A stretch of 64,000 nucleotides of DNA from Squalus acanthias (Eukaryota): contig CM059431.1 in the NCBI GenBank assembly GCA_030390025.1, positions 117,492,001-117,556,000 of the forward strand. Reading direction: 5' to 3'. Positions 1 through 64,000 of this stretch are shown here, one piece after another (position 1 is the first letter of the stretch; every line of letters starts with the position of its first letter). The notes under the pieces were generated by a model. The model ran no database searches and was not told the DNA's origin. It saw only the letters and a program-made list of their open reading frames with translations. The translations under genes were made by a program, and so were the position numbers.

Positions 1-596
1 AAGACACACAAGTTTCCACGCTACAAACTATTCCTGACTTACCCCAGGGTAAGATTTTCCCTTAAAAAACTCTAAACCCTACCTCTAAGGAAGAAAAATC
101 GGGTACTCACCTGATAGAATCCAATACGCACCTTACTGCATCTGCGGACAGACCCAAACTGACCTGGAGTGCAGCTGAAGTCTTCCACCACGTCCGGGGT
201 ACGGCAGGCCCCAACAACCAAAAACCTCAGTGAACCCCGAAATCGCGAAATACCTCAACTGTCAAGAACTGTCAATTGGTGAGCATTATCCCTGATCCTC
301 TGGAATTAAACCTAGCTAGGCAGTGGGATTGGGAGGGATAATGGGTTTTGTATATTGTCATTCTCCCTCGCCTGTACCGTGTGTTCCCCAACCTGTGTTT
401 AAGCATTAAGTGTGTTTTAAGTTTGTTACCTTTTTCTTTAATAAAAGTCAAAACTCTTTCATCAAAACCTGTTGTCTACTGCATCTTTGTTCACAACCCC
501 CAAATAAGTCCAAAGTCTAGAACCCGGGGCGTGGGAGCGATTCGAACCGCTCACTGAGTCAGAGGTGAAGCTGACCCTACCACACCACCCCCTATA
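1..596 (+). mobile_element. 3' part (R/U5) of an LTR, distantly related to the LTRs at 32760-34168 and 60414-62095; truncated by window start
   Basis: GGTGAGCAT at 278-286, AATAAA at 440-445 and the block TAAGTCCA..TAGAACC..GAGCGATTCGAACCGCTCAC occur in the same order as in the reverse complement of the two other LTRs. Ends CCCCCTATA (cf. CCCCTTACA). Confidence 0.65.
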
Positions 597-3400
597 AGCC
601 TCCAAATCTTTTCTTTGCACAAAGTCCACTTGAGGAAACCGCTGCTCCTGGATAGAAGTAATTGACTTTGGTCTGGAACACCCGCTAAAATGCACCCATG
701 AATGGGCACAGAGGTAATTTGGGTTACATAGACACGGCTGAGATGAGATAAAACATAAGAAGAGGACCTCCCTCCTTACTCCTGGTGCCTTTTATTAGGA
801 GGATCAAAAATTATTACACTCAGTACCCTAATGTTACAATAAATATTACAATATCTAATTAACCAACTGTTAGCGTACAGGTGCTAAACTTAACTGGATC
901 AACAACCTCAGCAAACACAAATACAGTCCACAAAGAAAGGCTCACGCATTCAACAGAAGTTGTCCTTTTTTTAGTGAGTCGCTCCCTCTGTCCCCGTTCC
1001 TTCAGGTTAACAGCTGCACAAAAATAGTGCACACAGTGATATAGCGTGAGCGTGTTAAGCAGTTGTATGCCAACTTGCTGATTGGATGTTCTAAGTGAAA
1101 TAAATTAGGTTAATCCGGAGCACTATTTCAAGTGAAACCATTGCTGCAGGGCAAGTGGGATAGCTACAAAGAGTGATTAATAACTGGAATTATCTGCTGG
1201 GTGGGGTAATGGAAGCAAAAGAACTGGAATTATTAAATGCTGTGTTGGTGTACTTCACAGCCCTGATTCTGTGACCCATGAGGGGAGATTGAAAAGACCC
1301 AGTGATGGTGCAGGGCCTCACAAAATTGGGCCTTCGGTTTTTTTAATGGAATATGAACTAGGTGGCTACCTGGAACTACTTATTTGTGATAACAGCTTCT
1401 TTTTCTGCCACAAAGCTTGACATCAGGAAATTTGTGGTGTGCATGTCCAGAAATTTTAAAAGTGACAGGTCATATCTGCAAATTTAGATATTAGGAAAAC
1501 CATTTTCCTTGACCCAATTCAGGTCATTTTGTGAGTTGAATTTGATGCAGCTCCCTCCTTATTTACTAGCTTGAACAAAAACCGCCTGGAGATCAGAGTA
1601 TTTCACCTAAAAACAACACTCTTCAATGTATTGAAGTTACAATGTTCAGAAATTTTAAAACTCAAATCAAATGGATGACTACATTCCAGGATTCAAACAA
1701 TTTGGATATTTCCCTTCACTCTCAAGCCTGAAGAGTTGCTTGTTATCCTAACCTTAGGTCCAGACATTCAGAAGTCATGCATAACTAAAGACTGCTACTG
1801 AAGATCAAAATTAAAACTAAGACCACAGAAACTTTAGTATTGCAAGTAAGATAACTCTGGCTAAGAACATTTGAAAATGGTGAACTGTAGTTTTACTGTT
1901 GCATTGTTTTGTATCTCACAGCAGGGCCTCTGCTTCAAATTAATATTTTAGATTGTCAGTTATTGCGTGCGATTGATATTGTGCATATTCGTTTGTATTC
2001 AGCTGGTATATATACTTAAGTTAACACATGGAAAAATGCCCCGGGTCTCTAATATTGCACAGCCTCAGTAGGATTGCACAGCCTCAGTAGGATTACACAG
2101 ATTTTCAAATTTTGACTAATATTTCCTCATGCAATGAAATTATAAACTCATGCCAAATTACTTGATGATTTAAGGTGTAGTTATGACACTAATAAGCACC
2201 TTACGGTGATTTGCACTTTTTGAATATTAAGGGCTGGACACATCCGTAGACTCTCAATAATTCTTAATCGGGATGAAAAGTAATTCAGGCTTAATTCAGG
2301 ATTAATAATCACAGCTATTTTCACAGATGCAGTCAGGATGTACTTGATGATCTGCAATTGCTGCATTCATGCTCCCTCATTAGCCTCTGCAAGTCACCAA
2401 GTTCTACAAGCTAATATACTAACATACTATAATTATGAAGTGCATTAACAATATATATTTTAAGGTTTTATTTGAAATAACTTTTATGTCATTGATCTTT
2501 AAGATCTTTTGGGAACACACACACTGCACATCTAACAGCAGGTCAAACAAATGAAGTGCAAATTGCATATCCAGCTAAAAGGGATTTTATGTAGCAATCT
2601 CCATTTCTAAAAACACATTTCATTTCATTCACTGACTGAAGTGCGAACTGTGAATGTGACATAGTATAAAATAGATCAGTGTGCTATCGATACATCTGCC
2701 TTGCAGCTGCAGACCTAGTTACATGCTACATCAATATCTGCATGGATAGGACAGTCAATCCTGTGTCTTGCTTTGAACTTTCTCCTCGATTGAGCATCTT
2801 ACAAAATTCCAAAGTAAATCTGAAAAGACGCAATTGCTGAGTGCCTAACTGGTGCAGCCCTTACATTTATGAAAAGGTAAACTGATTTCTCAGAGGACAC
2901 GAGTCACTAACACCGCCACGCTGACTGGCATCCTTTGGAAATAAAGAGAAACAAAATGAAAGCATTTTCCAGTGATAAACAGGCAGTCTTATTGATCAAG
3001 CCAGCAATATTTAGTATCTCTTCCGCCCGCATAGTGCTTTGTGAATTTATTAAAATTAAATACATAAAAATATCTATCCACAGGAAGTTAATAAGGAAAT
3101 CCATTTGGACGTCAACTTGTTTTTTCATTTTCTTTGCCAGTGGAGCATGGATTTGATACTGCAGAGCAAGTTGTGTTGTCATTAATAATATCCCTGCTAT
3201 GTTCCCCTAAAAGATTGTGACATATCAGTAACCAACCACAATCAAGGCAATGCAGCAAAGAGGTTAACTAAAGACAAGGAGAGAGAGTTGATATCTAGCT
3301 CCAAGGACATGATTTCTTTTCAGTGGTAGCACACAGCACTTCTGCTAATAGCAATAACTGTGGTGCTTGGCTCCCTTTTTAACCTCTTCTTTATTTTCAG

Positions 3401-4059
3401 ACCATGCAGACACTGCGACAACGTATGAATGGACACCGCGCAACAATTGCCAGGCAGGATTGTTACCTCCCAGTCGGGGAACACTTCAGCAGTCAAGGAC
3501 AATCAGCCTCGGATCTGCGGGTAAGCGTTCTCCAAGGCGGCCTTCGAGACACACGACAACGCAAAATCATCGAGCAGAAACTGATAGCCAAGTTCCGCAC
3601 CCATGAGGACGGCCTCAACCGGGATCTTGGGTTCATGTCACGCTACATGACGTAGAGTCATCCAGACTCGAGTCATCGTTGGCTTGTTCATAGATGTGAT
3701 TTCCAGTAAAAAAAGTAAAAAGTTTAAAGTTTTTTGTTTTCCATACAGACTGCAGCATTTGACACATTAGACCCCCTGTGACCCCACCTCATTGTCTTAG
3801 TTGTATTTTGCTATGTCTTTGATATAATGCCTTCCTGACTGACCTGATTGTCTCTCTGCCGAGGTGCGATAAAAGGCAGTCAGAAAGATTAACTGTAGTC
3901 GTCTGACATTGTACGCTGCACAGGCATTGTTCTCTGTCTATATATGCTTTGCCGATTTGTATTCCTTCACTTCACCTGACGAAGGAGCAGCAGCTCCGAA
4001 AGCTTGTGATTTCAAATAAAACTGTTGGACTATAACCTGGTGTTGTGCGACTTCTCACT
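3401..4059 (+). mobile_element. 5'-truncated Penelope-like element (end of GIY-YIG endonuclease plus 3' UTR/pseudo-LTR)
   Basis: ORF 3404-3655 is nearly identical to the C-terminus of the ORF at 17610-18824. It shares the same 3' end (GTTGGACTATAACCTGGTGTTGTGCGACTTCTCA). 11-bp TSD TTTATTTTCAG at 3390-3400 and 4060-4070. Confidence 0.92.
3972..4009 (+). ncRNA. Minimal type I hammerhead ribozyme motif in PLE pseudo-LTR
   Basis: TCAC-CTGACGA-AGGAGC-AGCA-GCTCC-GAAA-GCTT-GTGA: core CUGANGA/GAAA, helix II GGAGC/GCTCC, helix I TCAC/GTGA, palindromic helix III. Confidence 0.8.
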
Positions 4060-7000
4060 TTTATTTTCAGTGGCAGAGAGTTGCTCTACCACCAGCAAAC
4101 TGGGTGAATTCGCAGTGCGACTGAACAACCACTCATTTATTTTTATTTTTCAGGAAAAGCGGATTTGCAACCGGAATGGGAGCCCTAGATTATTCTGCTT
4201 TCCAGAAGGACTCTGCAGCTGCTGCCTGCAACATCTGTCCAGAGCATTGACCTAGTGGGTTAATTGGTGATGGAGTAGATTTCAACTTTCGCCACCCCCA
4301 GGGGAAAAACGGGCAGTCAGGATTTTGCGCCGGTTACACACCCAACCTGATTTTCCTTTCCAATGAATTCAATCAAAAAGAAAATCAGGCAGGGTTTACA
4401 AAGGCTGGCCAGTTAAAATCTACCATGGGGTTTCCAAGGCCTGGCCCCATGACCAGCAGCATGGATAGCTGCACTGGGCTGCTGCAGGTGGGATGTGTGG
4501 AGATGGACATCTTGAACATCTTGAGATTCTGATAAGGAACCAGTTTTAAGCTAATGACATATGACTTGTAGACAAGAAGTACGCTGGTTGAGGGAGAACA
4601 AAGGAAACTAGCAGAAGATATTGTCTGAAGCGACACGGTTTCTAGAAAATGGTGAAGAACAGAGAAACAGGCTGGATTCCCCCTGTTGGCTGATTTATCA
4701 CTGAAACAACACAACAATTACACTTCCACCTGCCAATGTTACACCAAATTTTCCTCAGTGCACATTCATTAAATACTCATGGCAGGCTGCCAGTGCAATT
4801 AACACTCTCTATCAGTGGGGGGAGGGGGAGGGGTGGAAGAGAGGAAAATCTGCTGTTGCATTAAACATTAAACTGGCTGCTGCAGCAGAAAGAGTTGAGG
4901 CAGCAAGTGTGTGTCTATAACAATGTGAGTCACTGCCCTGTCTGAGGCGAGTGCTTATTCTCGGAACTGAGTTCACAAATTAAATGACTTTGATTGAGGT
5001 ATTATTGTCCATAATATGGCAAAGGAGGATCCAGCTTTCGAGCACTAAAGGAGGAAGGCCCACGAAGGACATAATCCAGGCCCTGTGAAAAGAGGTGGCC
5101 GTGTCAATGAGTGTCACTTTCAACACACCCACTCAATGCCAGAAGATGTTAACTGACTTCTCATCCAACACCACCTGAAAGGAGTAGATAGCTCACTTAG
5201 CTATTTAAATCGAGGTCCTATGATGTCAATAGGATTGTGATGCCATTTTGGGACTGAACTGGGTGGATGGTGCATTGCATCCGCCCAGCATCAGCTTGCG
5301 GTCTGGTCAAAGAGGAGCCCAGAACTAATTGCCTCTTTATTCTTGTGGGTCTGGGAAAAGCAGGAGAGTTCTTCCAGGGCCACAAAACTACACTGGGCCG
5401 CTGCTGTTCCTGTTCTCCTTCCCTCCTGAGATGGAGCCCACATGCTCCCCTGCACCCCACCACCCCGTCCCACCCCCACAAGGAACAACCTTCTTCCAGC
5501 CCGGAGGGTGGCCAGGCCAATTATTGCAGTGGCCCAGAGCCAGCAGGTTGCCTGGAGTGCTCAATTCTCACCCGCAGATCTGATGCTAATGAGATCCCCA
5601 CCCCCACCCACCATTCAAAATGGACCTGGACTCCTCTGAGACTATCAGGCAGCTGGCTGGCATGTTCCACTCAGGGGGTGGGGGTGTTGGGGGGTGGTGG
5701 TGGGGGGGGGAATCTACCCAAATTAATCTGTTTTGGGAATTTACTGAATAGCTTGTGTAATCAGACTTGAATTCATAATAGACGTCTTCAATTGTCTTCA
5801 GGGACTTGCAATTGTCACCTCACCAAAACAGATGTTCGGAGGTTGACCACATTGCTTGTAATTTACAATTAAATGAAGTCCTCAGCTTATTTCATGGCTG
5901 AATGCCCTGGTTCTTAAATGCTCGGTTTGTAGTTATTAGCTGGTGCAGTTCAACAAGTAGTTGCTTGGAAAGCAGGAAATGATCTAAGTGATTGTCACTT
6001 AGCCACAGTGGGTACAAATGTTGTATAGGACACAGAAATAGGACATACCTTCAGAGAGGTGTGTCGGTCGCAGTGTCCGTCAGATTGCTCTGGACACCCT
6101 AAATGCATTTTAACATCTCAAAAAGTCCTTTCATAATATTGCAAGTAAACTGGTGTCATAATTATAAACTTCTTAGCTCATTCTTTAAGAATTGATGATC
6201 ATGATACTCAGGCTCGACGGGTCGAATGGCCTCCTTCTGTACTCCTAAGAACTCAAGGACCACTGATTTAACCTTCATCTGAGCACTAAGCAGGACTGCT
6301 TTTTCAAAGAGCCAGCACAGGCACGATGGGCCGAATGGCCTCCTTCTGTGCTGTAAGTTTCTATGATTCTAAGATCTACTGAAGCCTGTTAAAGAAAATG
6401 TGAGGCATACATTGCTTACCTTAGTTCACACCAAAATTTGAAAAACTAAATGAGCAACAGAAATGTTCCTAAAAAAAATGCTGGAAATCCGTTACAAGAA
6501 CAGAAAAATCCCAAACAGGCACAACAGGTTAGTCAGCATCTGGAAAAAGAAAAGACAGTTTAATGTCTCAGGTAAAACCCTTCAGAACGTCGAAGAAAAT
6601 GTTCTTTTTCACCAGCCTTTCCTAAAGATTCTTAATACTCTCAAACCTCTTGAGCACAGATGATTAGGACAGAATGGATGAGGGATTGCAGATCACAGGA
6701 AGCTAGCAGATACAATGAAGGTGATATCCCTGGCATCATTAACGGCAGGGACATTTATTGAATACTATCCTTTCCAGTTATGTGATTTACCTTAGTGAAT
6801 GTATACACAGTTCAATGTCTAGTTAATCAATTACAGGCGAGTTGACTACGTTACAGCATTAGAGAACTGATTTTGGAATTGGTTCTGTTGTTGCTGAGTT
6901 TAATGGACTATAAGTGACATTGTGCTCTCTGGGGTCATAGTTTGTTATCTATCTGGTGCAACTGTACATGACTTAGAACTCTATATAATTGAGGGAAAAA

Positions 7001-7067
7001 ATCATCAGACAGGACTTGCAAGAAGCAAGAACACATAAGGTAAAGCAATGACCATCCTCACTGCCAC

Positions 7068-7270
7068 TGGGAGGGGAGGGAAGGAAGGAGGGTGGAAAGG
7101 AAAGGGGAAAGAAAGGAGGAAAGGAAGGAGGAAATGAGGGAAAGGAAGGAGGAGGAAGCAAAAGGAAGGAGGAGGAAGGAAAAGGAAGCAAGAGGAAAGA
7201 AGTGGAAGGAGGATGAAGGAAAAGGAAGGAGGAAGGAAAAAGAAGGGAGGGTGGGAGGAAGGATAGATGG
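7068..7270. repeat. Purine-rich (GGAA/GGA)-type low-complexity tract
   Basis: About 200 bp of almost only G and A. Confidence 0.95.
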
Positions 7271-7410
7271 ATGTCCCAAAGCGCTTTGAAGTACTTTGAA
7301 GCCAATGAAGTACTTTTGAAGTATAGTCATCGTTGTAATGTAGGAAATGCAGCAGAGAATTTGCGCATAGCAATGTTCCACAAACAGCAATGCAATAATG
7401 ACCAGATCTT
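7270..7410 (-). mobile_element. 3' fragment of DeuSINE (SacSINE1-like)
   Basis: Reverse complement matches the 3' part of the SINE at 59311-59745 (CCTACATTACAAC...CTTCAAAAGTACTTCATTGGC). Confidence 0.75.
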
Positions 7411-7479
7411 GGGTGAGAAGTTGGGCTCGGTAGCACCCACTTTTTGTGTACTACGAGTGCCCTTGGAGCTCCAAAATGG

Positions 7480-7836
7480 CATCCTTGCATCTCTGTAATC
7501 TTCTCCAGCCCCACAACCCTCCGAGATCTCTGCGCTCCTCTAATTCTGCTCTCTTGAGCATCCCTGATTATAATCGCTCCACCATTGGTGGCCGTGCCTT
7601 CAGCTGCCTAGGCCCTAAGCTCTGGAACTCCCTCCCTAAACCTCTCTGCCTCGCTACCTCTCTTTCCTCCTTTAAGACGCTCCTTAAAACCTACCTCTTT
7701 GACCAAACTTTTGGTCATCTGCCCTAATTTTTCCTTAAGTGGCTCGGTGTCAAAGTTTTGTCTTATAACACTCCTGAGAAGTGCCTTGGGACGTTTTACT
7801 ACATTAAAAGGTGCTATATAAATACAAGTTGTTGTT
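7480..7836 (+). mobile_element. L2 LINE 3' end
   Basis: Encodes the L2 ORF2 C-terminus (RSTIGGRAFSCLGPKLWNSLP...FKTLLKTYLF) and ends with a (GTT)n tail; same family as 48255-48612. Confidence 0.85.
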
Positions 7837-7839
7837 GAT

Positions 7840-8829
7840 GCTGCTGTTGGTGCAGGCGTTAGCACGCGCAGAGTGAACGTCCGCCAGAAGTATGCAGGGC
7901 AGGCAGATCATGATGTCAATCAGCATGCAATGCTAATTTGTCACCAGCCCTGCCATTTCGCAGCTCAACCAGTCCAGCCAACACCGTCTCTTAACCTTGC
8001 ACAGCTGAACATGTGTTAAGCAGCAGGAAGGACCCCCGACCAGCGCTATTTAAAGGGATCATCAACGACTTACAGGTTAGGTGCTGGTTGATTTCTTCTG
8101 GTTGTTGCTGTAATTCCACACGTTTTTGGTGCTTTCTATAGTTGTTTTAAGTTTTAAAAGTCTACAGGGAGTGGTGTGGCAGGTGCTGAAGTACTTTTTG
8201 CTGACTTCAAGGCTTCAAACTACTTGCTCCCAGTCATGGGTGCACTGGTAAACCTTCCTCTTGGAATAGAGCACGACTGGGAGAATAAGCAGTGGCCACA
8301 CAGAGCAGGACAAGCTGCTAGAAGAGGGAGGAGGAGAAGGTGGCGGGGGGGGGGGGAAGGACTCTCAGCAGGAGGCGATATCCGCCCAGGGTATTCAGGG
8401 AGCAATTCTCCTACCTGAGCCTCAGCAAGGAACAATGTGTGAGACATCTGCGCTTCACTAAGGAGGTCCTCACTGAGATCCGCCAACTGCTATAGCCACA
8501 ACTGCAACCACAGAGCAGGGCAACGGCCGCTTTACCAGTGGCTGTGAAAGTGACAGTGGTGATGAAATGTTATGCGTTGGGCTCCATCCAGGCTAGAGCT
8601 GGAGATATTAGCAATATCTCGCAGTTTGCCGTCCACTGTTACGTATGGGAGGTTACTGAGGCTCTCTATTCAAAGAGAGCTAAGTTCATTTCATTCCATC
8701 TTGCCAGAGACAAGCAGGTGGAGCAAGCACGAGGGTTTGCTCGGATTGCAGGGTTTCCCATGGTGCTGGGTGCCATTGACTGCACGCACATTGCTTTGCG
8801 GGCACCGCATGTCAACTCTGACATGTACC
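7840..8829 (+). pseudogene. Harbinger transposon fragment: upstream region and 5' half of a disrupted HARBI1-type transposase
   Basis: ATG at 8236, then frameshifted or stop-interrupted frames giving AVKVTV...GDISNISQFAVH...IAGFPMVLGAIDCTHIALRAP. Homologous to the minus-strand copy at 52.9-53.9 kb. Confidence 0.85.
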
Positions 8830-9000
8830 TTAGCCAGGACACCGGGGAGAACTCTCCTGCTCTTTTTCGAAATGACGCCACGGGTTCTTTCACGCACACC
8901 TGAGAGGACTGATGGGGCCTCAGTTTAACGTCTCATCTGAAGGACGGCACCTCCGACAGTGCAGGACTCTTTCAGTACTGCACTAAAGTGTCAGTCTGGA
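8830..9000 (-). mobile_element. DeuSINE (SacSINE1-like) fragment
   Basis: Reverse complement of the Deu-domain block GAGGTGCCGTC..CAGATGAGACGTTAAAC.GAGGCCCC. Confidence 0.8.
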
Positions 9001-9790
9001 CTTACTGTCGGCCAACATTTCAAAACCCGTTGTGATTCATTGTAAATATCTGTCATCGTTTTTTTACTGACATGAAGTATTAATTCACGCTCAGAGCTAT
9101 GTAATTATTGCAGCAGCAAAGTATCCTTTCAGAAGGGTGTTCCTTTCCTCACCGTGTCCTTTGCTCTCACATAATGCTTCAAGGAACCACATTATAACTG
9201 TTGCAGCAGCTATTGTTGCCGTTGTTTGCACATCCCTGCTGCTGTATATTATGGCACTATTATTAAAACTAAGTGATTCTTGGTCTAAATAAGACCTACT
9301 ATTAGCATTTGATTCTGTAGTAAAAATGTACACGTGTGCTCAAATTAAGGCTATTATGCCCCCTGATTAAGACCTCAAATGATGTTAGCAAGCCATGGTA
9401 GTTGAATTGTTTTGCTGGCAAAATTATACAGATAGAATATCTTTCTGGGCATAAAGTCAGGTGCTAATGGATTCAGCTGAAGAAAATAATAGGGAACTGA
9501 CACTGTACTCACGCACATGCCAACCAACCTACAGCACCAAGTAGAAATCCCGCAACATATGTCTTACAAATTAATGCATATTCATTTTTATGGGTATTTA
9601 TTTTGTAATCACATCTGATTTCATGCTAATATTAAACACTGTTTTGTTGATTAGAGACTAGGCTGAGGCTAGTTTTCAGCAACACGGAACTATCTTAAAA
9701 TTAATTGATCTCATTACAACTGGTGAAACTTAAATTCATTAATTTAGTGATTCTAATGATATCCAATGTGTAATGAAACTTGTAAACAAT

Positions 9791-10387
9791 GGGGTAAAAA
9801 TTGCATAGCGCTGGGCTGCTGGTGCAAACTGTGTGCAGGGAACGATCCCTACGCCGGAACAGGTAGGCCCGAGGACAGATCAAAATTAGGCCCAGGCTTC
9901 ATTTAAGCTAGACTGGCGAGCTGCGAATGCTTGCTGCCTATCCCCAGGCAGCTCGCCGGCAAAGTGAACATCAATGTCAGGCCACTGTGATGCCAGCAGC
10001 AGCCCTCATGCAAGTCCCAGGAGAGGGCTTTGTGTGGGCTATGGAGGGAGGGGTCAGGTGGCGGGGAGTGCGGCAATTTAGAGGCCTGTGGGGAGCAATC
10101 CTGCTCCTCCTGGCTCCACAAGAAGGATTTTCTTAAAAAATATATATATTTTAAACTTTACCGTAGAAGAATCCTGACCAATGCCTGCCCCGCAAATCAA
10201 TAACAAATTTCTCATAGGGGTCCTGCAACAGGCATTAGGCCCCTCATTAACATATTCAAGGAGCCTATTGGGCCACACAAATTTAACAGCTGGCCAAACA
10301 TCTGCGCAGATCCCACTGCTAAATTGGTACGCTCCATGCCCATTTTACGCCCCAAAAATTGGCGCAACACATACCAATTTCTATCCC
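9791..10387. mobile_element. Non-autonomous Harbinger-type element (MITE)
   Basis: Terminal inverted repeats (TIRs) GGGGTAAAAATTG / CAATTTCTATCCC; 3-bp TSD AAT at 9788-9790 and 10388-10390. Confidence 0.75.
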
Positions 10388-12289
10388 AATATTTCTAGTC
10401 AGATATAAACTGGCAACGATATAGACTAAAAGAGATAGCAAAGGAACCTTAATGCATTAACCAATTTATTCCTCATTTCAGGTTAAAATGCATGCAGCTG
10501 TTAATAAGTAAAGCTGCAGTTACTACTGAACAATTAATAATTTTTCAACCTTCCAATGGAAAAAAATAAATTAGTGTAAAACTTGGAATCAATAATGTTA
10601 TGTTGTACTTGAGACAGGCTTTGCTGATGAATTTCAGGATGAATCAATGAAAAGAACATGATTTGTAATGTTCTCTGTGTATTTTCTGCAGTTCTGTCTG
10701 CCTGTGTTGTTCCCAGTGGACACAGCCACACTGAGAATACATGCTGCATTAGATAAGCTAATATGCTTAATGTCCTTAAGGAACTGACCGCTCTCAACTC
10801 ATGGGGCTTCAGGTCTCATTCATCAATTGAAGGGGTCCCCGCTACCGGGAAGGGGGAGGGAGGCGAGATTGCTGCAGGGGAGGCCTTTAATTTTACATTT
10901 TCTTGTGAAGCTCTTCTGCTTCTCCTGGTCGCAAAAGGAAATATTTTACTCTTACAAGCTTATCCGCATGCCCGTCTGCTGGTCCAGATCCACTCCCGTG
11001 CTGGGTTAGCCTGGCAGGAGACAGCCTGCTGTTTCCCACTCAGGCCTCTAAGTAAATGATGCAAGACCTGACATGCATAAACTAATGCTTTGGGTGGGTG
11101 TTCTTGCTGCCCACGGTGAAAATCTCACAAGGTCAGCTCTAGGGCGGGTATGTGATCTGGGGGATTTAATTGCTCACCCATCAGGTTTCCGCCAGTTGAA
11201 TAGGGTTAAAATCACCCCTAAATACTATGAGTAGGCTTCCTACCGTATTCCCACCTGTACTGGGGAACCTGCTTCGGGAGGGGGAGGGGGAAGAAAAATG
11301 GCTGCTGCAGGCCTCAGGGACGAGGACTGTTGATGATGCTGTGATCAGTGCCACTTTAGCCCTTCTGCCCTCAATGCTGCTGCACCTCACATCATGCATT
11401 ACTATTGCAGTAATGATGGGAAATACGACAAATAAAGCACGATTTCCCTCTTTGGCATGGAGTTCTGGTGGAGCAAGACTTCCACCCGCCACTCCACCCC
11501 CGCCATAACCCCAACTATTTTCCTGAGTTGCGGGTCATTTCCCATGCGGGTCGGGCTCCTGGCACCAAGAGGGAGCACATCAGTGCAAGTCAGGGAAATC
11601 AGGCAGTGCTGCAACAGGACTGCTGTTGGATGCTCCACAAGAGGAATTGAGGGACCTTAAAAGGGGCAGAAGAGCCACAAAGACTCAGAAACGTACTGGT
11701 CCTGTAGGCCTTGCAAGACACTGAAGTCTACAAAGGTGTATGGATGTCTATTTGGTGGGAGAGGAGGTTGCTACCATGCCCTCTCCCTCCATTGACAGAA
11801 TTCAGAGCTCTACCACTGCTATCCCAAGCCGACTACCACCTTTCACCAGGTGATCCTGGGCAAGAGGGGTGGGAAGGATGGAAATGAATTGAAAAGCCAA
11901 GCCTTGTGCCCCTGCTGGCACTTGTAGACAGCGGGCAGCAAAGGGGCAGCTGGCAGTGGTCCCAGTGGAGGCAGGTAGAGGGAGGGAAATGGAGCTTGCA
12001 GCGGGGAGCTTTCAATAGACCTGGCCACCCAATTTTGCCCCATCTTCTTCCACGATTTCAGGTGGTCTTGTGGAGGAAAATCCATGTCAGCCCTACATTA
12101 CTGCCCAGTTTTAATGCACCTGAGCAAATTTAGATGGATGTTTTCAATGGCCAGAACGTCCCAGAAGTTGGAGTGATTGGCAGAAAGCCAAGCAGAACAG
12201 CTCCCTGCCTGCCCTAAATCTGATGAAATCGGAACATAAGATCCTGCTTCAGGTGGATTTTCTAGGTCATCATCAACTGACTTATTAAC

Positions 12290-12462
12290 AAATGCTACTC
12301 TGGGGTTTAAAGGATTAAATTATCAGGACAGGTTGCATAACCTTGGCTAGTATTCCCTTGAGTTTCAAAGGCTGAGGGGTGATTTATTTGGGGTACTTAA
12401 AATGATAAAGGGATTCAATAGGGTAGATATAGAGAAACTATTTCCTCTGGTGGGGGAATTCT
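12290..12462 (+). mobile_element. CR1 LINE ORF2 fragment
   Basis: Degenerate ...RLRGDL...LKMIKGF.RVD.EKLFPL, typical of the CR1 ORF2 C-terminus. Confidence 0.7.
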
Positions 12463-12466
12463 GAAG

Positions 12467-12842
12467 GGGTACGGTAGCATATTGGTTGTTACTGGACTAG
12501 TAATCCAGAGGCCTGGTAGTAATAATCAGAGAACGCGAGTTCAAATCCCACCACAGCAGTTTGAGAATTTGAATATTTAAAAAGGGATCTGGAAAAATCT
12601 GACCACAAAGCTGTTGGTTTGTCGTAAAAACCAAACTAGTTCACGAATGTCCTTTAGAGAAAGAAACTTGCTCTCCTTCGTCAGTCTGGCCTATATGTGA
12701 CTCCAGTCTCACACCAATGTGGTTGACTCTTAACTTGCCTCTGAAGTGGCCTAGAAAGCTATTCAGTTGTATCAAACCACTACACTGCAGCAGTTCAAGA
12801 AGAAGGCTCACCACCATCTTCTCAGGGCAACTAGGGGATGGG
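12467..12842 (+). mobile_element. tRNA-headed SINE with LINE-derived 3' tail
   Basis: A-box-like GGTAGCATATTGG and B-box GAGTTCAAATCCC (12537-12549). The tail CTGCAGCAGTTCAAGAAG..GCTCACCACCATCTTCTC.AGGGCAACTAGGG matches the LINE 3' ends at 42765-43095 and 57580-57760. Confidence 0.7.
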
Positions 12843-13173
12843 CCTAGGGGATGCCCAAAAGGGGCAACACAACACAAAGAAAGATGGTTGTGGTTGTTGG
12901 AGGCCACTCATCATATTCCTAGAACATTGCTGTAGGGGTTGTTCAGGGAAGCATCTCCAGGCCAACCATCTTCAGATGTTTCATCAATGACCTTCCCTCC
13001 ATCACAAGATTAGGAGTGGGGATGTTTGCTGATATTTCCACAGTGTTCAGCTCCACTCGCAACTCCTCTGATAATGCAACAATCCATTCCAACCTACAGC
13101 AGGACCTGGATAACAACCAGGCTTGGACTGACAAGTAGCAGGTAACATTTGCACTACTTATGTGTTCGATAAT

Positions 13174-13933
13174 TAGCCAGATTGTGCTGACGAAATAACG
13201 GCGAGGCTAATGGCGCTCGTCATTTTTTAATGAGTAAATGGTACAGCAACTTCAGGTGAGGGGCAGATGCACGGTTAAATACCAATATCCAAAAGCTGCT
13301 GTCCGAGTTCGCCACTCCATCATTAGCTTCATGAAAATGGATTCTCGTTGTCTGATTCAGCATTGACATGCATTGAATGTCAAGAAGCCACTGTATTTGC
13401 TCAGTAGATACAAACTAAACCTGCTGCAGATATTTAAGGCTAGTAATTAGTAGCGTAAGTATCCTTTTAACAACATGATAATTGGTATTTACTGCTAATC
13501 AACCTCTCCGACATTGAAAATTAACTATTTGAAGTGTGGAGTCTCATTCTTACAGGTTTTTAATTTTTTAGAGAGATTTTAAAAATGTTACCTTTTTTTC
13601 TTATTTTTCCTTTCTGTCTCTTTTTTCACTCTCTTAATCCAATCTTTCTTCCCCTCTCTTTATTTTTCTTTCTGTACCTGATTTGGCATTGAATTCACCC
13701 GCTTTAATTCACCCTCCTTTAATTCACCCTCCTTCTCATTCATTCCTGTGTTTATTTTCCAACCCTTATTGGTTAAGAAGATGTCCTGTTCACTCAGGTC
13801 CCAGATAGTTTCCCTCGCTGCGCCGTTATCAGCTCACACTTTGTGGACATTTTATTTTGAGCTGAGGGGTGCAGGGGCAAATCTAACTAATGGGAGATGC
13901 CTTTGGATGCCCTGCTACAGCAAAACCTGGCCT
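13174..13933. mobile_element. Non-autonomous Harbinger-type element
   Basis: Imperfect TIRs TAGCCAGATTGTGCT / AGCAAAACCTGGCCT; TSD AAT on both sides. Confidence 0.6.
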
Positions 13934-14121
13934 AATGATCATCTCAAACAAGGAAAAAATAATTATCTGTTCCTGACCTATGTCATCACCATCACCAATC
14001 CTTGCCATCAATATCCTGGGAGTCACCATTGACCAGAAGCTTAACTGGGTCATATCAATACCATGGCTATAAAAACAGAGCAGAGGCTGTGTACTGTGTG
14101 ATAGTTGGCTCATCTTTTGCG

Positions 14122-14285
14122 CTATGTTCCCTGTAATTTGTTTTGGCTCTTCACGGCCCCACTAAGGGGCTGCGCGGGCCATGCAAAATACCGGGCATGC
14201 GCGGTTTTTACATTGAAATGCCGGTAAGCCAGCTGCGCAGGTTCGCTGGAGCAGTGCGCGGCCGCACATCTTACAGGGAACACTC
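14122..14285. mobile_element. Short MITE, probably hAT-type
   Basis: Perfect 12-bp TIR core TGTTCCCTGTAA (14125) / TTACAGGGAACA (14282); the possible 8-bp TSD is degenerate. Confidence 0.65.
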
Positions 14286-14380
14286 CTTCTGACCCCTCTA
14301 TGTTTATTCTCCACCTGTAAGATACAAGTCAAGAGTGTGATGGAATACTCACCACTCACCTGGATGGGAGCTGAAGCAAT

Positions 14381-15146
14381 GGGCCAAAAATTCGGCACTT
14401 GCCGGGTGAGTACGCGCTGTGTACTCACCTGCAAGGCCTCCTGAAGTGCCGGTTTCCTGCATGCACTGCGCATGCGCGGGAAACCGGAACTTCCGGTCTT
14501 GTGAAGGGAGTGGTTCAGAGGTGAACCGCGTGCGCGGTAGAGGCTGCGCGCATGCAGCAAACTTAGGGTTTTTTTTAGGTTTCTCCAGGAGGGTAGTATT
14601 GAAGAACCTGCGCTTTTAAAAAGGAGGCGCAGGACCCGTTTTCAACAAGGTAAGTGGTTAATTAGTTATAATTTAAAAAAAATTTCAACAGGTTTATCTT
14701 TTTTAGATACTTTAAAGAAAGGTAAGTTCATTTTTAGCACTGTTAAAAAGTATTTTAATATTTTCAAAAATTTAAATTTCTGTTTAAAGTAGTTAATTTA
14801 TTTAACTTATAGTTATTTAAAAAATGTGATGGTTTTTAAAAAATAATTATTTGAAGTTTAGCTGTTCTTTTGGGGCCGATTTCAATTCATAGATTTGACA
14901 GGTCTTCCTGTCAAATCTATGAATGAAAGATGGTCTGCGGCCATTGGCTCTCCATGGCCCACGTGATCCCAGGGGACGCATCGCACTAACTACGCCCCCG
15001 GGACACGCAAGCACTGCGCGCCGGCAGTTGGAGCAGGCCCAGCAGCTGAAGTCCCCGTGGGCCAGAAGCAGAACGGCAGACGCGGTAGGTAAGTGCGCGC
15101 GCGATCCTTACCCCCGCGGCAAGCCGGAGTGGCGAATTTCTGGGCC
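14381..15146. mobile_element. Non-autonomous Harbinger-type element
   Basis: TIRs GGGCCAAAAATTCG / CGAATTTCTGGGCC; TSD AAT; same family as 23143-23861 in the opposite orientation. Confidence 0.8.
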
Positions 15147-16880
15147 AATAACTTTCCAGAAGCTTGACGGATTAATTGACATAATTGGCATCTCTGCCAA
15201 ATGATTCAATATCTACTTACAAGAAGAACAAAAGCAACTCACCAAAGTTACTTCAACAGCTCATCTCTCCACTGAGACATCTACCGATGAGAAGGACAGT
15301 AGTAGCAATGTTATGGGAACATCATCACCTCTAAGTTCCCCTCAATTTCATACTCCATCCTGACTTGGACGTTTATCGCCGTTCCTTCATTGTCGCCAGG
15401 TCAAGATTGTGGAATTCCCTAGCTAACACCATTGTGCGAACACCATCACCACAAGGCATGCACCACAAGGAAGAGGTCCATCTCCACCTTTCCAGAACGA
15501 CTAGGGACTGGAAATAAAATGCAGCCTTGCCAGCATCGACCACATTCTAAGAATATTCTTTTTTAAGTTGTGTCGTTGTAAAGCATGACTAGCTTTGTAC
15601 TAATGCTAAAGTTGCACTATCAATGCACCAAAAGACACCAATTGCCAAAACGATTGACTGGGGAACAATTTGTAATTTAATCAGGCAATTTCCAGATTGT
15701 TAGTACCAGCCATGCTGGGTGGCAGTCTAGCCCTTAAGGTGAATTTGAGTGGCCAGTTTGTAAATTGCAATTTAAATTTAGCATCGATTTAAAAGCATCA
15801 ATTTAGCCAATTATTACAGGCAGATCCCATTAACTTTTGTAACTCTGCAAATAGTTGTGTGATATACTGTGCTAGAGTTACAAATCACACTTGGATCTGG
15901 TTGTAATTGATTCCTGCTGATCAAAGTCCTTATTACAGAAGTATCTTTAATCATTCAACATGCGTCAGTTAAAATGAAAGTGCGTATCATCATACGGATG
16001 AATTTTTCACACAATGATGCAAATAGCATTATGGGCAATTAGCCCCCTACAATGTATCACATTACGGCAGCATTCTGAACGTTGGACCTGGGTAAAGGGC
16101 AGTATTAACATGGAGGAAATAATCTTTCAGTTGCAGCTAGCAAAAGGCAAAACACCTTTGATAGAATTATAGAATGATACAGCACAGAAGGAGGCCATTT
16201 GGCCCATCATGCCTGTACCGGCTCTTTGAAAGAGATATCCAATTATTTCCACTCCCCTGCTCTTTCCCCATAGCCCAGCAATTTTTTTTTCCATTTCAAG
16301 TAGTTATCCAATTCCCTTTTGAATGTTACTTTTAAATCTGCTTCCACCACCCTTTCAGGCAGTGCCTTTCAGATCATAACAACTCACTTCTTCATTTTTT
16401 TTTTCTCATGTCGCCTTTGGTTCTTTTACCAATTACCTTAAATCTGTGTCCTCTGGTTACCAACCGTTTTGCTAGTGGAAATAGTTCTCCTTATTTACCT
16501 TATCAAAATCCTTCAAGATTTTGAACGCCTCTATCAAATCTCCTCTTAACCTTCTCTGTTCTAAAGAGAACAACCCTAGTTTCTCTAGTCTCTGCATGTA
16601 ACTGAAATCCCTCATCCCTGGTACCATTCTAATAAATCTTCTCTGCACCCTCTCCAAGGCCTTGACAACCTTCCTAAAGTGTGGTGCCTAGAATTGGCCA
16701 CAATACTCCAGCTGGGGCCTAACCAATGTTTTATAAAGGTTCAGTATAACTTCCTTGCTTTTGTATTCTATGCCTCTATTAATAAAGGTCATGATGTGGA
16801 GATGCCGGCGTTGGACTGGGGTGGACAAAAATGAGAAGTCGCACAACACCAGGTTATAGTCCAACAGATTTATTTAAAAT

Positions 16881-16916
16881 TACAAGCTTTCGGAGCTGTC
16901 GCCCCTTCCTCAGGTA
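16881..16916 (-). ncRNA. Minimal type I hammerhead ribozyme motif (inverted PLE arm)
   Basis: Exact reverse complement of 19054-19089. Confidence 0.8.
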
Positions 16917-17609
16917 GAGTAACTGTGAGAGAATCTCCCAGAATTCACAATATAAACACAGGAAAAATGCATTCAAATCTTTCCCTACATCAAAGACACA
17001 CTAAGAGCACAGCCAAGACAATGAGATGTGTCCCAGGGGGTCCAACGTGTCAAAACACCTGCTGGCTGCATATCCTCTGCAGTTGAGTTTGTTTCTTGTG
17101 TTAGTTTTTTTTTTTAAAAAGGGCTGGAAAGACCGGCCATGATGTCAAGTCACGTTCTGTATCGTGACATGAACCCGATATCGCGATTGAGGCCATCCTC
17201 ATAAGTGCGGAACTTGGCTATCAGTTTCTGCTCGATGATTTTGCGCTGTCGTGTATCCCGAAGGCCGCCTTGGAGAACGCTTACCCGCAGATCCGAGGCT
17301 GAATGCCCCTGACTGCTGAAGTGTTCTCCGACTGGGAGGCAACCATCCTGCCTGGCGATTGTTGCGCGGTGTCCGTTCATACGTTGTCTCAGTGTCTGCA
17401 TGGTCTCGCCGATGTACCATGCTCTGGGGCATCCTTTACTGCAACGTATCAGGTAGACAATGTTGGCCGAGTCACATGAGCATGTACCGTGTACCTGGTG
17501 GGTAGTGTCCTCACGTGTGATGATGGTATCTGTGTCCATGATCTGACATGTCTTGCAGAGGTTGCCGTGGCAGGGTTGTGTGGTGTCGTGGTTGCTGTTC
17601 TCCTGAAAG

Positions 17610-18824
17610 ATGGGTAATTTGCTGCACGGAACAGCCATGGGGACCAAATTCGCACCCCAATATGCCAACATCTTCATGCACAAGTTCGAGCAAGACTTTT
17701 TCGCTGCACAGGACCTCCAACCAACGCTGTACACCAGATACATCGACGACATCTTCTTCCTTTGGACCCATGGCGAAGGATCACTGAAAGGACTACACGA
17801 TAGCATCAACAGGTTCCATCCCACCATCAAACTCACCATGGACTACTCCTCAGAATCGGTTTCATTCTTGGACACACAAATCTCCATCAAAGACGGACGC
17901 CTCAGCACTTCACTCTACCGCAAGCCGACGGACAACCTCACGATGCTCCACTTCTCCAGCTTCCACCCTAACCACGTTAAAGAAGCCATCCCCTATGGAC
18001 AAGCCCTGCGAATACACAGGATCTGCTCAGATGAGGAGGAACGCGATGGACACCTACGGACACTGAAAGACGCCCTCGTAAGAACGGGATATGACGCTCG
18101 ACTCGTCGATCGACAGTTCCGACGGGCCACTGCGAAAAACCGCATAGACCTCCTCAGAAGACGAACACGGGACACAACCAACAGAGTACCCTACGTTGTC
18201 CAGTACTTCCCCGGAGCGGAAAAACTATGCCATGTTCTTCGCAGCCTTCAACATGTCATCGATGACGACGAACACCTTGCTAAGGCCATCCCCACGCCTC
18301 CACTACTCGCCTTCAAGCAGCCGCCTAACCTCAAAAGTACCATCGTTTGCAGCAAATTACCCATCTTTCAGGAGAACAGCAACCACGACACCACACAACC
18401 CTGCCACGGCAACCTCTGCAAGACATGTCAGATCATGGACACAGATACCATCATCACACGTGAGGACACTACCCACCAGGTACATGGTACATACTCATGT
18501 GACTCGGCCAACGTTGTCTACCTGATACGTTGCAGTAAAGGATGCCCCAGAGCATGGTACATCGGCGAGACCATGCAGACACTGAGACAACGTATGAACG
18601 GACACCGCGCAACAATCGCCAGGCAGGATGGTTGCCTCCCAGTCGGAGAACACTTCAGCAGTCAGGGGCATTCAGCCTCGGATCTGCGGGTAAGCGTTCT
18701 CCAAGGCGGCCTTCGGGATACACGACAGCGCAAAATCATCGAGCAGAAACTGATAGCCAAGTTCAGCACTCATGAGGATGGCCTCAATCGCGATATCGGG
18801 TTCATGTCACGATACAGAACGTGA
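17610..18824 (+). CDS. 5'-truncated PLE polyprotein: C-terminal RT, Cys-rich linker and GIY-YIG endonuclease (the first ~5 codons come from the inverted arm)
   Basis: GTAMGTKFAPQYANIFM, RYIDDIF, FLD, YRKPT; linker PCHGNLCKTC; NVVYLIRC..C...YIGET...RMNGH. No internal stops. Confidence 0.9.
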   Translation: MGNLLHGTAMGTKFAPQYANIFMHKFEQDFFAAQDLQPTLYTRYIDDIFFLWTHGEGSLKGLHDSINRFHPTIKLTMDYSSESVSFLDTQISIKDGRLSTSLYRKPTDNLTMLHFSSFHPNHVKEAIPYGQALRIHRICSDEEERDGHLRTLKDALVRTGYDARLVDRQFRRATAKNRIDLLRRRTRDTTNRVPYVVQYFPGAEKLCHVLRSLQHVIDDDEHLAKAIPTPPLLAFKQPPNLKSTIVCSKLPIFQENSNHDTTQPCHGNLCKTCQIMDTDTIITREDTTHQVHGTYSCDSANVVYLIRCSKGCPRAWYIGETMQTLRQRMNGHRATIARQDGCLPVGEHFSSQGHSASDLRVSVLQGGLRDTRQRKIIEQKLIAKFSTHEDGLNRDIGFMSRYRT

Positions 18825-19053
18825 CTTGACATCATGGCCGGTCTTTCCAGCCTTTTTAAAAAAAAACTAACACAAGAAACAAACTCAACTGCAGAGGATA
18901 TGCAGCCAGCAGGTGTTTTGACACGTTGGACCCCCTGGGACACATCTCATTGTCTTGGCTGTGCTCTTAGTGTGTCTTTGATGTAGGGAAAGATTTGAAT
19001 GCATTTTTCTGTGTTTATATTGTGAATTCTGGGAGATTCTCTCACAGTTACTC

Positions 19054-19089
19054 TACCTGAGGAAGGGGCGACAGCTCCGAAAGCTTGTA
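19054..19089 (+). ncRNA. Minimal type I hammerhead ribozyme motif in PLE pseudo-LTR
   Basis: TAC-CTGAGGA-AGGGGC-GACA-GCTCC-GAAA-GCTT-GTA. Confidence 0.8.
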
Positions 19090-21721
19090 ATTTTAAATAA
19101 ATCTGTTGGACTATAACCTGGTGTTGTGCGACTTCTCATTTCTATTAATAAAGCCAAGGATCCCGTATGCCTTTTTAACAGCCTTCTCTACTTGTCCTGC
19201 CACATTCAAAGATTGTGTATGTGCACCCCTATCTGTTCCGGCACCGTCTTTAAAATTGTACCCATTTTGTTTTTATTACTTCTTCTCATTCTTCCTACCA
19301 AACTGAATCACTTTACACTTCTCTGCATTAAATTTCATCTGCCATGTGTCTGTCCATTTCACCAGTTTGGCTATGTCCTCCTAAAGTCTGTTACCATCCT
19401 CCTCACTGTTTACATACATTTCCGAGTTTCGTGTCATCGGCAAACTTTGAAATTATGCCCTGTATACCCACGTCCAGATCATTAATATATATCTAAAAGA
19501 GCAGTGGTCCCAACACAGACCCCTGGGGGAGACCATGGCACACTTCCCTCCAATCTGAAAAACAACCGGTCACCACTACTTCCTGCTTTCTGTCCCTTAG
19601 CCAATTTTGTACCCATGCAGCCTCTGCCCCTTTAATCCCATGGGCCTCAATTTTACTAACAAGTCTATTATGTAGTACTTTATCAAATGCCTTTCGAAAG
19701 TCCATATGTACAATATCAACTGCACTAACTTCATTCACCCACTCCGTTACTTTATCACCCAATCAAGTTAGTCAAACACAATTTGTCTTTAAAAAATCCA
19801 TACTGACTTTCATTTACTAACCCATATTTTACCAAGTACCAATTAATTTTGTCCCGGATTAATGTCTTTGTAAGCTTCCCCACCACTGACGTTAGGCTCA
19901 CTGGCCTGTAATTGCCAGGTTTATCCTGCTCCCCTTTTTTGAACAAGGGTGTAACATTTGCAATCCTCCAGTCCTCTGGTATAACTTCCATATCTAAGGA
20001 GGATTAGAAGATTCTGTCCAGAGCCTCTGCAATTTCCACCCTTACTTCCCTTACTTTTCTAATTTGAGCGCTGCCAACCTTTTAAGTACCTCCTCTTTAT
20101 TGGTGTGCAGTGGTGTCCCCCAGGGGTCAGTGTTGGGACCACTGCTCTATTTGATATATATAGGTTTGTGAATCTTTGGAATTTTCTACCCCAGAGGGCT
20201 GTGGATGCTCAGTCATTGAGTATATTCAAGAATGAAATCAATAGATTTTTGGACACTAAGGGTATCAAGGGATATGGGTGGGAAAGTGGAGTTGAGGTAA
20301 AAGATCAGCCATGATCTCATTGAATGGCTGAGCGGGCTCGAGGGTCCATTTGGCCTACTTCTGCACTTATTTCTTATGTTCTTACGTTCTTTATCTATTT
20401 TTATCCTATCCAATTTCTCTACTACCTCCTCCTTTACTGCGACAATGGAAGCATCCTCTTCTTTAGTGAAGGCAGATGCAAAGTACTCATTTAGTACTTC
20501 AACCTTGCCCTCTGCATCTACAAGATGATCATCTTTTTGGTCCCTGCTTGGCCTCACCCTTCCTTTGACTACCCTTTTCCTATTTGTATGTTTATAAAAG
20601 ACTTTTGGGTTCCCTTTTATGTTAGCCGTTAATCTATCCTCATACATTCTCTTTGCCCCTCTTATTTCCTTTTTCAGTTCTCCCCTGTGCTTTTTGTATT
20701 CAGCTTGGTTCTCGACTGGATTACGAACCTGACATTTATCATAAGCCTCCTTTCTCTGTTTCTTTTTAATCTATATTTGATAAAATATGTAAATGAATAC
20801 ATTAATGACAGGATAAAATTGCACATCATGTGACTGAGCATGCCTGAAAGGTTGCACCAAGGAGGGTGAAGAGCCGACACATTGAAGGGGCAAATCTATG
20901 TGTGAACTGAAATTCAATAGCTGTCAGAAGACCTGAATAAATTATACTTTCAAAAAATGCAAATATGTTTACATATTGTCTGAAATACTACAGTAATCCC
21001 TGAAACTACTACATAATTAAAAGAAAAAAAATTGTCTTCTCAGTCTATAGATTTTAGCAGAATATCTGTCCTGAAATTATATAATATTTTTCTATTTACA
21101 GATTTACAATTTACAATAGCCTGCAGTGAAAGAACCTTACACAAAGGTGGTACTGTTGATTAAAGGCTACCTCAGTCACAGGATAACTGGATGCTGGCCC
21201 CAGAAAATCATTTAGAGAACTAATTGGGTTGTGAAAGGGCCAGAATACAACACGTTCTGCCTCCTGGTCCTTTGTTACAGATCGTTTGGTTTGTAGACTG
21301 TACCTAGACAGGGCCCTATGCAGGATCCAGTGACAGCTGAAGGTTTATCATGAAGCCTTCTTTTTGAGTATCACATCTTTGACTGAATAAATGGTTCCTC
21401 TTCTCATGAGTCAACATCTCCCTGAGCTTGGTAACTGTCCTCCTCTGAGACACTCGTATTCTTAAGAATGGATTCAACATAGCTGATGAAGATGATTCGT
21501 TTGTGGAGATTTAAAGTACTCTTTCCCATTAACTACATTGGAGAGCACTTGCACTGGCAATGCTGAAGGACTGCTGCAGTTACTGGAGAGAAAATAATTT
21601 ATGCATTTTCATGACACTGAGGAATATAGTCAAATAGTAGATTGACTTTCCGCAGGAGTTCTCCCAATCATCTGCCGTAACTTCGGCAGAAGCTCTTCGG
21701 AAACTCCAGAGAAAAAAGGAA

Positions 21722-21952
21722 GAAAGAAAGACTTGCATTTATATAACGCCTTTCACGACCACCGGACATCGCAAAGTGCTTTACAGCCAATGAAGCACTT
21801 TTGAAGTGGAGTCACTGTTGTAATGTGGGAAATGTGGCAGCCAATTTGCACACAGCAGGCTCCCACAAACAGCAATGTGCTAATGACCAGATAACCTGTT
21901 TTTGTTATGTTGGTTGAGGGATAAATATTGGCCAGGACTCCGGGGAGAACTT
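21722..21952 (-). mobile_element. DeuSINE (SacSINE1-like), 3' half
   Basis: Reverse complement of the 3' half of 59311-59745, with a (CTTT)n tail. Confidence 0.8.
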
Positions 21953-23142
21953 CTGGTGGAAATGGTCTTTGTGCTATTTTGCCAGGGTTTCCATGGATCT
22001 TCCACTGAAATTACAATGGACAATGGAGCGAACCCCCACAGAAATTTAACTCCAAGACTTTGTGGGGTATAAATTTAACATTGTTGCGCTCATTTTAAGG
22101 GCCTAAAACTGGCCCAACAACAACCAATTTAGCAGTGCAGAAGCCCGCACCCGATCTACACTGGAGTTTGGGCCACTACTAAACTCGACGGGGCCTTTCT
22201 TCAGGCAGCCCTGGCAGCCGCCTGAAATGAGCGCAGGTCTCATTTCAGTATTGAAATGAGACTCCTGCGCTCATTTCAGACCCGCACTTCTAAATTTGTT
22301 AGTGTCCCACAAGCTCCAACTGGTATTTCCGGGTCTTGAGCAGCTTAACTAGTGGTCCTTGAAGGGACAGCTGGGGTCCGCTCAAAAAAGACCCAAAAAC
22401 TTAGAAAATTGTTTGTATTTTGTGGAGTCGGAAGGAGCAGGAGCATTCCTCCTGGCTGCACAAAACAACTGCAGGCTGCTATCGGCCCGCCCTCTTCTCC
22501 ACCCTCCCCCCTCACTGACTTACCTCTGAGCCACAGTCTGGGCCAAAATCTGTAAGGCCCCAACAAATGAGCTGCGTTGGGGTACCTGATTGTGAATTTG
22601 AAAACAATTTATTGACATTTTTAGATATTATAATCCATGGGTTTGTTTGTCCTTTTGTGGTTGGCAATGTTAATTTTAAGTCACATAAATATTTTGAATT
22701 TCAGAAATTGTTTGAGAAAAGTCATTCTGCTTCTGTGAAGTGTGGCAACCTTTTAGAGTTTAGTCTTTGCTTCAATTATTTCTGAATTTTTCCATGATTG
22801 GCATATGGGATCACATTCATTAGCATTAGTCAGAGTACATTAGCATTCTAAAGTGCCTCATTTTGCTTGTTGAGGTGTGAGATTTCAATGATTTCTAATA
22901 ACATCTGATTTGGGATCTTCAGTTGCTTCCAATAACAAGTTAAATTGCTGCTTGTCAGAATGTGTAGCATTCCCACATGGGCAGTCAATGAATGTGCTTA
23001 CTGTTGTATTGCTAAAATATCTAATCCCAGTATGCTGGTTTGCTGCCCTCATTATCTTTCTAAAGCCATCATATTTTCTATGCAGTACTTTTTTGGTGTT
23101 GGTCAGTTAAGTTGGAAAATGAATTGAAATTTAAGATATATT

Positions 23143-23861
23143 GGCCCAAAAATTCGTGAGGAAGCCTTCGTGCGAGGGTAAGGCTTCCCTGCGATCTCTC
23201 ACTGCGCGTTGGCTTTTTCAGTTCCAGCTCGCACGAACTTGATGTTCTGGACAGCTGCTGTGCTGGGCTTGCGTATCCCACAGGCATAGTTAATTCGTGC
23301 GAGCTGTGGGATCATGTGACTCAGTTAGAGCCAATGGCAGCACACCATCTTCCATTCATAACTTTCACATAAGTGCTGTGAAAGCTATGAATACTACAGC
23401 CCCCCAAAAGAACCGCTAAACCTCAATTAAATTTTTTTTTAAAACCATCACATTAATAAAATAAGTATAGTTAAATAAATTAACCATTTTAAATAAAAAA
23501 TAAAATTTTTGAAAAAATTTAAAACCTTTTAAAAAGTTATAAAAATAAACTTACCTGTCTTTAAAGTCTCTAAAAAAGATATACCTGTTAAAAAAAATTC
23601 AAAATAATACTTAATTCACTACTTACCTTGTTAAAAGTGGGTCTTACTCCTCCTTTTTTTATGTGTAGAGTCTTCCGTACTTACCTGCGCGTTGAAACCA
23701 CTAAGTGCACTGCATGCGCGCAGCCTGTAGCGCGCACGCGGTTCACCTAGGACCCACCCCCTTTTCCATTCACCAAGTGCCGGTTTTCAGCGCATGCGCA
23801 GTGCATGCAGAAAACCGGCAATTGGAGACAGAATACGCGTAGCGGCACTAATTTTTGGGCC
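23143..23861. mobile_element. Non-autonomous Harbinger-type element
   Basis: TIRs GGCCCAAAAATT / AATTTTTGGGCC; internal blocks are reverse complements of those in 14381-15146; TSD not preserved. Confidence 0.75.
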
Positions 23862-24084
23862 GTCGTGAACATCAATATAGGATACAGGCCAGTTTTCCCA
23901 CGCTTTCAGATTTAAAAATATATTATTGTGATTTGAATTTTCATATTGTCCTGCTATCTGAGCTAGTTTTGAATTACTTTCTTCACACAGATATTAGTTA
24001 ATTTTCAAACTGTGATTCACCAAAGCATCTTTAAGAGAACAATGAGATTCATTACAAAGAAAATATATGACGTGAAGAGATAAA

Positions 24085-25723
24085 GAGCTGGATTTTTCCA
24101 ACCTCGGCGGGTCCGTGGCAGGCGATGTCTGTGGCATGTGGGAACCCCGCATTTATCTTGATCCCGGCCTCCAACAAGATTTTACGTTAATTGGGCTTCT
24201 TAGGCCCACCCTGCGAGGTTCCCAGCCAATTAATAGGAAGGGGTCTGAGGACATCATTTGATGACACGTCATCGGCCGGTTTGCTTAAAGGGACCATGTC
24301 CAAATTGATTTTGACATTTGTACTGTCAGTGTTCTGCAGCATTGAGGTGCTGCAAACGCTGACAAGAACTGCGCAAGGGTGCACGGCTGCACCCAGGCTC
24401 GCCCATGACTCTCTCCATATGCTTATGAAGGGAGTCACAGCACGCAGGGAGGTTCTTTTCCCTTCCAATGGGTGGAAGAGACATCCCCAGGACACCAACA
24501 CAGCCTGGTTGCACATTGCACAGGAGGACACAAGCAGAGATGTCATCAGCAGGACCAGGCTGCAGTGGCGCAAACATTTCAATGATCTCACTAGATCAGG
24601 AAACGTTACATCAAAGCCACACTCAACCTTATCCTGCTGTGCCACTCATCACATCCCCATCACTCTGCCTTCCCAACTCTACTCCTGCACATCCTTACTC
24701 ACACCAACTTACTTTGCACCTCCACCCATCCCTGCCTATCTATATTAAAACTTCCCCATCTCACTAGCCACCACTCACACTTACCCTCATCCTAGTCCAA
24801 TCAAACCAACTAACAACACACAAGGGTAGTCACTTGGATGTTTTATGCAATGCTCATGTGAAGTTTCTGTTCTTTATTTTCAACACTTTGCATTCTTGGA
24901 CAGATTTGTGTACACCTTTGGAAATGTCTTAGTGAGTTCCAGTGAATGGTGAGACGTAAGGGTACCCCCCAACCCCCACAATAGTGATGAGTGTGAAAGG
25001 AATGGCTTGGAAATTGTAGGGATGCTTTAAGGTGCTGGTGTGGGATGGTGCCAAACTGGCGCATCATGTGACAGCCAAGGTATACAGCATCAAGTGAAGT
25101 AAATCTGGCCATGGTAAGGCCATTGCTGGCATCAAGGGCAGCAATGTGGTCGGGTGCTGATGCCCTGTGTCCTGTGCAGCGTCAGGTTATTGCGGAGAAG
25201 GTTGGAGTTGTTGTTGGTGCTGCTGGTGTGCCTGGTGATACTGGTGTGCCTGGTGATGTTGGTGTTGGGGCTGATCATGGTGGGATTCAAGGACCAAGTT
25301 GAGATTATTTCAAGTGCACCGATGCTGATGGAATAGATGGTAGCTGAAGTTGAAATGACAGAAGCGATCTGTCAATGGGGAGAGAGGTTGCTCCAAGGAG
25401 GTGACACTGGATAGAGAGTTTGCTCCAAACACTTCAAACCTCCATAAAGCTGAAAAGTGTATTCCAAATCCTGAAGGTTCCAGCCTCTAAGATTGGAAAT
25501 TTAAATACCTTTAAGCAGCTTCTTAAATATCTCAATTGTCTAACCCGTCGCTTAGTGCTGGGTGTGCAAACTGCAGGCAGAGCCAGCACTTGGGAAATCA
25601 ACAAGGAGGTGGTTTCAGAGTGGCCTTCCACCCCGCTGTCAATCAGTGCCATTTTGATGTGCTGTTTTGATATGCAATCAGTGCGGACCCGCCTCCGAAC
25701 CCGCATGCTGAGACATTCAGCCC
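24085..25723 (+). mobile_element. Harbinger-derived deletion derivative with a Myb/SANT-like exon remnant
   Basis: Ends GAGCTGGATTT / CATTCAGCCC, TSD AAA. Peptide APRLAHDSLHMLMKGV..RREVLFP...W......RTRLQWRKHFNDL resembles the Myb exon at 49935. Colinear with 35498-37928. Confidence 0.75.
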
Positions 25724-26628
25724 AAAGTGTGCAAATAGAGAAAGCCTGTCAGAATATAAAAGTAGACATGAAAAGTTATTCATATTCCCTTTACATATGA
25801 ACAATTGTTGTCAGACTTCTATTGTTGCTTCAAACAACTAATGAGCCCTGCAGTTATGCTGGATGGTAGGAAAAAGATCGATACGTTTTAATTTATTCCC
25901 ACATAAAAATGTGTTACAAATCATGTTTCTAAGGTTTTAGTTACCATCTCTATCATTTAAGTGCTACATCTCTCTTCACAGAGCTTGTCTTTTCAATTTT
26001 GATATGCTAATTTTACCATTGTTCTCAGAGACATCTGTCTTCCTCCTGAGGCTGATGCTTGTGCAACAAATTCAGTATTGGTGAGAAAACAGTTGGCATT
26101 TGGTTCAAAATTTGGTTTTGAAGGTCCAAAACTCAGGCATTCAAAAAACTTGTCAACTCCCACCATTTGTGACGCGATTCATTCAGCAAACAAATGTACC
26201 TTCACTATGAGGCTACAGGGGTTCAGAATCATATTCTGCTAGCAATTAGATTTCCTGAACATTATAGCAACTAATAGGATGTTATGATATTGGGCTAATT
26301 TATCATGATTAACATCACACTGGAGCATATGTTACAGCAGTACCGCACCACCAGTATTTTTAAAGGCAGGCCATTCTGAAGTGAAAATCTATTGCATAAA
26401 ATAGTACAATTCAGACATTTTCATTTTATTATGGTCTCACTCCTACAACAAGGCACCTGCTGTAGTCACTTGAAAAAGGAGCTTGTCCTTTCTCTGCATT
26501 GGTGCTGCAGTGTAATATCAGTCTCCCTTCACCATGTTCCCACCCTTTCAACATCCTCCCCATACCCACCCACCATCACTTTTGCACTCTTAGTTACCCC
26601 ACTATCACCTGCTCGTTCCTGACTTTAA

Positions 26629-27474
26629 GGGCTGGATTTTGTGAATGGAGGTGTGTTGGAGGTGGGACTGCTGCTTGTTGTGTCAATGTCCCGCCTCCAT
26701 CCTCGCCTGACCATTCAGAGGGATTTCCCCCTCATTGAGCTTGTTAAGCCCGCCTTGCAGGCTCAGCAAGCCAATTAGGGAAGAAGTCACTGACAGAGCA
26801 CGTCAATGTCAGACGTGCTATCTGTCAAGACTTCTTGAAAGAAGAAATGACAGCGTTTGACAGCTCTGTGAAGCTGTCAAACACTGACATTCTCTTTAGT
26901 TTGGTGAGTCTTTGTGGTGAGGACTCAACAAACATTAAAAATAAGTAAATTTCAGATGTCTGATGGATCGGAGGGTCCATCAGCCATTACCTGAAATTGA
27001 CAAGGTGGATGTCCGCTCTCCTGATCCAGCGCGGCTAAAGGCTATAGAAGGAAAAAAAGGTAAGTGAACACTTTTTTAAACTAATCACTCACCTTGCATA
27101 CTTGCCACTCCACACTTGCACCCATCACTCACCTCTACACCTTACTTCCAGGTGCCTCCGACCGCCGCAGACCTCCTTCATGTCTCCTCCAACCCGGCAG
27201 GGTTCTCCGAGGTCGGGAAGCCTTCACCTGTGAAGGTAAAATGGCACTAATCCTTTTTTCTGCCTGTTAACTACCTGTTAACAGGCAGTTAAAAGGATTA
27301 AATGCCTTTCCCGCCTCCAGGAGACGGGACCCGAAGCTACACACCCTCCCGCCTCCTGGCAAAAGGGCACGGAGGCGGGATGTGGGCGGGTTTGCCATCC
27401 GCCCCCACTTTCTCCAATTTTACCGGCTGTCCCGCCTCCATGCCCGCCTCCTCGGGGCTTGGAAAATCCAGCCC
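26629..27474. mobile_element. Non-autonomous Harbinger-type element
   Basis: Perfect 12-bp TIR GGGCTGGATTTT / AAAATCCAGCCC. Confidence 0.75.
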
Positions 27475-27519
27475 ATTGTTCCTGTCTTAAAGTAATTAAG
27501 CATAAATGTTCTGCTTCAA

Positions 27520-28156
27520 CAAAAACAACAATTTGCATTTATATAGCACACTTAACCTAGTAAAAACTTCCCAATGCATCACAGGAGTGTTATCAGACAA
27601 AATTTGGCACCGAGTCACATAAGGCGATAGTAGGACACGTGACCAAAAGCTTAGTCAAAGAGGTAGATTTTTAGGAGCATCTTAAAGGAGGAGAGAGAGG
27701 TAGAGAGGTGGAGAGGTTGAGGGAAGGAATTCCAGAGCTTAGGGCCGAGGCAGCTGAAGGCATAGCGCCAGTGGTGGAGCAATAAAAATCAGGGCGGCGC
27801 ATGAGTCTAAAATTGGAGGAGCGCAGGGATCTCAAAGGGTTGTAGGGCTGGAGGAGGTTACACAGATAGTGAGGGGCGAGGCCATGAAGACATTTGAAAA
27901 CAAGAATCAGAATTTTAAAATCGAGGTGTTGCCAGACCAGGAACCAATGTAGGTCAGCGAGCACAGCGGTGATGGGGAAATGGGACTTGGTGCGAGTTAG
28001 GATATGGACAGCAGAGGTTTGGATGAGCTCAAGTTTATGCAGGGTTGAAGATGGGAGGCCGACCAGGAGAGCATTGAAATAGTCGGATCTAGAGGTAACA
28101 ATGGTATAGATGAGGGTTTCTGCAGTAGATGAGCTGAAGCAGGGGCAGAGACAGGC
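27520..28156 (-). mobile_element. L2 LINE 3' fragment
   Basis: SRSDYFNALLVGLP...DLHWFLV..HLDFKILILVFKCLHGLAP.YL; (GTT)-type tail. Confidence 0.85.
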
Positions 28157-28160
28157 GAAT

Positions 28161-28195
<35 letters not shown>

Positions 28196-28234
28196 ACTGA
28201 GCCACGGCTGATGCCTAAAGATGAACTGCTCCAG

Positions 28235-28872
28235 AGTTCTGGGCGCGGCGCCGCTAACGCCTCCCGCAAAATTCAGCGGGAGGTTAGCAGCCATGGTAGC
28301 CGGTAGCGCCCCGCGGCGCTGCACCTCCGGCGATGACGTCATCACCGTGTGCAGCACCCCGCGCGCGCACTGGTCGCAAACTTCAGTTGCGCCCCCTGAA
28401 CTACCGCTGGCCGATATGTCCGACAGGGTCAGGGTAGTGTTTTTGCAGCCACAAATTAAAGGGCAGGTGCCGGGCGGCCACTTTTTTTTGGGCCGCCTGC
28501 CAGCACCTGGCCCCTTTCTCTTCCTCATACGGGGTGCTGGCCGCGATTGGTCAGCCCGGCACTCCACTCCCCAGTGGTCCAGCAGGGCCCCGGTGCATGC
28601 TGCGCTGGGCCCCTCCCCTTTAATCAGGGGAGGGCGGCCTATAATACCGCGGCGCCACGTGCCGACACTCGTGGTGCTGTTGCACGTAGCGCCGCGGTAT
28701 TGAACGTTAGCACCCCAGGAAGGAGGGGGAGCGCTTCCAGTAGTGCCCTGCCTCCCGCATGGGGCGCTACCACTCAATTTACAGCGCAGGGGCGCTAACT
28801 TTTCCGGGGCGCTAAAAGTAGCGCCCCAAAAATGTTAGCACCCCAAAGGGGGCGTGACTGAATTTTTCCCCC
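28235..28872. mobile_element. GC/CpG-rich non-autonomous DNA transposon fragment (Harbinger-type terminus)
   Basis: Ends AATTTTTCCCC like the 9791-type TIR; repeated GGGGCGCTA/TAGCGCCCC subterminal motifs. Confidence 0.5.
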
Positions 28873-28929
28873 TGGAGTCTACCTGAGGCCATGATTGTTG
28901 AAGACATTGGGGAAAGGACTACATGGCCT

Positions 28930-29002
28930 AGCACCATGGCTTAGCTGGTCAAAGCACCTATCAATAAACAAGGGAGTCTGGGTTCAAGTCTCAGCGGTGC
29001 CT
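28930..29002 (+). pseudogene. tRNA-Thr(AGT)-like pseudogene
   Basis: AGCACCATGGCTTAGCTGGTCAAAGCACCTATC-AATAAACAAGGGAGTCTGGGTTCAAGTCTCAGCGGTGCCT aligns end to end with vertebrate tRNA-Thr(AGT) as I recall it; anticodon arm damaged. Confidence 0.75.
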
Positions 29003-29299
29003 GGGTTCCTAGGTACATTGCAGTCTCTGAGCTACTTCCTGCACTTGTATTTCTGTTACTGTTGGAGAGCATTGGTGAGGCTTTTTGGCATTTTTCTCGC
29101 TTGTCCATTTCCCAGAGATGCTCTGTTACTTCTACTCCCTTCAAATACAAATGACATGGTCCATCAATTTTGTTTTGTGAAATGAAGGTGAAGCGATTCT
29201 GCTGAGCCTGTTTTTCATCATTATATAGAAGAATTTATAATTACATAAATGTTATATGGCACTCTTCATGTGCAGGAAGGCATATCAGAATGCTATACA

Positions 29300-29930
29300 A
29301 CAGGGAGGAAAAAGGATACAGTGGATAGCAAACATGGAGAAATAAGGAATGGCTAGGATGAGGAAGTAAAGGAATAGCCAAAGGGGAGTTTTGAGAATGC
29401 TGTTGAAAATAGGATGGCAGAGTGGAGGAAACTGGGTAGCGAGTTCCAGACAGCAGGAGCATTGTGGCTGAATGAGTGGCCGCTGATGGTAGATCAGGTG
29501 GAGTGAGTGTGAGAGATGTTAGAGGGTCAAAAGATGCTGCAGGAATATAATTTCAGATCAGGAAGGAAGGGTGGGGCAAGGCCGTGGAGAGATTTGAAAA
29601 CAAAGAGGAGAATTTTGAAATCACCATGTCGCAGTATGGGGAGTTAGTGAAAATTAGAGAGAATGAGGTACACGGGTGTGTGGGACGTAATGCAACTTGG
29701 TGCGCGTGAGGAGAGGGGCAGCAATGTTTGGAAGGTTGAGATGGGGAGGCCAGCTAGGTAGGCAGTAGAGAAGTCAAATCTTGATATGATGAAGGCATGA
29801 ACTCATGTTTTTGAAGTGAAAGGGGAGATGTGGTGAAGGTGGGCAGTGTTGAAGAGGTGGAAAAAAGTACTTTTGGTGAGTGAGCAGATGTGAAGGAGAA
29901 AGCTGAGCTTAGGGCAGAGTTTCTGCGCCA
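29300..29930 (-). mobile_element. Old, diverged L2 LINE fragment
   Basis: Degenerate similarity to the adjacent L2 (GAGATTTGAAAACAAAGAGGAGAATTTT). Confidence 0.55.
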
Positions 29931-29937
29931 CTTCACT

Positions 29938-31745
29938 CAACAACAACTTGCATTTATATATCGCCTTTAACGTAGCAAAATGTCCCAAGGCGCTTAACAA
30001 GAGCGTTATCAATAAAAAATGTTGACACCGAGCCACAGACGGAGATATCAAGACAGATGAACAAAAGCTTGGTCAAAGAGGTAGGTTTTAAGGAGCATCT
30101 CAAAGGAGGAGAGAGATGTAGAGAGGTGGAGAGGCTTAGGGAGGGAATTCCAGAGCTTAGGGCCAAGACAGCTGAAAGCATGGCCGCCAATTGTAGAGCG
30201 ATTAAAATTGGGGATGCGCAAGATGCCAGAATTGGAGGAGCACAGATCTCTCGAAGGCTTGTAGGGCTGGAGAAGGTTACAGAGATAGGGAGGGGCAATG
30301 CCATGAAGAGATTTGAAAACAAAGATGAGGATTTTAAAATCGAGGCGTTGTCTGTCCGGGAGTCAGTTGGGGATGGGTGAACGGGATGGGTGCGAGTTAA
30401 GATACGGGCAGCAGAATTTTAGATGAGCAGAAGTTTATGTAGGGTGGATGATGGGAGGCCAGCCAGGAGAGCATTAGAATAGTCAAGTCTAGAGGTAACA
30501 AAGATATGAATGAGGGCTTCTGCAGCAGATGAGCTGAGGCAAGGGCGGAGTCGGGCGATGTTATGAAGTTGGAAGTGGGCAGTCTTGGTGATGAAGTGGA
30601 TATGTGGTCGGAAGCTCATCTCAGGGTCAAACACAATACCAAGGTTGCGAACGGACTGGCTCAGTTTTAGACAGTTGCCAGGGAGAGGAATGAAAACTGT
30701 GGTCAGAGAACAGAGTTTCTGGTGGGGACCAAAGATAATGGCTTCAGTCTTTCCAATATTTAGTTGGAGCAAATTTCTGCTCATCCAACACTGGCTGTTG
30801 GACAAGCAGTGTGACAAATCAGAGGCAGTGGAGAGGTGGTGGGTGAGATAGAGCTGAGTGTCATTAGGTTACACGTGGAACCATGATGTGTTTTCGGATG
30901 ATGTTGCCGAGGGGCAGCATGTAGATGAGAAATAGAAGGGAGCCAAGGATAGATCCGTGGGGGACTCCAGGGGTAATGGTGCGGGAGTGGGAAAAGAAGC
31001 CATTATAGGTGGTTCTCTGGCTACGATTCGATAGATAAGAATGGAACAGGCAAGGGCAGTTCCCACCCAGCTGGATGATGGAGGAGCAGCGTTGTAGGAG
31101 GATAATGTGGTCAACTGTGTCGAAGGCTGCAGATTGGCCGAGAAAAATGAGGAGGGATAGTTTACCATGGTCACATTCACTTAGAATGTCATTTGTGACT
31201 TTCATAAGGGCAGTTTCAGTACTGTGGCAGGGGCAGAATTCTGATTGGAGTGATTCATAAGAAATAGGAAATAGGAGCAGGAGTAGGCCATTTGGCCCTT
31301 CGAGCCTGCTCCGACATTCAATAGATCATGGCTGATCTTCTACCTCATTTCCACTTTCCTGCACTATCTTCATATCCCTTGATTTCCTTAATATTCAAAA
31401 ATCTATCGATCTCTATCTTGAATATACTCAATGACTGAGCCTCCACAGCCCTCTGGGATAGAGAATTCTAAAGATTCACCACCCTCTGAGTGAAGAAATT
31501 TCTCCTCATCTCAGTCCTAAATGGCCGACCCCTTATTCTGAGACTGTGACCCTTGGTTCTAGACTCCCCCGCCAGGGGAAACATCCTCCCTGCATCTACC
31601 CTGTCAAGCCTGTAAGAATTTTGTATGTTTCAAACATGGAATTGCGGGAAAGATGGGCACGGATTTGGGAGGCGACAACACGCTCAAGGACCTTGGAGAG
31701 GAAAGGGAGATTGGAGATGGGGTGATAGTTTGCAAAGCCAGAGGT
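29938..31745 (-). mobile_element. L2 LINE (RT domain to 3' end), interrupted by a CR1 3' fragment at about 31258-31630
   Basis: NYHPISNLPFLSKVLERVV; SAAFDTVDH; GVPHGSILG.LLFLIYMLPL; LQLNIGKTE; SRLDYSNALL. Confidence 0.88.
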
Positions 31746-32759
31746 GTTAAGGAGTGGGATGAACTGAATGTTCAGCTGGAGATGGCAGCCTGGGAGATTG
31801 ATGACATTGAGGTAAGAGGCGCAGAGAGGACCATAGCAGCACAGGATGTTTTGCCAACAAGAAAGATTCAGCTTAGTCAGGTCTTGATATGAAACAGGTA
31901 GTTTCAGAGCATAGCAGTGGGCCTTTGTGTTAATGGAGGAGGCCACAAGATGCAGCTAGGTGCTGTTAGCATATGTGTGAAAGCTGACCCTGTGCTTCTG
32001 GAAAAAATGACCATGGGTAGCATGTAAACATTGACTTGAGCAGGTATATCTCTGGATCTCTGCAGCTACTACTCATAAGATCACAAGACAATTATGGATG
32101 AAGGAAGCATTTGGCCCATTTTAATCCAGAAGGACCCTTTCATGCCCCTATTGCAGCGTCCTAATGCCTCTTGAATGATTCCAGGCTTTTCCCATCCACT
32201 AATCTACCTGGCCGTTCTTTCCAAGTGTCGATCACCCTATGTATGAAGAAGAATTTTCTGATATCAGTGATAAATTTGCATTTTGCTTTTACTTATGAAA
32301 TCAATTGGAAGGAAAATCAGGCGGGTGGATATCATGGGCGGCTGATGCCTTACTGCCTGTTTTGCACCCCGGCCGAACATGAAATTTGCCCCCCAAGGTC
32401 AATTAGACCACCGTCTGTAATCAGCCTTACCTCACTCTAGTCAACGGCCCGATTCAATGTCCCCTGGGGTAGAGGAGAAGCAAAGAGAAGAAGTAACTAA
32501 ACGAAAGAAACTGAGGGAGGCTAAGTTCCCAGCCCAGTAGCTAAACATGATAGTGTAGATAATTAGATGCAGACATGCATACTTCCTATATAAAGCTGCT
32601 GTGTAGACTTAAACAATTAATTAGAAGTATATTTTTAGCAAAAAGCACTGTTTGCTAAGATAAGGATTCCCTTTCTAATTCCTTGCATTGGAAAAGATCA
32701 TTGTACGCATTTAAACACTTGAAACATAATAAGGTGTTGTGGGATGTAATTTGATCCAG

Positions 32760-34168
32760 TGTAAGGGGTTCGGTGTCGTAGGTGCTTGTATCGCAGACGG
32801 TGCTGGTGCGGGGTTAGGCCTTCGTTGCCTAATACTATTGCTTGCTCTGGTCTCCGGCCAGCCTTGTTGCAATAAGCACCTGTGAGTGGTTCGACCCACT
32901 CGCCCGTTACAGGTTCTAACACTGGACTTAGGTGCGAGAGCAGTAATGCAGAGAAAAACTCAAATAGACCTGGTTGAATAGTATGAAATGGAAATCTTTA
33001 TTGCATAGCGTCTAAAATCATGAAGTACATGTCATAGGCACAAATTAACGATAGTACAAGTATACATACATGCATAAAGCTTGGTCTATGGTAATGAAGA
33101 ACGCACGGCACATCGTAAAAAGGGGAACACATTACTTTATCCTTAATAAAACCACCCTCCCCTATCAATACATACACTACATCTAGATTTGTAGGATCGC
33201 GAAACATGCTCACCACTCGTGATACTTCGGAGAATTTTAAAGTGAGACGCTCGGCTTGTTTCGCTGCAGCGCCTGACTGTCACGTGTTTTGAGGGGTCTC
33301 TGTACCCCACTTGTTTATCTTCGCTGCTGCTGCAAGCAGGCTGGGCTCCCTGTTGTCATGAAGAACTCGACAGTGCTCGGACACGGTTGTAGAAGTCCAG
33401 AGAGACAATCAAAAGCTCACCAGTCAAGCGAGTCCATGAAGCGGCAAGCAAATAAGAGTTCAGCAGTCATCAGCCAGATAAGGGAATAATAAGCAAGAGT
33501 TCAGCCCGAGTCCAGAGTCGAATCAAGAGACCGATGGACATTTGTTCACTATAGTTATAGTGCTGTATTTTCTTATCTCCCACCCAAATCTTAATGTTTG
33601 TCCTTTGTAAAATATTGGCGCCCAAAACTCCCAGCATGGGGTGATTCTTGTCTGTAATGGGTTTCGGTAGCACCTGCAACTGGCCAACTACCCATTAATG
33701 TTTTTTTCCCATTGTGGAACCGGCTAGGAGCCTCCCTGGCGGGGTTTTGGGGGCCTCCGAATACTTGTGTAAGCACCCGAGAATGGCTCTCTCATTGTAG
33801 AGCCGTGGGGAATTTGCGTATTGATGTATCGGGATGGGCCTTCGATTGCCCAGTACAATGGTCCTTACTTGTGCATGGAAAACGGTTCCAGCACTTATAT
33901 CTCTTGCTATTGTGTCGAATGCAGACAGGTTGCATCCTGTCTTTATCAGTGTTTGCTGCGTATTATCCAATCTTATACTGAAATGTTTATTCGAACGCCA
34001 TCTTGTCTGTCCACTGAAAATTCTGGAAGCTTCTGCCACGAGGCGCGGCGGCCATTTTACAGGCTTCTGTGTCCTGTTTAATCATGACAGCATTTTGTTT
34101 AAATAAAACTGATGAAATGAATCTGCTTTATCTCGTTATTTCGAATCGCGATAATTGCGAATTTTATA
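32760..34168 (-). mobile_element. Solo LTR (1409 bp), same family as the proviral LTR at 60414-62095
   Basis: 4-bp TSD CCAG at 32756-32759 and 34169-34172. The minus strand begins TATAAAATTCGCAATTATCGCGA (cf. TGTAGAATTCGCAATTATCGCGA) and ends CCCCTTACA; AATAAA at 32997-33002. Confidence 0.9.
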
Positions 34169-35393
34169 CCAGTCGGAGCATTAGATCAAGTAATAAATGC
34201 GGAAAAATAAATTTTCACTCTCAGGTATAATGCCTACAAATTGTACACAAGGGAAAATGCAGCTCTTAATCTTAATTAGATGGCACACAAATTAGAATTA
34301 TATTCAGTTTTCATGACCTGTTCCATTTTATTTTTAAAACCTGCTTACAAAACTTACAAAAGAGATGATATCAATTAAAAGCAAAATAAGAAACCGTAGT
34401 GGGATTACTTCATACTGGTATCAATTAGGTTAGATTGGATTGGTTGATAGCTCTCTACGGTGCTGTTTGCTACACTTTCGGACTCTCCAAACGTATAAAC
34501 CTTTGCATTAGCCACTGGTCAATTACAGATACATTAGGCATTTAGCGAAAGAACATGAGAGATGTTCAGGAGTAAAACTATTATAAAATAGAACATCTGA
34601 ACACTTAATGCATTCGTACTATGTTCCTGCTATTTTGATGCAGGTGTTTAAAATAAATGGGTTACCACCTGTGTAAAAACAGCACACACACAGAAACGTA
34701 GCACGGGCCCATTACGGCGATTTGCAATTTCTATCCTTTTGACTTTTTTAAACATGAATTACATTTTTGGAGAAACTATAACGTTATATTTAAAGCCTTA
34801 CATTTTTCACTAAAGCCTTACATTTTACTTGGGGAGATTTCCCCTGGTTGTTACAGATATCAGAGCAGGAAGATTTTTTTTTTTCTGACGACTATTTCTA
34901 GTGGAATTGTAAATTCGCCCTTTTGGAAATAGTGAACAAAGGAAATCTTCCATCTCTGTTTACAGAAGAACTCTTCCCTCCCATGGGTAGTCAGTGGAAG
35001 AGTAGCTGCAAGGCAGCCCAGGGACTTTTCTTAAAATGCTAATGTCGGGATTAAAGTGACAGTATTAATGAATGTGGTACTGCACCAAATAAAATGGCAA
35101 AGCTGCTCTCGAATATCAAACTTTACCATTGTGTTACATGCCCACGAACATTAATAATGTCTGCCTAGGCCCAACTGTTCTAGCCCCATTTCATTCCATT
35201 TGATAATTACGCTATCTAAAAGAAAAGGAAAATGCAGAAAAGAAGATTGAATTTATATCAAGTAGAGCCAAACCTTCAACCATAAAATAGAGGGACATAT
35301 ACTATTTTCCAAAAGTATACACAGCAAATAAGCATAAAATGAATGCTCTTGACACGGAAAGAAAGGAACCCAATTATAAATGCAACCTAAACT

Positions 35394-37960
35394 AAAAGCA
35401 AAGTACTGCGGAAGCTGGAAATCAGAAGTAAAAACAGAAAATACTGGTAATACTCAGCAGGTCAGGCAGCATCTGCGGAGAGAGAAACAGAGTTAACGGC
35501 CGCGATTTCGCCTACCGAGGCGGGCTCAGTGCGGCCGAGGTAGGTGGCAGGTTGCGACCCTGCTCCCGGCTCCATCCCGCTCTGTGAGAAGAATTTTCTG
35601 TTGATGGGGCTTGTTAAGCCCACCCTGCGAGGTTCCCAGCCAATTAAAAGGAAGCAGGTCTGATGTCATAATTTCATGTTGCGTCATCAGCCGGTTCCCT
35701 TAAAGGGACCATGCACATAATTATTTTGACAGTTCTGCTGTCAGTGTTCTGCAGCATTGAGGTGCTGCAAACAATGACAAGCACTGCACAAAGGTGCACG
35801 GCTGCACCCAGGCTCTCCCATGACTCCCTCCATATGCTTATGGAGGGAGTCACATCACGCAGTGAGGTTCTCTTCCCTTCCCATGGGTGGAAGACACCTC
35901 CCCAGGAAACCAACGCAGCCTGGTTACACATTGCACAGGAGGACACAAGCAGGGATGTCGTCAGGAGGACCTGGCTGCAGTGGCGCAAACCTTTCAATGA
36001 CCTCAGTAGATCATGAAATGTTACTGCAAAGCCACACTCAACCTCATCCTGCTGTGCCACTCATCATATCCCCATCACTCTGCCTTCCCTACCCTACTCC
36101 TGCACATCCTTACTCACACCAACTTACCTTGCACCTCCACCCATCCCTCTCTCTCTATCTACATCATCACATCCCCACCTCACTAGCCACCCCACACACT
36201 CATAGGATATACGGCACAGAAACAGGCCATTCGGCCCAACCAGTCCATGCCGGCGTTTATGCTCCACATGAGTCTCCTTCCGTCTTTCCTCATCTAAATC
36301 TTTCAGCATAACCCTCTATTCCCTTTTCCCTCATATGCTTGTCTAGCCTCCCCTTAAATGCAGGATATGGGGTAGGACATTTAGGACTGAGATGAGGAGA
36401 AATTTCTTCACTGATGGTGGTGAACCTGTGGAATTCTCTACCACAGAAGGCTGTGGAGGCCAAGTCACTGAATATATTTAAGAAGGAGATAGATAGATTG
36501 CTGGACACAAAAGCATCACGGGGTATGGGGAGAGAGCGGGAATGTGGTATTGAGATAGAGGATCAGCCATGATCATATTGAATGGTGGAGCAGGCTCGAA
36601 GGGCCGAATCTCCTGCTCCTATTTTTCTATGTTTCTATTCTATACTATTCGCTTCAACCACTTCCTGTGGTAGCGAGTTCCACATTCTCACCACTCTTGG
36701 GTAAAGAAGTTTCTTCTGAATTCCCTATTGGATTTCTTGGTGACTATCTTATATTGATGGCCTCTAGTTATGCTCTTCTCCACAAGTGGAAACATTCTCT
36801 CTGTATCCACTCTATCAAAATTTTCATAATTTTAATGACCTCTATTAGGTCACCCCTCACAGCACTCATCCTTGTCCAATCATACCAACTAACAACACAC
36901 AAGGGTAGGCACTTGAGTGTTTTCGCCAATGTTCATGTAAAGTTTCTGTTGATGTTTTGCCAAACATTGAAATCTTTATTTTCCACCCTTTGCCTTCTTG
37001 GACAAATTCGTGGCTCACCTTTGGAAGTGGCTTAGTGAGTTGCAGTGAATGGTGAGACATAACTTTACCCCCTGCAATGGTTATGAATGTGAAAGGAATG
37101 GCTTGGACATTGTAGGGGTGCTTTATGGTGCTGGTGTGGGGTGGTGCCAACCTGGCGCATCATGTGGCAGCCAAAGTGTACAGCGTCAAGTGAAGTAAAT
37201 CTGGCCATGGTGAGGCCATCCCAGGCAGCAATGTGGTCAGGTGCTGATGCCCTGTGTCCTGTGCAGCATCAGGTGATTTCGGAGAAGGTTGGTGTTGTTG
37301 TTGGTGATGTTGGTGTGCCTGGTGATGTTGGTGTTGGGGCTGATCGTGGTGGGATTCTCAGGACCAAAGTGAAATTTTTTCAAGGGCACCGATGTTGCTG
37401 GAATAGATGGCAGCTGAAGTTGAGATGACAAAAGCGATCTGTCAATGGTGAGAGAGGTTGCTCCAAGGATAGTGACAGTGGATAGAGAGTTTGCTCCAAA
37501 CACTTCCAACCTGCATAAAGCTGAAATGTGTATTCCAAATCCTTAAGGCTCAAGCTTCTAACATTGGAAAGTGAACAGCTGTGAAATGGTTGCTTTTATA
37601 ACACTTTTGCAGCTGTCACCTATTCAGAGCAATGGAGAGTCATTGAAAACCCAACCTACTTACCTGACGTGATCCCCGAGCGCTGTGAAACTCATCAAAA
37701 AGCTGGGAAAATGGTAAGTAGATGGTAAAATGCAGTTTAAGTACCTTTTAACAAGCTCTTAACTATGTCAATTGGCTTCCCCGCCACTTGGTGTCGGGTC
37801 TGTAAAGCGCAGACAGACCCGGAACTTGGGAAACATGGAAGCCGATCCTGACCCGCTGTCAATCTTTTCTATTTTGATGGCGGACCCGCCTCCGAACCCG
37901 CCCTCTGAGCGCCGGCAAAATTCCAGCCAACGTTTTACGTCGATAACCTTTCATCAGAAC
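35394..37960 (-). mobile_element. Short PLE-derived repeat (35394-35497 plus 37932-37960) with a degenerate hammerhead, split by a 2.4-kb insertion
   Basis: Rejoined minus strand reads GTT-CTGATGA-AAGGTT.ATC.GACGT-AAAA-CGTT-AAC...CAGATGCTGCCTGACCTGCTGAGTATT. Related remnants lie at about 6470-6590, 55845-55882 and 56980-57060. Confidence 0.6.
35498..37928 (+). mobile_element. Harbinger-derived element with a Myb-like remnant, containing nested CR1 fragments (about 36204-36862)
   Basis: Imperfect TIRs GGCCGCGATTTCGCC / GGCAAAATTCCAGCC; TSD AAC at 35495-35497 and 37929-37931; colinear with 24085-25723. Confidence 0.8.
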
Positions 37961-38353
37961 AATAATGTGAGTATTAAAGTGACAACCATACAAACTAATA
38001 ATTTCTCCAAGAAAAGGGAGACACAATGACCTGAAACCTTGGGCATTAAATAGAAGGGGAAATAAATAAAGATAAGCCCCGTCATGGTGACAGTTAGACA
38101 ACTAGACTTATCTACACAGTAAGGAACACAGGCCTCTGGGACATGGGGGTGTAGTTCTGCTACAGATGATAAAGTGCTTTTCTGCCTTGACATTTGGGGA
38201 AGATATTTTAGGGTTGATGAGCTAATATATTAGATAGTCCAAAAAATCAATACAAATTATTCGCTTTATCAAAACAGCAAAACTCACAGAAACATTTGTC
38301 TGTTTAAATTCACTCAAAAAACCTGGAAGCTATTGAAACACTGCCAATATTGC

Positions 38354-38937
38354 AGCACAGTGGCGTGTTGGGTTCTGCTTGCAGTAATAGTCGTTAGCCA
38401 AGTGCAGATATATATACACAACTAATGCAAGGATAACTTGGTCTTATGTATTAATTTCCACTGCACCACACTACTTCGCATTTACTGTAAGGATCTCACT
38501 CATATCTCCTGGAATATCTTAAAACCTTAGTGTCTTTTCGTTTTTACTTGCAAGTACGAAAATAGATGGAATTGGCACAGTGCCATGTCAGGTGCCAGCT
38601 GTAGCAACCATTGTATTCTTAGTACAAATGACTCCAGATTAGACGTCACTAATCCAAGGATAATTAGGAAAGGCCCGTAAGGAATTGAAACACAGTAAAG
38701 TTTGCTCTGTGGAGTGTTATATCAGGTGCAAGGATCTCAATCATACCTCATGGAGTATCTTTGGTGTCATTTGCTTTTCACTTACAAGTAAGAAAATGGA
38801 GGACAGCAAGCACAGTGGCGTGTTGGGTTCTGCTTGCAGTAATAGTCGTTAGCCAAGTGCAGATATATATACACAACCAATGCAAGGATAACTTGGTCTT
38901 ATGTATTAATTTCCACTGCACCACACTACTTCGCATT
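38354..38937. repeat. Local direct duplication: 129 bp at 38354-38482 and 38809-38937
   Basis: One mismatch seen between the copies; an older diverged repeat starting AAGGATCTCA lies at 38489 and 38730. Confidence 0.9.
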
Positions 38938-40044
38938 CCTTACAGTTATACAGAATTCCAATCCAAGCTTAAACATCAAACTCCAATACAAATATAAAGC
39001 GCTCCCAGATTCTCCAGTGATGTATGTTAGGAGCACAAAATAAACTCAAGTGTGACTTTGAGACAACAGCACATTTTAGAAGTTTTCAGGCTTCTGTCAA
39101 ATATGTGTTTATGTTCATTATTGTGATCTCTGAAAGCATGGCTCCTCGCTGGGATCATGAGATTGTAGAGTTATCTCTTCAATTGTTGTAAAATTAAGCA
39201 GGTTGGGTACAATTTTTTTTCAGTATGCTGTTTCTATCTAGAACTTACAGAAATCTTGTTCCCAGTGTACTTGTAATTCCTGCGTAAATTATCAAGCGTC
39301 AAACCGGTTACGATTATCATGATTTAATTACAAGATTACATACTGAATCCACTATAATCTTACATTTTATAAAAAAATGCTTGGTAACAGAAATTTTCAA
39401 ACGCTGGTTAAATTTTAATGTTAACATGGCAATTGTCACTCTATCATTGGACAATGGGCCAAACATGGCTGGGAAATCACGTCATTAGAATGACGCATTA
39501 GCGGTGCTCCCCATTATGAATTCGTAAAAAATACAGGATTTTGCAGAGTAAAAGATACACCAGGAGTTCCGATTCTCTGTAAATTGCTGGACGATTTGAG
39601 CCACTCCATCGATAGCCTCACCAAAGTCGATAAAAGTTTGTTCTCGCCATGAGTTAATGCTGACCGTGAAATTGCTGGATTTACGACATTATTACTAATT
39701 ATTCCCGCCGCAGACATTCAGGGCTGGTAATTAATGTCGTAGAGGACCCCGTTAATGTCCTGATTTATGGTCCTGACATGACACTCAACCTTAGAGGCAT
39801 ATAAAGGAACCAATGAAACTGTGGAGTTTCAATCCAGCTGGCAGTGAATTGTTCCTAGGGTTTTTTTTATGCTTTTTAACTGGCTTGGCAGTCTTTTTTT
39901 GCAAGTTTTGCCATCCATACTCCTGTTAGTATCGGAATGCAATAACTTTCAGGATGCAAAGCTGTTTCGACACTTAGAAATGCAAATTAGATAGATTTAT
40001 TTCAAAAAATCACATTTTGCAATATAGTATATGAGTAATTTGAA

Positions 40045-40566
40045 AGGAAAGATTTGATTGCACTAGAGAGGGTACAGAGGAGATTTACGAGGATGTTGCT
40101 TGGACTGGAGAATTTTAACTATGAGGAAAGATTGGATAGGCTGGGTTTGTTTTCTTTGGAACAGGGGAGGCTGAGGGGAGAACTTATTGAGGTGTATGAA
40201 ATTATGAGGGGCTTAGATAGAGTGGTCAGGAAGGACCTATTTCCCTTAGCAGAAGGGTCAACAACCAGGGAGCATAGATTTAAAGTAATTGGTGGAAGGT
40301 TTAGAGTGGATTTGAGGGTAAATTTCTTCACCCAGAGGGTGGTGGGGGTCTGGAACTCACTGCCTGAAAGGGTGGTAGAGGCAGAAACCCTCACCACATT
40401 TAAAAAGTACTTGGATATGCACTTGAAGTGCCATAACCTACAGGGCTACGGACCAAGAGCTGGAAAGTGGGATTAGGCGGATAGCTCTTTGTCGGCTGGT
40501 GCGGACACGATGGGCCGAAATGGCCTCCTTCCGTGCCGTAAATTTCTATGATTCTATGATTCTATG
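40045..40566 (+). mobile_element. CR1 LINE 3' end
   Basis: ALERVQRRFTRML...LFSLEQGRLRGELIEVY...FFTQRVVGVWNSLP...FKKYLD; (ATTCTATG)n tail. Confidence 0.92.
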
Positions 40567-42764
40567 AGACATGCTGTTAAAATGTAGCATGTTTCGGGGG
40601 GAAAAGGTAACTTTGGACCTGCGGCTCCCAAACCTCTCCACCACTGGGGTTTTCCTCGTATCCTTTCATGGTCTGTTGTAGATTAATGGAAAGAGATTGA
40701 TTGCCATGACTCGTCAACAACTCCACTATCATTGTATCATGTGACTACCCAGATGGTAGAAAGTGAACTAGATGGATCATGGTCTATGTTCATCTAGCAA
40801 TTCCTATGTTCCTATGAAAGCAGTGCAATGGCGTACCCACTGGCTGTTCCACTGTTCCCGATCATGATGAACAAGGTGTAAAGATTTAGAAATTGACATC
40901 TTTTGTTGCCTACTTTACCATCTTGCCTTACATAGTTGAATAGACCTAGTCTAAACCTAAAAACAACTGCTGCTGCATTAAGAGAGAACAAAGACTATTG
41001 GAACTTCCATACTAGTCAGATGTTAATCACAGCAGGAGGTCATCATCAGATAAGGAAGTGTGTGCTATAAGTGCATTAAATGTATGGATTAATGATCAAT
41101 AAAAAATATTGGTAACCATATTGGTGTCAAGTCCGAATCTATCTTACAGCGGCTGCTGGTTCTATATTTCATGGCTCAAGAAGGTTTGTACATTTAGAAT
41201 ACCTACCTGACCATTCACTCATTAACTTCTCAAGGACCAATACAGAAATTCCCAAACAGAACTGGGTTACAATGTCTTCTTCTGCTTGTCCTTTTCAATT
41301 TTTTTCTTACTTTCTTTTTCTGTCTCTTCTTCATGAATTTCTATGATTCTATGATTCTCTCTCTGAATCCAATCTTTCTTTTCCTCTCTTTATTCCTCTT
41401 TCTGTCTCTATATATTTTGTTTGACACTAATTCACTGTATTTCCTTCTCCGCCATACACTCTGTTTCTTTCTCTATCTTTTCTTACATTGGTCAAGGAGA
41501 TAAGCCATTGGGCACGATGTTCATGAGGACCCAGATGTGACATTAAAATTGCTGCGCTGTTATCGAATCGAAGTGCCAGAAATTTACGCCGTACATTTAG
41601 TGCCATGCCAACGGTGAGCGTAAAAGCCCAATTAACCTAGTTAACCGCCAAACCTGCCATTGCAGCAATTTCTGACCCTTCTACCATCTTGGTAGTCACA
41701 TGATACAATGATAATGGAGTTGTTGAGTAATCATAGCAACCAATCTCTCTCAATTAATCTACAACAGACCCTGAAAGGATACGAGGAAAACTCCAGTGAT
41801 GGCCCAATGATTTGTTGTCATGAAGTTCCCACCATCGATTTGTTTTTAAAGTTTGTTTGGGAGGCAGACTTAATTTGTATCACAGTATTTCTTAATGAAC
41901 AGCAGTATCATAGAACCAAAAATGTAACTGTGACAACTGGCCCGGCAGTGGGAATTTATGACATGCTATTTTACAAGAGAGGTTAAGTTCAATTTGGATT
42001 GCACTGATTCAGATTAATTGAGATGTGAGTGCTGCAATATTTGTTCTTGTCTTTACCTTGATCCAACCACAGTTGCCAAGTTCCTGAAATGACTTTCAAG
42101 GGCAAGTTAGTCTAAACCTTACGTTTAACCTCCCTGACTTACTCCTTACTCAGCAAAGAGTTTTGAGATATTAGCTGCTAAAATCTATATTTTATTCAAG
42201 GTTTTTTTTGCATAGAAGGTTTTGAATTTTCTATACTATTATAGAGGAGGTGGAATCACAGACTGAACCTTAAGGCACAAATATTGGTGCACAATTTTAT
42301 ATCTGAAAGTGAAATTTCATACTTTCTGCAGCGTCATCAAAACAGTCCTATAGTTGTAGACTTTTAAACAAAACGTCAGACTGTAGAAAGGAGTACACGG
42401 CCTGATTCAGATATAGGCATCGATACTTAAGGCATTAGGTAAATCCTTTGAATTTTGGAATGAGAAAGATATTAATAGATACCAGCCTCCCAGGATTACA
42501 ATAGCTTCTTTATTTTGCAACAAGAAGATTGTTAGTCTTAATCCCTGGTCATTATGAATGTCATGAATAATCAGTTTCTGTTGGAGCAAAGCTTCTGATG
42601 TCACAGGACACTAGGAGACTCCAATGAGTCTCTGGAAAAAAGACATGTTTGTGCTGTTAAAGCCTCAGTTATTTGGAACAATACAACACACAAGGTGACT
42701 GAACGGTAAACTTCTCCCAGCATATATGCACTAACCTCCCAAAATCTGACCTATTGTTTTCCTT

Positions 42765-43095
42765 CATACTTCAACCTCTCCTATTTCCCAATCTAGACCT
42801 CCCAAACCCACGACCTCTACCACCTAGAAGGACAAGGGCAGCAGGCGCATGGGAACACCACCACCTGCAAGGTCCCCTCCAAGTCACACACCATCCTGAC
42901 TTGGAAGTATATCGCCGATCCTTCATCGTTGCTGGGTCAAAATCCTGGAACTCCCTCCCTAACAGCACTGTGGGAGTACCTTCACCACACGGACTGCAGC
43001 GGTTCAAGAAGGCGGCTCACCAGCACCTTCTCGAGGGCAACTAGGGATGGGCAATAAATGCTGGCCTTGCCAGCGACGCCCACATCCCATGAGCG
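42765..43095 (+). mobile_element. LINE 3' end (CR1/L2 group)
   Basis: RSFIVAGSKSWNSLPNS...LQRFKKAAHQHLL, followed by a tail containing AATAAA. Confidence 0.75.
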
Positions 43096-45019
43096 AATTA
43101 AAAAAAGACAGAGGGGGTAAGAATTGAACATTGTTATACCTGTTGTATGCCTGTGACACAAGCGCAATGAAGCCCAATTCTGGGGACTAAAGTCCTGTGC
43201 CCCCAACGATGACTGAAAAACATCTGTCCTAAAATTGGGTCGGGCCATATTTCTGGCATCTTTGGTGGCCACCTAAAACAGGCGTTAGGGCCCTTAAATA
43301 TGTGAAAGGGAGGCCCAAAGCCTGTTTCAGGCCCTCTCTCTGAAATTGGTCAATGATGAGCAAGGCAGGCATCAGGCCTGCCCCACTCAGGATTCTTCAG
43401 CGGTTGCTGCAGCCTAAGGAGAGGCTGCCAATAAAAGTTAAGGCTTTATTTAACAATAATTTAAAAAGGTGTACCTGAGGAGCCAGGAGGAGCAGAAGTA
43501 CTCCTCCCAACTACACAGTGCTCCTGAGGGCTGCTACCAGCCTCAATCGGTCCCTCCAGTTCTCATTCTCCCACCTTCCCCCACCCCACCCGGTACTTAC
43601 CTGAGGGCTTCTGCATATGAGACAGGCAGCCTGAAATTCGAATCTCCACTCAGGTGAGGTGCCGACACCTTATCCAACATCAACTTTCCACAGCAGAAAA
43701 AAAGTGAAAACTGATATAGAAAGGTGATCCCAATGAGACAGTGAAAATGTAATGAAAGTTTTCAAAATTGTGAAAGGTTTTATTCGGGCAAATAATGAAA
43801 TATTGGCCCAGAATTTGCTGGAGCGGGCTATCTTGCGGGGTGCTCCATTTGGTAGATTTTTTTCCTCATCCTTCAACTTGAAAACATTTTTGTGCCGCAA
43901 ATTGCTGGAAGTGTGAGCTGATAATGGTGTGGCGAGGGTAACAATGCCTCTGGGACCTTGGTGAATGACAGGACCAAAGGTCTAGCTACTTAACCAATTA
44001 AGGATAGAGAAAGAAACAGAACAATGACGGAGAAGGAAATATGGTGAATTAAAGTCAAATAGGTACAGAAAGAAAAATAAAGGCCCCGATCTTTCCTGGG
44101 ACAGGATTTACAAGGGGGGGGGAGGAGTTCTGGAATACTGTGGAGAACTCCACAGCAGTGTGCTTTCTTTTCAACAGGATCCCAGCCTGTAAGCCAGTCT
44201 GATTGACAAGCTTGGCTCCCTGTTGGGCGGGGAACGCTGCAGCCGAGGCCGCAGCCCCAGAAGCATGTAGGTGCCCTGCTGCTGGGGTAGAGATTGGGGA
44301 GGGGGTGGGGTGGGGGGGCTGCGGGGGCAGGCGGAGTGGTTTAGAGGGATGGGGGTGATCACGGGAGGGGTCAGAGACACATTGGGGGTAGAGATGGGGG
44401 TCAGGGGCATCGATGATTGTGGGGAGGGGGATGGTGATCGCGGGATGGTCCGATCGCAGTGGGGGTCCGATCGCGGAGAGGGAAGCAGGTTAACTTTGGG
44501 GGCTGAGAGGAAACACTCAAGAAGCTCGACCCTGTTGTTAAGTGGGAAAACACAGCAAGGTTCCACAAACAGCATTGAGATAGATGATCAAATATTATGT
44601 TTTTGTGGTTTTGGATGACGGAGAAATGTTGGTCAGGACACCAGTAGAACTTCCCTGCTCTTCTTCAAATAGTGTCAAGGGAACTTATATTATCTACTGA
44701 AAACAAGCAGTTTAATGAAGAATGATGTCCATCTAATAGCTGCTCCATGAAGAGCAGACCATAACATTTGTTTATGCTCCATAAATCAACATTATGCTTT
44801 TAAGTGTTGTTGTTAAAGGACTCTGCTCACCAAAAATGAATTAAAGTGTCTTCATTTAGAAAGTAGTTTTGTACCGAAGATTAAAATCCAGATATTAAAG
44901 TTTCTTCGGTCTGCTAGCTGTAAGTGTCCTAAGTGAAATGAGTTTAGAAAATCCTACTCCAGTTCCTAGTGAACATTATCCAATGGGACAAAACTCTCCC
45001 CAATTTTACATCGGATTAA

Positions 45020-48000
45020 ATAGGATTACATAGGATTTACGGCACAGAAACAGGCCATTCGGCCCAACCAGTCCATGCCGGCGTTTATGCTCCACTTGAG
45101 CCTCCTCCCATCTTTCCTCATCTAACTCTATCAACATAACCCTCTATTCCCTTCTCCCTCATATGTTTGTCCAGCCTCCCCTTAAATGCATCTATACTAT
45201 TCACTTCAACCACTCCCTGTGGTAGCGAGTTCCACATTTTCACCACTATTTGGGTAAAGAAGTTTCTTCTGAATTCCCTATTGGATTTCTTGGTGACTAT
45301 CTTATATTGATGGCCTCTAGTTATGCTCTTCCCCACAAGTGGTGAAGGGATCATTTCTAGTCCTAGCCCCTTTAGGGCTGCCCCGGATCAGGCGTATTTC
45401 TCAGACATTCACTTTCAACTAAAGTTTGAGGTAGCCGAATCTTAAAGACGCTTAATTAGGTCTAAAGGTCCGGACTATCTCTCCCTAAAGGAAAGGAACA
45501 ATCTGAAAATGTTACCATCCTCCAGATAGCACTTTTAATAAGTTTAGCTAGACTGTAACGTTCCGGATATTATGAGGGTCTGGAAAACACCCCCAGAATT
45601 CTGCAACTCCTCACTAAAGAGTGTACAGAGATTGAGTTTGCGAGTTTTTGATACAGAAGTCTTATGTGAGACAATTCTAAAAATATATAGATTTATTAAA
45701 GAACCGACATGCAGTTTACAGTTGTGAGTCAATCGCAACATTAACAGTTCCAAAAAGAGAAAACTTATAATCCTATTATCAGAGAACCTTACTCTCAAAT
45801 CTTAACTTCGCTACAGTTTTACAGTTCTTAAAGTTCTATTCAGGATATCCACCAAAATCAAATACCTTTGATCCCCGAGGTACAAAGAGTTGGAGACTTA
45901 CAGAGCCGCCTCTGAAGCCAAGAATCGTGTTGCCCGATTAAAGCGAGTCTGTTATCCCATTTGAGAGTTCAATATTTATACCCTTTTCCAGTGGTATTTC
46001 CTATAAGGTTTTCTGCTGATGTAAGCTAATTATCTCTAGTCATTTTTCTGCTGACCTCTGCCAGACTCATGTCTCATCTCGAGGTGTTCTAAGTTTACCA
46101 TATAAAAAACGGTGTGACAGCAGGTGTTTCTTACTTTATGTCATCTTTATGAGGGCAGATGTTCCTTACTTTATGTGCTTCTTTGCGAAGTGTAAATTAG
46201 AACACCTTATCCAGGGTGAACCATTTTTTTGTTCCAAAAAGTTCAGCCGGTCGGAGCCCTTAACCTTCTGTTTCAATAAGGTTATTTATTCAGGGTCAAC
46301 ATCTATCTTATCTCAACAGCCAGAATGCTTTCATAGCTATTTCATAGTTAGGTTTCTAAATTTCCAAACCCAGTTTGTCATGTTTTAATAAGGCCAGAAT
46401 TCTTTCATAAGATTGTGTATTTTTCTGAATAGGTTATATGGCTTATTCCTTCACAATGGAAACAGTCTCTCTGTATTCACTCTATCAAAACCTTTCATAA
46501 TTTTAAAGACCTCTATTAGGTCACCCCGCAGCCTTCTTTTTTCAAGAGAAAAGAGGCCCAGCCTGTTCATCCTTTCCTGATATGTATATCCTCGCATTTC
46601 TGCTATCATCCTTGTAAATCTTCTCTGCACCCTCTCCAGTGCCTCTATATCCTTTTTATAATATGGCGACCAAAACTGTACGCAGTACTCCAAGTATGGT
46701 CTAACCAAGGTTCAATACAGGTTTAGCATAACTTCCCTACTTTTCAATCTATCCCTCTAGAAATAAACCCGAGTGCTTGGTTTGCCTTTTTTATGGCCTT
46801 GCTAACCTGCGTCGCAACTTTTACTGATTTGTGTATTTGTACTCCTAGATCTCTTTGTTCCTCTACCCCACCTAGACTCGCACCCTCCAAGTGATAAGTG
46901 ACCTCCCTATTCTTCCAACCAAAATGTAATACCTCACATTTATCTGTGTTGAACTTCATTTGCCAATTATATGCCCATTCAGCAAGTTTATTAATGTCCT
47001 CCTGTAATTTGTTGCAGTCCTCCTCAGTATTGACTATCCCCCACAATTTGGTGTCGCCCGCAAAGTTAGAAATTGTGTTTTTGATTCCTAAGTCTAAATT
47101 GTTAATGTAAATTGTGAACAGCAGTGGTCCCAGCACTGATCCTTGTGGAACACCACTACCCATCTTCTGCCACTGTGAATAGCTACCCTTTACTCTGAGT
47201 CTCTGCTTTCTGTCCTGAAGCCAGCCAGCAATCCATTCTGCTACTTGTCCCCTGACTCCATTCTCTGACCTTGTTCATCAGTCCATTGTGGGATACCTTA
47301 TTGAAGGCCTTTTGAAATTCCAGATAAATTACATCTACTGCATTACCATTGTCTACTCTCTCTGTTACCTCTTCAAAAAAATCAATAATGTTGGTCAAGC
47401 AAGACTTTCCCTTTTGAAATCCATGTTGACTATTCATTATTATATTTTTGGTTTCTAGATGTTCTTCTATTTTCTCCTTCAGTAGGGATTCCATTATTTT
47501 TCCTACCACCGATGTTAAGCTGACTGGTCTATAATTCCCTGGACACGTTCTATCCCCCTTCTTAAATATCGGTATTATGTTAGCTATCCACCAGTCCTCT
47601 GGCATTGTACCTTTTTCTAATGAATTATTAAATATATGTAGTAATGCCTCTGCTATCTCTTCCCTAGATTCTTTCAAAATGTATGGATGCAATCCATCCG
47701 GATCAGGGGTTTTATCCTCTTTGAGTTTGATTAACTTATTTAATATATCCCCTTTTTTATTTTAAATGCACTTATCTCATTACTAATCTCATCATCCAAT
47801 GTCATGTCCATCTGTTCTATCTCCCTGGTAAATACTGAAGCAAAATAATGATTTAATATTTCTGCCATCTCTCTATCATTACCTGTGATATTGTCCTGAC
47901 TATTCCTTAATGGCCCTATTCCCATCCCAACCTTCCTTTTTTATTGATGTGCCTATAAAATATTTTACTGTTTTGTTTTATGTTCCTTGATAATTTAATT

Positions 48001-48220
48001 TCATAGTTCCTCTTTGCCTCCCTAATTGTTTTTTGATTTCTCTCCTAATCTTTTTGTATTCTCTCTTATCATGCACTCCCCTGCTGTCTGTGTACTTAAT
48101 GTATGCCTCTTTCCTTACCCTCAACTGTTCCCTTAAGACTTTATTCATCCATAGAGTCTCATTAGTGTTTAGTTTGTTCTTTTCTTTTAGCGGAATATAT
48201 TTTTCCTGCACTCTGTTGAC
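45020..48220 (-). mobile_element. CR1 LINE (ORF2 remnants and 3' tail) split by a 1.1-kb insertion
   Basis: PEDWWIANIIPIFKKG..PGNYRPVSLTSVVGK, SQHGFQKGKSCLTN, SGVPQGSVLGPLLFTIYINNL, VRPYLEYCVQFWSP. The sequence CACAAGTGG|AAACAGTCTCTC is continuous across 45343-46455. Confidence 0.9.
45343..46455 (-). mobile_element. Probable solo LTR (1113 bp) of a different family
   Basis: TG...CA ends with a short inverted repeat (TGAAGGGA / TCCTTCACA); flanks GTGG/ATGG (4-bp TSD, one mismatch); minus-strand TATAAA near 45975-45980 and AATAAA near 45692-45697. Confidence 0.65.
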
Positions 48221-48254
48221 AATAATTTGGCAATAATTGCTTCTAAATGACTTT

Positions 48255-48612
48255 GACTCTCTCTATCTCTGTAACCTCCTCCAGCCCTACATCTCTCTGA
48301 GATATCTGTGCTCCTCCAATTCTGGCCTCTTGAGCATCCCTGATATTCTTCGCTCCACCATTGGTGGCCGCGCCTACGGCTGCCTAGGCCGGAAGCTCTG
48401 GAATTCCCTCTCTAAACCTCTCTGTCTCTCTACCTCTCTCTCTTCCTTTAAAACTCTTCTTAAAACCTACATTTCTGACCAAGCTTTTCGTCACCTGTCC
48501 TAATATCTCCTTATGTGGCTCGGTGTCAAATTTTGTTTGATAATTCTGTGAAGCCCCTTGGGACGTTTTACTATGTTAAAGGCGCTATATCAATGCAAGT
48601 GGCTGTTGTTGT
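48255..48612 (+). mobile_element. L2 LINE 3' end
   Basis: Same sequence family as 7480-7836. Confidence 0.85.
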
Positions 48613-51500
48613 AAATTGGCCATCTCACTTGGAGGGGTCATAAGATGGTTGGTGTGAGAAATGGAAAAATGCCAGACTGGTCCAGTAGGGGCTGTTTTGT
48701 TAGGTTGAGGCTGAGGCAGAATGCATTGTAAAGACTAAAGAGAGACTCTGCATCTGGCTGTGCTATTCCTCACCAGTGAGGCTAAAATGTTAAATGCTCC
48801 ATTTTTCAGTACTAACATTATTCACCTCGATGATAAAAAAAATCACAAAAAGTCCTGAACCAGGAATTCTGTTTATAAATGATGCCCCTCATTTTACCCC
48901 TCATTTGTTCCAGTCATAGAGCTGGCAGTGCAGATGTAAAGCAAAGGTCAGCACCACTTGGAAACACATCAAACACTTTTGCATTACAGTCTCGCTCCAG
49001 AATTATAAATATTTCTTTATAAGTAATGTTTTAAATGTGATTTTTCAGTGAGTGATGTCATTTTTCTCCTTTCTTTCCCTACCACTCAGCAGGATTGTTT
49101 ATAAATTTTTGTTTTGATTTCCACGCCAACCCTCCTTGCAGCCTCTTCTAAATGCGAAATTGGGACCAGTTGTAATCTGAGGGCCCACACTCACGAGAAA
49201 CTCAGACAAGAATGCTCAAAATCATTTTATGAAAGGCACTTACAGCTAGTGGAAATACGAGATGAGCGCATGAGTAGGACGTTGGGAGGCTCCAGCAATG
49301 CAAGACCTCTACTCAAACCTGCAGGCCACAATCCAAATCACCCTGATTTTAACCGGTGAGAACAGGATGGGTTTGTGTTCGGGTCGGACGCCCATTTTAC
49401 AATGGAGTATAACATCAGACAGGGTGTAAAACCTGCACCGACCACAACCTGCCCCATTCCCAACGGGCAAGTTAGATTAAAACAGGGCTGGAGCCATTCG
49501 AAAATTAATTTATTTCAATTTCCTGAATTACACAGAGATGGAAACTGTACAAAACTTACTGCCAAAAATTTGATGGTGTTTTTCCACCATTACAGCAATT
49601 TCTGTACAGATTCCATCTCTGTAGAGGGGGTGGGGAAGAAATTGGCTAAACTAAACCAGGCATGGGGATCGTGGTACGCGATTCACCCACGCCCGTTCAC
49701 TCAGTTGCTGGCAGCACGGTACATTCGTGCTGCCTGATGTTTTGCATGATTGCTGCACACAGCCGGTGCTACCCGTGCAGTTCACTGGCTGCACACATCA
49801 GCAGAGAGCCCGATATCGCGAGTGCCAATGCTATTTGAAGGCAGCCTGCACTTTTTAAAGGGGACGTGCATTGTGGCTGGAAGAAGTGGTGGTTGTTTTT
49901 TGAAAACTGATTCTTTACTCTGATACTTTGAGCAATGGCTGAACATGCAAGAGAGCGAGCACCAAGGTTTTCAGACAATGCGCTGGAGGCCTTGGTGGAA
50001 GCGGTGGAAATGAGGAGAGACGCTTTGTATCCACAGGAGAGCAGGAGGCCCTCCAGACATATGCTCAAAAAGCAGTGGGAAGAAATAGCGATGGAGGTCA
50101 ATGACAGGAGTGTTGCCCCAAGACCATGGAAACAGTGCAGGAAGAAGCTTAACAATCTCACACGAGTTGTCAAGGTCAGTGAGTTCATCTTCAAATGGCA
50201 TATCCTACCAACTGCACCACTAGCCTCATCCACTGCTCAATTCACTACATCCCCATCACTCACCTACCAACAATCTCTATCAATCAGGACTCAACTTGAC
50301 AATTCATATGGTTTACCTCACCCTCACACACTTAGCACTGTTGTAAGCCTCACACCCACAACTCACAGCTGGCACACACTGGCAGCTATTCAACCATGAC
50401 AGCCACATCACCCAAACATATTGCAGGACACTCACTGACATACTTGACTCTTTCTTGCAGGAGAAGGTGGTGCGTAACAGCAGACAGCATGAACGAATTG
50501 GAGGAGGACAAGCGTGCCTGCATGTTTTAACCCCCATGGAGTTGACAGTGCTGACCATCATGGGAAGGAGTATCACTGAGGCCGTGGCCACTGGCTGGGC
50601 GGATACGATTGATGCTGGGATTTATCAGCATACCTAATCCTCCTTCTCTCATCCTGCTTCTCCCTCATCCCTTAATCTGTTCTGACTGAAAAGCTGGAGA
50701 TGGTTTAAGCATACACCTCTTACTTTCTCATCTTCCACAACCCAACCTTTGTCCCTTTTTCATTTCAGATACCCAAGAACTGGCACCTGCCCAGTCAGAG
50801 GAGGAAGAGGAAGAAGAAAGTGAAGATGAATCGATTTACATTCGCAGCCACCAGCTCAGCTAGTGACACTGCACGTATTTTAAGGGCTAGAATAGAGGAG
50901 GAATCAGCACTTGTTGAGATATCAAGCATAAGTGCGCAGGAGCCAGGCAGGGGGAAAGGATAATGTAGGCGCCAACTCGTTGGAGGGCGAGGCTGCACAC
51001 TAGTTCTGCTGCAGAGGACCAAGATGAGGACTTCGATAGGCCAGGCTACAGAAGAAGGCTGATGGGTGTACATAACCAAAAGCTTGGGGCACTGGAAAGC
51101 CTGCCAGAATCCCAGTGCTCAATGTCAAGGAGCATGGAGGAGTTCAGCACTAACTTGGCACAGGGTTTTTAGCAGAGTTTGGAGCCCATCCTTTCCAACA
51201 CCCAATGGGTGGTCACCTCCATCAGCACACCTGTGGAACCCAGCATGATGCAGCGTCTGATGGCCAATGTCACAACTTCCATTGCAGCACAAACAGCTTC
51301 CATCAAAGGTCTGAGTGCTACAGTTGCAAGCTCAGACTGCTGCCATCATGGCTCTGGATGCCACTGTTCAAAGGGGTTTCCAGGGCGTCACAGCAGTCCA
51401 TCAATCTGTTCTCCAACAGATTACTAGGATTGCTGAGGCGCCGCCCCGGGAGAGTTGCAGTGGCTCCATGGAGAACAAACCTACTGTCCTCTCTCAAGAT

Positions 51501-51822
51501 CATGATGTGGAGACTTGACATCATGGCCGGTCTTCCCAGGTGTTTTTTTTTTAAAAAAGACTAACACAAGAACACAAATTGACAGGATATGCAGCCAGCA
51601 GGTGGTTTGACACGTTGGACCCCCTGGGACACATCTCATTGTCTTGGCTGTGCTCTTTGTTGTAGGGAATAATGTGAATAGATTTTGTCTGGGTTTAAAT
51701 TGTGAATTCTGGGAGATTCTCTCATTGCTAACTTACCTGACGAAGGAGCGAACTGCTTCGAAAGCTTGTAAAATTAAATAAATCTGTTGGACTATAACCT
51801 GGTGTTGTGCGACTTCTCATTT
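51501..51822 (+). mobile_element. Minimal Penelope insertion (13-nt inverted tail plus 3' UTR/pseudo-LTR)
   Basis: Homologous to 18825-19140; 12-bp TSD CTCTCTCAAGAT at 51489-51500 and 51823-51834. Confidence 0.92.
51733..51771 (+). ncRNA. Minimal type I hammerhead ribozyme motif
   Basis: TTAC-CTGACGA-AGGAGC-GAACT-GCTTC-GAAA-GCTT-GTAA. Confidence 0.8.
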
Positions 51823-52279
51823 CTCTCTCAAGATGACAGCATTCCTGCTCCCACCCTTGCCACTCTGCCAGTGCCCTTGCTGTTGCCTATCAGCCAGCCA
51901 ACCCAGACTGCTGCAGCCGAGGCCAAGGTGGTACAGTCTGCTGCCAGGCCTTCTAGGCCCAGAGCTGCTCAAGATTGCCCTCCAAGGCCATATGCACCCT
52001 CCTCAATTGGAGGTCAGCAGCCTTCCACCATCCATGCGGCAGCCATTGGGGAAGCACCTTGTAGTGAGCACTAGGAGAGGCAAAGGCACACGCAAGACAG
52101 ACACTAAGGTAATGAACAAGGCTGATTAATTGATTTTTGTATGCATTATGTCATGACTGAATTTATAAATTTGGATTGGGATGTGAATTTTCTGGTGGTT
52201 TTTATTTTTGTGTTATCGGAAGAGGACAATGTGATGGTCAGTGATAAAGGAAGTGTCAGACGTGTGGGACTATTGGTGA

Positions 52280-53510
52280 ATGGGGAGAATTGGTTGAGGT
52301 TACTCGTATTGCTCATTAATTATTTCATCATATAGAGCTTGGGCAGAAAGGAGCTGTCTATGATGTATCATCCCTTCCTCTTCCTGTTCCTCCACTTCCT
52401 GTTGCACTTCCTCATCCTACTCTTCCCCCTTCTCCTCCTCCTCCTCCTCTTCCTCATGCTTTTACTCCTCAGCTTCTCGCCTGATTGGTGGTGGCAAGGG
52501 CTGTTCTCTCATAATGGCCAGGATGTGCAACATACAGTATACTACCACAAATTTTGATACCCGCTCACCTGAGTACTGCAGGCCTCCTCCAGGGGGTCCA
52601 GGCAGCAGAAGCATTGCTTGAGGACACCAATGGTGTGCTCTATAATGTTCCTTGTGACAGTATAGCTCTCATTGTAGGCCTGTTGTGCACGTGCACATGG
52701 GTTCTGGACCGGAGTCATGAGCCATGTCATCAGTGGATAACCCTTGTCACCCAGTAGCCAGCCTTTGGCTTGCAGTAGAGGGTCAAATACAGGTGGCACA
52801 GAGGACTGCCGCAGAATGAAGGAATCATGACTACTGCCAGGATACCGGGCATTGACCTGCATAATGCACTGCAGGTGGTCGCACACCAGCTCTACACTGA
52901 GGGAGTGGAATCTCTTTTGGTTCATCAAAATGGCAGAGTTCACATGAGGTGCACGCAAGACAATGTGTGCGCAGTCAATGGCACCCTGCACCATGGGGAA
53001 GCCTGCAATCCATGCAAACACTTGTGCTCGCTCCGCTGGCTTGTCTCCGACAAGAGGGGATGGTGTGAAGCTGTCTCTTTGTGTATAGAGAGCCTCAGTG
53101 ATCTCCCTTATGCAGCAATGCACTGCAAACTGTGAGATGTTACTTATATCTCCAGCAGAAGCCTGGAAGGAGCCAGATGCATAAAAGTTAAGAGCCACGG
53201 TCACCTTGAAAGCCACAGGCAATGTGGTCCTTGCCCTGCCTTGAGGTTGCAGTTGTGGCTGCAGCAGTTGGCAGATTTCAGTCATGACCTCTTTAGTGAA
53301 GTGAAGACTTTTCAAGCATTGGTCCTCGCTGAAGTTGAGGTAAGATAATTGCTCCCTTAAGACTCTCACCGGATATGGCCTGCTGCTGAGAGCCCTTCTC
53401 CCCCGCCTCCCCCTTCTCCTCCTTCAAGCAACTTGTCCTGCTCTGTGTGGCCTCTCTTCATTCTCCCAGTTCTGTTCAATTCCAAGTGGAAGCCCTACCA
53501 GGCCACCCAT
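52280..53510 (-). pseudogene. Harbinger (HARBI1-type) DDE transposase, disrupted
   Basis: ATG at 53510; GFPMVQGAIDCAHI, ARYPGSSHDSFIL, GWLLGDKGYPL, YN....TRNIIEHTIGVLK..F..LD. There is an early stop, a frameshift near 52590 and an acidic tail. Confidence 0.9.
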
Positions 53511-53994
53511 GTCTGGAAGCAACTCGTCTCAGCACAAGATTCTAAATCAACAAAAAAGTACTTCAGCACCAGCCAGATCACTCCCTGTAGATTATTAAAA
53601 CTTTAGGCAACTAAAAGAACACTCCTAAAACAATTACAATTGCACCAGCAGCCAAAATAAATAATCCAACAACTAACCTGTAAGTAGTTCATGATCCCCT
53701 TAAATAGCGCTGGTGGGGGGGTTCCGTTCTCCCGTTTAACGCCGTGCTCAGCTGTGCGAGATTATGACAGGACAGAGGCTGGAGCGTGACATTCCAAAAT
53801 GGCAGCGATAGTATCAAATCGGCATTTCACACTGATTGATGTCATGATCTGTCTGCGGTGCATGCTGCCACCGATCGTTAAATGCCCGCGCACAAACCGT
53901 TTTACCAAGATGGTGTCCAGCGCACTTTCCATATCTCAGACGCCATTTTTGAGCATTAGGTGTCCTCAAAAATGCCTAAAATATGGGCGCTACA

Positions 53995-54160
53995 GCCTTC
54001 TCAGCTTGTCCTGCCACATTCAAAGATTTGTGTACATACACCCCAGATCTCTCTGTTCCTGCACCCCCTTTAAAATTGTATCATGTAGTTTATATTTCCT
54101 CTCCTAATTTTTCCTGCCAAAATGTATCACTTCATACTTCTCTGTGTTAAATTTCATCTG
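53995..54160 (-). mobile_element. CR1 fragment
   Basis: Matches 19180-19340. Confidence 0.7.
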
Positions 54161-57100
54161 GCAGTTTGAATATTCACCCTGTGAGGCTGTAGGATGGAGA
54201 GCGAAAGGCAAAGAACAGAAAGGAATGGGCGCCAGGGTGGGACTGGAAGAGGGAGCAGGAATATTAAGTTCCGCTGGCAGCGACAGATTTAAATGACAAG
54301 GGCTCCCCAGTTGGTAAGCTCTTAAATGATTTTTTTAAACAACCAGTAGTTTTCTGTTTAAAACAATTAAAACAGAAGCCTGCAGATTGATGCAATCTGT
54401 TTGTGATTCCAAAGCCAATTGCTGGTCTTCTCCGGGAACGAGCTTCTTAAATGGGATTATATAAATAGCTTCTCCACAATATTGGGAAGGCCTCATCATT
54501 TAAAACTAGGAATATATTAAATAAGGGCGCATCCCCCAATGTCATGGGTGACCCCTTCAGAGAAACCCATGCCCTCCCACTTAAAAGGCTGGCTCCCAGT
54601 GAAGGCCAGGAACCAGCTTTTAAAGAGTAGTTTGGGCAGTGAAGGAGGTCATTAACAGGCCATCAAGTTTGATAAGAGCCGGCCGGGTAGGTCGAGCAGA
54701 ACCGGCTGGCTGAGAAATGTTGTTTGTCTTTTGTGGTAGTGCTGAGCAACGATTTTCAAAGGAGCCAGGACAAGCTGGCTGGAAGTAGAGCCAGAGAAGC
54801 AGTGGGGTCAGAGGCCAACCAAACATGGATTATTCAAAGGAGTCAGAGGTTAACAGGCCAGCAGGAGAGCAGTGAGGCCGCAGACATTTTGTTTACAAGG
54901 TTGTAGGGAAGCTGGGAAGCCACAAAAGCCAGGAGCAGCTGAACAAAGTCAAGAGATGCCCCGGTGACAAGAAGGACACCAGAGACAACAGCAGCTGGCA
55001 TCAATAGTCTGAAATAAATCAGAAAAGCCACATGAATTAAAAATGTCAAACTATTATCAAGCAGAAAAGAAAAACATCAAAAGTAAGGTCATGTGCTATT
55101 AATATCTCATTCCTTTCACTGAGGTTCACATAAATGTGTTATTTGTTTATACAAAATACTTCCAGGGTTATTAGTGCCAAAACAAAGGAGAAAGTCACAC
55201 GACTGCACTATAATGAAAACTCACCAGTTATATCATCGACTTTACATCTAAATTAACGTCGCATCAGAGAAAAGAAAATTCTCACTGTGTTCTGTGTCAT
55301 TTAATTTCCACTTCTCTGTTCACCTTTATTTGTGGTTTTGTCTTTGTGAGCTACAGAATTACTTTCTTTGGAAACCTATACTGTGGTAATTAACTTGGCA
55401 CAATTCCAAGTCTCAATATTTTTGTAACTTGCTTTTCTAAAACTGCACTATCATTTTGAAAGAGAATAAAGTTGCCTATTATACTTTGTCAACTTCTAAC
55501 TATAATCAATGTTTTGAACTTAAGCAATGCACAATCATGTGTTTCATTTATTGTGTTAAATTATAGGTTGTGAATCTGAAGAAAACCTGTTGTTTTTCCC
55601 CTTATCCTAATTGGCGAAATGGTTAACTAGGAAATGAATCTTTTTCAGCATGCTGCTCTCTTTGCCAGTCCTGACTGCTGAGATACCCTATGATTAAAGT
55701 TTTCTGGTGAGAGCTTTTGATGGTAGCACATTATGCAGATGAGCTATTTCCATAATATTGACAGATTACTGAGAACAGCACAGGCAACTATTATATGCGC
55801 TGCATGCAATCATTCTGAAGACTAACTCAGAAACGGAAGGAAAAAAAATGCAAAATACTACGGATGCTGGAAATCTGAAATAAGGCAGGGATCTCCTATC
55901 AGTAAACGCCCAGTGGTCTGCACACTTGGGCTCAAAGGGCGGGTTTGGAGGCGGGTCAAAGGTTAAATTTGTTTTGATTGACGGCGGGTTCCGATCCCAC
56001 CATCAACTCGCCTCCAAACAGCTTTCCCAAGTGTCGGGTCCCCGATTTGCAACCCCGCTTCTGGGCTGGGGTTCCCGACATCCGGACACCATGCCAGGTA
56101 AGTGTGGCGTGTTGTGAGTCTGCTGCAATGTTTGTGGAATGATGACAGCTGCAGAAGTGGTGTGAAGGATCCATTGTTGCACATGGTGAGTTTCAGAGCA
56201 AAGAAAATGTTGGGTACTGAATTTTTAAAACATTTACCGATTTCTTTAGCTTACAAGTTTTGAAATCCAACTATATGTCCAGTGCCACCTCATTGGGAGA
56301 ACCTCTCTCACCAGTGACAGATCGCTTCTGTCACCTCTCCTGCAGCTGCCATCTATTCCAGCTTATGGAGGGAGTCATTGGAAAGCCTGGGTGCAAGAGG
56401 TCACCTTTGTGCAGTGATTGTCAGTGTTTTTAGCACCTCAATGCTGTCAAACACTGAGAAATCAACGGTCAAAATAAAATTGTGCGTGGTCCCTTTAAGG
56501 AAACCAGCAGATGACATGTCATCAAATGACATAATCAGACCCACTTCCTGTTAATTGGCCGGCAAGCCTGCAGGGCAGGCTTAACAAGGTCAATCAAGGT
56601 AAAATCACGTCTGTGAAGCGGACGCAGCTGGGGGCGGGACTGGAAGCCGGAAACCAGCTGTTCCGCACCCAACCCGAAACCAATGACAAAATCGCGGCCT
56701 TGGTGTCTACCTGCCTTTCTTCCACCACATTCCAGGCCAGAGCAACAATCTCCACTTCGACAGATTTTCCATGCTTCCCTTCCCCTATTCTGCTGTAACC
56801 ATTTACACCTCCTTTGGACCTATCTTTTGCTTCTCCAGTTGTCCCATTATCACCTCCTTCTGCCTTGCACCATCATTGCTTTTGTCGCTTAATGACTTCT
56901 GTCTTCTCCCCCATCACAGACCTTTCCTCTTTTCAGTGGTTCTGGTTCTGGTTCTGTACTTGCTTAAAAAACATCTTCCATTTCTAATGAAAGGTCATTG
57001 ACCTGAAATGTTAACTTTGTTTCTCTCTCCACAGGTTCCAGTATTTTCTGTTTTGATCTCAGAAATAGAAGATGTTGCTTCTGCCTGTCCTACTGCACCT

Positions 57101-57579
57101 CTTTAAAGGATAATGGCCATACTTTTCACCTCTCACGGAAATGGTCTTAAACTTTATGAAAGGAAACACAAATTACTGGAAAGGAAAGCAAAATAAAAAT
57201 TGACGGTTTCCTCCCGGTGCTAGATATGATTCTAATATATATTAGGGAAATAATCAGAGAGAAGTGCAGCCTTTGATGTGCTTCAGTGTCTGTTAGAGTC
57301 AGGATTATGGAAAACCAGAGCAAATGTAATGCCAGAATGTCTAGGTTTTTGTTTCACAGAACAGAGGAATAAAAAGTTACCTTGATATCTCCATTGAAGG
57401 AAGAATTAAAATTGCATATGTCATAAATACTGCAATTTTATGTACCCAGTACTTACACATTAAATACACTGTTCCATGTCCTTACAGTAAAAAAAATACT
57501 TGGTCCTATTTGCTCAATGCAGATTCTACTTCTCTCTGATGGGGTCTATTGAGATTTGCTCCACTAAAAGTCTCCACTG

Positions 57580-57760
57580 GAAACTTGGACATATATTGCT
57601 GTTCCTTCATTGTCGCTGGGTCAAAATCCTGGAACTCCCTACTTAACAGCAGTGTGGGAGCACCTTCACCACACGAACTGCAGTGGTTCACGAAGAAGGC
57701 CCACCACCATCTTCTCAAGGGTTGGGCAAAAAATGCCAGCGATGCCCACATCCCGAGAAT
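57580..57760 (+). mobile_element. LINE 3' end fragment
   Basis: SFIVAGSKSWNSL...KKAHHHLLKG; same family as 42765-43095. Confidence 0.75.
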
Positions 57761-58599
57761 GAGATTTTTAAAAAACCTCTGACTTGAATACCCAACACTC
57801 AAGTTTACAGTAATCCTCTGTTACTGTGCTTCTGGCATGCTGTGGCGTTTCAGCATGCAGTTTTCACCCATTTGATGCACATGATCAATCCACTACAGGT
57901 GCTGCACTGACAGCGTTTCTGTCAGCAGTCGCGTTCGCACATTTAAAGAGCCTCGTTTTTTTTTCTCTCTATTCTGTCAGCCTCGGCAAATGTACAAAAT
58001 GTCTTGCATCAAAGGACAAAGGCTTTTCTTCTGATCTTGAGCCAAACACAGAGTCAGTATCATGAAGGAAATCACAGTGTACTTGGGTGGAATAGACATT
58101 TGCCTTATTATAGATGAATATGTAATATGGAGACCCCCCAGGTTTTACAGCTTGACTAGCAGGGCCTTGCAAATACATTAAAAGAACATTAAGTACTGGA
58201 CCTGAATCAGCAATAACATAACATACATTTTATGAATTGTAAATGAAGAAAGAATTACAATAAAAACACAGCTGCTTTATTTTCTTATATATACTAATAC
58301 CTCCTCTTCATGTACTCTTCAACACCTTCAACTGTTCCCCACTAGCCACCCATTAAAAATTGGGCAGACAGGAGTTCTTGGGATCCCATCTGCTGAAGCA
58401 GGTATCTAAAAAAAAGATAAGTTTATACTTAAATTTTTTGTTTGGTTTTTTTGTGCCCTTGGCTGCATTTTGTTCCATGCATTTTTTTTTGTTTTCTGAG
58501 TACTTAGGCCACAACCCGAACCTAAACATTCAGAGCACTGCTGTCTTTGTCACTGCAAATTCAAGACAGGCTACCACAGATTTGTACCATGATGATCTG

Positions 58600-59160
58600 T
58601 CGATGACAATGTCTGCTCTTGCTATGGAAGTGAAGGTTACCAGTGAAGGTTACAACAGCATGAAGCTCTCATGCCACCATATCATTCCATGCCATCCCAG
58701 GAGATATCGGCTACATCAGGCAGTCTCAAATCACTTATTAAGTAACAGACATTCTTTGCAAGAGGCAACGCCTTCATCATTTTTCCTCTGGAAAGCAGCC
58801 ATCAGCTGGAAAAGTCACAGCTTTCGCCAGATGCTAGTTCCCTCGAGTCCAAAGTGTCTCACATTGCACCCATGTAACAGGGATCTTCATATCATCCCCA
58901 TGGCTTGTATGAAGAAAAAAGGGTTTGCACTCGATTAAACTTCAGGTGGTATCTGATCACAGAAGCATCATCATGCGTGTCAGTGACAGTTATTAGGAAG
59001 CAGCCATGGTGCCTTTATTGTGCACAGTACACAGTGATAGCATTATTTGAATGAGAAAAAACACTCTGAGGAGCATTGTTGGGAGAACAAGGCTATCCTC
59101 TGTATCTATGACTTACTAAGAAACCAGCAGCGGCAGAGAAACACCTCATCCTGAACCACT
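58600..59160 (+). pseudogene. Highly decayed Harbinger transposase remnant
   Basis: EVKVT; KKGF/HSIKLQVVSDH..IIMRV...GSSHGAFI; degenerate LLG..GYP. Confidence 0.6.
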
Positions 59161-59310
59161 CAGCATCTGTTTGCTATTCCTAAACTGCTACTTCCACCTT
59201 CCAAGTAATGCTGCCAATTTTGTCTTCTGCTGACGGAATGAATGCTATGTCTATAAAATCCACTCTGGAATTGATGACTTTTGCCTGCAGCATATTTTAG
59301 GGCCTCAACC

Positions 59311-59745
59311 ATGGCTCTCGCCTTCGAGTCAAATGTTTGGTTCAAGACCTACTCCAGGGATTTGAGCACAAAATCTAAGCTGACGCTCCAGTACAGTACT
59401 GACGGAGTGTTACACTGTCAGAGGTGCCATCTTTCAGATGAGACGTTAAACCGAGGCCCCGCCTGCCCTCTCAGGTGGATGTAAATGACCCCATGGCACT
59501 ATTTAGAAGAAGAGCTGGGGAGTTCTTTCCGTTGTCCTGGCCAATATTTATCCCTCAACCAACACCTAACAGATTACCCGGTCATTATCACATTGCTCTT
59601 TTGTGGTACCTTGCTGTGTGCAGATTGGCTGCCACATTTCCTACATTACAACAGTGACTACACTTCAAAAGTACTTCATTGGCTGTAAAGCCTTTTGGGG
59701 CATCCTGAGATCTTGAAAGGCATTATGTAAATTGCAAGACTGTCT
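59311..59745 (+). mobile_element. Near full-length DeuSINE (SacSINE1/AmnSINE1-related)
   Basis: Degenerate tRNA head (GGTTCAAGACC); Deu-domain GAGGTGCCATCTTTCAGATGAGACGTTAAACCGAGGCCCC...CAGGTGGATGTAAA.GA.CCCATGGCACTA; L2-like tail followed by (CTTT)n. Confidence 0.8.
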
Positions 59746-60413
59746 TTCAATCAATCTTTCTTTCTTACTTTCTGTCGTTCTTTCTTCATGAATGGAAGCT
59801 ACATTCTGCTGGATGTAATGGGGCTGTAAATGAAGTAATTTCCGGGAACTCTCCCAGAAACCCTCTTGATGTGGGGGTGGGGGAAGACTTGGCCACTCCC
59901 TCCAAACCGAATTTCCTAGGCTTCTTGTATTGGGCGGAATCCTGGTGGGCGATGCATCGACTCTGTGCTTTCTCTGGCCTCAGATATTTTGCAGCCTCCA
60001 GCTTTCTGGATAATGCTGAGTGCAACTGTGAAGGACAGCTCGGGAAAGAAAGGAGATTTTTAAAGTACTGTTATGCTAGGTCACAAGCTGCCATTCAAAC
60101 ATTTTGTCAGAGGAGCCCCTGAAAAGATGCTTTATTTCCCTCAAATAACATCTTCCTTAGTCAATCGCCTGCATTGCTGGGAGGCTCAGTGTAGCCAATC
60201 TACATTTGCTCAGACATTTCTGGACCATTAAAGGTTACCTTTGTGCCTTTCAATTTCACACCAGCTTCCGAGATGAAAGGATCATTGTGTAGATTGCAGA
60301 CTTTGACATCTTTTTCCTTGACACTTCCTCATCTCTAAATTGACTGTAAATTTATCATCAGAAAAGATATTGACTCACTTTTCTAGATATTGAACTCTTC
60401 ACCTTTTGTGAAC

Positions 60414-62095
60414 TGTAAGGGATTCTCCTGACCCTGCGTGTCTCGTAGCCTGTGAGATTCACGCGGCTCTGTGCAGCCTGTATGTCAGTGCGGGTCTAGG
60501 CCTGGTTGCCTGTTCTGGTCTCCAGCCGGTCTGGGAACACTAGACACACCTGTGAGTGGTTCGAATCACTCTCCCTTACGGTTCTAGACACTGGACTTAG
60601 ATGCGAGAGCAGTAATGGAGATAAAACTCATGTAGACTTGGTTTGAATGGTACGAAATGGAAAATCTTTATTGCATGATACTTAAAATTATGAAATACAT
60701 GTCATACGCACAGATTAATGACAGTACAATTCTGACAAACGGTTATAATCAATCTTAGGGAAACGAGGAACGAACGGCACAACGTAAATAGGGCACACAT
60801 TACAAATATCCTTAATCTTTAAACCCTCCCCTATCAATATCTATCCTAAACTAGCTTCGTAGGATCTCGAGACTCATGCTCACCACTCGTAATAACTCGG
60901 AGAAATCCCGAATAGCTGATCGGATGTTTTTCACCGCAGCACCCACGTGTCGGTCAGGAGATCTCCCGGTCCCACTTGTTTACTGGCTTCTGCTGCTCGG
61001 GCTAGTAGGCTGGACCGTCTGCTGTAGTGAAGACCTCTGTTGGTTGACTTCACAGTTTAGTCGAGGAGCACCGTTGTCAATATCATTGATACGATGTGTT
61101 TGCACAGTCCAGTTATCATTGATGCAATATGCTTTGTTAGAAGTTTAAAGAAGAAAACTTCCTGTCGAGAAGACTTGGCTGATCGACCTACAGGCGCGGT
61201 CGGGATTTACTGACCGTGGCGATGGATATGGTCTTCTTCTCTTCTCCTCTCATCTCATCTCATCTCATCTCATCTCGGGCCTTTGGTTCCGCTGCCAGTT
61301 ACCAACATAGGTCTTCGTTACGCGACACGAGGTAGATCCGAACGGATCAGAAAGTTCAACAGTCTTTTACACAGGAGCAGCCACGAGGTTACGAACCGAC
61401 CGGATAAAACACAGGAGCAGCCACGATGATAAGAGCAGCAAGCGAGCAAGAGCGGCAAGAGAGCGAATGGACGGTTTGGGGCCTGCAATTATAGTGCAAA
61501 AATCTTCCGTTTCCCGCCCAACTATAATGTCCATTCTTTTGTTTAGGGTTTGGCGCCCAAATGTCTTGTATGGGTGATCTCCGTTCTTAATGGGTTTCGG
61601 GGCTACTCATGAATGTTTGAGTACCTGTTAATATTTCTCCCATTGTTAAATCGGTCGGTGTTCTCCCTGGAGGGGTTTGGGGCTTCCAAGTGTCCTGTAT
61701 AACTACCTGCTAACGGCTCTCTCATCGTAGAGCCGTTGGGAGTTTACATATTAATGTCCTTTGGATGGGCCCTTAAGTACTTGGTACAATGGCTTTCCTT
61801 TGCACCTGGGAGACCGATTCCAGTATCTATGTTTATACTGCAAACCCATAATGTCCCGTGTATTATCTTCACTGTGCTGAATCGTTATCGATCTTGCAAA
61901 AAAATGTTTAATGGAACGCCATCTTGTCTGCCTGTTGAAAAGTCTAGAATGTTCTGTCACGAGGTGCGGCGGCCATTTTACAGGCTGCTTGTGTCCAATT
62001 TAAACCTGACAGCATTCTGCTGAAATAAAAGCTGTTTGAACGAAATTTTGTGTTTTCTCCTTATTAATCAAATCGCGATAATTGCGAATTCTACA
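60414..62095 (-). mobile_element. 3' LTR (1682 bp) of an endogenous retrovirus
   Basis: Minus strand TGTAG...CCTTACA, directly after the PPT. Boundaries are corroborated by the homologous solo LTR with TSD. Candidate TATA near 61488-61493; AATAAA at 60667-60672. Confidence 0.92.
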
Positions 62096-62105
62096 GTCCC
62101 TCCTG
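62096..62105 (-). promoter_or_regulatory. Polypurine tract
   Basis: CAGGAGGGAC immediately before the LTR's TG. Confidence 0.75.
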
Positions 62106-62520
62106 TTGATGCGAATAACTCCGCTTATCGTATCAAAAAAATCTCAGTGGTGAGCAATCTTATCTCGATTTCACTCCGAATCCAGTAAATTAATCCCATA
62201 AATTTTAACTTAACTAGGGTCTCTGTGTCATCCTCATTTCCCAAGAAAATCACATTTTATATCACCGTAGGCATCATTTGCCCTTAAACTTACACCACTT
62301 GTTTTCCTTTCCGGCGTAACCAGGCCGATACCTCACGCATCACCTGTATATTTGTCTTTTATTCAAGGAAAGGAAAAACAAAACCCAAAACCAAACAATC
62401 AACACCATCACCAAAAATAAACAAATCCCAACTCTTAAACATGTCGAGTTTCCAACGTATTTACAATGAGTACAAACTTCCGCGGCGCACGCGGCGAGCG
62501 GGAGTGGCGCCATTTTCCGA

Positions 62521-63999
62521 TTACACGGTGCTCTCATCGTGCACGCGCACGTAACGTTCTCGCCACTCTCCCGTGTTTTCATGCTTGGTGAGGCGCTTGT
62601 CTCTTTTACAATGTATGACCAATAGGTACACTACAATAAACACTTGACAGACGACTAAAATGTGGGAGGCTATTCTGATCCATGAAGGCACTTCAATATT
62701 CGTGAACAGATTCCACCACGGTGGAACCACTATGTCCAAAATGTCTGTTCCTATCTCGACAGTTTTCTGCTCTAACGTATAAAAATGCTTCTGTGATACC
62801 GCGACGGCTTTCAGAAGTTTGGTTAAATGCTCAGGGAGAGGGGGAATGAGGTATCCAAAATGCGCGACAAATTGCTGCAAGTCGGTGAAATTCTCTTTTA
62901 CTGTGAGATGAACAGTGGATGGTTCAGGGATTGGGATAATTCGCTGTTGTGCTACTTGAACTTCAGCCCTGGGTTTAAAACAGAAACTGCTGTCACTCAC
63001 CGGACACCGGCTACGGTTTCCATGCTGGTAGTGTTGCGCTGCAGTGGTAACACAATATGTTCCACCCCCGATGTATGCTACCTGCGGAGGCACATGATCT
63101 TGTGCCATTGCCTCCATGGTGCAATTCATGGACTTGGCGCCAGCCGTTCTGAACCCGCACTGTGGTGTTAAAAAGGCATTCAAGTGCTGGGGGCACAGTA
63201 TTATGTGTGCTCCCCTGCCACGACAACCAGAGAGATCTGTACCTGTCATCGTTTGCTCCCAGCGGATGACGTAAGGTGGAACCGCTGCATAACGAATGTG
63301 GGCTCCCCCCTGAATGACACCAATGTTCTCTACCCGATATACCGGGGCGGGCTTTGCTGTGTTGCCCAAAACCGGCATGCGTAATACTATTCCCATAATA
63401 GTATGGTTTGAACGTCCGCAGTCCACGGGGACTGGGTAAGCTTCTGAAGCTAGCCTGAGCTGGCACGGACTTAATGCGTTCTGAAAAGGGTGAAGCGCCC
63501 GTAGGTGTTTGTTACTTATCCAGGACGGAACCAAACCTTGTTTTAAATCCTCCAAATTACTGCGGCCCTCGCCCAGTAACCACGCCCCGTAAAGCACGCA
63601 CACCTCGTTCTGCGCAGCTTGATCGGATGCATTCCGATCTTCCCTAATCAGGGCATTTACCGTACGCGCATGTTTCTCCAGCTCTGCTATGATTTCCTTT
63701 AAATGGAGAGTCATGGCTTGGTCCTCGTGTAGACCTGACCCTACCACTTTATTCTCATCTGTTAGAATGTCTTTTAACTGTGTTTTTAAACCATTAATCT
63801 GGGTCTGCAGCTCCACACTGTCTAGAGCGTTGACCACAGATGTCCCTGTGTTAAAAGCAGTGAACGCATCGTTCACCACACCCCTTCTTTGTCTCCCCAC
63901 CTGACCCAAAACTTCGTGTGGTGCGGTGTACAAGCTTGTCTTGTCAATTTCTGCAAAATCAAACTCGTAAAATTGTCTGAACATCTTGGTCAACAGGAC
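62521..63999 (-). CDS. env: Retroviral envelope glycoprotein, partial (end of SU plus whole TM subunit); foamy/lokiretrovirus/paramyxo-F-like class I fusogen; reading frame open to the window edge
   Basis: Furin site RQRR (63883-63894), candidate fusion peptide GVVNDAFTAFNTGTSVVNAL, heptad-like helices and a Cys-rich domain. Sequons NAS/NHT/NCT/NRS/NFT, TM segment WIRIASHILVVCQVFIVVYLLVIHC and a short tail. Lies directly upstream of the PPT and LTR. Confidence 0.88.
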   Translation of the reverse strand, partial: VLLTKMFRQFYEFDFAEIDKTSLYTAPHEVLGQVGRQRRGVVNDAFTAFNTGTSVVNALDSVELQTQINGLKTQLKDILTDENKVVGSGLHEDQAMTLHLKEIIAELEKHARTVNALIREDRNASDQAAQNEVCVLYGAWLLGEGRSNLEDLKQGLVPSWISNKHLRALHPFQNALSPCQLRLASEAYPVPVDCGRSNHTIMGIVLRMPVLGNTAKPAPVYRVENIGVIQGGAHIRYAAVPPYVIRWEQTMTGTDLSGCRGRGAHIILCPQHLNAFLTPQCGFRTAGAKSMNCTMEAMAQDHVPPQVAYIGGGTYCVTTAAQHYQHGNRSRCPVSDSSFCFKPRAEVQVAQQRIIPIPEPSTVHLTVKENFTDLQQFVAHFGYLIPPLPEHLTKLLKAVAVSQKHFYTLEQKTVEIGTDILDIVVPPWWNLFTNIEVPSWIRIASHILVVCQVFIVVYLLVIHCKRDKRLTKHENTGEWRERYVRVHDESTV

Positions 64000-64000
64000 C

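Follow-up and report, generated by a model that had tools for sequence, protein, structure and literature searches.

The window analysed here, 64,000 nucleotides of contig CM059431.1 of the Squalus acanthias assembly GCA_030390025.1 (positions 117,492,001 to 117,556,000), holds part of one copy of an endogenous retrovirus family that is both very young and very abundant, and whose Env groups, on its modelled fold, with F proteins and foamy Env. This suggests that foamy viruses and lokiretroviruses are joined by a third kind of retrovirus whose Env is of the F type. The explanation that we favour, and consider fairly probable, is that the family is a basal retroviral lineage which carries such an Env with a probable Ig-like head, keeps it under purifying selection and is accompanied by a helper-dependent short form.

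The window contains the 3' end of a 9,355-bp provirus on the minus strand, and the rest of the element lies in the next 10 kb of the contig, called L011, whose position 1 directly follows window position 64000 (Table 1). Two LTRs, a target-site duplication (TSD), a primer-binding site (PBS) and a polypurine tract (PPT) are all present, as expected of a Retroviridae-like endogenous retrovirus (ERV). The original prediction, made from the letters of the window, had described a CpG-rich env frame of at least 490 codons, followed by about 415 bp without an ORF, a PPT and a 1682-bp LTR, and this anatomy holds. In particular, the CpG observed/expected ratio is 0.77 for env, 0.88 for the LTR and 0.42 for the remaining window, the PPT starts 414 nt past the env stop, and the LTR begins at 62095. 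The distal flank GAAC was found where the element ends in L011, as foretold, and the insertion is young, with one mismatch and no gaps between the LTRs over 1682 bp. No ATG frame of at least 60 aa was found on the element strand of the spacer and LTR, in agreement with the expected lack of a tas/bet-like region; the opposite strand of the same segment holds two ATG frames of 89-90 aa. Extension past 64000, which was expected to recover gag, pol, the PBS and the 5' LTR, recovered all of these save pol: PR-RT-RH-IN are absent from this copy. Moreover, a deletion shifts the frame of its env within the part coding for SU, a few hundred bases past the window end; the open frame spans 608 aa, whereas most of the 87 scored copies have about 815-859. 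The window's copy is a defective, pol-less form with a broken env, not a complete provirus. Among the sequencing runs listed, 14 of 15 contain at least half of the words, under six organism labels, and no RNA run is among them; contigs from four runs cover 25-26 of 30 bins, including the element and excluding the flank adjoining the LTR.

Table 1. Features of the window's proviral copy (L011 coordinates lie beyond the window)
Feature	Position	Strand	Remark
Target-site duplication GAAC	60410..60413	.	second copy L011:5769-5772, beyond window
3' LTR, 1682 bp, TG...CA	60414..62095	-	one mismatch to 5' LTR
Candidate AATAAA	60672	-	word search; within 3' LTR
Candidate TATA-like words	61837 and 61493	-	word search; within 3' LTR
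Polypurine tract (PPT)	62096..62106	-	abuts 3' LTR
Non-coding spacer 3' of env	62107..62520	-	
env open frame, 492 aa	62521-63999	-	runs off window end
Env TM subunit, 453 aa + stop	62521..63882	-	
Predicted long C-terminal helix with membrane anchor	62575..62685	-	model residues 439-475
Putative RQRR furin-type cleavage site	63883..63894	-	
End of SU-coding part	63895..64000	-	continues into L011
env 5' part: signal-peptide-like start, probable Ig-like head, Pro-rich linker	L011:1-798	-	frameshifted here
ORF2 of short form, 393 aa	L011:1089-2270	-	without PR/RT/RH/IN
gag, 603 aa: coiled coil, capsid-like part, one CCHC knuckle	L011:2271-4082	-	ends TGA then CTAG
tRNA-Arg(TCG) primer-binding site, 18/18	L011:4064-4081	-	overlaps gag ATG
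5' LTR, 1682 bp	L011:4087-5768	-	beyond window

The autonomous form of the family is about 12.8 kb long and reads LTR-PBS(Arg)-gag-UGA-pol-env-PPT-LTR. Twenty other copies were fetched, of which 13 have a pol frame including YxDD and seven are short like the window's copy. A long-form copy shows the order PR-RT-tether-RH-IN, with the dual RNase H (tether plus RNase H) that is one mark of lokiretroviruses. In long forms the pol frame begins directly after the gag stop, in frame, and the junction is TGA-CTAG in 13/13 long copies; a pattern search of eight short copies found TGA-CTAG in six, TAA-CTAG in one and no match in the last. Gag carries one CX2CX4HX4C knuckle, and a PBS was found in 19 of 21 copies (16 exact). 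By nucleotide search of all loci examined, the stuffer of the short form occurs in short forms only, apart from its first 32 nt in three long forms.

The genome holds thousands of near-identical copies, some in head-to-tail arrays, and very high copy number usually accompanies intracellular spread. From this perspective, the family may have amplified in retrotransposon style inside germ cells, with env as a young passenger whose low dN/dS was inherited from an exogenous ancestor; the window's copy, which integrated recently yet has a broken env, would fit such a history. We nevertheless find it unlikely, given how env is distributed and preserved. Exact 20-mer counts across the genome (reversed controls 0) are 1,024 for the short-form marker, 1,796 for RT, 2,910 for env SU and 8,862 for the LTR. 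The short and long markers sum to 2,820, near the env SU count, leaving no sign of a large env-less form. In the deletion form that spread, pol is missing and env retained, and the SU frame is open in 20/20 other copies. Between subfamilies dN/dS is 0.19; pairwise values are 0.18 for env SU (20 copies), 0.14 for gag (18), 0.03 for RT (13) and 0.07 for env TM (11), from non-independent pairs of copies chosen by best protein match to the TM region, a choice that lowers dN in that region. A burst to about 2,900 proviruses with env, alongside a form that dropped pol and retained env, is the reverse of how high copy number is usually reached.

The TM after RQRR has 453 aa and 12 Cys, and a pattern search found in it no CX6CC, no L.NR..LD immunosuppressive-domain (ISD) pattern and no CXXC. 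It thus shows none of the marks of a gamma/epsilon-type Env (ISD, CX6CC, short TM), and the absence of a CKS-17-type ISD and of CX6CC had been noted correctly beforehand. We read RQRR as a putative cleavage site by analogy with the RXKR site of lokiretrovirus Env (PMC7947760). The modelled architecture comprises N-terminal helices, Cys-rich beta domains, a C-terminal helix, a membrane anchor and a short tail, and on this model the TM is an F-type (class Ib) fusogen core. The first line of evidence is a profile, A1, built from the query, P0002 and 30 of 42 protein matches; the 12 omitted were P0041, where a long repeat protein matched by chance, and 11 rows that were redundant, very short or host-fused. 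Against PDB, the best two of its 12 matches are foamy Env (E 0.0013 and 0.0077), and within the same genome it matches four of six foamy-like env loci (E 6e-7 to 6e-4; 36 frames searched). The second line is structural. The top 10 Foldseek rows for the TM model are hMPV F, RSV F and foamy 8rm1 (E 8e-7 to 6e-6, TM-scores 0.22-0.31), and the first 11 rows from VIA are all F proteins or foamy Env, with Z of 6.5-7.7, where values below 8 are common according to the tool. These matches bear out the foamy/F-like TM of the original prediction and relate the Env to Mononegavirales F, as is also the case for lokiretroviruses. Model quality is moderate (pLDDT 66, pTM 0.40). As a single sequence, the TM gave no usable Pfam or PDB match and a fold of pLDDT 35; a second profile, A2 (eight long Envs), had no F or foamy match in PDB; and the 32 A1 members shared no common Pfam family and had no F or foamy match, PF00523 included, among the 25 of 35 families shown.

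The closest Env relatives of the family are from Pristiophorus and Rhinoraja, which agrees with the cartilaginous-fish host guessed from the letters, and the relatives looked up by name (20 of 42) occur in sharks, a skate, coelacanth and frogs. The Env has about 230 N-terminal residues beyond a lokiretrovirus-type Env. This SU head is probably Ig-like, judging by leads from its sequence (Pfam Ig_3 at E 0.15 and an atlas score of 0.79, both of them leads only). In foamy Env, on the other hand, the extra module is inserted between the subunits (PMC11468914).

The RT was placed in trees without named reference sequences, where loki, SnRV and foamy labels were given by motif and others by Pfam or source name. 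In these comparisons, the RT lies on the side of the canonical retroviruses and outside the loki-type and gypsy RTs: the gypsy and loki-type rows stand apart from the query and all other retroviral rows, with support of 99/96 in a tree of 39 rows and 100/98 in one of 32. The query branch is unresolved at the base in both of these careful trees, in line with the basal position that had been proposed. Similarity is highest to the Pols of frogs and coelacanth (RT 54-56%, IN 45-50% identity); a clade with them had an SH value of 84 in one quick tree and is open in the other RT trees. This suggests a lineage that is basal by RT and has its greatest similarity to unnamed elements of frogs and coelacanth, and we infer that the pol and env relatives in these hosts sit in the same elements. 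In the IN tree, the loki-type sequences form a group with those of frogs and coelacanth (95/89), and the query takes no firm place. The RT is not of the Ty3/gypsy type that would mark an errantivirus, and an errantivirus survey reports no such intact env-bearing elements in vertebrates (10.1101/2023.10.26.564294). A scan of viral contigs with the RT gave seven pattern matches, none confirmed, and no relative.

A tRNA-Arg primer and a coiled-coil Gag are traits of SnRV, and the family has both. Its RT also shares the motifs DISNGFW and PQGFH with SnRV, and a grouping of the query with the SnRV-like row, labelled by motif, is not rejected (p 0.085). In addition, an in-frame gag-stop-pol and a single zinc knuckle are common to SnRV and the family (PMC1224870), a chimaera is known to carry SnRV-related ERVs (PMC4422223), and the host range of clade Huo is the widest (PMC6001957). 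The family could therefore belong to the SnRV group (clade Huo, class III-like; elephant shark CmiERV lineage I), its RT lineage being already sampled and its Env type unnoticed. We give this a low probability. Identity to the SnRV-like row (RT 45%, tether 29%, IN 36%) is below that of the frog/coelacanth rows throughout, the row is sister to the query in none of four RT trees, and the 20 of 42 Env relatives looked up include no teleost or named virus. The family also differs from the group in being without accessory frames and, as a weak point, its 8-nt PBS and 7-nt junction words were not found in the CmiERV supplement. CmiERV lineage I has been dated to about 75 My (PMC4422223).

Much of the element resembles lokiretroviruses: gag-pol-env between LTRs, tether plus RNase H and a furin-site F-like Env are their hallmarks, and some of their copies have near-identical LTRs (PMC7947760). 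By eye, the TM and the pre-cleavage segment parallel published loki Envs (GP..G.VL; LxxP[IV]; N[VI]G; CP; CG), and the tether and IN are loki-like (41-44% and 42% identity to loki-type rows). The best matches are named NYNRIN-like, NYNRIN being another name of CGIN1. CGIN1 is in turn the closest relative of the loki integrase (PMC7947760). Still, a basal chondrichthyan lokiretrovirus, a membership that the original prediction had entertained, seems very unlikely. The RT falls outside the loki-type clade (identified by motif), lacks the loki motif PFG[YF]xNSP and is 32-33% identical to loki-type rows; besides the splits given above, a clade of the query with these rows was rejected (AU p 0.037). 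Lokiretroviruses were reported from 0/6 chondrichthyan genomes (PMC7947760, Fig. S1). The additional N-terminal Env residues set the family apart as well, and no smc gene was seen in it, in contrast to lokiretroviruses.

A long LTR and a 4-bp TSD are foamy traits which the family shares, and from them a spumavirus affinity had been proposed. Among solved-structure RTs the foamy RT scores best (157 bits vs 119 for MLV), foamy Env is the best TM profile match, and a grouping with the foamy-like reference of the RT trees, L042, is not rejected (p 0.093), L042 being a single long-branched row that is not sister to the query in the 39-row or the 32-row tree. The class Ib F-like fold and the length of the TM are likewise those of foamy gp130 (8RM0/8RM1, PMC11468914). 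Yet it is highly improbable that the family is a foamy-like ERV (clade Tu) whose accessory genes were lost, since it has a CCHC knuckle and pol in frame with gag, unlike spumaviruses (PMC1224870), an Arg primer in place of the Lys, Thr or Asn primers of foamy-like fish ERVs (PMC5210030), no tas/bet, and only 34-36% (RT) and 21% (tether) identity to the same genome's foamy-like element, and since the Pfam foamy Env profile PF03408 finds 11 other, mostly decayed stretches of the genome and not the family. The foamy-like elements of this genome are separate from the family.

Returning to the favoured reading, a basal lineage with its own F-type Env, Gag-Pol would be made by readthrough of the UGA in its CUAG context and env would be expressed from a spliced RNA. 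Env would be cut at RQRR and fuse membranes by refolding, as RSV/hMPV F and foamy Env do, and the Ig-like head before the minimal F core would bind the receptor. Enveloped particles may then reinfect, or pass into, germ cells, and spread of this kind would account for an env kept under purifying selection in nearly every provirus. The short form keeps LTRs, PBS, PPT, gag and env; because protease, RT, RNase H and integrase are lost, it would have to be copied in trans by long-form enzymes, much like a defective-interfering genome. The env of the window's copy would have been frameshifted later.

A literature search, with most subscription papers outside its reach, found no description of the family and no vertebrate F-type Env beyond the foamy and loki lineages, and the family may be undescribed. 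Some ERV screens demand a known TM motif in Env (PMC10435555) and could overlook a family of this sort. How retroviral Env arose is still an open question. Wang and Han list four scenarios and later favour independent gains (PMC7947760); foamy Env has an F-like fold (PMC11468914). A third F-type Env lineage, on the canonical RT side, would shift the count towards an ancestral F-type Env, and the young, readable genes of the family are material to test this. A further-reaching version, which we hold only tentatively, sees a still-active lineage, present in cartilaginous fish, coelacanth and frogs, whose branch lies between lokiretroviruses and all other retroviruses. It would combine orthoretrovirus-like expression (readthrough, zinc knuckle) and a canonical-side RT with a loki-like tether and integrase and an F-type Env; the family would fill about 1% of the genome, and its pol-less, env-keeping satellite would recombine with the helper. 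If so, the F-type fusogen would be the ancestral retroviral envelope, which gamma- and beta-type Envs later displaced, and receptor modules, in this case a captured Ig-like domain, would have been added lineage by lineage.

Two further systems invite comparison. The young basal ERV XtERV-S shares the in-frame gag-stop-pol, but has an ERV-L-like pol with YIDD and dUTPase, a Ser primer and a gamma-type Env with an ISD (PMC8278194). The zebrafish BHIKHARI families, non-autonomous loki elements, are recently active and pol-less with a coiled-coil Gag, as is the short form; they keep only gag, whereas the short form keeps gag, env and an open ORF2 (10.1101/2024.03.25.586437).

The provirus at the end of the window belongs to a real and young family, best read as basal retroviruses, that combines an F-type Env with a partner form lacking pol and is apparently not foamy and probably not loki. 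The original prediction of a young endogenous retrovirus stands, and the element extends beyond what that reading covered; a foamy identity falls, and a lokiretrovirus one probably does too. The features described for this copy (an open env frame, a 453-aa TM lacking ISD and CX6CC, a PPT, a long LTR and CpG richness) were all reproduced. The 453 aa after RQRR (TM) hold 12 Cys, and a pattern search of them turned up neither CX6CC nor CXXC nor anything ISD-like; 414 nt separate the env stop from the PPT, and no ATG frame of at least 60 aa lies on the element strand in the post-env spacer and LTR. CpG o/e is 0.88 in the LTR and 0.77 in env versus 0.42 in the remaining window.

Reading on into L011 (the 10 kb of contig directly after the window) gives a provirus of 9,355 bp, whose 1682-bp 5' LTR has 1 mismatch to the 3' LTR and is followed by GAAC, the distal flank that had been predicted. 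This single difference (1/1,682) dates the insertion loosely, at ~1.4 My with the 2.2e-10 per site per year assumed for sharks (PMC4422223), or 0.14 My with the 2.2e-9 given in PMC7947760. The PBS lies 5 bases past the LTR, overlaps the gag ATG and is complementary (18/18) to the end of host tRNA-Arg(TCG) plus CCA; the 22-nt end of this primer tRNA has 422 exact matches genome-wide. Gag (603 aa) has a coiled-coil-like start, a capsid-like part (atlas 0.95, Retrotrans_gag/Ty3_capsid clusters) and one zinc knuckle, CCHC. In frame after the gag TGA-CTAG follows a 393-aa ORF2, in which no RT, RH or IN match was found. With near-identical LTRs, an ORF2 of this kind and an env whose SU-coding part is split by a frameshifting deletion, the copy is young yet defective.

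Coordinates of the element and of neighbouring or related features (positions without prefix are window positions; G000 is the same genome)
Location	Feature	Remarks
G000:C7:117492001-117556000	Window	3.7-Gb genome
32838-34166	Old relative of the provirus LTR, probably a solo LTR from a related, older family	71-74% identical to the LTR, two blocks of ~550 nt
~59334-59834	Probably SINE-like repeat, beside provirus	Very highly repeated; depth far above element in 4/4 runs
60410-60413	GAAC flank	Same word after 5' LTR in L011
60672-61493	Putative LTR signals (AATAAA 60672, TATA-like 61493)	If working, R ~800 nt and gag start few bases past U5
62095	LTR begins	
62521-63999, minus strand	env frame	492 aa open, continuing past window end
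L011:8046-8567	Frame resembling part of a reverse transcriptase of a CR1/L2-type LINE	By eye
G000:C26, 38.9-42.2 Mb (L033, L034)	Tandem tRNA-Arg(TCG) gene arrays	Period near 1,623 bp; tRNA-Ser(GCT) adjoining
L024; G000:C1:143657874-143673334; C2:133593942-133601680	Head-to-tail provirus arrays, apparently shared LTRs	Spacing ~7.7 kb (short form), ~11.1 kb (long form)
L015	One LTR flanked by two inverted copies	Internal deletion

Searched with the TM, the genome yields 11,540 candidates, of which the 87 scored are 98-100% identical. The upstream 10 kb was retrieved for 20 of these 87: a pol frame with YxDD is present in 13/20 (the long form, gag-UGA-pol-env), and 7/20 are short like the window copy. 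Long-form Pol, of 1,507 aa, comprises PR, RT, tether, RNase H and IN, together with a long tail rich in acidic residues and Pro; it lies in frame after TGA-CTAG in 13/13 copies, and UGA-CUAG is a context that favours readthrough. In the short form, a stuffer of ~335 nt with a coiled-coil-like product takes the place of ~3.7 kb of pol, so that about 10 codons at its start and ~0.8 kb at its end remain; ORF2 is open in 8/8 short copies (369-398 aa). Exact 20-mers conserved across all sampled copies occur genome-wide 1,024 times for the short-form marker, 1,796 for RT, 2,910 for env SU, 8,862 for the LTR and 0 for controls, counts that are floors for diverged copies and possibly include duplicated haplotigs. 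By our arithmetic these counts imply ~2,900 proviruses and some 3,000 solo LTRs, occupying ~1% of the genome. Pairwise dN/dS, from non-independent pairs of copies selected by TM similarity, is 0.14 in gag, 0.18 in env SU, 0.07 in TM and 0.03 in RT. The short form occurs in the main subfamily and in a diverged one; because its marker start is 96-99% identical across the two, though their LTR or gag are only 80-90% alike, sequence comparison points to recombination between the forms.

Of the solved structures, foamy RT gives the RT core its best score (157 bits, with MLV at 119 and Ty3 at 97), but the named sequences most similar to it are 'NYNRIN-like' Pols from frog and coelacanth (54-56%). 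Because our trees contain no named viral references, rows were labelled by motifs from the PMC7947760 supplement: the SnRV motifs are present letter for letter in the protein P0057, and the loki PFGYxNSP motif in P0058, P0061, P0062 and P0065; L042 is a foamy-like RT of the S. acanthias genome. A quick tree covered 81 rows (the query with those 80 of its 91 hits that had sufficient coverage), and three further trees used hand-picked subsets of 55 rows (quick), 39 rows (careful) and 32 rows (careful, RT plus tether). All four place the query on the canonical-retrovirus side with gypsy and loki-type rows opposite, a split supported at 99/96 (39 rows) and 100/98 (32 rows) in the careful trees. 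An ostrich 'NYNRIN-like' Pol (P0056) is basal on the canonical side, with an IN 46% identical to that of the query.

The tree base is a polytomy. A clade of query and P0057 is not rejected (p 0.085), though no tree recovers it; SnRV has in common with the family its readthrough layout and single zinc knuckle (PMC1224870). Tether and IN are 41-44% and 42% identical to loki-type rows, and loki IN groups with frog/coelacanth rows (95/89); a clade of query and loki is rejected (p 0.037), and the loki reading is probably wrong. Foamy membership, to which the prediction had leaned, fails on the CCHC knuckle, the in-frame gag-pol layout, the Arg primer and the missing accessory genes; a clade with L042 is not rejected (p 0.093), though no tree recovers it. 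In a strict first-pass genome search, the Pfam foamy Env model (PF03408) gave 11 matches, all at other, mostly decayed loci and none in the F-type Env family. Separate, mostly decayed foamy-like endogenous elements do occur in this genome (L035-L042; these 11 PF03408 and 62 PF03539 matches). An endogenous foamy virus of cartilaginous fish is reportedly the subject of a further paper. Shark foamy-like elements are reported in PMC10699275, ERVs of the elephant shark that lie close to SnRV and to epsilon viruses have been described and dated to >50 My (PMC4422223), and PMC7947760 records lokiretroviruses in 0/6 chondrichthyan genomes. The literature searched contained no published account of the basal F-type-Env family, and other papers or supplements may contain one; its RT lineage may already sit, unnamed, within clade Huo (PMC6001957).

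Env has 42 relatives at E 0.001 or better, and source names were found for 17 of the 20 looked up: 14 sharks, 2 frogs and 1 coelacanth. The shark genera are Chiloscyllium, Mustelus, Scyliorhinus, Heterodontus, Heptranchias and Pristiophorus, and a skate protein shows 75% identity across the first 391 aligned residues, SU within. For a profile of the query Env and 31 relatives, the top-ranking solved structure is foamy Env (E 0.0013), over the very TM stretch for which a foamy parallel had been pointed out, and the profile matches 4/6 foamy-like env loci of this genome. In Foldseek, the Env model derived from this profile (pLDDT 66, pTM 0.40) retrieves hMPV F, RSV F and foamy Env at E 8e-7 to 6e-6, with TM-scores near 0.3. 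In BFVD it retrieves viral glycoproteins, paramyxovirus and baculovirus F among them, and in VIA F proteins or foamy Env fill the first 11 of 50 rows (Z 6.5-7.7). The single Env sequence, a profile of 8 long Envs and Pfam gave no F/foamy match. Modest singly, these profile and model signals are concordant in suggesting an F-type Env. Published loki Envs open directly after the signal peptide with a segment found (by eye) ~230 residues into this Env, which would thus be an F-type core with an added N-terminal head and Pro-rich linker, an arrangement that fits the modular class Ib scheme of PMC11468914. The head, in which a C...W...DEGIYxC pattern can be read, may be Ig-like, though the signals for this are weak (Pfam Ig_3 E 0.15; atlas 0.79, all ten named matches in one clan; one Env relative named Ig-like).

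Our best overall explanation combines a basal family, an F-type Env, spread by particles and a helper-dependent short form. We hold it to be reasonably probable, building on the observed anatomy, counts, selection signal and Env fold class; the chief doubts concern the exact branch and whether copying still requires Env. Gag-Pol would be made by UGA readthrough and env from a spliced RNA; Env would be cleaved by furin before F-type membrane fusion, its putative Ig-like head perhaps binding a receptor. The family would have spread via particles; the short form, having retained all cis signals and reached ~1,000 copies without its own enzymes, would be mobilised in trans.

Two further BFVD matches of the TM model are an abalone herpesvirus protein (row 4, E 1.2e-7) and, weakly, the Env of walleye epidermal hyperplasia virus 1 (row 40, E 0.003); the walleye virus match could be a hint that the Env of fish epsilonretroviruses has F-like features. 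Pieces of the Env family lie inside annotated host gene models (P0030, a Heterodontus fbxo15 isoform; P0008, Pristiophorus Niban-like; P0012, cadherin-like by eye), through either exonisation or annotation artefact. Sequence near-identical to the window's env frame is present in public runs under 6 organism labels (0.55-0.71 of sampled words), reflecting either close relatives with a common family or spread between species.
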